64,000 nt of DNA. Origin: Promethearchaeota archaeon (lineage in GTDB: Archaea > Asgardarchaeota > Lokiarchaeia > Sigyniarchaeales > SOKP01). The translations under genes were made by a program, and so were the position numbers. The notes beneath the pieces were generated by a model, which had not been told where the DNA came from, did no database searches, and saw only the letters and a list, made by a program, of their open reading frames with translations. Location: positions 32,001 to 96,000 of the forward strand of contig JBHLMQ010000009.1 in assembly GCA_048938005.1 (NCBI GenBank). Direction: 5' to 3'. Shown here piece by piece: positions 1-64,000 of this stretch (position 1 is the stretch's first letter; each line of letters opens with the position of its first letter).

Positions 1-1
1 G

Positions 2-412
2 TCTATCTATAATTTCAATTTTAGAAAACCGTTCAAGTATTATACAAAAAATTATCGTAATGGATGGCAATCGTGCTTGGATTTCACTAAAATATTGGAG
101 AATTTGATCCATTTTTGTTTCAGATATAAAGATTATTATTGCCTCAGCTCCATTATAAAAAACTGTTCGTAAATAGGCTCTTTGTTGTCTACAATCAATA
201 TTCCATAAAAGAAATTCAAATTTTTCACATTTTTTAAACGAAAAATCAATTTTGCTTATATTAACACCAATATTTTGCTTGTTTTCTATAGGCAAGGAAT
301 TTGAACTAATTTCTTTTTGAAACTCATCCTTATACTTTTCGGTTCCTCCTAAGATACAAATTTTTTTCTTGAAAAAATGTTTTTTTTGGATTGGAGTTTC
401 TAAAGAGCTCAT
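2..412 (-). CDS. Rab/Ras-fold pseudo-GTPase, N-terminal part (runs off the left edge; not in ORF track)
   Basis: Manual translation from ATG at 412: MSSLETPIQKKHFFKKKICILGGTEKYKDEFQKEISSNSLPIENKQNIGVNISKIDFSFKKCEKFEFLLWNIDCRQQRAYLRTVFYNGAEAIIIFISE..., open to the edge. It is collinear with Rab KIxxxG / TIGVDF / LWDTAGQERF...YYRGA.GIIL, but G1 and G3 are degenerate. Confidence 0.7.
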   Translation of the reverse strand, partial: MSSLETPIQKKHFFKKKICILGGTEKYKDEFQKEISSNSLPIENKQNIGVNISKIDFSFKKCEKFEFLLWNIDCRQQRAYLRTVFYNGAEAIIIFISETKMDQILQYFSEIQARLPSITIIFCIILERFSKIEIIDR

Positions 413-531
413 TTTGCCATCCTCTAGATGTAACAAAGTTTAGGCTAAATCCATTAAATAATAAATTTATTTAATTTATTTAATTTATTCTTTTTAATAC
501 GTGTATTAGTTTTTAATATAATGAATTAGCG

Positions 532-951
532 ATGAAGAGATTAGAAGAATTCTTGAAGAAAATTCACAATCCGAAGAACAAGATCCCAGAATATGCAACA
601 ATAATAGTTCGTCCTGGCAAAAAACTGCTTGATTTTAAAATAAAAAAAGAAGAAGCAAATATCTTAAAAGTGATTGCTCATGATCAAAAATCATCTGGAT
701 GGTTTCTACATTCTGTTCATATTCCATTAAAGAATTTAGGTTTATCTTATGATTCAAAAAATAAAGAAATATTAGATTATTTATCTGAACCAAGTAGAAT
801 TACAAGTAATAAGTTTACAAAACAATACATGGAAGATTTAGTAAGAAAATATGTAGATATTTTACCAGAAAAAAAGAAACATTTTTTTAAAACCGAACGA
901 TTTAAGAAAAAGAAAGAATTTAAAACTGGTACTCAATTAAAAGGATTTTAA
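532..951 (+). CDS. hypothetical basic protein
   Basis: 139-aa ORF with typical composition; its stop abuts the convergent stop at 952. Confidence 0.6.
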   Translation: MKRLEEFLKKIHNPKNKIPEYATIIVRPGKKLLDFKIKKEEANILKVIAHDQKSSGWFLHSVHIPLKNLGLSYDSKNKEILDYLSEPSRITSNKFTKQYMEDLVRKYVDILPEKKKHFFKTERFKKKKEFKTGTQLKGF

Positions 952-1284
952 TTATTTTATTTTAGATCCTGGGGGAATTGGTTTTCTCTCATCTATTTTT
1001 AACAGAAAAGGTTCATTATTGAGATCAACAGCAAGTAACATACCCTTACTTTCAACACCCATTATTTTTCGGGGTTTTAAATTTGTTAATACAATTATCT
1101 TTTGATCAATCAAATCTTCTGGTGAATAATAGCGAGCAATTCCAGTAACAATTTGCCTTAGGTCTATCTCTCCACAATCCACCATTAATTTATAGAGATT
1201 CTTTGATTTAGGTACTTGTTGGCATTTTTTTATCAACCCCACTCTAATATCTAATTTTAAAAATTCCTCATAATCAATCTGCAT
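952..1284 (-). CDS. tRNA-binding OB-fold protein (Trbp111/CsaA/MetRS C-terminal-like)
   Basis: FLKLDIRVG, LYKLMVDCG, RQIVTGIA, NLKPRKIMGVESKGMLL motifs. Confidence 0.9.
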   Translation of the reverse strand: MQIDYEEFLKLDIRVGLIKKCQQVPKSKNLYKLMVDCGEIDLRQIVTGIARYYSPEDLIDQKIIVLTNLKPRKIMGVESKGMLLAVDLNNEPFLLKIDERKPIPPGSKIK

Positions 1285-1290
1285 TAAATT

Positions 1291-2157
1291 CTAACCTTTT
1301 AATGGCATTCCATTTGAATTAACAAATTCTTTAGTTTTTAATTTCTTTTCTCGATATGGATTTTTCATATTTTTAATTTTTTTTCCGAAGGTTAAATAAC
1401 CTGTATGGCCAATCATTCTTATTTCTGGTCGAGTTGCGTTTTCCTTTACTTGGATTTTTCTTTTTATTAACTCATATGTATTTATCTCAATAAAATCATT
1501 AATCTTCATTGCTGATACTGTTTTTTTAACTTGTTCGATTGTGGGAGAAAAAGATACAAGTGTACCACTGAATTTTAGATAATATTTAATTTTTTCAACT
1601 GCATTCCAAGGAGTTGCCATATCTAAGACAATAGCATCAACATTTTTTTGGTCAAAAGAATCTTTTAATATATCTCCAAATTGTATTGTTACAACATCAT
1701 CTAGTTTTGCTTTTATTACATTTAATTTCGCTCTTTTAAGTGATTTTTCATTGATATCATATGAGTAGATATGCCCATTTGGGCGAACAAAATTTCCGAG
1801 TATGCATGTTAGGGCTCCAGAACCACATCCCGCTTCAATAACTACACTTCCCGGTCCGATTCCCGAAAAAAGTAAAATCATTCCGGCATCTTCAGGATAA
1901 ATAATTTGAGTTTTCCGAGCCATATGAATAATATAATCAGATGGTAAAGGTTTTAACACATAAAACTTATATCCTTGAGTTTCAAAAGGTCTCGAAAAAA
2001 CAACTGAACCATAGTTCTTTCCAATTATATCATTGAACTCAATAATCCCTTTATGTGTATGAAACATGCCGCCAGATTTCACTTGAACTAGCCATCTTCT
2101 TTTTTCGTCAAGTATCAAAAAGATTAAATCATTTTCTTTAATTATTTCGGAGTTCAT
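1291..2157 (-). CDS. trmI: tRNA (adenine-57/58-N1)-methyltransferase TrmI
   Basis: FHTHKG, RKTQIIYPEDA, EAGCGSGALT, LDMATPW, FSPTIEQV, GHTGYL motifs. Confidence 0.93.
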   Translation of the reverse strand: MNSEIIKENDLIFLILDEKRRWLVQVKSGGMFHTHKGIIEFNDIIGKNYGSVVFSRPFETQGYKFYVLKPLPSDYIIHMARKTQIIYPEDAGMILLFSGIGPGSVVIEAGCGSGALTCILGNFVRPNGHIYSYDINEKSLKRAKLNVIKAKLDDVVTIQFGDILKDSFDQKNVDAIVLDMATPWNAVEKIKYYLKFSGTLVSFSPTIEQVKKTVSAMKINDFIEINTYELIKRKIQVKENATRPEIRMIGHTGYLTFGKKIKNMKNPYREKKLKTKEFVNSNGMPLKG

Positions 2158-2329
2158 TTCAAATATTATCTTTTTTTGTTCCTAAAGTATCTAAATCTTT
2201 AATTCTTTATAAGAAGGCTTTGTTTTATTATTAATTTATTTACAAAAAATATTTAAAAAATCTATAACTCTCAAATATATTAAACTTATAAAAAACCTTT
2301 TTTATAAATACTCTTTAATGAATTAATTT

Positions 2330-3247
2330 ATGAGTAGAGAGAGACCCCATAGCGCTCAAACATCTCGAACATCTTTCAGAGACCTTCAGTTCCAAATTGA
2401 AGATTTACGGCAAAAAAGAGATGAATTAAATAAGAAAACAAAACAATACATCAATGATCTCCAAGAAATTGAAACAGAAATTACAAACTCTCTAAAAATT
2501 GCTAAGGAAAAATACAAAAAGAAAAGAGATTACTGGAATAACAAAGTTAAACAATTAAAAGAAAAAAAAATTGAATACAAGACTCTATTAGATAATTTAA
2601 TAGAAAATAAGAGAAATTTACAAAAATTAGAAACAGATACTGGAGATAACAAACAAATTTTCTCTATTAAACAAATTGAACGTAAAATAGATAATTTAGA
2701 GAGAAGAATTGAAACTGAAAAACTTGACATTATTGAAGAAAATGCTTTAATTGATAAAATACAGGAATTAGCAGCAGTGAAATCAGAATTTTTATCAGAA
2801 CAAAGGAATAGTGATCTTTTTAAAATTGAGAGAAAAATCGAAATTGTAAAAATTAATCTGAATAAAATTTATGAGCAACTAAGCAAATGGTCGAATAAAT
2901 CTCAAGAAAATCACGCTAAAATGCTTGAAGAGTTTCAAAAAGTAGATAAATTAAAAGAAGAAAAGAAAAATCTCGAAGAAGAATTAATAGAAAATAAAAA
3001 AACAGCCGATCGATACCATGAACAATATCTAAAGGTTATGAACAGAAGTAAGAAAATATATAAAGGTAAAAAACCTTATAGACCAGGAAAAAAACCAACT
3101 TCAAAATTCAGTAAAATTACAGAAAAGAATGAAAGGCTTGAAAAGATTAAACAAGATAAACTAGCAACAGCATTAGAAAAACAAAAAGCAGGGAAAAAAT
3201 TGAATTTATTTGAAGCTAGATTAATTCTTGAGAAATCAAAAGAATAA
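2330..3247 (+). CDS. archaeal coiled-coil protein (COG1340-like)
   Basis: Long K/E heptad coiled coil; IERKIDNLERRIETEKLDIIEENALIDKIQEL and C-terminal GKKLNLFE. Confidence 0.7.
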   Translation: MSRERPHSAQTSRTSFRDLQFQIEDLRQKRDELNKKTKQYINDLQEIETEITNSLKIAKEKYKKKRDYWNNKVKQLKEKKIEYKTLLDNLIENKRNLQKLETDTGDNKQIFSIKQIERKIDNLERRIETEKLDIIEENALIDKIQELAAVKSEFLSEQRNSDLFKIERKIEIVKINLNKIYEQLSKWSNKSQENHAKMLEEFQKVDKLKEEKKNLEEELIENKKTADRYHEQYLKVMNRSKKIYKGKKPYRPGKKPTSKFSKITEKNERLEKIKQDKLATALEKQKAGKKLNLFEARLILEKSKE

Positions 3248-3420
3248 AGTCTTCTTAAATAATTACACATCTTTTACATATAACTATTTTAGGTAATTTT
3301 CATCATCTTTCTAATTAAAGAAATTTTATTAAAAAATTAGGAGATCTGAATAAGGTTAAAAAAAAATGTAGATTTATTATTTTAATAACCTTAAAAATTA
3401 ATGGAAAGGATTGATAAAAT

Positions 3421-4749
3421 TTGAAGAAAAAAGTAGCCGAAATCCGAAATCTTTTATTAGAGCATCATGAGTGGTTCCAGAGATCAATTCCTCTAATCGC
3501 TTCTGAAAATATCACTAGTCCTGCTGTTGACGAAGCTTGTGCATGCGATTTTTCACATCGTTATGCAGAAGGATGGAGTGGTCAACGTGTATATGCGGGG
3601 TGTAAATTTATAGATCAGATAGAGGATATCTGTATGGATCTTACTAAAGAATATTTTAAATGTATTCATGCTGATGTTCGTCCAGTATCCGGAGTTGTTG
3701 CAAACTTGGTTATGTATAATGCATTTACATCAGATAATAATGGTAAAATGTGCTGTATGTCTATTGTCCGGGGAGGACACATCTCACATGGTCCTAGGTT
3801 TGCAAAAAGTGGGAGAGAAATTTTTGGCACTGCTGGAACAACACGAGGAATAGATGTTGAATATTTGGCTTTTGATAACGATGAAATGAATCTTGATATT
3901 GATGCTTCTGCTAGAATTATCAGAGAATTTAAACCTGAATTAGTATTGTTCGGTGGTTCAGTATTTTTATTCCCTCACCCAGTTAAAGAGCTTGGTGATG
4001 TTGCGAAAGAGGTTGGAGCATATATTGGCTATGATGGGGCACATGTAGCTGGCTTGATTGGTTCTGGATATTTCCAAGACCCTTTAAGAGAAGGTGCAGA
4101 TGTCATGACAATGAGTACGCATAAAACGCTTCCAGGACCACAACATGGTGCTTTGGTATCCAATAGGGAAGATTTAATTGAAACTTTGAGATCCTGCGCT
4201 TTTCCAGCTTTACTTTCTAACCATCATCTTCATAATGTTGCTGGTTTAGCAATAGCAATAGCAGAAATGCTAGAATTTGGAAAAGAATACCATAAAAATG
4301 TCATTGAAAATGCTAAAGCTTTAGGACAAGCTTTAAATGAAGTAGGATTAAAAGTTTTAATGGAACATAAAGGCTTTACTGAATCTCACCAAATTGTTGT
4401 AGACATCACGGAATTTGAGAACAAAATTGGATTAGGTGGAGATATTGAGAAATTATTGGAAAAAGCAAACATTATCCTTAATCGCAATCTTTTACCCTAT
4501 GATATCGCAGCAGGGAGACATTATCAAAATCCAGGTGGTTTGAGAATAGGAACTTCTGAGGTTACTCGACTTGGTATGGGAAAAAGTGAAATGGTTGATA
4601 TCGCTGAATTTTTTAAAAAGCTCTTAATTGATAAAAAAGATCCTATAAAAGTAAAAAATGAAGTAGCGGAATTTCGAAAGGATTTCCGAGAAATAAAATA
4701 TTGCTTTCAATCTCCAAGCAAAGCATATGAATATTTGAGGTTTTATTAA
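3421..4749 (+). CDS. glyA: serine hydroxymethyltransferase (archaeal type)
   Basis: LIASEN, RYAEG, GGHISH, DGAHVAGLI, STHKTLPGPQHG (PLP lysine), GLRIGT. Confidence 0.96.
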   Translation: MKKKVAEIRNLLLEHHEWFQRSIPLIASENITSPAVDEACACDFSHRYAEGWSGQRVYAGCKFIDQIEDICMDLTKEYFKCIHADVRPVSGVVANLVMYNAFTSDNNGKMCCMSIVRGGHISHGPRFAKSGREIFGTAGTTRGIDVEYLAFDNDEMNLDIDASARIIREFKPELVLFGGSVFLFPHPVKELGDVAKEVGAYIGYDGAHVAGLIGSGYFQDPLREGADVMTMSTHKTLPGPQHGALVSNREDLIETLRSCAFPALLSNHHLHNVAGLAIAIAEMLEFGKEYHKNVIENAKALGQALNEVGLKVLMEHKGFTESHQIVVDITEFENKIGLGGDIEKLLEKANIILNRNLLPYDIAAGRHYQNPGGLRIGTSEVTRLGMGKSEMVDIAEFFKKLLIDKKDPIKVKNEVAEFRKDFREIKYCFQSPSKAYEYLRFY

Positions 4750-4839
4750 TAATTAGTATTCTTATTTTTTATCAGAATAATAAAACTTATCTTACAGTAT
4801 TCATTTAGGACTTATTATAATTTTAAATGAATAAAAGTC

Positions 4840-5673
4840 ATGAGTATCGAACTTCTTGAAAAAACAGATCGTAATTTGAAATTTGTAGTAGAAGGGATAT
4901 CTATTGATATGGCAAACGCTATTCGTAGAATCATCCTTTCTGAAATCCCAGTTATGGCTATTGATGAGGTAATCATATTAAAGAATGATTCACCACTATA
5001 TGATGAGATAATAGCTCATCGTTTAGGCTTATTACCTTTAAAAACGGATTTAGAGGTGTATAAGTTACCTCGTGAGTGTGAGTGTGGTGGATATGGCTGT
5101 CCTCTTTGTCAAGTTTCCTTAACATGTGAAGTTACAAATACCACAAACGCTCCTTTAGAGATTTATTCAGGTGACCTAAAATCAAATGACCCAAAAATTG
5201 TTCCTGTTGATCCTAATATTCCACTTGTGAAAATTGATAAAAATGATAAAGTGATAATTGAAGCTTATGCAATATTAGGTTTGGCAAAAGAACATGTTAA
5301 ATGGCAAGCAATTTCAAACATTTTCTATAGATTTTATCCCCAAATCGATTTCGATGATACTAAATGTGATAAATGCCCAGATAAATGCATTGTATCAAGT
5401 ATGTGTCCTGAAAGATTATATGATTTTTCAAATAAAAAAACACCAATATTGCTAGAAGATTATTGGAAAACATGCACGCTTTGCAATTCTTGCCAGAAAG
5501 AGTGCCCACAAGTTGCTATAAAAGTAGGTTGGAAAGATAATACTTATTTATTTTCAATTGAGAGTGATGGAGTTCTTGGATTTGATGTTATTTTGAAAAA
5601 AACATTTGAGATTTTTTTAGAGAAAATAGATGAATTTGTTGAAAAACTTGAAGAAGTAGAGATAGAATCGTGA
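4840..5673 (+). CDS. rpo3: DNA-directed RNA polymerase subunit Rpo3 (D) with ferredoxin-like domain
   Basis: ANAIRRIILSEIPVMAIDEV, DEIIAHRLGLLP, KEHVKWQ, CTLCNSCQKECP; located before rpl18e. Confidence 0.95.
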   Translation: MSIELLEKTDRNLKFVVEGISIDMANAIRRIILSEIPVMAIDEVIILKNDSPLYDEIIAHRLGLLPLKTDLEVYKLPRECECGGYGCPLCQVSLTCEVTNTTNAPLEIYSGDLKSNDPKIVPVDPNIPLVKIDKNDKVIIEAYAILGLAKEHVKWQAISNIFYRFYPQIDFDDTKCDKCPDKCIVSSMCPERLYDFSNKKTPILLEDYWKTCTLCNSCQKECPQVAIKVGWKDNTYLFSIESDGVLGFDVILKKTFEIFLEKIDEFVEKLEEVEIES

Positions 5674-5750
5674 ACTATCAAAAAATTATTAAAATATTAA
5701 AAATTTAAGATATCAGATTAAATGAAATTAAAAGAGAGTAGATCTTTCTA

Positions 5751-6107
5751 ATGTCTCATAAAATAACCGGGCCGTCAAATTTTTATGTGAGAAAGTTGAT
5801 TAGAGATTTATGGAAGACTAAGATAAAAATATGGAAGACCCTATCTAAAAAATTGAGTGGTCCAAGAAGGAACAGAGTCAAGGCAAATTTATACCATATT
5901 AATAAGAAGACAAATAAAAATGATATAATAGTTATTCCTGGGAAAATTCTAGGGCTGGGTGAATTAGATCATTCTCTTACAATAGCGTGCTTAGAATATT
6001 CAAAATCAGCGAAGCAAAAAATTGAATCTTCAGGTAGCAAACTATTAACAATTGAAGAATTATTAGTGCAAAATCCCAAAGGTAGTGGGATAAGGATTTT
6101 TTATTAA
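5751..6107 (+). CDS. rpl18e: 50S ribosomal protein L18e (eL18)
   Basis: PRRNRVKANL, VIPGKILGLG, SKSAKQKIE, NPKGSGIRI; operon context. Confidence 0.93.
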   Translation: MSHKITGPSNFYVRKLIRDLWKTKIKIWKTLSKKLSGPRRNRVKANLYHINKKTNKNDIIVIPGKILGLGELDHSLTIACLEYSKSAKQKIESSGSKLLTIEELLVQNPKGSGIRIFY

Positions 6108-6141
6108 AATATTAATTATCATATTTAGATGATGTAAGTCC

Positions 6142-6615
6142 ATGGTAATCGAATATCAGTTATATGATGCAAAAGATAAAATTTTAGGAAGATTCTGTAG
6201 TCAAATTGCTAAAAAGGCTTTATTGGGTGAGTACATAGTAATCATCAATGCAAAGGATGCGATTATTAGTGGTACAAAAAGAGATATTCATGAAAAACAT
6301 TTAGCAAAATTAAACGTTTCGACAGCAACTAATCCACGGAGAGGACCATTTCATGAAAGAAGACCGGACACTTTTATGAGAAGAGTTATAAAACAAATGC
6401 TACCAAGAAAGAAGCTTCGAGGAAAAGAAGCTCTTAAGAGAGTACATGTATATATATCGGATATTCCAGAACGATTTAAAAATAAGTATCAAAAACTTAT
6501 ACCGAATGAAATCTATAATGTGGATAAAAAGCGTCTTTCATATTATAATAGATATATTACCTTAGAAAATCTATGCCGACGAATAGGTTGGAAACAAACT
6601 GAGATTGAGGTTTAA
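6142..6615 (+). CDS. rpl13: 50S ribosomal protein L13 (uL13)
   Basis: DAKDKILGR, NPRRGPFHERRPD, MLPRKK..GKEALKR. Confidence 0.94.
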   Translation: MVIEYQLYDAKDKILGRFCSQIAKKALLGEYIVIINAKDAIISGTKRDIHEKHLAKLNVSTATNPRRGPFHERRPDTFMRRVIKQMLPRKKLRGKEALKRVHVYISDIPERFKNKYQKLIPNEIYNVDKKRLSYYNRYITLENLCRRIGWKQTEIEV

Positions 6616-6618
6616 GAA

Positions 6619-7029
6619 ATGTCAATGAAGGTAGTTCAAGCATCGGGCAAAAGAAAATCTGCTATCGCTAGAGCTGTTTTAAGACATCCAGCAAAAGGTC
6701 AAATAAAAATAAATAATGTTCCTTTACAATTATACGAACCAGAAATAGCTCGCTTAAGGATTCAAGAAGTACTTGAAATAATCAATCATCCTAAAATTGA
6801 AAAATGCGATATCAATGTTCGAGTTCAAGGTGGGGGGATTATGGGGAGAACAGATGCAGTTAGAATAGCAATAGCTAAATCTGTAAACAAATTTATAGGG
6901 ACAAAAACTATCGAACGAACGTTTAGAGAATATGATGATTCCCTATTGAGTGGAGACTCGAGAAGAACTGAACCAAAGAAGTTTGGTGGCAAGAAGCCGA
7001 GGGCTCGAAGGCAAAAAAGCTTCCGTTAA
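6619..7029 (+). CDS. rps9: 30S ribosomal protein S9 (uS9)
   Basis: GKRKSAIARA, VQGGGIMG, DSRRTEPKKFGG, ARRQKSFR. Confidence 0.96.
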   Translation: MSMKVVQASGKRKSAIARAVLRHPAKGQIKINNVPLQLYEPEIARLRIQEVLEIINHPKIEKCDINVRVQGGGIMGRTDAVRIAIAKSVNKFIGTKTIERTFREYDDSLLSGDSRRTEPKKFGGKKPRARRQKSFR

Positions 7030-7036
7030 ATTTTTA

Positions 7037-8353
7037 TTAACTAATTTCTGTATGAGCCCCTAATTCTTTTAAATCTTCAAAAAAAGAAGGGTAAGAATCT
7101 TTAACAATATCGCTATTTTGAATATAAGAGCTCGAATCAGCGTATAAAGCTGCAATACTACAAGCCATTGCTATTCTATGATCATTATTATGATCAATTT
7201 TAATTCCATTGAATTTTTCAGTATGAAATATTGTTAATTTATTATCTTCTTCAATAACATCAACTCCCATTTTACGTAATTCGCGAGCCATAGCAGAAAT
7301 TCTATCAGTCTCTTTTAATCGCAGATTAGAAGCATTATAGAGAATTGTTTTTCCCTCCGCAAAAGCTCCGATAACAGATAATATTGGAAATAAATCAGGA
7401 ATATCAGTACAATCAATTTCAATACCTTTTAATGGATTATCCTTTATGTTTCCATTTATAATTACTTGGTTTTTTTCATCATCAATTTTGATATTTGCAC
7501 CCATTTCAGAAAGGATTTCAAGGATTTTTTTATCTCCTTGATAAATCTTAGTGCTTAAGTTATTAATAATTATAAATGAAGGATTTTGAGATAAAACACC
7601 TGCTACCATAATATTTGCTGCAGAAGAAAAATCTCCTGGAATGGTAAATGACTGGGATCTATAAGTTTGTTCATTAGTTATGTAAAATTTTCCACTTTCA
7701 AAATTTGCTTGAATATTAATACCAAATGTATTTAGTACATCTAAAGTGATATCAATAAAAGGTTTTGAGGCTAATGGAGTTGTTACTTCGATTTCAAAAT
7801 AGTCTTTTTTTTCACATTTTAAAAGAGGACACAATATTAGCAAAGCAGTTATAAACTGTGAACTTATATCTCCATGAATCTTAATTTTATCACACAAAAC
7901 TCTCTTACTTTTGATTTTAAGTTTATCACCTGATAATTTGAATCTTCCTCCTAATTTTTCAAGTGCTTCGAGGAGTGGAAGAATTGGTCTTTTATTTCTT
8001 AAAAAATCTCCTTTTAAGGTAAGTCCTCCCTCAACTAACAAACTTAAAGCACTAAAAATTCTTAATGTTGTTCCAGAGTTTCCGCAATCTAGAGGTTTTT
8101 TATAAGATTTGAAAGCATTTTTATCACGTTTAACAATATAAGTATTATCACTTTTTTCTAGAATTTTAACTCCTAAGGCTTTTAATATGCTTATTGTAAC
8201 TCCAACATCTCCAATTGTTAAGGGATTTTTAATTATTGAAATTCCATCAGCGAGACTAGCAGCGATAAATGCTCTATGAGAATAACTTTTAGAGCTCGGT
8301 GCCGTGATTTCACCACTTAAAGCATTAGTTATAGGATTAATTTTAAGATTCAT
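7037..8353 (-). CDS. aroA: 3-phosphoshikimate 1-carboxyvinyltransferase (EPSP synthase)
   Basis: PSSKSYSHRA, DCGNSGTTLR, SSQFITAL, GDFSSAA, LRLKETDRI, DHRIAM. Confidence 0.95.
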   Translation of the reverse strand: MNLKINPITNALSGEITAPSSKSYSHRAFIAASLADGISIIKNPLTIGDVGVTISILKALGVKILEKSDNTYIVKRDKNAFKSYKKPLDCGNSGTTLRIFSALSLLVEGGLTLKGDFLRNKRPILPLLEALEKLGGRFKLSGDKLKIKSKRVLCDKIKIHGDISSQFITALLILCPLLKCEKKDYFEIEVTTPLASKPFIDITLDVLNTFGINIQANFESGKFYITNEQTYRSQSFTIPGDFSSAANIMVAGVLSQNPSFIIINNLSTKIYQGDKKILEILSEMGANIKIDDEKNQVIINGNIKDNPLKGIEIDCTDIPDLFPILSVIGAFAEGKTILYNASNLRLKETDRISAMARELRKMGVDVIEEDNKLTIFHTEKFNGIKIDHNNDHRIAMACSIAALYADSSSYIQNSDIVKDSYPSFFEDLKELGAHTEIS

Positions 8354-8434
8354 TAATTAATAAATAGAAATTTATAGATATAATATTAATTAAATAATCA
8401 TATAAGATTATTATCCGATTAAACCTTAATTGTC

Positions 8435-9544
8435 GTGAAAATTATGGATAATTCATTTGGTTCTATCTTTAAAATAATTTCATTTGGGGAAAGTCATGGA
8501 AATGTAGTAGGGATTATAGTAGACGGGGTACCTGCTGGCTTAGAATTCGATTTAGAAATTATCCAAAATGAACTTAATATGAGAAGACCCGGTCAATCAC
8601 ATTTAACCACAACCCGTCTTGAGAAGGATCGAGTTATGGTTTTATCCGGTATTTTCAATAACAAGACAACGGGAGCACCCATTTGTTTAGTAATTGAAAA
8701 TAAAGATATTGATTCATCAATATATGAAAAATATAAAAAATTCTTGCGACCATCACATGTAGATTATTCTGCATTAAAAAAATATTGTGGATATTCTGAT
8801 TATCGAGGATCAGGACGATTTTCAGGGAGAATAACAGCAGGATTCGTTATGGCTGGTGCAATAGCAAAAAAAATATTAAAAAAATATGGTATCATGATAT
8901 TTGCCTATACAACAAGTATTGGAAATATCATTGATGATGTAAATCATCCTATAAATAAATTAGAAAGGTTATTTGAGCTAAGAGAGAATTCTCTTGTTAG
9001 ATCGATTAACCATGAAAAATCGAAGTTAATGCAACAATTGGTTGAAAAGGTTAGAGATCAAAAGGATTCTATTGGTGGAACGATAAAATGTATTGTTAAA
9101 AATTTTCCAGAAGGCAAGGGAGGACCTATTTTCAATGGCATTGAGTCAAATATAAGTAAGGCAATTTTTGCGATTCCCGCAATAAAAGGAATAGAGTTCG
9201 GTGCTGGTTTTAAAGCCGCCAGAATGAAAGGTTCTGAGCATAATGACCCTTGGATTTTGAAAGATGGAAAAATCCAAACAACTAAAAATGATGCTGGGGG
9301 AATAATTGGTGGAATCTCAACTGGAATGCCAATTGAATTTACTGTTGCAGTTAAACCAACTGCTTCTATAGGTATCCTTCAAAAGACTGTAAATATTCAG
9401 ACGATGGAAAATGTAGAAATTGAATTTTCTGGTCGGAATGATCCATGTATCGTACCTAGAATAATTCCAGTCATAGAAGCTATGACAGCAAATGTTTTAC
9501 TAGATTGTTTATTAATTGAAGGTTATATTCCTAGGGTTTTATAA
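8435..9544 (+). CDS. aroC: chorismate synthase
   Basis: FGESHG, RRPGQ, TTGAPI, RPSHVD, GRFSGRIT, GGISTG, GRNDPCIVPR. Confidence 0.95.
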   Translation: MKIMDNSFGSIFKIISFGESHGNVVGIIVDGVPAGLEFDLEIIQNELNMRRPGQSHLTTTRLEKDRVMVLSGIFNNKTTGAPICLVIENKDIDSSIYEKYKKFLRPSHVDYSALKKYCGYSDYRGSGRFSGRITAGFVMAGAIAKKILKKYGIMIFAYTTSIGNIIDDVNHPINKLERLFELRENSLVRSINHEKSKLMQQLVEKVRDQKDSIGGTIKCIVKNFPEGKGGPIFNGIESNISKAIFAIPAIKGIEFGAGFKAARMKGSEHNDPWILKDGKIQTTKNDAGGIIGGISTGMPIEFTVAVKPTASIGILQKTVNIQTMENVEIEFSGRNDPCIVPRIIPVIEAMTANVLLDCLLIEGYIPRVL

Positions 9545-9642
9545 ATCATAAGAGGCAGTAGTCCACTTTAATCATTATTATATTCAAAACAAAGATTAAA
9601 ATTTATTGATAATAATTAGAGTACAATAAGGAGTGAATTAAA

Positions 9643-9891
9643 ATGTCTGGATCAGTTCAAGAAAAATTGATCGAAGAAGTCATCAAAATAATAGACAGAT
9701 GGTCCTTTGAACAGTGTGCTCATTGTGAAAATGGAACGCTAATTTCAATTGATGGAATGCTAGATTTCAAATGTAGTAAATGTGGAAAAACCATGAATCC
9801 TGCTGAATATTTAGGAGAAATTGCCAAATCTGTTTTTCATTATAGAGAAAAAATATCAAGCAATCAAGGCTCACAGAATACGGAATACTAA
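9643..9891 (+). CDS. small Zn-ribbon protein
   Basis: CAHC...CSKC pair; GGAGTGA SD-like sequence upstream. Confidence 0.65.
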   Translation: MSGSVQEKLIEEVIKIIDRWSFEQCAHCENGTLISIDGMLDFKCSKCGKTMNPAEYLGEIAKSVFHYREKISSNQGSQNTEY

Positions 9892-9960
9892 ATTCTTCAT
9901 TTATTTGAAAATTGAGGCTTTTTTAATATAAATTTACAACAGTTTAAGTAAATTATTAAG

Positions 9961-11397
9961 TTGTTTAATATGAAATTACCGGTAAAAGCTGTTTTGATTG
10001 GATCAGGGCGCAGAGGTTTAGAGGTTTATGGAAAATATGCTCTAAAAAACAAGAAAAAACTAAAATTTATTGCTGTAGCTGAACCCATTAAAACAAGATG
10101 TAAAAAATTTGCTAAATTACATAATATTCCTTTGAAAAGATGTTATGAAAGCTGGAAAGACTTACTTTCAGATGAGAAAATGGCAGATGTTGCTTTCATT
10201 TGTACTCAAGATCAAATGCACACAGAACCAACCTTGTTAGCCTTAGAAAAAGGATACCATGTGCTTTTAGAGAAACCGATGGCCAGTACTCTTAATGATT
10301 GTATTAGAATAGTAAAAAAAGTAGAAGAAACGGAAAAAATTTTAGGTGTGAGTCACGTTTTAAGATATACTGGCTTTTTCTCAACAATTCAAGAAGTAAT
10401 CCAAAAGGGGCTCCTTGGTGATATTATTAATATCACTCAGAGAGAAAATGTGATGTGGTACCATTATGCTCATAGTTATATTAGAGGACCATGGGCAAAA
10501 GTAGAAAAATCTTCTCCAATGATTTTAACAAAATGTTGTCATGACCTTGATTTACTTTTTTATATGGTTGGTTCACTTCCAAAGAAAATAAGTTCTTTTG
10601 GAAATTTATTACATTTCAAGCCTAAAAATGCGCCGGAGGGGGCTCCAGAGTATTGTTTAGATGGATGTCCTGCTAAAAACAAGTGTTTATATTATGCACC
10701 AAGAATATATGTTGATATTATCCCACAAATTCAATTAATGGAAAAAAGTGATAACAAAGCTTTAAAGATTTTAGGTTGGTTAAGAAAGAAACATGTAAAT
10801 TTTTTGACATATCTCTCTAAAATAATACCTCAGTTGAAAGAAATAAGGTATTATAGAGATTTTCCAATCTATTATTTATATACAGGAGAGAAAGAAGATT
10901 ATTCAGATGAAGCAAAATTGGAAATATTAAAAACTAGCCCCTATGGTAAATGTGTATATCACTGTGATAATAACGTGGTTGACCATCAAGTCGTAAATAT
11001 TGAATTTGAAAATGGAGTTACAGCAAATTTAACCATGCATGGTTTCAGTGAACAAGAAGGGCGTACATTAAGAATTGATGGAACAAAAGCAACATTATTG
11101 GGAGAGTTTCATATAAGCGGCGAAAAAATACTTTTATATGACCATTTTACTGGAGAAGAAAAACTTGTTTATAAGAAAAAGCTTACACGTGAATCCGGTG
11201 AACATGGTGTGGGTGATTTTGAGTTAATAGATGCATTTATTGAATTACTTATCAACAAAAGTAAAATCCAACCTTTAACAAATGCGCGAGATTCCCTTGA
11301 GAGTCATTTAATGGCATTTGCCGCTAATGAATCGCGCTTAAAGGGAACAATAATTGATATGGAAAAGTTTCGTTTAAATACTTATAAATCAGAATAA
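9961..11397 (+). CDS. Gfo/Idh/MocA family NAD(P)-dependent oxidoreductase
   Basis: IGSGRRG, HVLLEKPMA, KCCHDLD, DHQVVNIEFENG, EHGVGD. Confidence 0.88.
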   Translation: MFNMKLPVKAVLIGSGRRGLEVYGKYALKNKKKLKFIAVAEPIKTRCKKFAKLHNIPLKRCYESWKDLLSDEKMADVAFICTQDQMHTEPTLLALEKGYHVLLEKPMASTLNDCIRIVKKVEETEKILGVSHVLRYTGFFSTIQEVIQKGLLGDIINITQRENVMWYHYAHSYIRGPWAKVEKSSPMILTKCCHDLDLLFYMVGSLPKKISSFGNLLHFKPKNAPEGAPEYCLDGCPAKNKCLYYAPRIYVDIIPQIQLMEKSDNKALKILGWLRKKHVNFLTYLSKIIPQLKEIRYYRDFPIYYLYTGEKEDYSDEAKLEILKTSPYGKCVYHCDNNVVDHQVVNIEFENGVTANLTMHGFSEQEGRTLRIDGTKATLLGEFHISGEKILLYDHFTGEEKLVYKKKLTRESGEHGVGDFELIDAFIELLINKSKIQPLTNARDSLESHLMAFAANESRLKGTIIDMEKFRLNTYKSE

Positions 11398-11508
11398 CTT
11401 CAAAAAGAAGAAATAATGTTTGAACAGAAAAATTTTGGTTAATTTTATTACAATTGAGATAATAAAATATTATATATTTAATATTAAATTTTGGATTGTT
11501 AAAATAGA

Positions 11509-11736
11509 ATGGATAAGAAAATCGATACTTCTTCCCAATTTATAGAATTCTATAAAAAGAAAGGGGATTATTTAGTTTCTCTTTCAGAGAATCATTTTAA
11601 AAATATAGAATATCGAAAATGCCTTGAATTATTAAATGAAGCCTACGGAATGTACATGAAAGGGAATTATACTGAACTCGCTGAAAAAACCAAACAGAGA
11701 TTCATAGAAATAAAAGAAAAATATTTTAAAAAGTAA
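11509..11736 (+). CDS. small helical hypothetical protein (possible TPR-like hairpin)
   Basis: 75-aa ORF with amphipathic helices (YRKCLELLNEAYGMY). Confidence 0.55.
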   Translation: MDKKIDTSSQFIEFYKKKGDYLVSLSENHFKNIEYRKCLELLNEAYGMYMKGNYTELAEKTKQRFIEIKEKYFKK

Positions 11737-11741
11737 AAATT

Positions 11742-12236
11742 TCAATCAAATTCTAAATTTTTGCCTAATTTATTCTCAATATCTTCAATATGAGATCCTT
11801 CCCAGTATATTTTTTTGCATTGAGGATTTGAGCACTGATAAAATTCATTGTAATGATTGTATGTTTCTTTTAAGACATGCTCCTTTATTGTACTTTTATT
11901 AGCAATTCTCTTTAACTGCGAATTACAGATTGAACACCTCGCTTTTTCAATATTAAATTTAAAACTTAAATTAAAATGATTTTTAAGTTGATTTAAGTAG
12001 TGATATATACCTTCTCCTTTAAGATATACACTATTCTCAATATAGCTCTTAAATAAGGGATAATCTTTTGTGATGATAATTCTATCATTTTTTTTAGCAT
12101 AATCTATTAGCATTTCATCAGGAACAGGATCTATCTTAAAATATTCAATAAGATCATTGGCATATATTGTGTCAAATCCAAAAATTCTTAGAAATCGAGC
12201 TAATCTGCCCAACATAGAATCAACTAAAAATTTCAT
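11742..12236 (-). CDS. Mut7-C RNase domain protein (PIN-like plus Zn ribbon)
   Basis: FLVDSMLGRLARFLRIFGFDT, RIIITKD, RCSICN, CxxxxCKKIYWEGSH. Confidence 0.88.
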   Translation of the reverse strand: MKFLVDSMLGRLARFLRIFGFDTIYANDLIEYFKIDPVPDEMLIDYAKKNDRIIITKDYPLFKSYIENSVYLKGEGIYHYLNQLKNHFNLSFKFNIEKARCSICNSQLKRIANKSTIKEHVLKETYNHYNEFYQCSNPQCKKIYWEGSHIEDIENKLGKNLEFD

Positions 12237-12311
12237 ATTAAAGAGGTTAAGCTTTTATTAAGTAACTTTAGATCAAATATATTTAAGCAAAAAAAAATAT
12301 TATTAATTTAA

Positions 12312-12839
12312 ATGGAAGCTAAAGAATTGATGGAAAAAGCAGTAAGATTTCATGGACACATTTGTCCAGGTCTAGCAATTGGAGTTTTAGCTGCTAAATA
12401 TGTTTTAGAACATGGTCATGATTATTCTCCTAATGAGGAGTTAGTTGCTGTTGTTGAGAATGATAATTGCAGCGTTGATGCCCTCCAAGTTTTATTAGGT
12501 ACAACTTTTGGAAAGGGTAATCTTATACATCAAGATTATGGTAAAAATAATTATTACATTTATGATAGAAGGACCGAAAAAAGCATCAGATTAGCATTAA
12601 AAAGTGGTAAAATTGGTAATAAAAAGCAAACGAGAGATGAAAAAATTCAGTTTTTATTGAAAGCTAAACCAGAAGATATCTTCAATATTTATGAAATTGA
12701 ATTCAATCCCCCTGGATTAGCTCAAATTGAAGAATCTGTACCATGTGAGGTATGTGGAGAACTTACTATGAATAGTAGGCTTATGACGTATAATGATTCT
12801 GAAATGTGTATTTCTTGCTATAAAAAAATGAGAAAATAA
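12312..12839 (+). CDS. FmdE/FwdE family protein with C-terminal Zn finger
   Basis: FHGHICPGLAIG, ENDNCSVDALQ...TFGKGNL, CEVCGE...CISC. Confidence 0.88.
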   Translation: MEAKELMEKAVRFHGHICPGLAIGVLAAKYVLEHGHDYSPNEELVAVVENDNCSVDALQVLLGTTFGKGNLIHQDYGKNNYYIYDRRTEKSIRLALKSGKIGNKKQTRDEKIQFLLKAKPEDIFNIYEIEFNPPGLAQIEESVPCEVCGELTMNSRLMTYNDSEMCISCYKKMRK

Positions 12840-12950
12840 TTAAAATTAATTTCTTTTAAATCTAATGCTTTAGGACAGATATATCTAACCATTTTCTAAC
12901 ATATAGGGATTCTCATTATTTTTTAATTGCGTATATAAATGTGAGACAAA

Positions 12951-13715
12951 ATGGATAATAATAATCCAACAATAATGGCCGATGCTGGTCCATTTTATTT
13001 TGAAGGAAGTAAGATTGGAATCCTCATGATACATGGAGGCGGTGGAGGAACATGTGCAGATTTAAAGCCTCTAGCAGAAGATTTGCATATAAAAGGAGGT
13101 TATACTATAAAAGTTCCCTTACTTCCTGGATTTGGAAGTTCCCCTGAAGATTTAAAAAACACTCAGATTGACGAATGGAAATCTGCTTTAGAACAAGAAA
13201 TAACAACATTAATGGATATCTGTAATAGGATAATTGTAGGTGGGCATTCTATGGGGGGAGCTTTAACTTTAATATTAGCATCAAAATATCGCTTTGATGG
13301 AATTTTTACAATTAGTGCTCCCATAGGAGCTCGATCATTTCTAATTAATCTAGTTCCTTTATTCAAAATTTTCGTAAAATATCATAAAATTCCTTCTGAA
13401 CAATTCAGAAAAGATACAAATGGAAAGTGGGTGGGGTATGATAAGATTCCTGTAAATATTGGGATAAAAGCAAAAAAATTGATGAGAGAACTGAGACAAT
13501 CTTTAGTAAAAATAAATTGTCCAATATTATTATTTCAAGGTCGATTAGATTCTGATATTAAAAAAAAGAGTATGGATTATATTTTCAATAAAATTAGTTC
13601 TAAGAATAAAAAGAAAATATGGTTAGAACATAATAGTCATCCAATATTATGCAGCCCTGATCATAATCAAATTGTATCTGAACTTTTTAATTTTATTCAT
13701 GAAATTTGTCCTTAA
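12951..13715 (+). CDS. alpha/beta hydrolase (carboxylesterase/monoacylglycerol lipase-like)
   Basis: GHSMGG nucleophile elbow, QGRLD, catalytic His near NSHPI. Confidence 0.85.
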   Translation: MDNNNPTIMADAGPFYFEGSKIGILMIHGGGGGTCADLKPLAEDLHIKGGYTIKVPLLPGFGSSPEDLKNTQIDEWKSALEQEITTLMDICNRIIVGGHSMGGALTLILASKYRFDGIFTISAPIGARSFLINLVPLFKIFVKYHKIPSEQFRKDTNGKWVGYDKIPVNIGIKAKKLMRELRQSLVKINCPILLFQGRLDSDIKKKSMDYIFNKISSKNKKKIWLEHNSHPILCSPDHNQIVSELFNFIHEICP

Positions 13716-13931
13716 ATTATTTATTCATAATTAAATTACTAAAAATATCGAAGAGTAGACTTTTGTAATTTTTGAAAACTTAAATCATGATTAATACATA
13801 TTTATTATCCAAGGTAATAGGGAATCAATTCTTTATTTTTGTGAAAATACAAGAAATTCCATTAGAGATATTTAAGGAAATCTTAATAAGACAACATTTT
13901 TAAACTATTGTATAAATAGGATGATTAATTT

Positions 13932-15158
13932 ATGATTAAAAACATAAGTAAGGGACATACTTTATTAGTAAAAGGTCCAGCAAGAATAACTATATTAGAA
14001 GGAAAAATTGATGTTTTTGGGAAAATTTATCTTCCAAAAAAAGAGTTATCGACGGATTCATCCACAAATGATGGAAATGTTTTAATAATCCCTGGTGCCC
14101 AAGTTTTTCCTCTATTTGCACTAGTTAATTCAAAATTAGATGCATATACTAATTTTGAAGAAAATCTTAAATTAATTGAAGAAAATTCTGTTTCTCTTAA
14201 GTGGATTGAAATTAAAGATTCTATTATTCAAAAGTTGAAAGAAAATCCTAATACTCCTTTAAAGATAATGGTTTTAGGAATTAGCAGTGGAAAAACAACA
14301 TTCATTAAATATTTAGCAAACAATTTTCTTCAGGAAGGATTAAAAGGTGGATATCTTGATTCAGATCTCGGGCAACAGATTATATATATTCCAACCACAA
14401 TCAATATAGGTTCCATTGATGATTATATTATTTCAAGCGAGAATATAAAATCTGAAAAAACAGTCTTTATTGGCGCCACTTTTCCGAAAGGAGACTATAA
14501 ATTCATAGTTTCTCTATCATCTAGGCAATTAATTGATGATTTTATTGTTAATCATAAGGATATCGATTTCATTTTAATTGATACAGATGGTTGGATTAAA
14601 ACTGAGGCAGGGATTCTTTATAAAAATTTTTTTATCAAAACAGTGGATCCGGATATAATTATTGTATTTCATGATGATAGCATTGAGGAATTAAAAAGCA
14701 TTGAAGAAACCTCATCAAGTTCAAGAAAAGACCGAAAAATATTTCTAATCAAAGAAAAAAATAAATATTTCTATGAAAAAGATAAGGAAGAAAGAAGATT
14801 TTTACGCCAAAGTCAATTTTCTAAGAAATTTGAGGCGTTTAGAAAGATTTCAATTCCTTTAAACAGTATGAAATTCATAAAGACAGAATATAATAAGGAA
14901 AAAGATCAAATTATTGAAAAGGAGATAAATATTAATGAACTAGTTGATCTTCCTTACCATTATGTAATAATTGGTTTAATGTCTGAAAAATCTGAGTTAA
15001 TAGAAATAGGGCTACTGTTCACAATAAATATTGAGAAAAATTATATCTTATTATATTCTAGCTTAACTTATAAACAACAACTTGATGTAAAGAAAATATT
15101 ATTAGGAAGTTTACGATTATCTACCAAAGGAAATCACCAAGGGTACTTGTACCTCTAA
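13932..15158 (+). CDS. Clp1/Grc3/Nol9 family polynucleotide 5'-kinase
   Basis: N-terminal LLVKGPARI..LEG.IDVFG, P-loop GISSGKTT, LDSDLGQ, IDTDGW, ERRFLRQ lid. Confidence 0.85.
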   Translation: MIKNISKGHTLLVKGPARITILEGKIDVFGKIYLPKKELSTDSSTNDGNVLIIPGAQVFPLFALVNSKLDAYTNFEENLKLIEENSVSLKWIEIKDSIIQKLKENPNTPLKIMVLGISSGKTTFIKYLANNFLQEGLKGGYLDSDLGQQIIYIPTTINIGSIDDYIISSENIKSEKTVFIGATFPKGDYKFIVSLSSRQLIDDFIVNHKDIDFILIDTDGWIKTEAGILYKNFFIKTVDPDIIIVFHDDSIEELKSIEETSSSSRKDRKIFLIKEKNKYFYEKDKEERRFLRQSQFSKKFEAFRKISIPLNSMKFIKTEYNKEKDQIIEKEININELVDLPYHYVIIGLMSEKSELIEIGLLFTINIEKNYILLYSSLTYKQQLDVKKILLGSLRLSTKGNHQGYLYL

Positions 15159-15288
15159 TTAGAATGACAAAATACTACGACTAAGTCTCTAATTTTTAGT
15201 GTGTAAAAAAATTTGTAATATTCTTTTCAGTATTTATTAAACGATATTTAACTAATTTTTTTAAATTGAGGAGTAATTATATTAATTT

Positions 15289-16728
15289 ATGGATGAGGAT
15301 CTTCTCACTAAGTTTCTTAAATTAATGTCCACTAAAATTTCAGACAATGACCTTGAATTAATAAATTTGGGAAGATCTTTAGGATTAGATTTAGTATCTT
15401 TTGCTGAATTACGAGCCTCCCAAGAAGATGAATTTGCTGATGAGGTAAGGAAAAGAGCAATAGAAAGGATGGAAAAAGATGGAGATAATCTTTTGGATAA
15501 TACAGACTCCTTTTATGCAGGAAGTATTGATTTCATGGTATCTGATGAACCTGAAGGAAAAAAGTTTTTTCTTTTAGAAACAAATGGTGGATCTCATCGT
15601 GGGCTTTCAATTATTACTAAAAAACAGCAAGCACTTCTATATGATGGTTATTATGAAGCCATTCTTCAAGCGTTGAAAAAAAACAATAAAATGGATAAAA
15701 AAATATTTGTATTAATTGGAGTACCTGTCAATGATGGATTAATTCATGAAAAAGTAATAATGACCGAATATTTAAGAAAAAAGCTGAAATCTAACGAATA
15801 TTCAATTAAAATTTTTAATACAGATAATTATGATAAACATTTCAAGGCAAAAATCATAATCTTGATAGCTGATTACCGACAATTATCCCGATCTCTCTCT
15901 TTCTCAAATAATTGGATTAAATTTAATGGAGAGGAGGTGAGTGTATTAATAGGAGATGGGATTACAAGGCGTCTCGCAAATAAGGAGTTTTCTGAATTAA
16001 TTAAGAAAGATTTCCGAAGAATAAAGTCAATTATAGTAAATCCAATCTTTAGAATAACCGATGATAAATCTCTAACATATTTGGCAAGCTTTTTTAGTAA
16101 AGATACTCTCAAGAAGTATAATTTGAGGTATTTATTATTTACCAAAGCATATACAGAAAAAGAATTAATAAATAAATTGGTATATCTCATTAACACATAT
16201 CAGAGATCTTTTATTATAAAACCTAGTGGAGGTTCTGGGGGTGCTGGCGTTATGCCAGTTTCGCAAGATGAAGATTCATATAGTATTAAAAAAATTGTCG
16301 AAGATAGTAAAAGGGAATTCTTTGCCAAGTTCATGAAAAATCGTGATCCTTTTCCATACACAATTCAAGAAATGGCTGATTTCTCTCTGATTGATTGGCG
16401 TGAAGGAAAACATACATTTGATTTACGAATCTATTTAGCCCAAAGAGAAGGTAAGGTTATCCCTATAGGTGGTTTGGCCAGAATTGCTCGTGGAGAATAT
16501 AGTGGAAGCCTTAATAAGCAAGAATTTGTAGTTAACTTATCAGGCTATAATGGTCAAATTGAAGTTGATCGTGGACTTGGATTCTCTAAAGAAAAATGTA
16601 AAGTATTAAATCTGACAAAAGATGATTTTGTAAGTATGTTTTGCATAGGTTGTGTATTATTTGCTGGCATTGTTAAAAATTATAATAAAATTATTAAATT
16701 CTCAGATTGGGATAAAATCATTGATTGA
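15289..16728 (+). CDS. circularly permuted ATP-grasp amidoligase
   Basis: Metal-binding D...ExN (SIDFMV...FFLLETNGG, aa ~80-100) lies N-terminal to IIKPSGGSGGAGV, TIQE, FDLRIY, GGLARIA and VVNLSG. Confidence 0.8.
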   Translation: MDEDLLTKFLKLMSTKISDNDLELINLGRSLGLDLVSFAELRASQEDEFADEVRKRAIERMEKDGDNLLDNTDSFYAGSIDFMVSDEPEGKKFFLLETNGGSHRGLSIITKKQQALLYDGYYEAILQALKKNNKMDKKIFVLIGVPVNDGLIHEKVIMTEYLRKKLKSNEYSIKIFNTDNYDKHFKAKIIILIADYRQLSRSLSFSNNWIKFNGEEVSVLIGDGITRRLANKEFSELIKKDFRRIKSIIVNPIFRITDDKSLTYLASFFSKDTLKKYNLRYLLFTKAYTEKELINKLVYLINTYQRSFIIKPSGGSGGAGVMPVSQDEDSYSIKKIVEDSKREFFAKFMKNRDPFPYTIQEMADFSLIDWREGKHTFDLRIYLAQREGKVIPIGGLARIARGEYSGSLNKQEFVVNLSGYNGQIEVDRGLGFSKEKCKVLNLTKDDFVSMFCIGCVLFAGIVKNYNKIIKFSDWDKIID

Positions 16729-16729
16729 A

Positions 16730-17890
16730 ATGAATCTAGATACATTTAAGGCACTATTAAATTTCTCTCATCGATACCAATTATACAATAAAATATTAAA
16801 TGAATTAGAAAAAGTTGAAAAATTAGATTTTACATTTTATCAGACTTATGAGACATCTGAAGGAATTATCCCTCTTATAAAAATCGCAGATAAAACTAAT
16901 CTTGAGGAAATTAAGCATGTTAAAGTCTTCATTGGAGCTCAGCATAACGAATATAATGGACTTTTTAGTATGTTAAGATTTTTTAGGTTATTAAGAGAAG
17001 AGCGAATTAAAATTAATGAGGTTATCAAAACTAATCAAGTGCTCTTTTTCTTACCTATATTAAATCCTTTTGGGTTCCTTAATCCTAATAAAAATAATAA
17101 ATCTGGATATTATTTAAAAAATGGTACAAATCTTAATAGATTCTGGCGCAGAGCATTCGCTCCTGAATATAAAAACGGAAAGGAGGATTTAAATAATCTT
17201 CCAACACCTGAACAAGTCTTAATTGTGAAAGATCTGCTTCAAGAATATTGGGATAACGAGGAAACTTATATATATATATTAGATTTCCATGAAACCTCTT
17301 TACTGGAAAGATTTCCGATTGAATTAAGTACAAATCTAAATCCTTTTTATAAATTTGATCATTGGCTAAAAGAAGGGATGATATTAAACATTATAAAACT
17401 TTATGGGATTCCTTATTATCGTAAACCACTCTTTTTCAAATGTACTCCTTCTGCCGATCACACTCATCTAAATTTGACTCACAAACAGTTTGAGACGGTT
17501 TATGAAAAACTCCATGATTATATGACAAAAAACCAAGGAAAAGGAAAATTACCCTTTTATTTTTGCTACAGCAACAAGAGTAGAGATTACTGCCTGAAAC
17601 TTGCTAATAAAGTTTATAATAAATTGAAAGAGAAATTATGGGAAACTTATTTTCCTGCTTTTGATCATTATTTCCATGATCATGGTTGTTTTGTAAGAAT
17701 GAGTGATGCAACACCACGCCCTAGAGTATATTCTATGGAGTTAGAGTCCCAAAAACATTTCTTTAATATATTTGAAGAAATTAAAAAATCAAAATCAGAT
17801 CCTAATTATTTCAAAAATAAACTTAGTCTTATTGATTTAAGTATAGAATTAGCACTGGAGACTATTAAAGAAATGATAGAATTATTTTAA
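16730..17890 (+). CDS. M14-type zinc carboxypeptidase / AstE-AspA-like amidohydrolase
   Basis: GAQHNEYNG (first Zn-ligand His/Glu motif), PILNPFG, GTNLNRFW, ILDFHET, late MELE; ATG at 16730 lies 1 nt after the upstream TGA. Confidence 0.78.
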   Translation: MNLDTFKALLNFSHRYQLYNKILNELEKVEKLDFTFYQTYETSEGIIPLIKIADKTNLEEIKHVKVFIGAQHNEYNGLFSMLRFFRLLREERIKINEVIKTNQVLFFLPILNPFGFLNPNKNNKSGYYLKNGTNLNRFWRRAFAPEYKNGKEDLNNLPTPEQVLIVKDLLQEYWDNEETYIYILDFHETSLLERFPIELSTNLNPFYKFDHWLKEGMILNIIKLYGIPYYRKPLFFKCTPSADHTHLNLTHKQFETVYEKLHDYMTKNQGKGKLPFYFCYSNKSRDYCLKLANKVYNKLKEKLWETYFPAFDHYFHDHGCFVRMSDATPRPRVYSMELESQKHFFNIFEEIKKSKSDPNYFKNKLSLIDLSIELALETIKEMIELF

Positions 17891-17926
17891 CTGTTACCAA
17901 ATAGGAAAATTGAACATGATATAAAA

Positions 17927-18925
17927 CTATGAACTTATGAAATTTAGGGTTGCTCCTACTAAAACACATTCGTTTTTTTTCTGTGAGTGACCCCCTTTTT
18001 TCAATATTAATACGTTCTTCTTTGGAGACTCTAAAATTAGTCTATTTTCTATTAAATTTTTGAATTTTATTATCCTGTCGTTTTTACAATGAATTAACAT
18101 AACTTTTTTAGAAAAATCTTCCCATTCTTCTGGAGTTAGTTCATTTTTAGCATTTTTTATTAAAAAATAAGGAGATAATCGATTATTTTCTTCTATAGTT
18201 GGAAATAATTTTACCCTTTTAAATAAATAACTCATAATAACAACAGGATTGTATTTTGGAATATTTTGCTTGTAATGAGACATAGAAGAAATTGCAATAA
18301 TTTTTTCAATCTCTTTATTTAAAAAACCTCCAGATAAAACTGTAATGGCACCGATACTAAAACCAATGCAATAAATTTTCTTATTTGAATACTCTTCTTG
18401 ATTTTTTACCCATTCAATTATTTTTTTAAAATCTTCAATCCTTTTTAAAAAATCGCTTCTCTTTCCAGTTTTTTTAGATTTTCCCGTACCTCTTGCATCA
18501 TAAGCTAAAATAATATAGCCTTGATAAGCGAGTGGAAAATATAAATATTGAAGTTTCTCTTTTGTATCGGAAAAGCCATGACATATTATAATTATTGCAT
18601 TCTTTGTATTAATTTTAGCTTGCTCCCTACATTTTACTAGATTCACTGATAAAAATCCATCAGAAACATTAATTTTTACATTTAAAACGTGTAGTTCCTT
18701 GAGAAAGAGTCTTCTCCAACGATCAAACCATAGATCTCTAAACGACCAATAAATTTCAAAAGGAGTATATATAATTAAAAATGTGGTTGTTGATAAGATA
18801 AAACATCTTGAAAAAGCAGTTGTATAACATGGATTTCCTAACCAAATATTTACTTCCCAAATATACCAGCTGAATAAAATATCAATAAATATTAATATTA
18901 TGCGTTTTAGAGTATTTGAAATCAA
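17927..18925 (-). CDS. membrane-anchored alpha/beta hydrolase
   Basis: Two N-terminal hydrophobic segments, CHGF, YDARGTGKS, GFSIG, HCKND, GGHS. Confidence 0.8.
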   Translation of the reverse strand: MISNTLKRIILIFIDILFSWYIWEVNIWLGNPCYTTAFSRCFILSTTTFLIIYTPFEIYWSFRDLWFDRWRRLFLKELHVLNVKINVSDGFLSVNLVKCREQAKINTKNAIIIICHGFSDTKEKLQYLYFPLAYQGYIILAYDARGTGKSKKTGKRSDFLKRIEDFKKIIEWVKNQEEYSNKKIYCIGFSIGAITVLSGGFLNKEIEKIIAISSMSHYKQNIPKYNPVVIMSYLFKRVKLFPTIEENNRLSPYFLIKNAKNELTPEEWEDFSKKVMLIHCKNDRIIKFKNLIENRLILESPKKNVLILKKGGHSQKKNECVLVGATLNFISS

Positions 18926-18996
18926 ACTTTCTCACAAGAAGAATGTAATCAATAGTGATTTAGGCGTTTAATTATTAAAAAGATAAAGAATAAATT

Positions 18997-19323
18997 TTAT
19001 GGCTTATTTGGTTTTGGACACCCATAATCATGCGCAACTTTACAATCTGGTTTGCTTTTTAAACCTGGACAGGGTTTACATTTCACATCTCGCAGCAGTT
19101 TGACAACATCATCAACTTCCATCCCGAATTCTTCATCTTCTGTTTCATCTACTAACATATCATCTTTTATTTTACTAAGATCATAATCTACATCTTCTTC
19201 TAAGTCATCTTTCCAATCAGATAGATCCAATATCTCATCTCCATCTTCGTCTATTTTTCCACTTGGAACGTCATATTCCTCTTTATCAATTGGGACACTC
19301 TTTTTTTTAGCCATATCTCTCAC
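18997..19323 (-). CDS. small acidic protein with C-terminal 4-Cys motif
   Basis: D/E-rich tract followed by CKPC-x8-C-x7-C; real start may be MAKKK (ATG 19314). Confidence 0.65.
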   Translation of the reverse strand: MRDMAKKKSVPIDKEEYDVPSGKIDEDGDEILDLSDWKDDLEEDVDYDLSKIKDDMLVDETEDEEFGMEVDDVVKLLRDVKCKPCPGLKSKPDCKVAHDYGCPKPNKP

Positions 19324-19432
19324 TCACAATTTTAATTAAGTTTTACTTATTAATGTTTTAAATATATAATCTTTGCTAAAATTTAATTTTAATTCGATTT
19401 TATTTATTGACTAACTAAATGAGAATTTGCCT

Positions 19433-21529
19433 CTAGAGAAATTGATTTTTTGTTATGTGATCCATTTGACCTAATAAAGAAGTATTATTAGATAATCTAT
19501 TATAGAGTTTGTTTATTTCGACTAAAATTACTTCTAATTCATTCTGCTGATATATCTCGTAATTTTCTAAATTAAATCGAGGAGTTAAAAATTTAACTTG
19601 AATATTTAGCATTTCTATTTTCAAATCTAAAAATTCTCTTAAAATATCATAATTTAAATTAGATTTTATATAAAAATCGTCCAGGTATAATAAGTTCACT
19701 AAAGAATTACTCAATCTATTGAAAAAATTAAGGTTTTTTATAATAATAGTGTAGAATTTATCTTTAATTTGTTGTAATTTAAGACTTTTTGTAATTTCAG
19801 GGTTAAATGAATTAAGATCGTATTTTAATTGGGAAAGCAGTTGTAAAATTTGCCCTAATTGGGATAAAACGATAGGTAATTTTTTTGGTATTGGCAGTCT
19901 CTTTATAAAACTACCATTAAATCTTAAAAAACCACCAGCCATATGTAATGTACTAAATAGTGTCTTAAACACTGAATCCAATAATTTAGAATTTAGAATT
20001 GTTAAAAGGCTGAAATATTGATCAGTATTGAACGATGGTATTTTTATAAAATAAAGACCTGTTATATTGGTAAATACACCTGGATCATAATAACATGAAA
20101 GATCTTTTGCTATTTCCCTGAATATTATTTTTTCGGTATTGATATCGCTCCAAATATCCTCAAAGTTAGGATGATAATTAAAATATGAAATCCTAACGTC
20201 TTTTCCCGCAATTTTTATTCTTTTATTAAATTTAATATGATATTTTTCTATATTACCTGTTCCAATTAATAACAAATCATTATCAGATTGGCGTTCATCA
20301 CTGATATTATCAAAATGTTTATGATAATTTAAAAAACCAAAAGGTCGATATAGAATTTTTAAATCTTTAAAGGTTTCAGTAAAGGTATTAAAGTTTCTAA
20401 ATAAATATGTAATTATTTCAATATTTCCTGAGGTTGGAATTACTTTGGAGGGAAATTTATTTATTAAATCTTGATGGAATTTTAAAGTTTTAACTCCATT
20501 ATTTTCGAGTAAATCGTTCAGCTTTTTGAAAATTTTGATAATTACCTCTTGTCCCTTGTCTTGCTTAGCTTTCTTTAGAAATAAAATAATAGGATATGTA
20601 GCAGCGTTTTGAAATATAGGTAATGAAGAAATATTTATGATTTCTTTAATTTCTGATTTATTTAAAATTAATTGTCTAACTTTAATACCATAATCTGCAG
20701 ATAAAAATTTGTTTGGTAAAATAAATGAGAGATGTCCATCAATTTCTAATAATTCTAAAGATCTCTCAATAAAAAGTATTGAAAGATCGAATAATCGATA
20801 AGCTGTTTTATATCTCTTATGTAATTTTTCTTTAAATTTTATATCCTTAATCTTTTTATTTTCCACATAAGGAGGATTTCCAATTATCATATCGAATTTG
20901 TCGGAATTAAAATCTAAAAGAAAATCTATGTTGAATATATTGAATTTTAAATCTAAGTTTCCAATGATTTGGTCAAAATCTGTGAGTTTTAAACTCTTTA
21001 AATTAACATTTTGAACTATGAAGTTATTTAAGTTAGTAGATATAAGCCATTTAATTAATCTCAGCTTTGAGATAATAATAGCTGAATTTTCAATTTCAAT
21101 TCCATAAAGATTATTTTGAATAATTGCTTTTTTAATATCTAAATCAGATAGTTTTGGATCTAATATTCGATAAAAGCGGTATAATTTCTCAGCTAAAGAT
21201 ATTAAAAATCTCCCAGAACCACATGCAGGATCTAATATTCTGATATTTTTAATTATTTTAGTTAACAGTTCTTTAATTTTCTGATTTATAATTAATGAGG
21301 TAAATAATTCCTCTAAATCAGAATCGCCTTGAACTAAATTATGCGAATTAATAAATTTTTCAAAGTAAATTCTGAAACTATTAGATACAATATAATCTAC
21401 AACTTTTTTTGGTGTATAAATTATCCCGAGATTACGATTATCATCTTTTTCTAATAACTTTTCATTTTCAAATCCATCAATAGTTTTCTCGATACAAGTT
21501 AAAAACTCTTGACTTAACGATTTTTTCAT
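19433..21529 (-). CDS. N6-adenine DNA methyltransferase (Eco57I/TaqI-like gamma class), apparently orphan
   Basis: GIIYTP, ILDPACGSGRF (motif I), NLYGIE, IIGNPPY (motif IV), TaqI-C-like KIIFREIAK. Confidence 0.85.
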   Translation of the reverse strand: MKKSLSQEFLTCIEKTIDGFENEKLLEKDDNRNLGIIYTPKKVVDYIVSNSFRIYFEKFINSHNLVQGDSDLEELFTSLIINQKIKELLTKIIKNIRILDPACGSGRFLISLAEKLYRFYRILDPKLSDLDIKKAIIQNNLYGIEIENSAIIISKLRLIKWLISTNLNNFIVQNVNLKSLKLTDFDQIIGNLDLKFNIFNIDFLLDFNSDKFDMIIGNPPYVENKKIKDIKFKEKLHKRYKTAYRLFDLSILFIERSLELLEIDGHLSFILPNKFLSADYGIKVRQLILNKSEIKEIINISSLPIFQNAATYPIILFLKKAKQDKGQEVIIKIFKKLNDLLENNGVKTLKFHQDLINKFPSKVIPTSGNIEIITYLFRNFNTFTETFKDLKILYRPFGFLNYHKHFDNISDERQSDNDLLLIGTGNIEKYHIKFNKRIKIAGKDVRISYFNYHPNFEDIWSDINTEKIIFREIAKDLSCYYDPGVFTNITGLYFIKIPSFNTDQYFSLLTILNSKLLDSVFKTLFSTLHMAGGFLRFNGSFIKRLPIPKKLPIVLSQLGQILQLLSQLKYDLNSFNPEITKSLKLQQIKDKFYTIIIKNLNFFNRLSNSLVNLLYLDDFYIKSNLNYDILREFLDLKIEMLNIQVKFLTPRFNLENYEIYQQNELEVILVEINKLYNRLSNNTSLLGQMDHITKNQFL

Positions 21530-21639
21530 TGAAATTGAGCTATTTATAGTAAATTTCTTTATTTATAAAAATATTAGAAACTATAATAAAAATAATAGAA
21601 TAATTATAAAAAAATTAGAACCTTACATTTAGATCGATA

Positions 21640-22545
21640 TTGAATCCGATTAATAATTCTCTTTTAAATGATCTAATAAATAAGCCACAAATAATAGCTA
21701 AATTAAATTTTGAGGGTATATCTAAAATTTTAGAGAGAGTTATAGATATTTTAAAAGAGGAGAATTTATTTTTAGAATTCAATGTAAATGAACAAACCGA
21801 AGAAGTTTATATAATAGGAGATATCCACGGAAATTTAGAGACTTTATTGAAACTAATCGACATTATAAATAAGAATAACCCGAGCTTAGTTATTTTTTTA
21901 GGAGATATTGTAGATCGGGGACCAAAACAATTGGAATGTTTATTGATAGTTCTGGCTCTAAAAATTCTTTTCCCTTTAAAATATTACATTTTAAGAGGAA
22001 ATCATGAAACCTTAGAAATGAATCAATATTATGGCTTTTTTCAGGATTTTATTTTAAGATTCAAGGATCAAAGTAAATTCAACAAAATCCTAAGCATTTA
22101 TAACGTACTCCCTCTATGTGCTTCAATTAATAAAACAATTTTATGTTTACATGGAGGGATTCCGCAAGATATTGACATTTTGAAGAAATTAAAGGGAAAA
22201 AAAAGTAAGGATCTTAGTATGATATTTCAATCCATCTCACAAAGTATTTATCAAATTATGTGGAATGATCCTAAATCGGGATTGAAAGGTTTTTCAGACA
22301 GTTTTAGAGGCCCAGGAATTAAATTTTTTGGAAACGATGTTTTTGGGAGATTTATGGAAGCAAATAGTCTTAAATATTTAATAAGAGCACATGAATGTTT
22401 TCCTGAAGGATATAGGTGGTTCTTTAATAAAAAACTACTTTCAATTTTTTCATCTGCCAATTATAGAGGATATTTCTCCCCAAATCCGGCATCGTATGTT
22501 ATTATTAAAAATAATGAAGTTATACCAAAACTTATAAAAATTTAG
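21640..22545 (+). CDS. PPP-family Ser/Thr protein phosphatase (PP1/PP2A-like)
   Basis: GDIHG, GDIVDRG, LRGNHE, HGGI, WNDP, RGPG, IRAHE, SIFSSANY. Confidence 0.92.
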   Translation: MNPINNSLLNDLINKPQIIAKLNFEGISKILERVIDILKEENLFLEFNVNEQTEEVYIIGDIHGNLETLLKLIDIINKNNPSLVIFLGDIVDRGPKQLECLLIVLALKILFPLKYYILRGNHETLEMNQYYGFFQDFILRFKDQSKFNKILSIYNVLPLCASINKTILCLHGGIPQDIDILKKLKGKKSKDLSMIFQSISQSIYQIMWNDPKSGLKGFSDSFRGPGIKFFGNDVFGRFMEANSLKYLIRAHECFPEGYRWFFNKKLLSIFSSANYRGYFSPNPASYVIIKNNEVIPKLIKI

Positions 22546-22611
22546 AATTTCAACAAGGTATCGATTTTTTAATTTAAGGAATTCTGATTTTAATTTTAAA
22601 AACTTCTGAAC

Positions 22612-22875
22612 TCATGTAATTTGAGAAGCATCTGGTTTGATAAACAGAAGATTATTTCCCCGAATGAAAATTTCGTTATATTTAGCTACAGGGGTGCCTT
22701 CTAAAAGTTCGGTAGCATCCTCTAATATCATGTTCATGTAAGCATCTATTTCCTTTAACAGTCCTTTATATTCAGTTCCATCTTTTAATCTAAGCAAAAT
22801 TACGCTGTTTTGCGCAGCTTGCAGGATAGATAAAGGATTCTTAGACCTCTGCTGACTGTTATTTCTATCAGACAT
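22612..22875 (-). CDS. Sm/Lsm RNA-binding protein
   Basis: LKDGTEYKGLL..IDAYMNMILEDA (Sm1) and IFIRGNNLLFI (Sm2). Confidence 0.93.
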   Translation of the reverse strand: MSDRNNSQQRSKNPLSILQAAQNSVILLRLKDGTEYKGLLKEIDAYMNMILEDATELLEGTPVAKYNEIFIRGNNLLFIKPDASQIT

Positions 22876-22990
22876 TTAAATACCTTTATAAAATAAATTT
22901 TAATATCATTTAATGAAAAGATAATTTAAAGATAGATTTTTTTGAATTAAAACCTTTTTAATTCGATATTAAAAACAATACGAATAAGTT

Positions 22991-23602
22991 TTGGTTTTAT
23001 TCTTGGAAGAACGCTTTAATAATTCAAATAAAAAGAAAAGAATAATTAATGAATACAATTCATCAGCCCATTTTTATGATAGAAGATATGAGCAGATTCA
23101 ATTAGAGAAATACAATTTAATTTTGAATAACCTTTATTTAAATGGAAAAGTAATTCTAGATATTGGTTGTGGTACAGGATTATTTTTTGAATATATTTTC
23201 AATTTAAAAAAAGAAGAAGATAAAGTTAAATATAAATACGTAGCAATCGATATCTCCTGGAATATGTTGTTAGAATTTCAATCAAAAAAATTAAATTACA
23301 AACCAAAAAATAATATAGAGTTAATATTAGGTGATATAGAAAATCTACCTTTTAGAAAGAATGTATTTCATTCAATTTTTTCACTTACTTCTTTTCAGAA
23401 TTTACCAAATATCAATAGAGGGATAGAAGAGTCTTATAGAGTTTGTATTAATTATGGGGATTTTAAATTTTCAATTCTACGGAAGAATTTGAATCTAGAT
23501 GCATTATTGAATTTGTTAAAGCCATTATCTAGGGAGATCAAAACAATAGATAAAGACATTTTAGAAGATATTATAATTCTAGGGAAATTTTTCAAAAAAT
23601 AA
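22991..23602 (+). CDS. class I SAM-dependent methyltransferase
   Basis: ILDIGCGTG, AIDISWNML, GDIENLPF. Confidence 0.85.
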   Translation: MVLFLEERFNNSNKKKRIINEYNSSAHFYDRRYEQIQLEKYNLILNNLYLNGKVILDIGCGTGLFFEYIFNLKKEEDKVKYKYVAIDISWNMLLEFQSKKLNYKPKNNIELILGDIENLPFRKNVFHSIFSLTSFQNLPNINRGIEESYRVCINYGDFKFSILRKNLNLDALLNLLKPLSREIKTIDKDILEDIIILGKFFKK

Positions 23603-23613
23603 TTTAAAATATT

Positions 23614-24492
23614 TTATTTTTTATAAAAAGAACTTATAATTTCAGCTGCATTGCTTTCAATTCCAAATTTCTTTCGAAAATAATTACAGATATTTGTAAT
23701 ATCTCTTTCTAAAAGTGAATTAGCATTTGGATGATCAATTGGGACCCATTGCAGCCAATCAATTATTAAAATGTTTCCCTTTTCATCTAAAACAATATTA
23801 AATTCCCCTAAATCTCCGTGTATCATACTCGCTTCTTGATAGATTATTTTCAGTTGTTTAATAATTCTATTAAAAATTTTCATGGGCTTTTTAATACTTT
23901 TATAATAAACCAATTCTTTCCCTCTCAGGTATGACATTATAATGATGTGTCTGTTGTATCCTATGGGATTTGGAGTGTTTAAATTGAGTTTATATATTTT
24001 CTCAAGAGCTTCATATTCCTTTCTAGCAGCAAGTCTATTTACATAAAGCCAAGAAAGATGCCCTCTTTCTCCTATAAGATCTCGAAATTTTTTTATATTC
24101 TTAAAGCTAGTTCTCCCCATTCGGTAGAATTTAGCAGCGTGAATGTTTCCTTCATCATCCATGCAGCTATATACGTCTGATTCTTTCCCTTTTCCTATTA
24201 GAGGTCCTAATTGACTGATTATGTTTTTTTCAACTAGAGTATGAAGTGCAAGAAGATCATAAGCTTTAGAATTAAGGGTGTATGCAATTTCATATTTAGA
24301 TGCGTCTCTAATTATTAAATCAAGTTTGTGAACTTTTTTTAGCCGAAAAAGAGTTTCTTCCATCTTATATCTTGAATAAAACTTAATATTACTCACTGTG
24401 ACATATTCTGATCTCTTCATACCAATTTCAATTGCCATAAGTATCCTAAGATCTTCCTTATCCAATCTAGTGAGTAAGTTTGCTACTTCCAC
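23614..24492 (-). CDS. rio2: RIO2 atypical Ser/Thr kinase with N-terminal wHTH
   Basis: EDLRILMAIEIGMKRSEYV, GKGKESDVY, KFYRMGRTSF, IHGDLGEFNI, IIDWLQ. Confidence 0.92.
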   Translation of the reverse strand: MEVANLLTRLDKEDLRILMAIEIGMKRSEYVTVSNIKFYSRYKMEETLFRLKKVHKLDLIIRDASKYEIAYTLNSKAYDLLALHTLVEKNIISQLGPLIGKGKESDVYSCMDDEGNIHAAKFYRMGRTSFKNIKKFRDLIGERGHLSWLYVNRLAARKEYEALEKIYKLNLNTPNPIGYNRHIIIMSYLRGKELVYYKSIKKPMKIFNRIIKQLKIIYQEASMIHGDLGEFNIVLDEKGNILIIDWLQWVPIDHPNANSLLERDITNICNYFRKKFGIESNAAEIISSFYKK

Positions 24493-24503
24493 ATTTTTTT
24501 CAG

Positions 24504-25286
24504 CTAAAAAAGGAATTTTCTATAGGTTTTGAAAAATGATATTAGTTTATATATATTTGGTATTTCAAAAATCAGAATTGCAGCTAAAATTAAAACCAAG
24601 AAGATGAATATATCTTTCTGTAATATCAAATAGTTAGTTAAAGTCCAACCTTCTTGAAATAAAAATAAAAAAGTACCTTGGTTTAAATATAATAATATTC
24701 CTATTGAGATAATTAATCCATTTAGGGAAAATATTATAACTTGATGTTCATTCTCAATTATTCCAATTATTATATTTATGGAAAATAAAATTAATGTAAT
24801 TATAGTGAATATTTTGGAATTCTTAATCCAGGTATCGTACATTATATTATTTATTTGATAGTTTCCATTAGATACCGACCAAGCTAAAGATGTGCTTAAA
24901 TTTAAAAATGATAAAATTGGTAAAATTACAGTAGCAATTATAGAAATACTGTAAATCCTTATAGTTGTAAATCTACTGAATTTTAAGACTTTATTATTTC
25001 CCAATTTTATGGATTCTAATAAAGATTCAAGTTTATTTTGAATCTCTATTGGGAAATTTTCTTTAGCCATGAAAAACTGGATGTTTAACTCAGGAAAGCT
25101 AGAAATTAGCTCTTTTACTTGGCTATAACCTTTCCTGAATTTTGCTTTTTTACTTTTCGGACCACTCCAAAGATAAATGATTTCTTTTTCTTCATCCAAA
25201 ATTGCACAAATGTCATGTGATAATAGACGATGCTCTTCTTCGATCCAATGAGATTTAGACTCATCAAATATGAAAATTCTTAGCAT
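24504..25286 (-). CDS. gelsolin-like domain fused to four transmembrane helices
   Basis: LLSHDICAILDEEKEIIYLWSGPKS matches the gelsolin L.S.D.xxLD...IYxWxG..S core; four hydrophobic segments follow in aa ~108-252. Confidence 0.65.
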   Translation of the reverse strand: MLRIFIFDESKSHWIEEEHRLLSHDICAILDEEKEIIYLWSGPKSKKAKFRKGYSQVKELISSFPELNIQFFMAKENFPIEIQNKLESLLESIKLGNNKVLKFSRFTTIRIYSISIIATVILPILSFLNLSTSLAWSVSNGNYQINNIMYDTWIKNSKIFTIITLILFSINIIIGIIENEHQVIIFSLNGLIISIGILLYLNQGTFLFLFQEGWTLTNYLILQKDIFIFLVLILAAILIFEIPNIYKLISFFKTYRKFLF

Positions 25287-25403
25287 TTAATATCTACTTA
25301 TCTTAACTAAAATTAGCTTTTATTTTTTTCTATAACTCAATAGGGAATAACTAAATAATAATTTATTAAGTCGTTTTATGGAAAAACAATTTTAGATGTA
25401 GAT

Positions 25404-26306
25404 TTAATCTTGACTTTTTATTCTTCTTTTTATTTCTGCCCACATATCATCAATATAGGATTTATACACTTCAATTTCTTGTTGGGTCATTTGACTAAAT
25501 CTTTTTTGAGCTTTAAGATATTCTTCAATAGGTTTACGCTTTGAGGGGTCCAAATATCTACTACTAGGTTTCGATAATTTTAATATTCCATTTTCAACTT
25601 CATATAAAATCCAGAAGCCAGTTTGTACAGCTAAGCGACCAATTAATATCGTATCTTTAGGTTCATATCCCCATCCCGGCGGACAAGGAGATAATATGTG
25701 AAAGTATTTCGATCCATGAATAGTTCTTGCTTTTTTAAATTTATCGTACAAATCTAAAGGATAAGAGGCAATAGCTGTCGCGACATAAGGAATTCCATGA
25801 GCCTCTAAAATTTTTGGCATATTTTTTTTATGACCTAGTTTACCTTCAGGAGTCGTTGTTGTTTTAACTCCTAATGGTGTTGAACCACTGCGTTGAACGC
25901 CTGTATTCATATATGCCTCATTGTCATAGCAAGCATAGATAAAATTCGTTCCTCTTTCAGCAGCTCCACTTAAGGCTTGAATTCCTATATCTGTCGTACC
26001 ACCATCTCCTGCAAAGGCAAGAACAGTAATTTCATTCTCTAAACCTTTATCTTCTAATGATGCCAGAATACCAGATGCGGAGGCGCCTGTTGTCGCAAAA
26101 GGTGTATGGTAAACACTTATTTTTGTCGAGCAAAATCCCTGCATACCATGTAAAACTGTTAAACAAGATGCTGGCACTGTTATTAATGTTTTAGCTCCTA
26201 AAGCTTTTAAAGCAATTCTATAAATCAATGCCATACCACATCCCGCACACGCACGAGTGCCTGGATAAATAAATTCCTCTTCAGGAAGATCCATAACATT
26301 TACCAT
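25404..26306 (-). CDS. porB: 2-oxoacid:ferredoxin oxidoreductase beta subunit (pyruvate/ketoisovalerate type)
   Basis: ACAGCG, GDGGTTDIG, YDNEAYMNTGVQRS, SPCPPGW. Confidence 0.92.
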   Translation of the reverse strand: MVNVMDLPEEEFIYPGTRACAGCGMALIYRIALKALGAKTLITVPASCLTVLHGMQGFCSTKISVYHTPFATTGASASGILASLEDKGLENEITVLAFAGDGGTTDIGIQALSGAAERGTNFIYACYDNEAYMNTGVQRSGSTPLGVKTTTTPEGKLGHKKNMPKILEAHGIPYVATAIASYPLDLYDKFKKARTIHGSKYFHILSPCPPGWGYEPKDTILIGRLAVQTGFWILYEVENGILKLSKPSSRYLDPSKRKPIEEYLKAQKRFSQMTQQEIEVYKSYIDDMWAEIKRRIKSQD

Positions 26307-26312
26307 TATTTC

Positions 26313-27605
26313 TCACCCTCTTTTAAAATAAGTAGATTCATCATAATCACTCAATTCATCTAATCTTAAACCTAAAAATTCTGTTTTATTAGTTAATATT
26401 CCTTGTTTAAACTCATCTAAAGCCCTATGAACACCAGTAATGATATGTTCGGTTTTAACATCTCTACCACCTAATCCTACAATAAAACCCTTAATATTCG
26501 GTCTATTTTTTAAACTATAAAGCGCAGCTTTTAATTCATAAGATAAAACGCCTTCATATCCATATCCAATATCTCGATCAAATACTATAATATTTTCTTT
26601 ATCTTTGAAAAATTCCCTCAATTCTTTATACGGATATGGTCTAAATAATTTAAGGCTTACAATTCCTATTTTTAAACCTTCTGATCTTAGTTTTTTAATC
26701 GCAACTCTGGCTTGAGAAGAAACTGAACCCATCGCAAAAATGATTGTGTCAGCATCCTCAGTTTGGACTGTTTTATATATTCCATCTCCATAAGATCTTC
26801 CAAATTTTCTGGCAAATTCATCATGAACTCCTTTAATTATTTCAATTGAATTTTCTAACGATTTTTGAAGTGCGTATCTATATTCATAATAACCCGGAGC
26901 TATTCCTTCTGCTCGTTTAACAATGTGAGGGGTGGTTACTGGATCTATTCCTTTTACTTGTGAAATGTCGGATAAATTAATATGGTGATTAAGAGGTGGT
27001 AAAAATTCATCAATTTTATCTTGGTTTTCTAATTTAACTGGCATCATAGTATGACTTAATATATATCCATCATACGCAACTATTGCAGGAAGAAATACAC
27101 GAGGATCTTCTGCTATTTTAAATGCTTGAAGATTTGTGTCATAGATTTCTTGATTATTTTCACACATAAACTGAATCCAACCAACATCTCTTATTGTAAT
27201 GAAATCAGAATGATCAGTCCAGACTGACCAAGGTGCTCCAAGTGATCGAGTTGCAAGATTGATTATTATAGGTAATCTATTTCCTGCTGCCCATGGTAGC
27301 ATTTCATACATCAATTCTAAACCATGAGCAGATGTTGCAGTGCCCACTCTTGATCCGGTCGCAGAAGCAGCACAACATACAGCTAAAGCTGAATGTTCAG
27401 ATTCGACTTTAACAAACCTAGCTTTTAACTTTCCTTCTGCTATAAATTCTGCGATTTTTTCTACTACAGGACTTTGAGGTGTTATTGGATAAGCGGAAAT
27501 GACACCCACCTTTGCCTGTCTAAAAGCATGTGCAGCTGCATGATTTCCTGTTAGAATCATTATATTTTTGTCAATACTTGATTTTTTTTCTTGAATCACA
27601 GTCAT
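26313..27605 (-). CDS. porA: 2-oxoacid:ferredoxin oxidoreductase alpha subunit
   Basis: AYPITPQ, VESEHSA, TATSAHGL, DGYILSH, GLGGRDV. Confidence 0.92.
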   Translation of the reverse strand: MTVIQEKKSSIDKNIMILTGNHAAAHAFRQAKVGVISAYPITPQSPVVEKIAEFIAEGKLKARFVKVESEHSALAVCCAASATGSRVGTATSAHGLELMYEMLPWAAGNRLPIIINLATRSLGAPWSVWTDHSDFITIRDVGWIQFMCENNQEIYDTNLQAFKIAEDPRVFLPAIVAYDGYILSHTMMPVKLENQDKIDEFLPPLNHHINLSDISQVKGIDPVTTPHIVKRAEGIAPGYYEYRYALQKSLENSIEIIKGVHDEFARKFGRSYGDGIYKTVQTEDADTIIFAMGSVSSQARVAIKKLRSEGLKIGIVSLKLFRPYPYKELREFFKDKENIIVFDRDIGYGYEGVLSYELKAALYSLKNRPNIKGFIVGLGGRDVKTEHIITGVHRALDEFKQGILTNKTEFLGLRLDELSDYDESTYFKRG

Positions 27606-27901
27606 TCAAATTTCACCTCTTCCATTGTTATAGCTTTTACTGGACATTCTTCCATACAAATTCCACATCCCTTACAATGTTTTAAATCGATTTGAGGTGG
27701 AATGGTTCTCGAAATTACTGCTTCGGGGCAATATAACCAACAATTAAAGCAACTGGGTTTTCCAGATTTAACGGGGATACATTTATTTAAATTAATTATT
27801 GGTTTTTTTGAACTCCAAGTTCCAGTTTCACCTGCTTCTCCGATTACTGGTTTTTGAACGGAACCTAAAATTTTTTGATAATCTTTTTTTGAATCAGTCA
27901 T
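27602..27901 (-). CDS. porD: 2-oxoacid:ferredoxin oxidoreductase delta subunit
   Basis: TGTW..KPII, CFNCWLYCPE, CKGCGICMEECP; ATGA overlap with porA. Confidence 0.9.
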   Translation of the reverse strand: MTDSKKDYQKILGSVQKPVIGEAGETGTWSSKKPIINLNKCIPVKSGKPSCFNCWLYCPEAVISRTIPPQIDLKHCKGCGICMEECPVKAITMEEVKFE

Positions 27902-28210
27902 TTATACATCAAAAATAGTAATAAATTAGATTCTGTATAAAATCAAACGTAGATAAATTTTTAATTCTTACCATTTATAAAAATAATCGTTTAAGGTAAA
28001 ATTCAACTATTTCATCAATAGTACGTTAATAATATTCAATACTTTAGGATTACTTACCTTAAGATAATATTTATGTTTAAATAAAAAATAAATACTTAAT
28101 ATTTCATTAAACCCATAATAAAAATTTTCGAATTTTGGAAGTCTTCGTATATCTTCCGATTTTATGGATTTTTTTGAAAATTATTATAATATCGCAGGTT
28201 AAGGGAAAAA

Positions 28211-30871
28211 ATGGATTTATCTACAGATAAATTTATACAAATAATTGAAAGTATTAAAGAATGTTATTTTGAAGTTGATTTAAAAGGTACTTTTACTTTT
28301 TTTAACGAATCATTATGCAAACTTACTGGATATTCAAGAGAAGAATTATTGGGGTTAAATTATAAATATATTGCTGATGAAGAAAATCGAAAAAAAGTGT
28401 TTAAAGGGTTTAACACTGTTTACACAACAGGTTTACCATTAACTGATTTACAATATGAATTCAGGAATAAAAATGGAGCCAAAATAATTGGTGAAACATC
28501 CGTATATTTAAAGTTTGACTCTAAAGGAAATAAAACTGGTTTTTATGGATTATTTCGCGATATCACTAAAAAAATAGAGGAAGAAAAAAAATTTAAAAAA
28601 GAATTAAAACAACTTCTCAATTTAAGAACTCAAGAGTTAAGAGAATCAGAAGAAAAGTATAGGAACCTACTCGAAAACTTAGATGTTGGTTTTTATTCTA
28701 CAACATTAGATGGTCGAATGCTTAATCATAATAGAGCACATAATATTATTTTAGGATATGATCCATCAGAGAATTTGAAAAATAAAGATGTTAGGGCATT
28801 TTGGCAATATCCAGAACAAAGAGAGGATTACATAAAACTTATTCTTAAAAATGGAATCGCGAAAAATTATATATGTTATGCTTTAACTAAAGATGGTAAA
28901 AAAATTGTTGTCGAGTTGAATTCTTATTTAATCAGAAATGAAAGTGGAGATCCGATTAGAATTGATGGCACGTTTTTTGATGTCACAGAAAAATTCAACT
29001 TGGAAAGAAAATTAAAAATATCAGAAGAAAAGTACAGAAACTTGGTAGAGAATGCTCAAGAAGGCGTGTGGGCCGTAGATGAAAATGATGATACAATCTT
29101 TGTTAATCCAAAAATATGTGAAATGCTTGGATATACTAGAGATGAAATTATGGGTGAAAATCTACATTTATTTTTAGAAGATCCAATGATAGAATTGATC
29201 AATAGTTATCGAAAACGTAGGGAGAAGGGCTTGAAAGATACTTATGAACTTGAATTTATAAAAAAAGATAGAACAATATTAAGCACAAGTATAAATGCTG
29301 CTCCAATTTTGAATGAAGATGGAGATTTCAAGGGTTCATTTGCTTTCATTAATGATATAACAAATAGGAAAATCGCGGAGCAAAATTTAAAAAAATCTGA
29401 AGAAAAGTATCGAGCTTTATTCGAAAATTCTCCCAATATGATAGTATTATTAAATTTAGAAGGAGAAATCATTGATCTTAACCCTGAAATCCTTAATTTT
29501 TATGGATATGAAAAAGATGATTTTCTCCATAAAAATTTTAGAACTCTTAATACTTTTCCAATGGAAGATTTGCCGAGAGTTGTAGAGGTATATAAAAAAC
29601 TGATTAATAAAGAAGATGTAGAACCCATAGAACTTCAATTTTATAATAAAGATGGAAGTATAACATGGGTGAATTCTCTAGCAAATTTAGTAGAAATAGA
29701 AAATGAAGCTTATATACAAGTTATAGTACAAGATATTAACGAACGTAAAATAGCGGAACTGAAATTAAAAGAATCCGAAGAAAGATATCGCAATTTAATT
29801 GAAACTGTACCATTTTCAATAGCTTTAATCGATCGACAAGGAAAAATCGTTTATACTAATCCAACAATTGAAAAGTTATTAGGGTATAGTCAAGATGAAT
29901 TAATTGGACACGAGTTCAAAAATATTCCAGCAATTAATCCAAATTATATTCCAATTACGCTTAAACGATTTCAAAAGGTTTTAAAAGGTGAGATTTTGCC
30001 CCCATTAGAAATAGAGTTACATAAGAAAGATGGTAGTTTAATTTGGATAAAATATCAAACTTCTTTAGTTAAATTAGGAAATGATGTTTTAATGCAAGCA
30101 GTTATAAATGACATTACAGAACAGAAAAAGGCAGATCTTCTAATAGAAGAAGAAATCCTAAAACTTAAAGAATTAGATCAGATTAGAAAAGATTTAATTT
30201 CTCGAGTTTCACATGAATTGAAAACCCCTTTAGTTTCCATTTGTGGAGCTGCTGAACTTCTTCTAGATTTATTTATAGAAGAATTTAAAGACGAACCAAA
30301 AGAACTAATTGAAATGATTGAAAAAGGTGGCAGAAGATTAAAATACCTAGTTGATAATCTGGTTGATATTACAAGGATAGAATATAAAAAATTCGAATTA
30401 GAGAAATATCCAAATGATATTAATCAATTAATTAGAGATTGTGTAAGAGAAATGATGTATCTCATAAATAAACGTAAATTGAATTTAAAACTTGAACTTC
30501 ATGATGGATTATTCTTAGAAATTGACAAAATAAGAATTGAACAAGTAGTATTAAATCTTCTATCTAATGCAATTAAAAATACTCCTCCTAATGGAAAAAT
30601 CACAGTAAAATCATTAAAAAAAAACAATTATGTGGAAATATCAATAAGTGACACTGGAATTGGCCTTACCAAGGAAGAGATGGATAAACTATTTACGAGG
30701 TTTGGCAAGATTGAAAGATATGGAAATGGATTAGAATTTATTGATATCCAAGGAACTGGACTTGGATTATATATTTCAAAAGAAATAATAGATTTACATG
30801 AAGGTCAAATTTGGGTCGAATCTGAAGGGAGGGATAAAGGTAGTATATTTACAATTAAAATACCAATATAA
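28211..30871 (+). CDS. cytoplasmic multi-PAS (5x) sensor histidine kinase
   Basis: Five SEEKYR.L.E...D[IV]T PAS units, H-box SHELKTPL, N-box NLLSNAIKNT, DTGIG, GTGLGL. Confidence 0.93.
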   Translation: MDLSTDKFIQIIESIKECYFEVDLKGTFTFFNESLCKLTGYSREELLGLNYKYIADEENRKKVFKGFNTVYTTGLPLTDLQYEFRNKNGAKIIGETSVYLKFDSKGNKTGFYGLFRDITKKIEEEKKFKKELKQLLNLRTQELRESEEKYRNLLENLDVGFYSTTLDGRMLNHNRAHNIILGYDPSENLKNKDVRAFWQYPEQREDYIKLILKNGIAKNYICYALTKDGKKIVVELNSYLIRNESGDPIRIDGTFFDVTEKFNLERKLKISEEKYRNLVENAQEGVWAVDENDDTIFVNPKICEMLGYTRDEIMGENLHLFLEDPMIELINSYRKRREKGLKDTYELEFIKKDRTILSTSINAAPILNEDGDFKGSFAFINDITNRKIAEQNLKKSEEKYRALFENSPNMIVLLNLEGEIIDLNPEILNFYGYEKDDFLHKNFRTLNTFPMEDLPRVVEVYKKLINKEDVEPIELQFYNKDGSITWVNSLANLVEIENEAYIQVIVQDINERKIAELKLKESEERYRNLIETVPFSIALIDRQGKIVYTNPTIEKLLGYSQDELIGHEFKNIPAINPNYIPITLKRFQKVLKGEILPPLEIELHKKDGSLIWIKYQTSLVKLGNDVLMQAVINDITEQKKADLLIEEEILKLKELDQIRKDLISRVSHELKTPLVSICGAAELLLDLFIEEFKDEPKELIEMIEKGGRRLKYLVDNLVDITRIEYKKFELEKYPNDINQLIRDCVREMMYLINKRKLNLKLELHDGLFLEIDKIRIEQVVLNLLSNAIKNTPPNGKITVKSLKKNNYVEISISDTGIGLTKEEMDKLFTRFGKIERYGNGLEFIDIQGTGLGLYISKEIIDLHEGQIWVESEGRDKGSIFTIKIPI

Positions 30872-30912
30872 TTATAAAAAAAGTAGAAATTACAATAAAA
30901 ATTGAGTGGCGA

Positions 30913-33540
30913 ATGACATATAATAGGGAAGAAATAAGAGAAAGTTACAGAAATTTGTTTGAACATTCATTAGATTTAATTTATGTAAGTGATTTAGAGG
31001 GAAATTTTCTGGATGCTAATGATCTTACCTTAATTTCCTTGGGTTATGAAAGGGAAGATATTCCAAATGTTAAATTTTTAGATCTCCTTGAAGAAGATGA
31101 ATTAATTATAGCATATGAGGCTTTAAAGGAAATAATAAGGACAGGAAAGCAGTCTAAACGTAGAGAATATAAAATAAGAGCAAAAAATGGTAATTTTATT
31201 TTTGTAGAAACATATGCCATGCCATTAAAGAAAAATGGAAAAATCTATGCAATTTTAGGCATTGGCAAAAATATCACTGATCACAAGAAAGCAGAACAAA
31301 AATTAAGAGATTCTGAAGAAATGTTTAGAGCACTGTATAAAGAGGGACCAATTGCTACTTATACTTGGAAAAAACTTAATGCGGATTTTGTTTTCATCGA
31401 ATTTAATAATGCGGCTGACGGGATAACCAATGGGAATGCTGTAAATGTTTTGGGCCATAGAGCTTCTGAAATATATAAAGATAGACCAGATATTTTGAAA
31501 GATTTACATATGTGTTTTAATCAGAAAAAGAATATTACGAGAGAGATGAAATATAAATTTCAGTTTACTACAGAAGAAAAATATCTTTTAGTAAAATATG
31601 GCTATGTTAAACCAGATTTAGTGATTGTTCAAACTGAAGATATAACTGAAAAGAGAGTGGCAGAAGAACAATTAAAAGAATCAGAATTAAAATATCGCAA
31701 TATGATTAATAACTTAGATGTTGGATTTTATCAAGTATCCTTAGATGGTGTATTATTAACACATAATCCTGCTTATAATAAAATCTTAGGGTTTGAAATA
31801 TCAGAACATTTAAGAAATACAAATGTAACTGAATTATGGCAACAACCTGAACTTCGAAAAGAGTACTTGAAGCAAATTTTCAGAGACAATTATGTTAGAG
31901 GTTATACTTGCCATGCATTAAAAAAAAGCGCTGAAAAAATTGTTTTAGAATTGAATTCACATTTGATCAGAGACAAGCGAGGAAACCCAGTTAGAATAGA
32001 TGGAACATTTATAGACATTACTGAAAAATTCACTTTAGAACGTGAGTTAAAAGAATCTGAAGAAAAGTTCAGAAATATTGCTGAACAGTCAATATTAGGG
32101 ATCGCTATTTTACAAGATGGAAAGTTTAAATATGTAAATCAAAGATTAGCTGCTATTGGAGGTCTTACTCCAGAAGAAATGAAGGAATGGGGGGCAGGAG
32201 AATTCCTTAATATGGCTCATCCAAAAGATAGAGAAATGATTGCTGAACAGGCAAGAAAAAAGCAGATAGGGGAGAAAGATGTTATAAATCATTATCAATT
32301 TAGAGGTTTTAAAAAAACAGGAGAATTGTTTCATGGAGAACTTTTTTCAAAAAGTATTAATTATCAAGGAAGAGTTGCAGATTTCATTACTGTTATCGAT
32401 ATTACCGATAAAATACAAGCTGAAAAAAAATTTTTAGAATCTGAAAAAAAATATCGTTATCTCTATGAAAATACTCCATTTTCTATTGTTCTTATAAATT
32501 CTAAAGGTGAAATTGTGGATTGTAATCCAAGAACGGAAATACTGTTTGGATACTCAAAGACTGATTTAATAGGTAAAAAATTTCACAAAATTTCAGTAAT
32601 ACATTCAGATTATTTACCAACTATTATGGATCTTTTTAAGAAATTCATTAAAGGTGAGATCGTTCATCGAATTGATCTAAAAATGTATAAAAAGGATGGA
32701 ACTTTAGTATGGGTAAATTTGCAAGCTTCATTAGTTCAATTGGAAAAAGAATATTTTGTTCAGGCTTTATTTACTGATATTTCAAAACGAAAAGAAGCCG
32801 AATTCTTAATTAATGAAGAAATTATAAAATTGAAAGAACTTGACCAAATAAGAAAAAATTTAATATCAAGAGTTGCCCATGAGTTAAAGACACCTCTTGC
32901 TTCTGTTTGTGGAGGTTCAGAGTTTCTTACTAGTGTTTATAATAACCAAATGGGAAAAGAAGAATTAGAGATTCTCTCTTTAATTACCAAAGGAGGAAAC
33001 AGATTAAAATATTTAGTGGATAATTTAATTGACATTTCGAAAATAGAATATGATAAGTTCAAGCTCAAAAAGCAAATGAGTGATATATGTGAATTGATAA
33101 AAGAATCTTCTAGAGAAATGAATCACTTTTTAAATAATAGAGAACTAACTCTCAATTTAGAGTTACCTGACAAACTATACATAAAGATTGATAGAATTAG
33201 ATTTGAACAAGTTATTATGAATTTGTTATCAAATGCAATTAAAAATACCCCTCCAAAAGGAAGTATTACTGTTAAAGTAGAAAAGCAAGAAAATTGGGTA
33301 CTCCTCTCTGTGAGTGATACAGGAGTAGGATTAACCAGAGAGGAGATGGAAATAATATTCACTCGATTTGGTAAAATAGAAAGATATGGAGAAGGATTAG
33401 AATACATTGATATTCAAGGTTCTGGGCTTGGATTGTTTATTTCAAAAGAAATTGTGGATTTACATGGAGGTAATATTAGAGTTGAATCAGAAGGTAGACA
33501 TAAAGGAAGTAATTTTATTGTAAAGTTACCAATGAATTAA
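30913..33540 (+). CDS. cytoplasmic multi-PAS (5x) sensor histidine kinase, paralogue of upstream gene
   Basis: Five PAS units, AHELKTPL, NLLSNAIKNT, DTGVG, GSGLGL. Confidence 0.93.
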   Translation: MTYNREEIRESYRNLFEHSLDLIYVSDLEGNFLDANDLTLISLGYEREDIPNVKFLDLLEEDELIIAYEALKEIIRTGKQSKRREYKIRAKNGNFIFVETYAMPLKKNGKIYAILGIGKNITDHKKAEQKLRDSEEMFRALYKEGPIATYTWKKLNADFVFIEFNNAADGITNGNAVNVLGHRASEIYKDRPDILKDLHMCFNQKKNITREMKYKFQFTTEEKYLLVKYGYVKPDLVIVQTEDITEKRVAEEQLKESELKYRNMINNLDVGFYQVSLDGVLLTHNPAYNKILGFEISEHLRNTNVTELWQQPELRKEYLKQIFRDNYVRGYTCHALKKSAEKIVLELNSHLIRDKRGNPVRIDGTFIDITEKFTLERELKESEEKFRNIAEQSILGIAILQDGKFKYVNQRLAAIGGLTPEEMKEWGAGEFLNMAHPKDREMIAEQARKKQIGEKDVINHYQFRGFKKTGELFHGELFSKSINYQGRVADFITVIDITDKIQAEKKFLESEKKYRYLYENTPFSIVLINSKGEIVDCNPRTEILFGYSKTDLIGKKFHKISVIHSDYLPTIMDLFKKFIKGEIVHRIDLKMYKKDGTLVWVNLQASLVQLEKEYFVQALFTDISKRKEAEFLINEEIIKLKELDQIRKNLISRVAHELKTPLASVCGGSEFLTSVYNNQMGKEELEILSLITKGGNRLKYLVDNLIDISKIEYDKFKLKKQMSDICELIKESSREMNHFLNNRELTLNLELPDKLYIKIDRIRFEQVIMNLLSNAIKNTPPKGSITVKVEKQENWVLLSVSDTGVGLTREEMEIIFTRFGKIERYGEGLEYIDIQGSGLGLFISKEIVDLHGGNIRVESEGRHKGSNFIVKLPMN

Positions 33541-33560
33541 TTTATCTTTAAAAAAGAAAA

Positions 33561-34148
33561 TCATTTAATTTTAGCTAAATTATATCCCTCTTCGATTAAT
33601 TCATAGTTAATTTTACCTAAATTTTCTCCCATTCGCTTAAAAACAACAGCTTTCAAATTATCTAAATTTAAGTCTGATAATGCTTTAGAAAGTAAACCTA
33701 GAATCGGTGTGTTAATTACTGGATTTCCATCAATAGTAAGATTTTTTTCTATCGCTAGTTTGCTAATATCTGCAACAACAATCTTAGTGTTTTTGCTTAT
33801 ATTAAACTTAGAAACAAAATATTCTGGTTCCTTTGCAGAATTGATTATAAAAATTCCATCTTTTCTTAAAGAAGAAACAATCTCTTGGTTCAATACAGTT
33901 TCATCAAATATTATTAAAATATTCGGATTTTCTATTTGAGCTCTATCCCATATTGTATCTGTACGAGATAGTTTAGCATATGCTTGAACGGGAGCGCCTC
34001 TCCTTTCTGCTCCAAATGAAGGATATGCATGTACGTCCACGAAATTACCACTTAGGTACGCAGCTTCAGCAATAATTTCACAAGCGGTTACAGCTCCCTG
34101 ACCTCCTCTTCCATGAATAATAATTTCAATATTCTCTTTTTCATCCAT
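33561..34148 (-). CDS. porG: 2-oxoacid:ferredoxin oxidoreductase gamma subunit
   Basis: HGRGGQGAVT, PSFGAERRGAPV, INTPILG. Confidence 0.92.
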   Translation of the reverse strand: MDEKENIEIIIHGRGGQGAVTACEIIAEAAYLSGNFVDVHAYPSFGAERRGAPVQAYAKLSRTDTIWDRAQIENPNILIIFDETVLNQEIVSSLRKDGIFIINSAKEPEYFVSKFNISKNTKIVVADISKLAIEKNLTIDGNPVINTPILGLLSKALSDLNLDNLKAVVFKRMGENLGKINYELIEEGYNLAKIK

Positions 34149-34357
34149 ATAAAAAGCCCAAAAAAAAGGGATAAATATTATTTAATATGAAGTTTACCTA
34201 ATAATATAAAATTTTTTTAAATTTCTTTTATGAGCATTATTATAAAATGAAAATTACTGTCGCAATTCTTTAAGGAAAAAAATATTTAGAGGATAAAGAT
34301 AAAATAAATTAGCATTAATATAATAATTAATTATCATAAGATCTATGTGAAAGTATC

Positions 34358-35203
34358 ATGAGAAATGAAACTGGACATTTTAAAGGAAGAGAATTGAAAA
34401 AATTATTTTATCAATCTTGGATACCAGATTCTGGAGAAATAAAGGCATATATTATAGCTGTTCATGGATGGGGAACTCATTCTGACAGATTAAAAACCCC
34501 TGCGAAATATTTTACAGAAAAAGGGTATGCCATTTATGCATTTGATTTACGTGGGCATTGGAGAAATTTAGGTGATATCCCTGGCCATATTGATAGCATG
34601 GATCATATTCAAAAAGATACGCTTCTTTTCATGGATTTTATTCTGGAGATTGCCAAAAATAAAAAAATATTTTTGATGGGACATTCTTTTGGAGGTTTAG
34701 TTAGTTTAATTTTTGCAATAAACCATCCTAATTTGTCAGGAGCCTTAATTTCGTCTCCATTATTAGGGATGTTTTTAAGATTATCAATGGGCAAGAAAGT
34801 TATAAAATCAATATCTAAAACTCTCGCTAGATTAGCCCCTAATAAGATATTAGACAATATTATTGATCAGAATCAATTAACAAGTGATTTAAAGATATTA
34901 CGACAACATATTGCTGATAAACATAAAATAGAAGTCATATCAGCTAAATCAGCAATAGAGATAGATAGATCCTCGAAATGGGCAATGGAGAATGCATCGA
35001 AATTACTTTGTCCAATACTACTTATGCAAGCCGGTGAAGATAAAATTGTAGATAAAGGAAAGACAAAACAGTTTTTTGAACGAGTTAGAAGCAAAGATAA
35101 GACTTACCGTGAATATGATGGTTTTCTACATGAACTATGGAACGAAAAAGGCAGAGCCCAAGTTTATCAAGATATGTTTGTATGGCTCGAAAAACATTTG
35201 TAA
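34358..35203 (+). CDS. lysophospholipase / monoacylglycerol lipase (Hydrolase_4)
   Basis: VHGWGTHSDR, DLRGH, GHSFGG, GEDKIV, HELWNE. Confidence 0.88.
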   Translation: MRNETGHFKGRELKKLFYQSWIPDSGEIKAYIIAVHGWGTHSDRLKTPAKYFTEKGYAIYAFDLRGHWRNLGDIPGHIDSMDHIQKDTLLFMDFILEIAKNKKIFLMGHSFGGLVSLIFAINHPNLSGALISSPLLGMFLRLSMGKKVIKSISKTLARLAPNKILDNIIDQNQLTSDLKILRQHIADKHKIEVISAKSAIEIDRSSKWAMENASKLLCPILLMQAGEDKIVDKGKTKQFFERVRSKDKTYREYDGFLHELWNEKGRAQVYQDMFVWLEKHL

Positions 35204-35240
35204 TAGGAAAAAAAAATAAAGGGTTAATTTAATAAAAAGA

Positions 35241-36062
35241 TTATCTACCTTTGAATTTGGGGTCTGTTTTTGCTATAGATGCTCTAACGGCTGCTCGCCA
35301 ATCAGATGTACGTAATGCTGCAGCATTATTTTCAGTCTCTAAATCTAATAATTTAATTAAAATCTCTCTAAAATAATTATGCATTGTCTTTTTCATCAAT
35401 TTAATACTTAAACTTGGACCTTTTGGTGGTATTAGCCTTAGAGCTTGCTCTCTAGCAAAGGGTATTAATTTTTCTAAAGGTAGGACTTTGTTTACTAAAC
35501 CAAGTTTTTCGGCCTGCTGAGCTGTTATTTTATCACCAAAATATGCAATTTCTTTAGCTTTTTGAAAACCAACGAGAAATGGGAGCGTGAAGTGCGCTCC
35601 AAAAATGGGAAGGACTGCATTCCTTACAAAATAATATCCTATCCACGCATCTTCTGCCATATAAATTAAATCAGCCCCTACTTGACACATGGTTATAGCA
35701 GAACCTATGGCTAAACCGTTTATTGCAGCTATAACAGGTTTTGAAAAATCCCAGAATTTTAAGCTTAACCTTTTATTTGTAAGGTCTGAAACATCTATTT
35801 GTTCTTTAATATCTGGAGGAAGTGATGTTAGATAATCTATTTTAATATAATCACCAGAAGAGAAAGCATTAGCCTCCTTACAACCCGTTATAATAAGAAC
35901 TCTTGCATTTTTATCTTCTTCCATATCATCTAAAACCGTTTCAATTTCTAAAAAAGTAACTAACGACAAGGCATTCTTTCGTTTAGGAATATTCAAGGTT
36001 ATTGTACAAATCCCATTTTCTTCTTTTTCGTAAATGATATCAGTAAAATATTCAATGTTCAT
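35241..36062 (-). CDS. enoyl-CoA hydratase/isomerase (crotonase) family protein
   Basis: TITLN.P.RKNAL, KPVIAAINGLAIG, ITAQQAEKLGLVNKV, PKFKGR. Confidence 0.85.
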   Translation of the reverse strand: MNIEYFTDIIYEKEENGICTITLNIPKRKNALSLVTFLEIETVLDDMEEDKNARVLIITGCKEANAFSSGDYIKIDYLTSLPPDIKEQIDVSDLTNKRLSLKFWDFSKPVIAAINGLAIGSAITMCQVGADLIYMAEDAWIGYYFVRNAVLPIFGAHFTLPFLVGFQKAKEIAYFGDKITAQQAEKLGLVNKVLPLEKLIPFAREQALRLIPPKGPSLSIKLMKKTMHNYFREILIKLLDLETENNAAALRTSDWRAAVRASIAKTDPKFKGR

Positions 36063-36266
36063 TTTTACCCTCTATTAGTTTTGTTTTGATTATCTATTGA
36101 TACTAATAATTTAACTTTAAACTTTTTATATGTTTATTATTTATTCTTTTAACGTAATCTATTTCTCAGCAATTCAAATTATTAAATTTGTAATAAATAG
36201 AATTAATTTCTATTAAAAATTAATACACTTGTAGCATTTAATTCTAAATTACAACTTAATTTCTTA

Positions 36267-39164
36267 ATGCTTGATAAGATGTCTTTTAAAGAAATTAAAT
36301 TCAAAGATTTAACACCAATGATGAAACACTGGTACTCAGTGAAAAAGAAATATCCAGAAAACCTTGTAGCCTATCGAATGGGTGATTTTTATGAATTTTT
36401 CTATGATGATGCAGAAAGAATTTCAAAACTTTTAGGAATAACACTTACCAAACGTAAAATAGGAAATGATGCATACCCCTTAGCAGGGATTCCACACCAT
36501 TCAGGTCATAATTATTTTAATAATCTTATGAATCTTGGTGAGACTTTAGTAATAGTCGATCAGTTAGAAGATCCAACGACTGTAAAGGGAAGAATTGTGA
36601 AAAGAGGTGTTACACGGATACTTTCACCAGGTACAATCATAGAACCAAATTTGTTAAAATCCAATGAGAATAATTATATCGCATCTATGGTAAAAGAGAG
36701 GAGTGGGTTTGGCGTTGCTTTCACAGATATCTCCACCGGAGAATTTGTTGCAACTGAATTTTCATTTAAGGATCAAGACCCACAGGAAAAATTGCTAAGT
36801 TTGTTTTCTCAATACGATCCTGTAGAATTAATTATACCTCCGGACTTGAAAAAGGATGAAAGACTTTTTATACTCTTAACAGATCTAACAAAAGCAATCA
36901 TTAAACCTTATGAGGAACATGTTTTTCTATATGATGAGGCTTACACCTTAATTACTCGCCATTTTAAAATTTCCAATTTAAAGGGTTTTGGTTTAGAAGA
37001 TAAACAAATGGCTATTCAGGCAGCTGGTGGCCTGTTAGCTTTTTTAAAAGAGACCCAACGAGATATAATTCCAAATATTTTTAAAATCAATGTTATACAA
37101 GAAAAAAATGTACTACACCTAGACTATATTACACAAAGGAATTTAGAATTAATTAACTCTCTATGGGAAAGAGGAAAAGATGCTACGTTATATTCTATTT
37201 TTAACCACACGTATACACCAATGGGAGCTCGTTTATTAAAGAAGTTTATTCTCCAGCCTTTAACAGATATTGAAGAAATCAATCAAAGACTTAATATAGT
37301 TCAAAAATTTAAGGATGATATCTTTTTAAGGTCTGATTTAAGGGAGGAGTTGAGAGTTATTGGAGATCTCGAAAGGTTTATTAACAGGATTAATTATAGT
37401 GGTCGTTCTAATGCTCGAGATTTAATAAATATCAAGAATTCTTTAGAAAAATTACCAAAAATCAAAGAATTATTAGAAGGAGCAGATATTCCCGAAATTT
37501 CTTCATTTGTTAAAAATATTAGCACTTTTAATGAAGTAAAAGATCTAATAAACATTTCAATTAGAGATAATCCCCCCACTACCATTAGTGAAGGCAATAT
37601 TATTAGAGATGGTTATAATGATGAAGTGGATGAACTGAGAGATATTATTCATAATGGAAAAAAATATGTGTTAGAATATGAACATGAACAGAAAAAAAAA
37701 TGGAATCTAACGACAGGATTAAAAGTTGGTTATAATAATATACTTGGTTACTATATTGAAATAACCTTAAAAACTCTTAAAAACATCCGAAATCTTCCTG
37801 ATGAATATGTTGAAAGAGCAACGCTCAAAAATGCTAAAAGATACACAACTGAAAGATTAAAAGAACTTGAAGAGAAAATTATAAGTGCAGAAGAAAAAAT
37901 TAATGATTTAGAATATGAGCTTTTCAATATTATTCGTGAAAAAGTGGAAAAAAGAACTAAAAATATCCTCGAAACTGCTAAGAATATCGCTATTATTGAT
38001 GTCCTTGTATGCTTTGCTGAAGTAGCTGAGCAATATAATTACTCTAGACCTATCATAAATAAAGATAATAAAATTATAATTAAAGCTGGCAGACATCCTG
38101 TAGTTGAGCAAATTAATATAGATGAGCAATTCATCCCTAATGATTGTTATTTAGATAATGAAAATGACCAATTATTAATTGTTACTGGTCCTAATATGGC
38201 AGGTAAAAGCACTTATTTAAGACAAGTTGCTTTAATATGTATTATTGCTCAAATGGGATGTTTTGTTCCTGCAAAATCTGCCACAATTGGGATAATTGAT
38301 CAAATTTTCACGCGTATAGGAGCTTCAGATGATCTTGCTAGAAAATTAAGCACATTTATGATAGAAATGACTGAAACAGCTAAAATCTTAAACTATGCTA
38401 CACCAAAAAGTTTTGTAATAATAGATGAATTAGGGAGGGGAACTAGTACAAGCGATGGTCAAAGTATAGCAATGGCTACTCTTGAAAAACTACATGAATT
38501 AAAAATCAAGACCCTATTCAGCACTCATTATCATCAATTAACAGAAATCAATTTGCCTAGAGTAAAAAATTATCATTTAGATATTATTGAAAATGATGAT
38601 GGGAGTATTAATTTTGTGAGAACATTAAAACCTGGAAGTACCGATAAATCTTATGGGATTCATGTTGCTAAACTAGCAGGAATACCAGACGATGTTATAA
38701 TAAGAGCTTTTGAAATTCTTGAACAAATAGAAGAAGAAGATCCCTTTAGGACAACAGTTATAAAAAATGGGAATACAGAATCATCAAAAAAATTTTATGA
38801 TAAGATAATAAATGGAAAAAAATATGAACTTGATAAATTAAACATAGAATTAAATGCTCTTAAAGAATCACTAAGTGAATGTACTGAAGAATTAAGTATA
38901 ACAGAAAAGGATTTAGAGAGAAAAAAGCGAGAGGCTACAGATATAGAGTCTGAAATTGAAACTAGTAAAGCTAAGATTTCTCAAAGTAGAGTTCCAAAAA
39001 AGAAAAAGTATGTACAAACAATTTTATTTGAACCTATAAGCAAAAAAGAAAGATTTACAGATTTATTAAATATCATTAAGGAAATTGATATTAAATCAGA
39101 TATTCCAGATAAATTAAAAGATCAAATAATTGAACTCAAAAGAGAATTAGAGAAACTTAACTAA
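36267..39164 (+). CDS. mutS: DNA mismatch repair protein MutS (MutS1) with C-terminal coiled-coil extension
   Basis: TPMM, MGDFYEFF (Phe-X-Glu), GRHPVVE, TGPNMAGKSTYLRQ, STFMIEM, DELGRGTS, SYGIHVAKLAG. Confidence 0.96.
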   Translation: MLDKMSFKEIKFKDLTPMMKHWYSVKKKYPENLVAYRMGDFYEFFYDDAERISKLLGITLTKRKIGNDAYPLAGIPHHSGHNYFNNLMNLGETLVIVDQLEDPTTVKGRIVKRGVTRILSPGTIIEPNLLKSNENNYIASMVKERSGFGVAFTDISTGEFVATEFSFKDQDPQEKLLSLFSQYDPVELIIPPDLKKDERLFILLTDLTKAIIKPYEEHVFLYDEAYTLITRHFKISNLKGFGLEDKQMAIQAAGGLLAFLKETQRDIIPNIFKINVIQEKNVLHLDYITQRNLELINSLWERGKDATLYSIFNHTYTPMGARLLKKFILQPLTDIEEINQRLNIVQKFKDDIFLRSDLREELRVIGDLERFINRINYSGRSNARDLINIKNSLEKLPKIKELLEGADIPEISSFVKNISTFNEVKDLINISIRDNPPTTISEGNIIRDGYNDEVDELRDIIHNGKKYVLEYEHEQKKKWNLTTGLKVGYNNILGYYIEITLKTLKNIRNLPDEYVERATLKNAKRYTTERLKELEEKIISAEEKINDLEYELFNIIREKVEKRTKNILETAKNIAIIDVLVCFAEVAEQYNYSRPIINKDNKIIIKAGRHPVVEQINIDEQFIPNDCYLDNENDQLLIVTGPNMAGKSTYLRQVALICIIAQMGCFVPAKSATIGIIDQIFTRIGASDDLARKLSTFMIEMTETAKILNYATPKSFVIIDELGRGTSTSDGQSIAMATLEKLHELKIKTLFSTHYHQLTEINLPRVKNYHLDIIENDDGSINFVRTLKPGSTDKSYGIHVAKLAGIPDDVIIRAFEILEQIEEEDPFRTTVIKNGNTESSKKFYDKIINGKKYELDKLNIELNALKESLSECTEELSITEKDLERKKREATDIESEIETSKAKISQSRVPKKKKYVQTILFEPISKKERFTDLLNIIKEIDIKSDIPDKLKDQIIELKRELEKLN

Positions 39165-40090
39165 CCGAGAACTACTGGAATTATAAAAACTATAATCATT
39201 AAATAAATATAATATACTGTTATTATTGAGACGAGGATAATCCGATACAAATTTTTATTCTTTTCCTTTTTAATATTCTCTAAAAATATTATCAATAATA
39301 ACCCAATGAACGTTAAATGGGATGGTTGTAAAGCTTTCCACAGGATTGAATCAAAAAATAAAATTCCTTTTATTTCAGCATCACTATGCCACCAATTAGT
39401 CACCATTTGAAAGAAGTAATCAGGAAAGACCATATAAGGAATACATATTATAAAAAATGGAACTAGGAAATATATTAAATCTTTCCACTTTATTTTTCTA
39501 ATTATAAGTAAGACTGGAAGAAATAATATTGCAGTTATTTTAAACGTAGCAAGAGTAAATAATATACCAGCAATCCATTTTTTATCTCTTTCTAAAAATA
39601 TAAATGAATAAAATAAAAAGAATGAAATTAAAAAATTGACATTATTATAATACGCATCAATACTAAAACCAATTATACTCAATATATAAAAAATCAGTAA
39701 ATCCTTTTTGTTCTTAAATACTTTTGGAGATTCCCTAACTACAATAATAGTTAGAATTAATCGTAAAACATCCCAGATATAAACTCCTATTATAATATTG
39801 TTAGGTATTACATATATTGGAAAAAATATGAAATACCAAAAATAAAGATAATAAGGCGGCCAATCTGAAATCGCAATATCGTCATAGAAATTAATCAAAC
39901 CATTATTCATACCTTCTATAAGAATTTTAAAATCAATATCCTTCGTTTGTTTAACCCACTCAGAGATGGTAAAGAAATATAAAAAAATTCTCAAAATGAT
40001 GAGAGTAATAGTGATAATTGTAAAAAAATAAATAAAATACAAATGAAGTAAGGATTTTTCCCCATTGTCCATAGTAATTTGATTACTCAT
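39161..40090 (-). CDS. multi-pass membrane protein, GT-C/DUF2029 (GT87-like) glycosyltransferase
   Basis: About 8-9 TM segments, DIDF, WPPYYLY, AGILFTLATFK. Confidence 0.6.
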   Translation of the reverse strand: MSNQITMDNGEKSLLHLYFIYFFTIITITLIILRIFLYFFTISEWVKQTKDIDFKILIEGMNNGLINFYDDIAISDWPPYYLYFWYFIFFPIYVIPNNIIIGVYIWDVLRLILTIIVVRESPKVFKNKKDLLIFYILSIIGFSIDAYYNNVNFLISFFLFYSFIFLERDKKWIAGILFTLATFKITAILFLPVLLIIRKIKWKDLIYFLVPFFIICIPYMVFPDYFFQMVTNWWHSDAEIKGILFFDSILWKALQPSHLTFIGLLLIIFLENIKKEKNKNLYRIILVSIITVYYIYLMIIVFIIPVVLG

Positions 40091-40327
40091 AATTTAGCTT
40101 CAATCTAATTATTATAGAGTATTAAGAGAAATTTAAAAGACTTACTTTCAGTTTAATTATAAATTAAAAATCATTATTAGTACATAAAGAATTAAAAACT
40201 CTCCTAGATCCAAATTTATTTAAACTTTAATAGTGTACTATTTTAAATTTGATTGTAATGAGAAATATATTAACCTTATAACATTATCTTATCATTGGAA
40301 AAAATTTGAAAAGATTTTAAAAATATT

Positions 40328-42181
40328 GTGAAAGTTAGTAAAATTAAAAAAATAATAGATGCTGATAAAATTGCTGCTGGTGAAGTTGTTGATAGGCCAG
40401 CAAATGTTGTAAAAGAGCTTATTGAGAATGGTATCGATGCACAAGCATCAGAAATAAGAATCCTTGTTAAAAAAGCTGGAAAATTCTTAATTCAAGTAAT
40501 TGATAATGGTATCGGTATCCCATCTGAAGATATTGAATTGGCTTTTCAGAGACATACGAGTAGTAAAATTAGAACTATTGAAGATTTAGAAACACTTTCT
40601 ACTTTAGGCTTTAGAGGAGAAGCACTTGCAAGTATAGCAGCTGTAAGTAAAGTTGAAATAATTTCTCGAGTAGAGTATAAAGAGAAAGGAGTGTATTTAC
40701 ATATCGAAGGGGGAAAAGTCATAGATAAAAAAGAAATTACTTGCCCTGTTGGAACAAATATTAAAGTACAAAATTTATTCTACAACCTCCCTGCTCGGCA
40801 AAAATTTCTGAAAAAAGATGCTACAGAATTAGGTCACATCACAGATATTGTACAGAGATATTCTTTGGCATACCCAGAACTCCATTTCATTTATCGTCAT
40901 AATACATTAGATATACTTAATTGTCCTGCATCAAATGATTTAAAAACAACAGTATTTCATATTTATGGAAAACAAATTGCAAAATATATGGAACCTTTTG
41001 AGTATATCGAAAAAGAGATTAAATTCCAGATAAGTGGACTATTAGGACATCCTCAAATAGCTAAAAAAACCAGATCTTATTCAAGCTTGTTTATTAACAG
41101 GCGTTATATAGTTAGTGATGTGTTATTTAGGGCAATTAGTGAAGCATATGAAGGAATTTTAATGGTAAGTAAATATCCTTTTTTTATTATATTCCTTGAG
41201 CTTGATCCGTCTGTTATTGATTTCAATGTTCATCCAAAGAAACTTCATGTGAGATTCGAAAGAGAGGATTTTATTTATAATAAAGTATACAATATCATTC
41301 AGAGTTATGTTGAAGATAAATTTATAGTCAAGGAGGCAAAATATATATCTACAGAATTAGAGGATTTTATACCTTCTGAAAAGAAAGAAATTTCCGCAAT
41401 TAGAAAAATCTACGAGAATCAGATTAACTATAAGGAATCATCTTTAGAAGAACTTGTAAAACCAGAACAAAGTGTACAATTAAGCTTGAAAGATCAGATA
41501 ATTGAAGATAAAGTATATAAAAAAATAACATCTGAAGCATTTTTACGAGAAAAATATATAATTTCTAAGAACTTTCCAAAACTACGTTTAATTTCTCATA
41601 CGGGTCAATTAAGTAATAAAATATATGTTGTTTTAGAGGGTATTAACGAAAATAATGAAGATGGATTATTTATTTTAGATCAACATGCAGCTTCAGAACG
41701 GATAAACAAGGAGAAATTCTTAGAAGCATATAAAACTTCTAAAATGATTAAACAAAAACTAATCTCTCCATTAAAAATTGAAGTATCTCCAAGTGAGAAA
41801 ATATTTTTAGAGGCTAATTTATATGAAATTAAAAAGTTGGGATTTAATTTTGAACATTTTGGTGGACAAACATTTATTTTAAGAGAAATTCCTACTATTA
41901 TGGGAAGAGTTCCAGATCTCAATATAATAAAAGAAATTATTAGTGATATAACCAAGATTGGTAAGGATAAAAGTTTTTCAGAGGTCACAGAAGAAATAAT
42001 CAATTATTTATCATGTCATAAAAGTATTAGAGGAGGCGATGATCTCTCTTTAAAAGATGTTAGAGATCTATTAATTGAATTATCAAAATGTAAAGATTCT
42101 TATCACTGTGCTCATGGAAGACCCACTTTAAGATTTTTTTCTTATAAAGAATTAGATAAATTATTTAAAAGAATTGTTTGA
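40328..42181 (+). CDS. mutL: DNA mismatch repair protein MutL with endonuclease motif
   Basis: IAAGEVVDRPANVVKELIEN, DNGIGI, TLGFRGEALASI, DFNVHP.K, DQHAASERINKE, SCH, CAHGRP. Confidence 0.96.
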   Translation: MKVSKIKKIIDADKIAAGEVVDRPANVVKELIENGIDAQASEIRILVKKAGKFLIQVIDNGIGIPSEDIELAFQRHTSSKIRTIEDLETLSTLGFRGEALASIAAVSKVEIISRVEYKEKGVYLHIEGGKVIDKKEITCPVGTNIKVQNLFYNLPARQKFLKKDATELGHITDIVQRYSLAYPELHFIYRHNTLDILNCPASNDLKTTVFHIYGKQIAKYMEPFEYIEKEIKFQISGLLGHPQIAKKTRSYSSLFINRRYIVSDVLFRAISEAYEGILMVSKYPFFIIFLELDPSVIDFNVHPKKLHVRFEREDFIYNKVYNIIQSYVEDKFIVKEAKYISTELEDFIPSEKKEISAIRKIYENQINYKESSLEELVKPEQSVQLSLKDQIIEDKVYKKITSEAFLREKYIISKNFPKLRLISHTGQLSNKIYVVLEGINENNEDGLFILDQHAASERINKEKFLEAYKTSKMIKQKLISPLKIEVSPSEKIFLEANLYEIKKLGFNFEHFGGQTFILREIPTIMGRVPDLNIIKEIISDITKIGKDKSFSEVTEEIINYLSCHKSIRGGDDLSLKDVRDLLIELSKCKDSYHCAHGRPTLRFFSYKELDKLFKRIV

Positions 42182-42243
42182 AAGGTTAAAAATTTATAAA
42201 AAGAAGATAATTTTTCTTTAAAGTAGGAATTAGTTATTCCTCT

Positions 42244-42510
42244 TTATGCTTTTGAAAAAGCTATGGCCTCAATACCCTGTATCCCTTCAACTTGCCTAAG
42301 TAATTCTTCAAGTTTATCTGTCCCTCCCCATTCTTCTGGATATCTTACTCGAACTCTCACTTTTTTCAAACCAAATGCAACAGGTAATATATCATATTGT
42401 TCAATAGTACAAATTTCAGGCAGAACAATTTTTAATTTATCAACAAATTCCTCAAAATTTATATCAATTTCCTCTGGAACAACATCAATTAACGCAATAA
42501 ATTCTCCCAT
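42244..42510 (-). CDS. ef1b: translation elongation factor aEF-1beta
   Basis: PVAFGLKK, GGTDKLEE..RQVEGI; follows the Zn-ribbon gene as in many archaea. Confidence 0.88.
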   Translation of the reverse strand: MGEFIALIDVVPEEIDINFEEFVDKLKIVLPEICTIEQYDILPVAFGLKKVRVRVRYPEEWGGTDKLEELLRQVEGIQGIEAIAFSKA

Positions 42511-42600
42511 TTCATATCAATTCTTTTTATTTTTTCAATAATGCCAAAAAATCAAATATAATTAACTCATTCAAAGTATAAAGCTTAAAATCTTTTCCTT

Positions 42601-42777
42601 TTAAGGGCCTTCAAAATCACACTTTAGGCATCTATAAGATTTGCCCATTTCCCGACATCGTTCACACCTCCAGATAGTTACATCCCCACAGGCAGGACAA
42701 GGGAAATGAACTGCCGCTTCAAAAGGTGCTATAGGCTTCTGGCACCCAAAGCAAAAATTCCTTTTATAAGTACTCAT
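42601..42777 (-). CDS. small Zn-ribbon protein (DUF1610/HVO_2753-like), not in ORF track
   Basis: Manual translation MSTYKRNFCFGCQKPIAPFEAAVHFPCPACGDVTIWRCERCREMGKSYRCLKCDFEGP*: four CxxC motifs and terminal FEGP; conserved archaeal position upstream of aEF-1beta. Confidence 0.9.
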   Translation of the reverse strand: MSTYKRNFCFGCQKPIAPFEAAVHFPCPACGDVTIWRCERCREMGKSYRCLKCDFEGP

Positions 42778-43020
42778 AGATTAAAAGATGTTACTCTAAT
42801 AGAACTTAGATTTTAAAATATATGATGACTTTAATTATTTTTGGTTTTCAAAATTGAATCTAATAGAAATATATTAATCTATTTTCAATTATTAAAAATT
42901 TGATTTAAATTGATTTAATCATTTTTTAAGAAACAGTGAATTAAATTTTAAATTTATAAACACCTTAATTTGCATATAAAATATCTAATAAATTTAAATT
43001 CATGTTTAAAGAGAACTTAA

Positions 43021-43551
43021 ATGCCAGAAAATAAAGTGAAGAAATACTTCTCATTAATAGAGGCATGGGCTTGGTGTGATATCTGCGAAGATATGGTAGC
43101 TTTAAATATAGACAAAAAGGAAATCATAAACGGGCTAAAAATGGGGATTTATACTAAAGAATATAAGCATTCTAACCAATTGCCTGATCTAGACGATCCA
43201 GATGATTTATCTGGAAAAGAACATACAATTTATGTATACATAAATGATAATTTTGATGTTACTGGTGTAAAGAGTTTCTTTGGCGCCTCTCCAAGTACAG
43301 AAGAAATTGGTGCAGAAGTAACACAAGAAGGTGGAGAAGTTAGGATACCTATAGTAGTAAAGGAGATTCCACCAATGGCAGTGCAATTAGGAATGCTTAA
43401 TAAGGAACAGTTTAAAGTGTTAAAGATTTGCGACGGAATGAATACACTTGAACAAGTCGCTGCAATAGCACAGAAAAGCGTAGAAGAAATAGAAGATATG
43501 ATGAGTGACTTGAGAAATAAAGGATTGGTTAAAGTTATTAGAAGAACTTAA
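43021..43551 (+). CDS. hypothetical protein: CxxC/His N-terminal domain plus C-terminal winged helix
   Basis: WCDIC, YKH, EHTIYVYIN; C-terminal VLKICDGMNTLEQVA...LRNKGLVKV. Confidence 0.7.
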   Translation: MPENKVKKYFSLIEAWAWCDICEDMVALNIDKKEIINGLKMGIYTKEYKHSNQLPDLDDPDDLSGKEHTIYVYINDNFDVTGVKSFFGASPSTEEIGAEVTQEGGEVRIPIVVKEIPPMAVQLGMLNKEQFKVLKICDGMNTLEQVAAIAQKSVEEIEDMMSDLRNKGLVKVIRRT

Positions 43552-43587
43552 TAAAAAGATATAGAACGCAAATATTTAATTAGCAAT

Positions 43588-44127
43588 TTATCCATTACTT
43601 TCCATCATTTTTTTTGCTATAAATTCGAAAATCTGTTCTACATTTACACCAGTTTTGGAAGAACATTCGATATATCCTTGTAAATTATAGGAATTCGATA
43701 ACTCTATAGCTTCTTCAGTTTCAACTGATCTTTTATCCTCCAGATCCGATTTTCCCCCGACCATTACAATTGGTATTTTTTCTTCTGATTCGGAGACAAA
43801 ATATTCAAAAATTGATAACCAATCTTGAATATCTTTTATCGTTGAATATCTTGTTATATCAAACATGAAAATGCCCCCATCTGCGCCTTTGGCAAAACTA
43901 GGTAAAAGTACTCTAAAACGTTCTTCACCCGCAAAATCCCATATTCGAAGAGTCACCATTTTACCATCGATTTCAACATTCTTAATGCTGAAATCAGCGC
44001 CTATTGTCATCTTAATATCTTCTTCGAATATTTTTGTTACAAATCTTCTTATCAATGTTGTTTTTCCGACTCCTCCTGCTCCAAAAATACATAGTTTAAA
44101 AGCTAGTTTTTGTTCGATATTCAACAC
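43588..44127 (-). CDS. Rab-like small GTPase
   Basis: G1 GAGGVGKT, G2 MTIGADF, G3 WDFAGEERF, G4 GGKSD, G5 CSSKTG. Confidence 0.93.
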   Translation of the reverse strand: MLNIEQKLAFKLCIFGAGGVGKTTLIRRFVTKIFEEDIKMTIGADFSIKNVEIDGKMVTLRIWDFAGEERFRVLLPSFAKGADGGIFMFDITRYSTIKDIQDWLSIFEYFVSESEEKIPIVMVGGKSDLEDKRSVETEEAIELSNSYNLQGYIECSSKTGVNVEQIFEFIAKKMMESNG

Positions 44128-44387
44128 CTTGCTCGAGATCTAAAAATTTTTCTTTTTCTAGATTATCTGATTTAATCTTTAAAAGTATTTTTTTATCTAA
44201 AGTAATTTAAGTTTTATTATTTATGTTATTTATTTTTTATGCTCATTCCCGCCATATTGTTAATTTTACCGGTTTTTGATACTGAATAATAAAGCTAAAT
44301 CCTAATAAAAAAGTATTGATATGTTTTAACTTTGAGTTAATAAATTAGTTTATCAATGCATAATACATAAAAAATAATAATTTAGAC

Positions 44388-44807
44388 TTACTTAATAATA
44401 TCTGTTATAAAACAGGTCTCAATTATCTTAATTCCGGTAATTTGAGATATTTTATCCTCGATTAATGGATTGAATTTATCGATCGATTCAATATCAACTT
44501 TCAAAAGTAAACCACAATCTCCTGATAGCCGCCATATGTTAGAAATTTCATCAATTTTCATTAATTCTTTCAAAATTCGTTTAATATCTTTAAAATCAGG
44601 CTCAATTTTTATGGTTGCGTAGATTTTCTGTTTTGAATCGATATCATAATCGATTGTAAATTTTTTTATTATTCCCTCTTCCAGTAATTTTTTCACACGC
44701 CTTCTTACGGTTGCTTCTGTTTTCTTTACATTTTCAGATATATCATTGAATGACATTCTGCTATTTTCTTTAAGGAGTTCCAATATTTTAAGATCTACAA
44801 TATCCAT
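44388..44807 (-). CDS. Lrp/AsnC family transcriptional regulator
   Basis: DLKILELLKENSRMSFNDIS..V..TEATVRRRVKKLLEEGIIKKFT; C-terminal RAM domain (LSGDCGLLL). Confidence 0.92.
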   Translation of the reverse strand: MDIVDLKILELLKENSRMSFNDISENVKKTEATVRRRVKKLLEEGIIKKFTIDYDIDSKQKIYATIKIEPDFKDIKRILKELMKIDEISNIWRLSGDCGLLLKVDIESIDKFNPLIEDKISQITGIKIIETCFITDIIK

Positions 44808-44947
44808 TCTATTTAAATTTTGAAAGATTTGATATATCTAATTTTAAAATTTTTTTACTTTCACTATTAAAATATGATAATTCGTTTATTAATTCATTCC
44901 TAATAATTGAGTGAGGATTTAATCCATAATCTCTATATAATTAATTT

Positions 44948-45238
44948 TTAACTTGCTTCTAAATGTTTTTTGAGATCAATAAGAAGCGTTTTCTCTTTTC
45001 TATCTTTATGTTTAATTACAACTTTTAAGAGATTTCCCTCAATTGAGCTATCAATAAGTTTAATTTCTCCTAGTTTTTCTAGATCAGGTTCTAATTTTTC
45101 TCCAACTTTAGTTTTGGATTTTAAACATGTTCTGTATTCATCATATAAATAGCAGTGTTCACAACAAAAACCTATGGGCATATAACCTACAATAGAACAC
45201 TTCTCAAAAAAGTCGCAATTACAATTCTGACACATCAT
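44948..45238 (-). CDS. small Cys-rich metal-binding protein
   Basis: 8 Cys in the first 38 aa (CQNCNC...C...CCEHC...C). Confidence 0.65.
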   Translation of the reverse strand: MMCQNCNCDFFEKCSIVGYMPIGFCCEHCYLYDEYRTCLKSKTKVGEKLEPDLEKLGEIKLIDSSIEGNLLKVVIKHKDRKEKTLLIDLKKHLEAS

Positions 45239-45536
45239 TATACTATTAGAATTTTTTGTATTTAAACATAATTATTAATTTTGAACATATGGCGATCTTT
45301 ATTAATAGATTTGATCAAATTCGGCAATTTTTATTGATCGTTTATCGTAAATTCATGTTAAATAATCTAAATATTTCAAAGGAGTAAAATTTTTACAAAA
45401 TTTACAATTTAGAAACAGTTTTGAATAAAATATAACTTCTTTCTGAATTTTTGTTATTCATTTATTCTAAAAAATTTATTAAATCTGTTTTAATTTTTCT
45501 AACCATCGAAAAAGATGGATAAATATACTTTTAGAC

Positions 45537-46037
45537 ATGTCTGTAATAAATTTTGAGTTTCGAAATGAAGTTCTTAAACATAATGCTTCTCTAACCTACT
45601 GTTATCAATGTAGTACTTGTAGCGGAGGATGTCCAGTTGCATTAATTACTAATGGAAAATATAACCCGAGGAAAATTATTGAAGAAGCAATACTGGGACT
45701 TCAAGATAAATTGTTAGAAAGACAAGAACCTGATCCATGGTTATGCTCAACGTGCCAAACCTGTGTTGAATTGTGCCCTCAAAAAGTAGAGCTCACAGAA
45801 ATTTTCACCTTAATTAAGAATTTATGTTTTGAAGCTGGAAAAAAAGTACCAGATGCTTTTATAGCTCAAGGACAAGCGGTTTTAGACCACGGAGTCGCAA
45901 TCCCTTTTTCAAGAGCTATATTAACACGCAGAGAAAAATTGGGTCTTCCTACAATCAAAACAGCTCCAGTTGACGAAATCAAAACAATTTTAAAAGAAAC
46001 TGATTTTGAAAAACACATATCAAAGGGGGTTGAGTAA
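45537..46037 (+). CDS. hdrC: heterodisulfide reductase subunit C
   Basis: CYQCSTCSGGCP, WLCSTCQTCVELCPQ. Confidence 0.9.
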   Translation: MSVINFEFRNEVLKHNASLTYCYQCSTCSGGCPVALITNGKYNPRKIIEEAILGLQDKLLERQEPDPWLCSTCQTCVELCPQKVELTEIFTLIKNLCFEAGKKVPDAFIAQGQAVLDHGVAIPFSRAILTRREKLGLPTIKTAPVDEIKTILKETDFEKHISKGVE

Positions 46038-46040
46038 AAA

Positions 46041-46916
46041 ATGTCCTACGATCTGTTTTTAGGATGTGTGATTCCTGCAAGGTTACCTTACTTAGAAACT
46101 TCCTCAAGAAAAGTGTTTGAAAAGCTCGGAATTAAGCTAAATGATATTGAGGGTTTTTCTTGTTGTCCAGACCCGACAGGTATAGAGCTACTTGATGAAA
46201 AAACTTGGTTAGCATTAGGAGCGAGGAACTTAAGCCTCTGTAATACTAATGGTGGTGTATTATCTTTTTGTTCTGGCTGTGTAGAAACATTAAAAGGAGT
46301 TAATTATGCGATTAATAAAGGTTCTCATGTTAAAGAAGAAATAAATAAAGTTTTAAAAAAAGTAGGAAAATCTTACGATGGTAAAGTCGAAGTAAAGCAC
46401 TTTGCTCAGGTACTTTATGAATATTTGGATAAAGTTAAGACATATATAGAAAAACCGTTAGATGGATTTAGAGTTGCTGTTCATTATGGATGCCATTATT
46501 TAAGACCTTCTGAAATTATCAATTGGGATGACCCTTTTGAACCAAAAACGATAGACGAAATAGTTAGAACACTTGGAGCAGAATCTGTAGAATATGAAAT
46601 GAAAATGGAGTGTTGTGGGAATCCCGTTGAGAAATCTGATAAGGATTTATCGCTCTTAATGATTGACCAAAAGCTTAAGGCAATCCAGGAAGCAGGAGCA
46701 AATTGTGTTGTAGTTGTTTGTCCAGCTTGTTATCAACAATATGAATTTAATCAGAGGGAACTTAATAAGAGAAATGAATCTAATTATGAATTTCCTATAT
46801 TTTATTTGTCAGAATTAGTAGCTTTAGCATTTGGTTTTAAGCCAGAAGAATTAGGGTTTAATTTCCATCGAATTAGACCAAGTAAATTATTTGAAAGTAT
46901 TAATTTTACAATTTAA
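46041..46916 (+). CDS. hdrB: heterodisulfide reductase subunit B
   Basis: FLGCVIP, FSCCPDP, AVHYGCH.LRP, CCG, VCPACYQQY. Confidence 0.92.
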   Translation: MSYDLFLGCVIPARLPYLETSSRKVFEKLGIKLNDIEGFSCCPDPTGIELLDEKTWLALGARNLSLCNTNGGVLSFCSGCVETLKGVNYAINKGSHVKEEINKVLKKVGKSYDGKVEVKHFAQVLYEYLDKVKTYIEKPLDGFRVAVHYGCHYLRPSEIINWDDPFEPKTIDEIVRTLGAESVEYEMKMECCGNPVEKSDKDLSLLMIDQKLKAIQEAGANCVVVVCPACYQQYEFNQRELNKRNESNYEFPIFYLSELVALAFGFKPEELGFNFHRIRPSKLFESINFTI

Positions 46917-46946
46917 ATTTTTAAAAAAAAAAAGATTTGATAATAA

Positions 46947-48071
46947 ATGACAGAAGTTAAGCCCAAAAAAACTATCCTAAAAGATGTTAAAATCTTCAAG
47001 AATCTTGAAGATGAAATTATCAAAACTAATAAATGCTGTGCATGTGGTGCGTGTGTGGCCTATTGCAGCTCACAAGGTTTTGATGTTATCAAAATGGAGG
47101 GATATACCCCTCGATTCATTTCAGATGCGAATGAGGAAAATTGTAAAGAATGTGGTCTTTGTTATTATATATGCCCTCAAACAGAGCCTTTAATGAAGCA
47201 AATAAATGAAGAATATCGTATTAAGGATGAGATTGGATATATTCAGGATGTGATTGCCGCAAAAACAACTGATGAAAAAATCAAAGAAATAGGACAAGAT
47301 GGAGGTTTAGTTACAACACTTCTAATGTATTTATTTGATAAAAATAAAATTGATGCCGCGGTAGTATCCGAATACGATGAGAAATTACAACCTATTCCAA
47401 AAATTATCTATAATAAAGAAGATCTATTAAAATCTTCTGGAACTCGATATTCTATCTCATCAAATATCTTGGCATTAAAAGATCTTTATAGTATCGCTGA
47501 AGAAATAGTAGAAAAACATCACCAAATCTATGATATTAATCAAATTCGCATGGCTTTCGTAGGTACTCCTTGTCAATGCAGGGCAGTTAGAAAAATGCAA
47601 CTTTTAAACATAAGCCCTACTCATGTTATTAAATATGTATTTGGCTTATTTTGTATGGAAAATTTTGATTATGAAAAGTTATTCCAGCTTGTAAAAAAGG
47701 AAACTAATGAGGATCCCACAAATATAGCAAAGATGAATATCAAAAAGAATTTTTTCATAACTAATAAAGAAAATAAAGTTTATGAAGTCGAACTTAAAAA
47801 GTTTGATGATGCAGTACGAAATCATTGCCATGAATGTGATGAATTTACCAGCAGATTTGCAGATATCAGTTTTGGTGGTTCCGGGGCTGTTCAGCAAAAT
47901 TCAATGGTAGTTATTCGTACAGAAAAAGGTCAGGATTTAATTAGAGATGTAATTATTGCTGGATATATTAATAAATTTACTCCTAAGAAATCTACTATTG
48001 AAGAATGGAAAGCTAGTAAAATAGATTTATTTCGAAGAATGACAAATAACAAAATTAATAAACAAAAATAG
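46947..48071 (+). CDS. FrhB/FpoF-like coenzyme F420-dependent oxidoreductase subunit with N-terminal ferredoxin
   Basis: CCACGAC, CKECGLCYYICP, GQDGGLVT, GTPCQ, GLFCMENF, CHEC.EF...ADISFG. Confidence 0.85.
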   Translation: MTEVKPKKTILKDVKIFKNLEDEIIKTNKCCACGACVAYCSSQGFDVIKMEGYTPRFISDANEENCKECGLCYYICPQTEPLMKQINEEYRIKDEIGYIQDVIAAKTTDEKIKEIGQDGGLVTTLLMYLFDKNKIDAAVVSEYDEKLQPIPKIIYNKEDLLKSSGTRYSISSNILALKDLYSIAEEIVEKHHQIYDINQIRMAFVGTPCQCRAVRKMQLLNISPTHVIKYVFGLFCMENFDYEKLFQLVKKETNEDPTNIAKMNIKKNFFITNKENKVYEVELKKFDDAVRNHCHECDEFTSRFADISFGGSGAVQQNSMVVIRTEKGQDLIRDVIIAGYINKFTPKKSTIEEWKASKIDLFRRMTNNKINKQK

Positions 48072-49385
48072 GTGACAAATTTGGGAGAAAATTCAAAATC
48101 AGTTCTCATTATTGGAGCAGGAATTGCTGGTATCCAAGCAGCATTAGATTTAGGGGATATGGGAATACAAGTTCATTTAATTGAGAAACAACCTTGTATT
48201 GGAGGAAGAATGGCTCAATTGGATAAAACCTTCCCTACACTTGATTGTTCAATTTGTATCCTTGCTCCTAAACTTTCAGAATGTTATAGACATCCTAATA
48301 TTACGCTTCATACCCTTTCAGAAGTTCAGAAGGTAGAAGGGTCAGTTGGTAATTTTACTGTTGATGTCCTTAAGCACGCACGGTATATTAAGGAAGACGT
48401 CTGTACGAATTGCGGTGATTGTGGCACCATTTGTCCAGTAAGAGGTATAACTAACTTCTTTGATGCTAATTTAGCTACTCAATCAGCTGCCCATATTGCC
48501 TTTCCTGCAGCGGTACCTGCAGCTTATAGTATCGATCCAAGTAAATGTTTATATTTAAATTATGGAATATGCGGATTATGTTATCAAAATTGTGGTGCGG
48601 ATGCTATTGATTTCACGCAAAAAGATTCAGTGCTTACTTTAAATAATGTTGGAGCAATTATAGTTGCTACTGGTTTGGATTTAGCAGAGGATATCCATAC
48701 CTTAAATATATATGGCTATCAAAAATATGATAATGTAATCACAGCAATGGAACTTGAGAGATTAATTTGCGCTTCAGGACCACAGGCAGGTCATTTAAGC
48801 AGATTATCTGATGGGAAGCATCCTAAAAAAATAGCTTTCCTTCAATGTATTGATTCAAGGTCTCAAAAAGGACAAATGTATTGTTCATCTATTTGTTGTA
48901 TGTATACAACAAAAGAGGCAATGATAGCATACGAACATGATAATGAATTAGAATCTTATGTTTTTTATATCGATATGAGAGCAGGCGGTAAAGGTTTTCA
49001 AAAGTTTCTACAAAGAGGAGCAAAAGAGTATAATATTAAATATATTAAAAGTAAAATTTCGCATATTGAAGTTGATGAGAATGAAAATCCAATCATCACC
49101 TATGAAGATTATGAGACATCTGAAATAAAACAATTAAAAGTAGATTTAGCTGTTTTAGCTACATGTATAATCCCATCAAGAGGGATTTATGAATTAGCAG
49201 ATGTTTTAGGGATTGATTTAAATCATTATGATTTTGTAAAAACGAATCCATTTATGCCTGTAGAAACTAGTGTAGAAGGAATTTATACTTGTGGATGTGC
49301 TCGCGAACCAATGGATATACCTCGTTCCGTTGCAGAAGCAAGTGGAGCAGCAGCACGAGCGGCAGAAGTAATTAAAGGAGGTTAA
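48072..49385 (+). CDS. hdrA: HdrA-like flavoprotein (first half of a split double-HdrA)
   Basis: IGAGIAG, GGRMAQLDKTFPTLDCSICI, ferredoxin insert, YCSSICCMY; likely start TTG 48081 after SD-like AGGTGA. Confidence 0.88.
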   Translation: MTNLGENSKSVLIIGAGIAGIQAALDLGDMGIQVHLIEKQPCIGGRMAQLDKTFPTLDCSICILAPKLSECYRHPNITLHTLSEVQKVEGSVGNFTVDVLKHARYIKEDVCTNCGDCGTICPVRGITNFFDANLATQSAAHIAFPAAVPAAYSIDPSKCLYLNYGICGLCYQNCGADAIDFTQKDSVLTLNNVGAIIVATGLDLAEDIHTLNIYGYQKYDNVITAMELERLICASGPQAGHLSRLSDGKHPKKIAFLQCIDSRSQKGQMYCSSICCMYTTKEAMIAYEHDNELESYVFYIDMRAGGKGFQKFLQRGAKEYNIKYIKSKISHIEVDENENPIITYEDYETSEIKQLKVDLAVLATCIIPSRGIYELADVLGIDLNHYDFVKTNPFMPVETSVEGIYTCGCAREPMDIPRSVAEASGAAARAAEVIKGG

Positions 49386-49392
49386 AAAGATT

Positions 49393-51072
49393 TTGTCTGA
49401 AAAAGAAGAAAAACCTAGAATTGGAGTTTTTGTCTGTTCTTGTGGAACTAATATTGGAGGTCTTATAGATGTTAAAGCTCTTGCTGATTATGCTAAAACT
49501 CTGCCGAATGTAGTATTTACTGAGGATAATCTATATACCTGTTCGGAATCAGGTTTAGCACAAATTAAAAATGGAATAAAGGAGCATAATTTGAATAGAG
49601 TTATTGTTGCCTCATGTACTCCAAGAACTCATGAACCTTTATTCCGAGATTGTGTTGAGGAAGAAGGAGTAAATGAGTATCTTTTTAATTTTGTAAATAT
49701 AAGGGACCAGAATACATGGTGCCATCAGAAATATCCAGAAGAGGCATTTGATAAGGCCAAAGACTTAATCCGTATGGGTGTAGCAAAAGCGGCTAAACTT
49801 GAAGCACTTGAAAATATAACTGTTGATGCTACTTCAACTGCATTAGTAATTGGTGGCGGTGTTTCAGGAATGACTGCCGCACTTAGTTTGGCAAATCAAG
49901 GATTTGAAACACATTTAGTTGAAAGAGAAAATGAGTTAGGTGGAAGGCTAAGAACACTTTATAAATTATTTCCAAATGATCAGGAAGCAGAGTTACTATT
50001 GGATAACCTAAAGAAAAATGTTGAAAGTAATCCAAACTTAACTATTCATCTCTCTAGCCAAGTTAAAAGTGTAGAGGGATTTATTGGGAATTATGATGTA
50101 GAAGTAGAAGAAAAAGGGAGTAATAATAAGATATCTATTGGTGTTATTCTTGTAGCTGTTGGATCTTCACTTCTTACGCCTACTGGAATGTATGGTTACG
50201 ATGGTAAAACCCGAATTACTCAGCATGAACTAGAAGCCAAATTAAAAAATAATGAAGTTAAAGCAAAGGATGTAGTAATGATCCAGTGTGTGGGGTCTCG
50301 CAATGAGGAAAGAGCTTACTGTTCAAATGTTTGTTGTATGACTGCCTTAAAAAATGCTCTTATTATAAAGGAGAACAATCCTGAGACTAATGTAACCATA
50401 CTCTTTAGAGATTTATATACTCCTGGGACAAATTATGAAGATTATTATAGAAGGGCGCGAGAAGAAGGAATTATTTTTATGGAATATAATAATGAGAAAA
50501 AACCCCTAGTAGAAGAAAATCAAATAAAATTTTATAATGAGTACTTAGGAGAGGAAATGATCCTTCCTTATGATCTTCTTGTGTTGTCAACACCCTTAGT
50601 TGCGAATAATGATAATAAAGCACTTGCCCAAATGTTAAAGGTGCCATTAGAAGAAAACCAATTCTTTTTAGAAGCTCATGTAAAGCTTCGTCCGATGGAT
50701 TTTGCTACGGATGGAGTTTTTATCTGTGGTTCAGCGAAATGGCCAGTTGATATAACAGAATCCATAACCCAAGGCTATGCAGCAGCATCAAGAGCAAGTA
50801 CAATAATATCTCATGACACAATAGAGGTTGAAGGTGCAACTTCATTCTTACCCGATTATAATAAAGCCCTATGTAGTGGTTGTGAAGTATGTATAACTGT
50901 CTGTCCCTATAAAGCAATTAGAAAGAATGAGGAGGATGAGATCGAAATAACTCAAGTGCTTTGTAAGGGATGTGGTGTGTGCGGCGCAACTTGTACAAAT
51001 CATGCCATAATAATTAGACATTTTACAGATGAGCAGATATTATCTGAAATTTATGCATTTGGAGGTAAATAA
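49393..51072 (+). CDS. hdrA: HdrA-like flavoprotein (second half of a split double-HdrA)
   Basis: RIGVFVCSCG.NI, VASCTPRTHEPLF, GGGVSG, YCSNVCCM, EAHVKLRP, C-terminal ferredoxin. Confidence 0.88.
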   Translation: MSEKEEKPRIGVFVCSCGTNIGGLIDVKALADYAKTLPNVVFTEDNLYTCSESGLAQIKNGIKEHNLNRVIVASCTPRTHEPLFRDCVEEEGVNEYLFNFVNIRDQNTWCHQKYPEEAFDKAKDLIRMGVAKAAKLEALENITVDATSTALVIGGGVSGMTAALSLANQGFETHLVERENELGGRLRTLYKLFPNDQEAELLLDNLKKNVESNPNLTIHLSSQVKSVEGFIGNYDVEVEEKGSNNKISIGVILVAVGSSLLTPTGMYGYDGKTRITQHELEAKLKNNEVKAKDVVMIQCVGSRNEERAYCSNVCCMTALKNALIIKENNPETNVTILFRDLYTPGTNYEDYYRRAREEGIIFMEYNNEKKPLVEENQIKFYNEYLGEEMILPYDLLVLSTPLVANNDNKALAQMLKVPLEENQFFLEAHVKLRPMDFATDGVFICGSAKWPVDITESITQGYAAASRASTIISHDTIEVEGATSFLPDYNKALCSGCEVCITVCPYKAIRKNEEDEIEITQVLCKGCGVCGATCTNHAIIIRHFTDEQILSEIYAFGGK

Positions 51073-51073
51073 A

Positions 51074-51835
51074 ATGAATTTTGAACCAAAAATTCTGGGA
51101 TTTTTATGTAATTGGTGCTGTTATGCAGGAGCAGATCTTGCTGGAGTCTCACGTATGCAATATCCTCCAAATATCCGAGTTATTCGTATTATGTGTTCTG
51201 GAAGGGTTGATCCTAAATTTATTTTCGAAGCTCTAAGAGTAGGAGCTGATGGAGTCTTTATTGGAGGCTGTCATTTAGGAGATTGCCACTATCTAGAAGG
51301 TAATTATGAAGCCGTGAAAAAGTTTGAAATGACACAAAAATTCCTCAAAATTATAGATTTTGATAATAGAGTAAGGTTAGAATGGGTATCTGCTTCGGAA
51401 GGTGCTAGATATGCAGCAGTAATTAAAGAATTTACAGAACATATAAAATCATTAGGACCATCACCTGCCGGAGGAGATAATCCCGATCCAGAAATTCTTG
51501 AGAAATTGAGAGCAATGGAGGAAGCTGCTGGAAGTGACCGATTGAGAGCACTTGTAGGAAGGGAAAGAAAGATCACCGAGGAAGAAAATGTCTATGGAGA
51601 GAAAGTGCCACTAGAAAAATTTAATGAGATTTTTGATTCGGCAATTATAGAAGAATATGAACGAAATAGAATTTTAGTTTCATTAGAGAAGAATAGCAGA
51701 TCAATAAAGGATTTAGCAACTGAATTAGAAATAGATCCAAGTATTGTATTAGAACATATTACAATTTTAAAAACTCGAGGTTTAGTTGACTTTGGAGAAT
51801 TCGTTGGAATAACTCCAATGTTTCATAAAATGTAA
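51074..51835 (+). CDS. mvhD: MvhD/FlxD [2Fe-2S] subunit with C-terminal winged-helix extension
   Basis: FLCNWCCYAGADLAG, MCSGRVDP, GCHLGDCHY, WVSASEG; ATG 51074 after SD GGAGGT. Confidence 0.88.
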   Translation: MNFEPKILGFLCNWCCYAGADLAGVSRMQYPPNIRVIRIMCSGRVDPKFIFEALRVGADGVFIGGCHLGDCHYLEGNYEAVKKFEMTQKFLKIIDFDNRVRLEWVSASEGARYAAVIKEFTEHIKSLGPSPAGGDNPDPEILEKLRAMEEAAGSDRLRALVGRERKITEEENVYGEKVPLEKFNEIFDSAIIEEYERNRILVSLEKNSRSIKDLATELEIDPSIVLEHITILKTRGLVDFGEFVGITPMFHKM

Positions 51836-51847
51836 GGGGGTTAAAAT

Positions 51848-54800
51848 ATGGAAAAAGTAGGAGCTGTCATGATTGTAGGCGCTGGAATAGGGGGATCCCA
51901 AGCAGCGCTAGATTTGGGAGATTCTGGTTATAAAGTTCATTTAATTGAATCAACAACGAGTATCGGTGGGGCAATGGCCCAATTAGACAAAACTTTTCCC
52001 ACAAACGATTGCGCTATGTGTATCGTTAGTCCAAAATTAGTTGAAACAGGTCGCCACCAAAACGTCGATTTAAGTATTAATTGTGAGGTTTTAAATGTCT
52101 CTGGAGAGGCAGGAAACTTCACAGTAAAAGTAAAAAAGAATTCGTTATTTATTAATCCAGATAAATGCACGGGTTGTGGAGTTTGTGGCCGTAATTGCCC
52201 TGTTGAGGCAATTGATATTTTCAATGAAGGACTAGCAAAATATGCTGCCACATCTGTGAAGTATCCTCAAGCAGTTCCACTTGTTTATGCAATCAATAAA
52301 GATTATTGTATAGGTTGTGGAGTTTGTGCTGGTGTTTGTAAAGCCAAAGCAGTAGAATACGACCGAGAGGATAAAATTGTAGACATTAATGTTGGTGCCA
52401 TAGTATTGGCACCTGGTTTTGATGAGTATATTCCTCCAGAAGTTAATAAATATGGTTATGGCAACAATAAAAACGTTGTAACGAGTATTGAGTTTGAACG
52501 TATATTAAGTGCAAGCGGTCCTTATGCTGGAAGAGTTTTGAGACCTTCCGATGGAGATATTCCAGAAAAGGTTGCATTCCTCCAATGTGTAGGATCACGA
52601 GATTATTCGGGAGAGGGACAACCATATTGTTCTTCTGTATGTTGTATGTATACAGCAAAAGAAGCAGTGATTGCTCATGAACATCAACATCAAGTAAAAC
52701 CAACCATTTTTAGCATGGATATAAGAGCATATGGAAAAGATTTTGATAAGTATATTATTAGAGCTCAAGAAGAATATGGTATCAGGTACATTAGGAGCAG
52801 AATTTCTTCTATAACCGAAATCCCTGAGACAAAGGATTTAAGGCTTAGCTATGAAACAGAAGATGGGAAAGTTGTAGAGGAAACTTATAATATGGTTGTT
52901 TTAGGTGTAGGGTTAAATCCTCCAAATGATGCGAAATATCTTGCTGAGAAATTTGGAATTGAACTAAATGAATATGGGTTTGCGAAAACAGAGATCTATA
53001 ATCCTGTACAAACTTCTAGACAGGGGATTTTTGCATGTGGAGCATTTTCTCAACCAAAAGATATCCCTGAAACAGTAACCCAAGCAAGTGCTGCTGCCGG
53101 ATGTGTCAATCAGCTTTTATATGAGAAAAGGGGCACTTTAATAACAGAAAAAACATTACCTCCAGAAATTTTTGTTGCCGGACAACCCCCGAGAATCGGA
53201 GTGTTCATCTGTCATTGCGGGATTAACATTGGAGGTTATGTAGATGTTCCAGAAGTGACTAAATATGCGAGTACTCTCCCAAATGTAGTTATGGCAGATC
53301 GAAATTTATATACTTGTTCTGCTGATACTCAGGGAATAATAAAAGAAAAAATAGAAGAATATCATTTAAATCGTGTAATTGTTGCCTCATGTACTCCGAG
53401 AACACATGAACCATTATTTCAGGAAACTATTAGAGAAGCAGGATTAAATAGATACCTCTTTCAGATGGCCAACATTCGAGATCAGTGTTCCTGGGTTCAT
53501 ATGAACCAACCCGAAGAAGCTACACAGAAAGCAAAGGATCTCGTGAGGATGGCTGTGAATAAGGCTAGAAGAATTGCGCCAATAGATAGAATAAAGCTCG
53601 GAGTAACAAAGAAGGCCATGGTCATAGGTGGAGGTATTAGCGGTATGGTTGCTGCTCTTAATTTTGGAACCCAAGAAATTGAGACTTATTTAATTGAAAA
53701 AGAAGCAGAATTAGGAGGTTTTGCTAGACATATTTACCATACCCTTGAAGGAGGGGATGTTCAAGCTTATTTAGAAGACTTAATTGATAAAGTGAAAGCC
53801 AATAAATTTATCCATGTATATACTAACGCTGAAATTGAAAGTATAGATGGATATATTGGAAATTTCAAAACAACTGTAGCTTATGGTCCTAAGAAAGATA
53901 GAGTTGAATTTGACCATGGTGTTGTTATTGTGGCTACAGGTGCTAAAGAATATAAACCGAAAGAATTTCTTTATGGTCAAAATAAAAATGTAATTTTACA
54001 ATCTGAGTTTGAAGAAATCTTAAATACTAATGGAAAAATCAAAGATAAAAAATCAATTGTAATGATTCAATGCGTAGGTTCTAGAAACGATGAACATCCA
54101 TATTGTAGTAAAATGTGTTGCGCAGAAGCTATTAAGAACGCATTGTTAATTAAAGAATTAAATCCATCAAGTGAAGTTATAGTTCTATTTCGAGATATTA
54201 GAACTTATGGATTTAAAGAAAAATATTATAGAAAAGCAAGAGAAGCAGGAGTAATATTTATTCGATATGATGAAAATAATCCTCCTGAAATTATTCCTGT
54301 GAATTCATCATTAAAGGTGAATGTTAGAACTCCAACAGCAGGTGAGTTATCTTTACCTGCCGATTTATTGGTATTGAGTGCTGGAATTGTAGCATCTCAT
54401 GAGGAAAATGAGGAACTTGCTAAGATGTTAAAAGTTCCATTAAATGATGATAATTTTTATTTAGAAGCCCATGTTAAGCTTCGTCCAGTTGATTTTGCCA
54501 CCGAAGGTGTGTTTGTTGCGGGGCTAGCACACTGTCCAAAAACTATTGAAGATTCAATTTCACAAGCTAATGCTGCTGTTTCAAGAGCATGCACTATTCT
54601 CTCCAAAGACGAGATTGAAGCAGAAGGTAAAACAGCAGTTATTGATATGGCTCGTTGTATCGGTTGCGGTATGTGTATAGAGAATTGTGCTTATAATGCG
54701 ATAGACTTAATTGAGGATAGAAGATTCGGCCTCGTAGCGTCTATTAATCAGGCATTATGTAAAGGATGTGGAGCTTGTAGTGGGAATTGTCGATGTAGTG

Positions 54801-54865
54801 CCATCGATATTTTAGGTTTTACAAGTGAACAAATATATGAAATGATAACAGGTCGTATAGGTTAA
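51848..54865 (+). CDS. hdrA: large fused double-HdrA flavoprotein
   Basis: Two FAD-binding modules (GAGIGG; GGGISG), TNDCAMCI, RIGVFICHCGINI, two ferredoxin domains. Confidence 0.9.
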   Translation: MEKVGAVMIVGAGIGGSQAALDLGDSGYKVHLIESTTSIGGAMAQLDKTFPTNDCAMCIVSPKLVETGRHQNVDLSINCEVLNVSGEAGNFTVKVKKNSLFINPDKCTGCGVCGRNCPVEAIDIFNEGLAKYAATSVKYPQAVPLVYAINKDYCIGCGVCAGVCKAKAVEYDREDKIVDINVGAIVLAPGFDEYIPPEVNKYGYGNNKNVVTSIEFERILSASGPYAGRVLRPSDGDIPEKVAFLQCVGSRDYSGEGQPYCSSVCCMYTAKEAVIAHEHQHQVKPTIFSMDIRAYGKDFDKYIIRAQEEYGIRYIRSRISSITEIPETKDLRLSYETEDGKVVEETYNMVVLGVGLNPPNDAKYLAEKFGIELNEYGFAKTEIYNPVQTSRQGIFACGAFSQPKDIPETVTQASAAAGCVNQLLYEKRGTLITEKTLPPEIFVAGQPPRIGVFICHCGINIGGYVDVPEVTKYASTLPNVVMADRNLYTCSADTQGIIKEKIEEYHLNRVIVASCTPRTHEPLFQETIREAGLNRYLFQMANIRDQCSWVHMNQPEEATQKAKDLVRMAVNKARRIAPIDRIKLGVTKKAMVIGGGISGMVAALNFGTQEIETYLIEKEAELGGFARHIYHTLEGGDVQAYLEDLIDKVKANKFIHVYTNAEIESIDGYIGNFKTTVAYGPKKDRVEFDHGVVIVATGAKEYKPKEFLYGQNKNVILQSEFEEILNTNGKIKDKKSIVMIQCVGSRNDEHPYCSKMCCAEAIKNALLIKELNPSSEVIVLFRDIRTYGFKEKYYRKAREAGVIFIRYDENNPPEIIPVNSSLKVNVRTPTAGELSLPADLLVLSAGIVASHEENEELAKMLKVPLNDDNFYLEAHVKLRPVDFATEGVFVAGLAHCPKTIEDSISQANAAVSRACTILSKDEIEAEGKTAVIDMARCIGCGMCIENCAYNAIDLIEDRRFGLVASINQALCKGCGACSGNCRCSAIDILGFTSEQIYEMITGRIG

Positions 54866-54882
54866 TAATAAGAGGTTTAAAA

Positions 54883-55335
54883 ATGACTGAAACAGTTTTG
54901 GAAGAAAAGAAAGTTGATGAAAAATGGGAACCAAAGATCATAGCATTCTTATGTAACTGGTGTTCTTATGCCGGCGCAGATCTTGCTGGTGTTAGTAGAA
55001 TTCAATATCCTCCAAATATAAGAATCGTCAGAGTTCCCTGTTCTGGAAGGGTCAATCCCTATTTTATTATAAAGAGTTTAACAGATGGATGGGATGGTGT
55101 TCTAGTTTCCGGATGTCATCCTGGTGATTGTCATTATATCAGTGGAAACTTAGTCGCTCGAAGACGTTTTGCAATATTAAAAGAACTTTTAGAATTTTTT
55201 GGGATTGAACCTGGTAGGATTAATTTTATGTGGGCTTCTGCGGCTGAAGGTGAACGTTTCGCAACTTTAGTTAAGAAAGCCACAAATATAGTAAAAAAAT
55301 TAGGACCAAACACAAAATTTCAAAAGAAGTGGTGA
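54883..55335 (+). CDS. flxD: FlxD/MvhD [2Fe-2S] subunit
   Basis: FLCNWCSYAGADLAG, PCSGRV, GCHPGDCHY, WASAAEG. Confidence 0.88.
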   Translation: MTETVLEEKKVDEKWEPKIIAFLCNWCSYAGADLAGVSRIQYPPNIRIVRVPCSGRVNPYFIIKSLTDGWDGVLVSGCHPGDCHYISGNLVARRRFAILKELLEFFGIEPGRINFMWASAAEGERFATLVKKATNIVKKLGPNTKFQKKW

Positions 55336-56351
55336 TAAAAGTGGGTATTGAAGCTGAAAATAAGGAAATTGAAAATTCAATAAGAGAGAATGCAAAAAAA
55401 TTATTTAGTGAAAATCAAGTTGATGTAGTAATTGGATATTCTCAAGGTACAGTACCATTGAGTTCGACCCCAATTATAATTAGAAAAGAAGAAGATGTAA
55501 ACAAATTAACTTGGAATAATTTATGTTATATGAATTTAGCGAGATATCTAGCCCCTTTAATGCCCCAGCTTTGTGATTCAGAAGGGAACTCATTAAGAAT
55601 CGGAATAGTAGCTAAAGGGTGTGTTGGTCGGGCAATAAACCTATTAGCTGTGGAGAAACAAGTGAATCTGGATAATATAAAGATGATTGGGTTTAATTGC
55701 AATGGAATTGTGAATAGAAGTAAAATCGATATAGAGATTGGAGAAAAAGAGATTCTTGATTTTTCCATATCTGGAGATGATATTATTGTGAAAGGGAAAG
55801 ACTGGGAGAAAAAATTTCCCTATAAACAATATATTAATGAACTATGTAAGGTATGTCAAGTAAAATCTCCTTCTACTAATGATGCAAATTGTATAGGTGA
55901 ATGTAAAGAACTTGAATCCATACACGACGAATTTTCAGATATCACTGATTTTGAAGCTAAATCTGCTGGGGAAAAATGGGATTATATTAAAGAAATTTTG
56001 CAGGTTTGCACTCTTTGTTACAGTTGCCGTCAAGCATGTCCCGCTTGCTACTGTAACCTTTGTTTTGTAGATCAAAATATGCCTATATGGTTTGGCAAAA
56101 CTACTGAGTACCAAGATATATTTACATTTCATTTAATTCGAGCAACACATTTAGCAGGTAGATGTGTAGCCTGTGGAGCATGCTCATCAGTATGTCCCGT
56201 AGGTATAGACCTGAACTTTATCACAAGGAAATTAGAGAAAATCGTGAAAGAACGATTTGATTATACTTCGGGGCTCAACGCTGAACGAGTTCCTCCAATG
56301 ATGGATTTTAAAATGGAGGATGCAGAAGAATTTATGTTGGAGGAAGATTAA
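55329..56351 (+). CDS. flxC: FlxC-like (FdhB-related) 4Fe-4S protein
   Basis: GIVAKGC, CTLCYSCRQACPACYC..C, GRCVACGACSSVCP; start may be GTG 55341. Confidence 0.8.
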   Translation: MVIKVGIEAENKEIENSIRENAKKLFSENQVDVVIGYSQGTVPLSSTPIIIRKEEDVNKLTWNNLCYMNLARYLAPLMPQLCDSEGNSLRIGIVAKGCVGRAINLLAVEKQVNLDNIKMIGFNCNGIVNRSKIDIEIGEKEILDFSISGDDIIVKGKDWEKKFPYKQYINELCKVCQVKSPSTNDANCIGECKELESIHDEFSDITDFEAKSAGEKWDYIKEILQVCTLCYSCRQACPACYCNLCFVDQNMPIWFGKTTEYQDIFTFHLIRATHLAGRCVACGACSSVCPVGIDLNFITRKLEKIVKERFDYTSGLNAERVPPMMDFKMEDAEEFMLEED

Positions 56352-56367
56352 AAAGGTGAACTAAAAA

Positions 56368-57429
56368 ATGGATCAAAAAATATTAAAAAAGGATCAAATT
56401 GGAAAATTATATAATGAATTTGTAGGAGATTATGATTTTTATGCTCCTATTAATAAAAAGGGAAATATAATTTTTGAAAAGATTGAAAATCCGGAAGATA
56501 TAGTTTTAGATTATTTAAACTCGAAGGTTCCACCAAAATCCGTTTTATTTCCTCAAGAGGAAGTGTTATTTGAATATTCCTTAGACGAAAAAGACGTTGA
56601 AATAACTGATAGACAAAATCTAGAACAAAAGATCTTGATTTTTGGAGTTCGACCATGTGATGCTTATAGTTTTGAATTAATGGCTAATTTCTTTTCATTT
56701 CACGGAAATTGGCAGGACGAGATCTATTTAAAGAAAAAGGAGAATACAACACTAGTTGGTATTGGATGTAATACTCCAAGAACAACATGTTTTTGTACTT
56801 CTGTAGAGGGAAATCCTTTTAACAAAGAGAACATGGATATTTTTTTAACAGATTTGGGTGAAACATATTTGGTTGAGGCTATCAGTAATAATGGTAAAGA
56901 AATAGTTAAAAAATTATCATGGCTCTCTAATGCTTCTAAGGATGATTTAAAAAGGGCAGAAGAGTTAGCAAAAGCAGCAGAGGAGTCAATAACTACAAAG
57001 ATCGATACTGAAACTATTGTAAAAAACTTAGAAACATGTTTTGAACATCCAGTATGGGATGAAATCAGTGAGGCTTGTATAGGATGTGGTTCTTGTGCCT
57101 ACCTTTGTCCAACTTGCACGTGTTTCGATGTGATAGATGAGACAGATCAATATAATAATCGAGGAAGAAGAATAAGAATCTGGGATACCTGTCAGTCGTG
57201 TCTTTATACACTTGAAACGAGTGGACACAACCCTCGAGACACCAAGATCCAACGTTGTCGGAATAGAATTATGCATAAGTTTAGTTATTATCCGACAAAT
57301 TATGGGCTTTTGGGTTGTGTTGGATGTGGAAGGTGTATATCTGTGTGTCCAGCAAATAATGATCTTCGAACAATATTGGATAAAATAGAAAAAATAGAAA
57401 AAGAGGAGGATGAGAAAGTAGTTGCCTAA
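56368..57429 (+). CDS. flxB: FlxB-like (AsrA/HydB-type) 4Fe-4S protein
   Basis: PPKSVLFPQ, GVRPCD, CFCTS, CIGCGSC...CPTC.CF, CVGCGRCISVCP. Confidence 0.85.
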   Translation: MDQKILKKDQIGKLYNEFVGDYDFYAPINKKGNIIFEKIENPEDIVLDYLNSKVPPKSVLFPQEEVLFEYSLDEKDVEITDRQNLEQKILIFGVRPCDAYSFELMANFFSFHGNWQDEIYLKKKENTTLVGIGCNTPRTTCFCTSVEGNPFNKENMDIFLTDLGETYLVEAISNNGKEIVKKLSWLSNASKDDLKRAEELAKAAEESITTKIDTETIVKNLETCFEHPVWDEISEACIGCGSCAYLCPTCTCFDVIDETDQYNNRGRRIRIWDTCQSCLYTLETSGHNPRDTKIQRCRNRIMHKFSYYPTNYGLLGCVGCGRCISVCPANNDLRTILDKIEKIEKEEDEKVVA

Positions 57430-58261
57430 TCCGTATATTCCTTATCTTACAAAAGTTAAATCGATAGTTTCAGAAAATAAGGTTAATGATATAAAAACTA
57501 TCGAGTTAGAGTTTAAAAATGAAGGAGATTACAAGAAATTTGATTATATACCTGGTCAGTTTGCTGAAATTAGTTTAATAGGAAAGGGAGAATGTCCTAT
57601 TGGTATTGCTTCTTCTCCAACTGAGGAAGGCACAATTAAATTCACAATAAAGAAGATGGGAACTGTTACGTCAAGTTTTCATACCTGTGAAGTAGGAGAT
57701 ATCATTGGTGTGAGAGGTCCTTGTGGTAATGGTTGGCCAGTTGAGGAAATGAAGGGAAAGAACATAGTAGTCATTGGTGGAGGATTTGCCTTTTCTACAT
57801 TACGTTCTCTTGTTATTTATTTGCTTGATGAGAAAAATAGAAAAAATTACGGCAATATTACAGTGATCTATGGTAATCGTGATTCTGGAGAAGTGCTATA
57901 CACAGATATTTTAGATGAATGGAAAAAACGGGACGATATCAATGTTGTATTGACAATCGATCGAGCTGAAGACGGGTGGACTGAAAACGTTGGATTTGTA
58001 GCGCCAATAGTGAAAGAAGTTGGTCCCTCCTCTGATAATGCAGTTGCGGTTGTATGCGGTCCACCAATAATGATTAAAACCACAATCGCCGTTCTGGAAG
58101 AATTAAATTGGAAGGACGAGCAAATTTTGAATAGCTTAGAGATGCGCATGAAGTGTGGTATAGGTAAGTGCGGCCGATGTAATATCGGAAATAAGTTTGT
58201 TTGCACAGATGGACCTGTCTTTTCATTAGCAGAACTTAAAAAAATGCCAAATGAATATTAG
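57422..58261 (+). CDS. flxA: FlxA-like FAD/NAD(P)H oxidoreductase (AsrB/PyrK family)
   Basis: PGQF, RGPCGNG, IGGG, CGPPIM, MKCGIGKCGRC...VCTDGPVF. Confidence 0.88.
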   Translation: MPNPYIPYLTKVKSIVSENKVNDIKTIELEFKNEGDYKKFDYIPGQFAEISLIGKGECPIGIASSPTEEGTIKFTIKKMGTVTSSFHTCEVGDIIGVRGPCGNGWPVEEMKGKNIVVIGGGFAFSTLRSLVIYLLDEKNRKNYGNITVIYGNRDSGEVLYTDILDEWKKRDDINVVLTIDRAEDGWTENVGFVAPIVKEVGPSSDNAVAVVCGPPIMIKTTIAVLEELNWKDEQILNSLEMRMKCGIGKCGRCNIGNKFVCTDGPVFSLAELKKMPNEY

Positions 58262-58280
58262 TATTATTAAACAAATTATC

Positions 58281-58288
58281 TTTTTTTT
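58281..58288 (+). terminator. oligo-T archaeal terminator candidate after the hdr-flx operon
   Basis: T8 run 20 nt after the flxA stop. Confidence 0.4.
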
Positions 58289-58384
58289 ATTGTTATTTTA
58301 TATCAGAATTTATAGACTTTTTGGTAATCCTGACTTCCATTAGATTAAAATATATTATGATACTTGATTTAACACTTCTATTTA

Positions 58385-58534
58385 TTAGAAATAATTTTCC
58401 CTATATTGTTTTATTGGATTATTCATTTTTTTGGTCTTTAATATTTCCAAATATCTTTTTTTTATAGGTGCTTGCCTGTATCGTCTGAAATATTCCCAAT
58501 CTTCACGTTTCATTTCCAATTTTTCATTTTTCAT
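58385..58534 (-). CDS. possible small basic protein (49 aa), not in ORF track
   Basis: Manual translation MKNEKLEMKREDWEYFRRYRQAPIKKRYLEILKTKKMNNPIKQYRENYF*; fills an otherwise empty gap. Confidence 0.35.
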   Translation of the reverse strand: MKNEKLEMKREDWEYFRRYRQAPIKKRYLEILKTKKMNNPIKQYRENYF

Positions 58535-58682
58535 AATAATAAATCTTTTATATTTTCTACTTATTGAATGAAAAATGTGGATAGAATTATTTATTACTTA
58601 ACGAGACCAATTTTTGTAAATACTATAGAGAAATAAGTTATAAGTAGTGAAAATATTTGAAATACAGACTTTATTAATATAA

Positions 58683-59657
58683 TTAGATTTCAAATATGTT
58701 ACCAGTATTATAGATTGTATTATCTAAATCGAGTATTATCTGCCCACCCGATGCTATTTCTACAGCATAATTTATCCCTTCTAAAACTCTATTCATCATG
58801 AATTCATAAGCGGTAAAACAATCTTCAAGCTGTGGCATATGATTCTCCGCATAACATTGAGAGATTGCAGGAATTAATTCCGGAATGAAATCTTGGCTAA
58901 TCATCATCTCCTCTGCATCAATATCAGTTTCTTTTGCTAGTGTAAAAGGATTGTACACATCCATTTGTGCAAACATCACTCTACAAACAAATAGAGAAGC
59001 CTTGATTTCTTTCATTATAAATTTAATCCTATTTTTATCATCAAGAAATTTCTTAAAAGTGATAGCATTGATGATATCTTCATTAGTTATCGTATCTGAA
59101 GTATCCATTAATTCACTTACTCTTTCTGACATCCTTTTTGAAGATAACATTAGTCTAAGATTCATCTCATTTTTTTTATAATAATCCTCGTAAAAAGCAG
59201 AAAGAAATGTATGGCCACCAAGATTCATTCGGTCTTCAGAGAGGTCTAATTTATAATTCATTCGCTTAAATTTATCCATAAAGTTTTTAATGATTAAAAA
59301 TTTTAATTTTAATCGATGTAAAGCAAAAAATAAGCATAATCTTGTCTTAGTATATGCTTCTACATTTCCCATTCTAAATCGATCGTGATGTTCCCTTGCA
59401 TACATCACCACAGGCTTCAATTTACTAACTACAACTTCTATGAAATATTCAATGATATGTTCAAGGGGGCGGCACTCTAATACATGAAATTTCTCTATTA
59501 ATTTTTGGCTTGTTGGTTGACTTTGGGGTAATTCCTTAATATCATCATAATTGTAATATTCAAGAAATAGGGAAGTCAACGCCTCCATTTCTAATACTGT
59601 TCGACAGGGAATAAAAACCTTATTTAAATCATATAATATTGTTCCGCTTTCTGGCAT
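58683..59657 (-). CDS. hypothetical protein divergent from actin
   Basis: 324-aa ORF; predicted helical, Met-rich; no motif recognised. Confidence 0.7.
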   Translation of the reverse strand: MPESGTILYDLNKVFIPCRTVLEMEALTSLFLEYYNYDDIKELPQSQPTSQKLIEKFHVLECRPLEHIIEYFIEVVVSKLKPVVMYAREHHDRFRMGNVEAYTKTRLCLFFALHRLKLKFLIIKNFMDKFKRMNYKLDLSEDRMNLGGHTFLSAFYEDYYKKNEMNLRLMLSSKRMSERVSELMDTSDTITNEDIINAITFKKFLDDKNRIKFIMKEIKASLFVCRVMFAQMDVYNPFTLAKETDIDAEEMMISQDFIPELIPAISQCYAENHMPQLEDCFTAYEFMMNRVLEGINYAVEIASGGQIILDLDNTIYNTGNIFEI

Positions 59658-60081
59658 AGTAAAATATCCTTTTAATTACAAATTTGAGTTAACTAATAAT
59701 AACCCTCCATCGTTAACAAGTAATATTATAGATTTTCTATAAAATAAGTTTTATGATTGACTCAAAAAATTTGAGATCTTTAACGTTAAAAAAAGGATTG
59801 AGGATTATATCCTTATATTTTAATGATTAGATTTATATTGTTGTCTATTTTTTTCAATAGTTTTTCTTATCCCTAAGCTTTAAATATTAATGTCGGAAAA
59901 TGCATATTTTTATAACAATCCTTTCAATTTCTAAAAATTTTAACTCAATTTGTTTTAAAATCATAATATGATGGAAATATGGTTAGATTGTAATATACTA
60001 ATTTATTAATCAAATACTATACTATATTTCGTGCTATATTTATAAATCCTTTAAAAAAAGGGTAGTTTTTGTTTCTGGTTT

Positions 60082-60098
60082 AAAAAAATTTATAAATA
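60082..60098 (+). promoter_or_regulatory. candidate BRE-TATA promoter for actin
   Basis: AAAAAAA-TTTATAAATA about 170 nt upstream of the actin ATG; the AT-rich background makes this uncertain. Confidence 0.3.
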
Positions 60099-60268
60099 CA
60101 TAATTTATTAGATTATTAAATTTTGTATTTTACACATTAATTGTTCTTTAAAAAAACAATTTTTTGATAAAAATATAAAAATTAAAATTACCACAAGTAA
60201 TATAAAATATACACCTAAAAATATAATTCAAAATATTTAAAATTAAAATTAAGAGCTGAATTAGAAAA

Positions 60269-61414
60269 ATGGCAGAGGAAGAAAGCTTTTTAAACGCAAA
60301 AGCCCTGGTTGTTGACAATGGTACCGGAATCTCCAAGAATGGTTTTGCTGGTGAGGATCAACCAAGGTCAGTTTTCCCTACACTAATTGGATACCCCAAG
60401 TATGAAAGCATCATGACAGATGTTGAGCACTATACTCGGGAATACTATATTGGTGAGGAAGCTATGCAATTAAAAGGCGTTTTAAAGTTAATGTTCCCTG
60501 TTGAGCATGGTATCATTGAAGACTGGACTGCTATGGAGAAAATTTGGCACTATACTTTTTATACTGACTTGCGCATCGATCCAAGTGAACATCCAGTTCT
60601 TTTGACGGAAGCACCATTAAATCCACGTCCAAACCGTGAAAAAATGGCTGAAATTATGTTCGAGACATTCAATACACCTGCTCTTTATGTAGCAATGCAA
60701 GCAGTATTGAGTCTTTACGCTTCTGGTCGTACTACAGGGTGTGTTATAGATATTGGTGATGGAGTTTCCCACGTTGTACCAATCTTCGAGGGTTTCGCTT
60801 TAAGCCATGCTATTCAGAGAATCGATCTTGCAGGCCGAGACATTACAACATATTTACAGAGACTTCTTCGACAAAAGGGGTATTCTTTCACAACATCTGC
60901 AGAAAAAGAAATTGTTCGAGACATCAAGGAGAAATTATGCTATGTAGCAATCGATCCTGAAAAAGAAATGATGCTTTCCAAGAAAGTTGCCGGGATGGAA
61001 AAAAGCTACATGCTTCCTGATGGTGAAACTATAAATGTTGGTGTCGAAAGATTCCTAGCTCCTGAATGTTTCTTTAATCCAAGTGTAATCGGTAAAGAAT
61101 TAGAGCCGTTAGACGATGTAATTGTAAGCGCTATTTCAGAATGCGACGTTGATCTTCGAAGAGACTTGTATAGTAATATTGTTCTTTCCGGTGGCTCCAC
61201 AATGTTTCCTGGTATTAAGGAACGATTAACTAAAGAAATTAAGGAGCAAATTCCTGAAAGCGTTGATGTGAAGATTATCGCGCCACCAGAGCGTATGTAT
61301 TCTGTATGGATTGGTGGTTCAATTTTAAGCTCTCTGAAAACGTTTCATAGAATGTGGGTTACTAGGAGAGAATATAAAGAGATGGGGCCACAAGTCATCC
61401 ACCGATGCTTCTAA
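60269..61414 (+). CDS. actin (lokiactin/Asgard actin)
   Basis: [107 protein letters not shown]. Confidence 0.97.
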
Positions 61415-61461
61415 AGCGTCAATATATTTGCCAAAAATCAAATGGGAATTAACATTTTAAG

Positions 61462-61482
61462 TTTTTTATTTTTCTTTTTTTT
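61462..61482 (+). terminator. T-rich terminator candidate after actin
   Basis: TTTTTTATTTTTCTTTTTTTT about 50 nt after the stop. Confidence 0.5.
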
Positions 61483-61571
61483 ATTGTATTTTTACTGATT
61501 AGATTTAAACTTATTCTATCATATGTGATAAATTAGAAAAGTGAGAATTTAAGAATCTTTTTTTAGAAATA

Positions 61572-63014
61572 ATGGAATTACATCCGGATAATATTATAGA
61601 AAATTTGGATCAAATTGGGAGGAAGGAAGGGTTAGTTCTTTTAAGAGAATGGATTGATAGTTCCAGTGAACAAATTTTACGTCAAAAAGCGTTAGAATAT
61701 TATGGATCTATTGATACTGGTAAGAATTTTAAATTTTTTGAACATTTGTTTCTTTCTGATGAAAATCTCAATTTAAGACTAATTGCAGGGCAAATATTAA
61801 AAGAAAAATATTGGGATAATAAGAAACTTATATCTTTGTTAGAGTATACATTAAGAAAAGTTGATAATATAAAACAACGGCTTTTTGCAGTGAAAACATT
61901 CGCCTCAATAGATAATGTAAAAACACGAAAATTGATAGTAGAATATCTGAAGGAATTAATTAAAAAAGAGTTTAAAGATAAAGTCAAAGAATTCCCAAAA
62001 GAAATTTATACTTTTAATTATAATGAAACCATCCCTGGATTATTTCTTGATATCTGTATTAACTTACTTTTATATACACATTATACAAATAAATGTGGAT
62101 ATCATGTTACTGTGAGAAAAGGAAAAATTATATCTCTAAATTGTGAGAGTTCTAATTTAGGCAGATTTTCTGAAATTACGGAACTTAACAGTTTAAAAAA
62201 TTTGGAACATCTTCAGTTGGAGCGAAATAAAATTAATAATATCGATGGGATTCAAATTTTAGAAAAATTACGAACATTAGATTTATCTCATAATAAATTA
62301 GTTAAAATTGAAAATTTGGAAAGTTTAACAAATTTAGAAGAATTAAATTTAGCAAATAATGAGATTCGAAGAATAGATGGTTTGGATTCTTTAAAAAAAC
62401 TAAAAAAGTTATCTTTGAACGATAATATACTTGAAGATATTGACAATCTCACTCATTTAACTAATTTGGAAGAATTAAATTTAAGTCATAATGCAATTTC
62501 AGATATTAAAAATTTGGATAATTTAAGTCAATTAATAAGGCTAAATCTTTCCTTTAATCAGATCGAGAAGATCACCGGGATTAAAAGTCTAAAAAATCTT
62601 CAATGGTTATATATTAATGATAACAAAATTAACCAAATCGAAGAATTATCTACTCTTCATAAACTAAAAGGATTGTACCTTTCAAATAATCTAATAGTAA
62701 AAATTGAGGGGCTTGAAAACTTAATAAATTTAAGAAAATTAGAACTATCTAATAATAAAATTACAAGAATAGGTGGTTTGAGAGCTCTAAATAATTTACA
62801 GGAGTTATATTTAGATAACAACAATATAAAGGAATTTGAAGGATTGGAGAATTTAACTGATCTAATTATGCTACATCTTGGTAGAAATGAAATAACAAAA
62901 TTTAGAAATGAAAATATTGATTGTTTGAAAAATTTGAATTTTTTATTCTTAAATGAAAATCCGTTAGATCAAAAGAGTTGGGAACAATTCAAGAAAAGAT
63001 TTAAGTATCCCTAA
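61572..63014 (+). CDS. HEAT-like N-terminus plus SDS22-type leucine-rich repeat protein
   Basis: About 12 tandem 22-aa LxxLxxLxLxxNxIxxIxxLxx repeats (aa ~208-465); helical-repeat N-terminus (LRQKALE, LRLIAGQIL, QRLFAVKTF). Confidence 0.9.
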   Translation: MELHPDNIIENLDQIGRKEGLVLLREWIDSSSEQILRQKALEYYGSIDTGKNFKFFEHLFLSDENLNLRLIAGQILKEKYWDNKKLISLLEYTLRKVDNIKQRLFAVKTFASIDNVKTRKLIVEYLKELIKKEFKDKVKEFPKEIYTFNYNETIPGLFLDICINLLLYTHYTNKCGYHVTVRKGKIISLNCESSNLGRFSEITELNSLKNLEHLQLERNKINNIDGIQILEKLRTLDLSHNKLVKIENLESLTNLEELNLANNEIRRIDGLDSLKKLKKLSLNDNILEDIDNLTHLTNLEELNLSHNAISDIKNLDNLSQLIRLNLSFNQIEKITGIKSLKNLQWLYINDNKINQIEELSTLHKLKGLYLSNNLIVKIEGLENLINLRKLELSNNKITRIGGLRALNNLQELYLDNNNIKEFEGLENLTDLIMLHLGRNEITKFRNENIDCLKNLNFLFLNENPLDQKSWEQFKKRFKYP

Positions 63015-63040
63015 CTGATTAAATTTTTCTTCAGTAAATC

Positions 63041-63613
63041 TCAAGAGGGTAAACTTTCATTGATATAATCTTCAATCCAGAGTTCCATTAGAACCTCATC
63101 ATAGTATTTTGAATCCATATAGAATTGATTTTTCCTAATACCGACAACTTTAAATCCTATTTTTTTGTATAGATATAATGCTCTCTCATTGGTAGAAAAA
63201 CAACTCAAAATGATTTTTTCCTTAGCGTTTAAATTTTTAGATTCCCATATTGCCATATCAATTAATTGATGTCCGATACCTAAATCTCGATACTTTTTCT
63301 TTACAATAATCCCTAAAATCCCAACATGCTTTGCTGCGTCCCAATCAGAATTTAAAACCTCACATTGTCCAATGATATTATAAGGAGATTTAAGTTCTGG
63401 ATTTTCTGCTACGATACAAATTTCATTTTCTTTTATAATGTTGAGATACCAAGAATCTTTTTCTAACTGAGATCTAACAGGAAAAAATACAGGTAAGTAA
63501 ATACCCTCGTCAATAACTTCATTGAAATTATACCAAACACCATCAATGTCTAATTTGGTTAAATGCCTTATAATTATACTCTCTCCAGTTTTTAACTCTA
63601 AGACCTTTTTCAT
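63041..63613 (-). CDS. GNAT family N-acetyltransferase
   Basis: GIIVKKKYRDLGIG (motif A), NERALYLYKKIGF, YYDEVLM. Confidence 0.88.
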   Translation of the reverse strand: MKKVLELKTGESIIIRHLTKLDIDGVWYNFNEVIDEGIYLPVFFPVRSQLEKDSWYLNIIKENEICIVAENPELKSPYNIIGQCEVLNSDWDAAKHVGILGIIVKKKYRDLGIGHQLIDMAIWESKNLNAKEKIILSCFSTNERALYLYKKIGFKVVGIRKNQFYMDSKYYDEVLMELWIEDYINESLPS

Positions 63614-63658
63614 TACTTAAATATAAATTTTTATAATTAAATTCCTTATGGTAATATT

Positions 63659-64000
63659 ATGGAAAATAAAAATAATCAATCGAGTAAAAAAGAGAACGAA
63701 GAAAAAGAGAAGGTAAGAGCTTATATAGAAAAAATAACTGAAAGTAAAAAGCAACCAGTAGCGAAGGATTTAGTTAAACTAAAACATGTGGAACCAAAAA
63801 AACAAGAAATAAGTCCAGAAACAAGAGACCTTGCACAAACTTTAAAGGAAAGCTATTTAGAGCATGATCAATTCGAGAGGCTTTCAAACGATGAAATTAC
63901 AATTCTTGAAACATTTATGGATAAAAGATTATTTTTAGAACGAATTGCTATAATCGCCAACCAGTCAAGGATACCATTAGGGATTCCTGGTTTTAAAAGG
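63659..64000 (+). CDS. hypothetical protein, N-terminal part (runs off the right edge)
   Basis: Manual translation MENKNNQSSKKENEEKEKVRAYIEK...LSNDEITILETF...RIPLGIPGFKR, open to the edge. Confidence 0.6.
   Translation, partial: MENKNNQSSKKENEEKEKVRAYIEKITESKKQPVAKDLVKLKHVEPKKQEISPETRDLAQTLKESYLEHDQFERLSNDEITILETFMDKRLFLERIAIIANQSRIPLGIPGFKR

Follow-up and report, generated by a model that had tools for sequence, protein, structure and literature searches.

A gelsolin-homology domain joined to a four-helix membrane module in a protein family of Promethearchaeota

Three architectures have been described for the gelsolins of Asgard archaea, namely ProGel, 1DGelX and 2DGel (text of PMC7444086 and PMC9433394), and the single-domain forms were reported to bind and regulate actin (text of PMC7444086). 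According to the same text, ProGel was crystallised on actin although its affinity for rabbit actin was very low (Kd 337 uM), and the Thor 1DGelX bound actin at 7.7 uM and severed filaments. In a cultured Lokiarchaeon, actin filaments were found at the cell periphery, under the membrane and along protrusions (text of PMC9834061), and the actin co-immunoprecipitation carried out in a cultured Lokiarchaeon under-represents membrane proteins, as its authors state in the preprint text (bioRxiv 10.1101/2025.11.30.690169). The word 'transmembrane' is absent from the main texts of PMC7444086, PMC9433394 and PMC13716822, and the preprint has it a single time, in that statement on co-immunoprecipitation. 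A search of the literature, at the level of main texts, for gelsolin together with a transmembrane segment or membrane anchor in Asgard archaea, Lokiarchaeota or Lokiactin did not find the architecture presented below. The Loki '1DGelX' counts given in PMC7444086 and PMC9433394 refer to supplementary lists and could include the present family.

Attachment of actin to the membrane is needed for the protrusions and the crawling of cultured Asgard strains, and a conserved membrane protein carrying a gelsolin head is a concrete candidate gene for such attachment in archaea. Here, a gene of this kind is compared with the described Asgard gelsolins with respect to fold, predicted topology, distribution and possible actin binding.

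The gene and its N-terminal gelsolin-homology domain

The window, that is the whole stretch of DNA analysed, comprises 64,000 nucleotides of a Promethearchaeota archaeon (contig JBHLMQ010000009.1, positions 32,001 to 96,000). The gene under study, the gene that follows it and the actin gene of the window are located as follows.

24504..25286, minus strand: gelsolin-domain/four-TM protein gene (P0001), identified by its open reading frame and translation, 260 aa plus stop, ATG start
23614..24492, minus strand: Rio2 kinase gene, starting 11 nt downstream (Pfam RIO1 E 4.8e-49, Rio2_N E 2.4e-19)
60269..61414, plus strand: actin gene (lokiactin-type), presumed partner, 35 kb away (Pfam Actin E 6.3e-133)

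The open reading frame of P0001 proved to be exactly as drawn in the first-pass annotation, which had also placed its end 11 nt before rio2; the gap indeed spans 24493-24503. The peptide LLSHDICAILDEEKEIIYLWSGPKSKKAKFRKGYSQVKEL corresponds to residues 21-60 of the 260-aa translation. A word-index protein search at E<=1e-3 returned 161 homologs. With few exceptions these are 259-261 aa long, and every named one is a 'hypothetical protein' from an Asgard metagenome bin. When 1.84 billion cluster representatives were searched exhaustively with HMMER, 73 relatives were obtained, and the distant members, which are 270-320 aa long and only 16-30% identical, still aligned over almost the whole length. 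The genome under study carries only one copy of the gene, and across the phylum 140 of the 400 genomes surveyed contain an uninterrupted reading frame. Among sequencing runs searched for expression of the gene, none of RNA was listed, which says nothing either way about its transcription. These data establish that the gene is real and that its homolog set lies far beyond chance. Two of the relatives, P0121 (384 aa) and P0128 (310 aa), carry long low-complexity K/E-rich C-terminal extensions beyond the fourth transmembrane (TM) helix.

The N-terminal third of the protein was assigned to the following feature.

25005..25286, minus strand: gelsolin-homology domain, aa 1-94, predicted cytoplasmic (AlphaFold2 model, Foldseek, VIA-align and profile matches)

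The AlphaFold2 model constructed from a 27-sequence alignment (pLDDT 83.2) shows five strands in this domain (residues 2-8, 13-16, 26-31, 36-41 and 70-73), a long main helix (47-62) and a second helix (80-94). Comparison with the PDB using Foldseek gave 7c2f_B, a chain of the Thor ProGel structure, as the best match (E 1.2e-4, target TM 0.70, 21% identity); among the 37 matches listed it is the only one at E<=0.001, and all 37 are gelsolin, villin, adseverin, CapG, severin or fragmin domains. VIA-align, which is independent of Foldseek, superposed 7c2f_D on model residues 1-87 with Z 10.6 and an rmsd of 2.5 A over 84/88 residues. With 7c2f as the best entry by both methods, the N-terminal gelsolin domain put forward in the first-pass annotation withstood the test of its fold.

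The sequence profiles led to the same group of proteins. A search of all PDB sequences with the 27-member profile again returned 7c2f_B first (E 0.0023); villin, gelsolin, adseverin and CapG came next at E 0.03-2.5, with three RbcX chains (E 0.07-0.5) mixed among these lower matches. The Pfam Gelsolin family was matched by 15 of the 27 members at E<=1 (best 1.3e-4). P0001 itself had no Pfam Gelsolin match, its Pfam search as a 260-aa protein giving chance-level matches only (Rrn7_cyclin_C, E 0.045; DUF6915, E 0.21), and it was also missed when the genome was searched with PF00626, which picked up three other genes. The curated cut-off of PF00626 is 21 bits; ProGel-like proteins likewise remained under it (18.9 and 17.7 bits), and GelX-like proteins passed it (41.6 and 34.9 bits). 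The ProGel-like set consists of short ORFs of 92-111 aa that were touched by the family profile in genomes of another family in the phylum. Alignment of the family profile using hhalign gave 95.1% and E 3.2e-8 against the ProGel-like ORF alignment, and 84.1% and E 7.4e-6 against the Pfam-positive GelX-like proteins. The query thus lacks a Pfam match of its own, yet the evidence at the level of the family, from profiles as well as from the fold, consistently indicates gelsolin.

Analysis of an alignment of 47 sequences, which reaches down to 16% identity, revealed that only D25 and G42 are invariant and that both lie in the gelsolin core. G42 is present in 47/47 sequences, W40 in 38/47 (Y in 8) and D31 in 39/47, so that the W-x-G signature and the upstream Asp are kept; D31 is a candidate, by its place in the sequence, for the 'D' of the 'DWG' signature. 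The W-x-G or 'DWG' gelsolin signature is named in the text of PMC9433394 and PMC7444086. Residues E16, H24 and Y38 are conserved in at least 90% of the 47 sequences. Taken together, the N-terminal 94 residues share fold and homology with the Asgard gelsolins.

The same genome (G000) carries further gelsolin genes on contigs C48, C8 and C75 (loci L082-L085). They encode a two-domain gelsolin of 335 aa with a Cys-rich C-terminal end, as well as a pair of soluble GelX-like proteins, 196 and 277 aa in length; these have a conserved C-terminal 'SSSTYDELCWL' block in common.

The membrane module and its predicted topology

The part of the protein that follows the gelsolin-homology domain was divided on the basis of the AlphaFold2 model, hydropathy and charge; the sides of the membrane given below are predicted.

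24975..25004, minus strand: basic linker, aa 95-104 (pLDDT <50 for residues 96-104; mean K+R 2.5)
24882..24974, minus strand: TM helix 1, aa 105-135 (AlphaFold2 and hydropathy)
24849..24881, minus strand: predicted outer loop 1, aa 136-146, a short beta-hairpin (AlphaFold2; mean K+R 0.3)
24753..24848, minus strand: TM helix 2, aa 147-178, the N-terminal part of which extends beyond the hydrophobic core (AlphaFold2 and hydropathy)
24747..24752, minus strand: predicted cytoplasmic turn, aa 179-180 (E178-x-E180 motif)
24684..24746, minus strand: TM helix 3, aa 181-201 (AlphaFold2 and hydropathy; Y200 in at least 90% of the 47 sequences)
24621..24683, minus strand: predicted outer loop 2, aa 202-222, the most conserved stretch among close members
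24507..24620, minus strand: TM helix 4 and predicted cytoplasmic basic C-terminal tail, aa 223-260 (AlphaFold2)

The AlphaFold2 model contains long helices at residues 105-135, 147-178, 181-201 and 223-259, with short beta-hairpins in two of the connecting loops. Kyte-Doolittle averages over 19-residue windows reached 1.6 or more in six overlapping runs, which were merged by hand into four groups (106-138, 156-180, 181-210 and 216-252) with maxima of 1.98, 2.74, 2.41 and 2.62, while the maximum within the N-terminal domain is only 0.57. The four TM segments that had been noted from the sequence are accordingly matched by four hydrophobic groups and four modelled helices, and the loop that had been noted after the first of them was modelled as a short beta-hairpin.

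Positively charged residues are concentrated before TM1 and at the C-terminus. The mean number of K+R is 2.5 in the linker, 2.0 at the start of TM1 and 3.6 in the C-terminal tail, where D+E is 0, against 0.3 in loop 1 and 0.4 in loop 2. By the positive-inside rule this distribution predicts an N-in/C-in orientation with the gelsolin head in the cytoplasm, about ten residues from TM1; the prediction is drawn from the charge bias only, and it agrees with the N-in topology on which the earlier proposal had depended. At the turn between TM2 and TM3, E178 and E180 are invariant in the close subfamily (n=27), and K/R pairs are found there in distant members.

The first-pass annotation had considered the membrane part as an anchor for the gelsolin domain. 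Its location in the membrane is supported by hydropathy and model, and the restriction to anchoring is questionable, since head and module show equal conservation. Among close members the mean column conservation of loop 2 (202-222) is 0.78 as against 0.66 for the head, and F208, F210 and Q211 are invariant in all 27. On account of this conservation the membrane module is probably more than a plain anchor. Comparison of the module with known structures brought up nothing more specific than generic helical bundles and de novo designs (top Z 14.8, 13.6 and 13.0), a range that is common for bundles, and the assignment to a known family was given up. The HMMER matches inspected from the 1.84 billion representatives could be classed as family members of full length, as fragments or as apparent chimeras (P0133, P0155 and P0186), and no other family with the same membrane module stood out among them; the ESM Atlas returned the family's own cluster only. 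Neither set of matches included a recognisable relative of the bundle from outside the gelsolin/four-TM family.

The layout is retained in distant homologs. The 32 distant members aligned comprise those of the f3 and f4 loci (families defined in the next section) and unassigned representatives. A 281-aa homolog from family f3, modelled with this 32-sequence alignment of its own, showed a gelsolin head and four long helices (AlphaFold2, pLDDT 88.9), and its best Foldseek match was again 7c2f_B (E 6.2e-5, TMt 0.75). Many of the 32 have an extra charged tail of roughly 35 residues, predicted to be cytoplasmic. A tail motif, (K/R)P(S/T)IL(R/Q)D...V.LKEI, was identified at loci L031-L035 of family f3, and its core (K/R)P(S/T)IL(R/Q)D occurs in 14/32 distant sequences; the motif is absent from the window protein, and in the distant homologs it may serve as an additional site of binding.

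Distribution, actin and gene order

The survey of distribution covered 400 genomes of the phylum, 140 of which had a match. In family f1, to which the genome under study belongs, full-length matches were found in 111/134 genomes. In family f3 of the same order, 12/14 genomes had matches in ORFs of 286-326 aa (E 1e-13 to 1e-29); among those listed seven are near full-length and five are partial, covering the query to about residue 168-208. Matches in family f4 were weak (3/4 genomes); at L036, the one f4 locus examined, the gene codes for a protein of 252 aa in which both the head and hydrophobic segments are present. The fused layout is thus conserved across three families (f1, f3 and f4) of one order, and none of the matches listed outside these three was full-length. 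Three more families had matches in 12 of 89 genomes; among these, family f31 (12 listed genomes) accounted for at least nine, which cover the gelsolin part only and lie in free ORFs of 93-169 aa. In family f16 a single genome of 22 contained an odd partial ORF that was regarded as a chimera, and the other families among the 400 genomes gave no match. This odd ORF, of 378 aa at locus L037 (G058:C98, 1826-2962, minus strand), in which a partial gelsolin head and TM1 (residues ~34-132) are joined in frame to a region of ~10 TM segments, was set aside; it comes from a genome of a different family and is probably an assembly chimera or contamination.

Closed genomes within this order also contain homologs. 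Among the 134 f1 genomes, 23 gave no match for the gene. Three of the 23 belong to one genus and are 98-100% complete; the actin search covered two of the three, and both carry actin. Such a patchy distribution, with near-complete genomes in which the gene was not found, excludes a role as a universal or general Asgard actin anchor.

The actin of the window is extremely conserved, with protein identities of 98-100% across several f1 genera and 84-93% across the order (best matches listed). Beside it, a leucine-rich-repeat protein is encoded directly downstream (61572-63014, plus strand; LRR_4 E 3.5e-45), and a 324-aa ORF just upstream (58683-59657, minus strand) has no Pfam family at E<=0.001.

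We consider the best explanation to be that P0001 is an integral membrane protein whose cytoplasmic gelsolin head would bind lokiactin at the inner face of the membrane, a reading by analogy that we regard as about evenly balanced between right and wrong. The single gelsolin-homology domain of 94 residues would be held at the cytoplasmic face by the linker of ~10 residues, with the remainder of the protein forming a family-specific four-TM bundle in the N-in/C-in orientation. The head would bind a lokiactin monomer, or the end or side of a filament, at the inner membrane surface, and this binding could lead to attachment or local regulation of cortical and protrusion actin, and the outer loops of the module, which are conserved, may make contacts on the outside of the cell or inside the membrane itself. 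Since ProGel alone binds weakly, a single domain of this type may need avidity, for example through oligomerisation in the membrane.

An extension of this explanation, which seems unlikely to us on the present evidence, is an integrin-like coupler in which the outer loops would engage the surface layer, the substrate or a neighbour cell and the head would grip lokiactin. If correct, it would provide a link from the outside to the cytoskeleton for adhesion, for anchoring of protrusions and for the recently reported crawling motility, and the gelsolin superfamily would gain its first integral-membrane member.

Co-folding of the window actin (12-row alignment) with residues 1-100 scored 0.00 in two runs made without controls, a score that speaks neither for nor against binding. 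At four main-helix positions (49, 50, 53 and 54 of the ProGel-like proteins) the hydrophobic residues of ProGel-like proteins are replaced by polar or charged ones in the gelsolin/four-TM family (mean hydropathy -3.0, -2.5, -2.6 and -1.3); the positions were compared by hydropathy and may or may not belong to the actin contacts of ProGel. The polar residues at these positions weaken the case for actin binding. In its favour, the basic main helix resembles that of the Pfam-positive GelX-like proteins, whose characterised Thor representative binds actin.

This loss of hydrophobic positions is also what would be expected if the gelsolin fold served here as an interaction or regulatory module for something other than actin, the core of the protein being the four-helix bundle as a receptor, scaffold subunit or assembly factor. 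The gelsolin-like domain of Sec23 is an example of the fold without actin binding. The greater conservation of the membrane module and outer loop 2 among close members points in the same direction, as does a gene that is patchy though actin is near-universal. Against it, the only invariant residues across the wider family are those of the gelsolin core, the nearest proteins by both sequence and fold are the actin-binding gelsolins of Asgard archaea and not Sec23/24, and among the generic and designed bundles that resemble the membrane module no receptor or transporter family stands out. We therefore regard this reading as a serious competitor that is nonetheless clearly less probable than lokiactin binding. 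Were it correct, a gelsolin fold would have been put to another use in the closest relatives of eukaryotes.

It was also considered that the main helix, through its basic face, and the basic linker rest against inner-leaflet lipids, so that the protein would sense or shape the membrane and would not bind actin. The mean net charge of the main helix (44-63) is +2.6, the domain is only about ten residues away from TM1, and eukaryotic gelsolin is regulated by acidic lipids (text of PMC6080781). However, the corresponding helices of the GelX-like and ProGel-like proteins are equally or more basic (+4.3), and the basic main helix of the family resembles that of the Pfam-positive GelX-like proteins. 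The charge thus cannot separate a lipid-binding from an actin-binding helix. This reading is judged to be rather improbable.

Gene order was analysed around the homologs of both families. In f1 the order is OFOR alpha, OFOR beta, the gelsolin/four-TM gene, Rio2, methyltransferase, LSm and phosphoesterase, and it is kept in 3/3 loci from other genera, minus the LSm gene in one of them. The two genes upstream of P0001 in the window (25404-27605, minus strand) look like a 2-oxoacid:ferredoxin oxidoreductase; the beta subunit was identified by Pfam as TPP_enzyme_C, and the other is presumably the alpha subunit from our reading of its sequence. The spacing of 11 nt suggests that the gelsolin/four-TM gene and the Rio2 gene are probably co-transcribed. 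A joint function with the Rio2 kinase, such as its recruitment to the membrane with the gelsolin likeness being incidental, is very improbable and was rejected, because Rio2, adjacent in all three f1 loci from other genera, is missing within about 5 kb in 5/5 f3 loci, so that the linkage is a lineage-specific gene order.

The genes flanking the homolog in the three f3 loci scanned code for TFIIB (2), an Eco57I-type methylase (2) and a HEAT-repeat protein (1). The Eco57I-type methylase lies directly downstream of the homolog at L031 (1553-4714) and L033 (2442-4940), both among the f3 loci scanned, and an Eco57I-type DNA methylase is also encoded in the window 3 kb downstream of P0001 (19433-21529, minus strand); this proximity may be a faint trace of a shared ancestral gene order. 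In the f1 and f3 loci examined there was no conserved neighbour related to actin and no neighbour that suggested a function.

Comparison with known systems

The closest described system is the Thorarchaeota ProGel (PDB 7C2F; text of PMC7444086), which has a single gelsolin/cofilin-type domain of ~90 residues with the IYLW-x-G core in common and is the best structural and sequence match of the gelsolin/four-TM head. ProGel differs in being free and soluble with ~90 residues, while here 160 further residues form four TM helices; a protein of 260 aa does not fit a class that consists of the domain alone (about 88-111 aa). In addition, D25, which is invariant in the gelsolin/four-TM family, is K/R in the ProGel-like proteins.

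[quoted passage not shown] Domain X of the Thor protein is predicted to be coiled-coil and the protein was purified (text of PMC7444086), and domain X of 1DGelX is called disordered in the text of bioRxiv 10.1101/2025.11.30.690169, whereas the corresponding part here is strongly hydrophobic and predicted to span the membrane. With the GelX-like set standing in for the Thor 1DGelX, the hhalign alignment to the family covers residues 24-79 only and reveals no homology to domain X.

Gelsolin, villin, adseverin, CapG, severin and fragmin of eukaryotes share the domain fold and gave weak profile matches. Eukaryotic proteins of this superfamily contain three to six repeats, and to our knowledge none of them is an integral membrane protein. 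We know of no membrane-embedded gelsolin architecture in eukaryotes, and if P0001 binds actin, its architecture would be new to the superfamily relative to eukaryotes.

Membrane-to-actin linkers of other folds are known, such as RodZ-MreB in bacteria and the ERM proteins and talin/integrin in eukaryotes. The likeness to these is a functional analogy only, namely that a membrane protein presents a cytoplasmic domain to a filament of the actin family, and the folds are unrelated. By fold and homology P0001 stands with the described Asgard gelsolins, as an integral-membrane form of their single-domain members.
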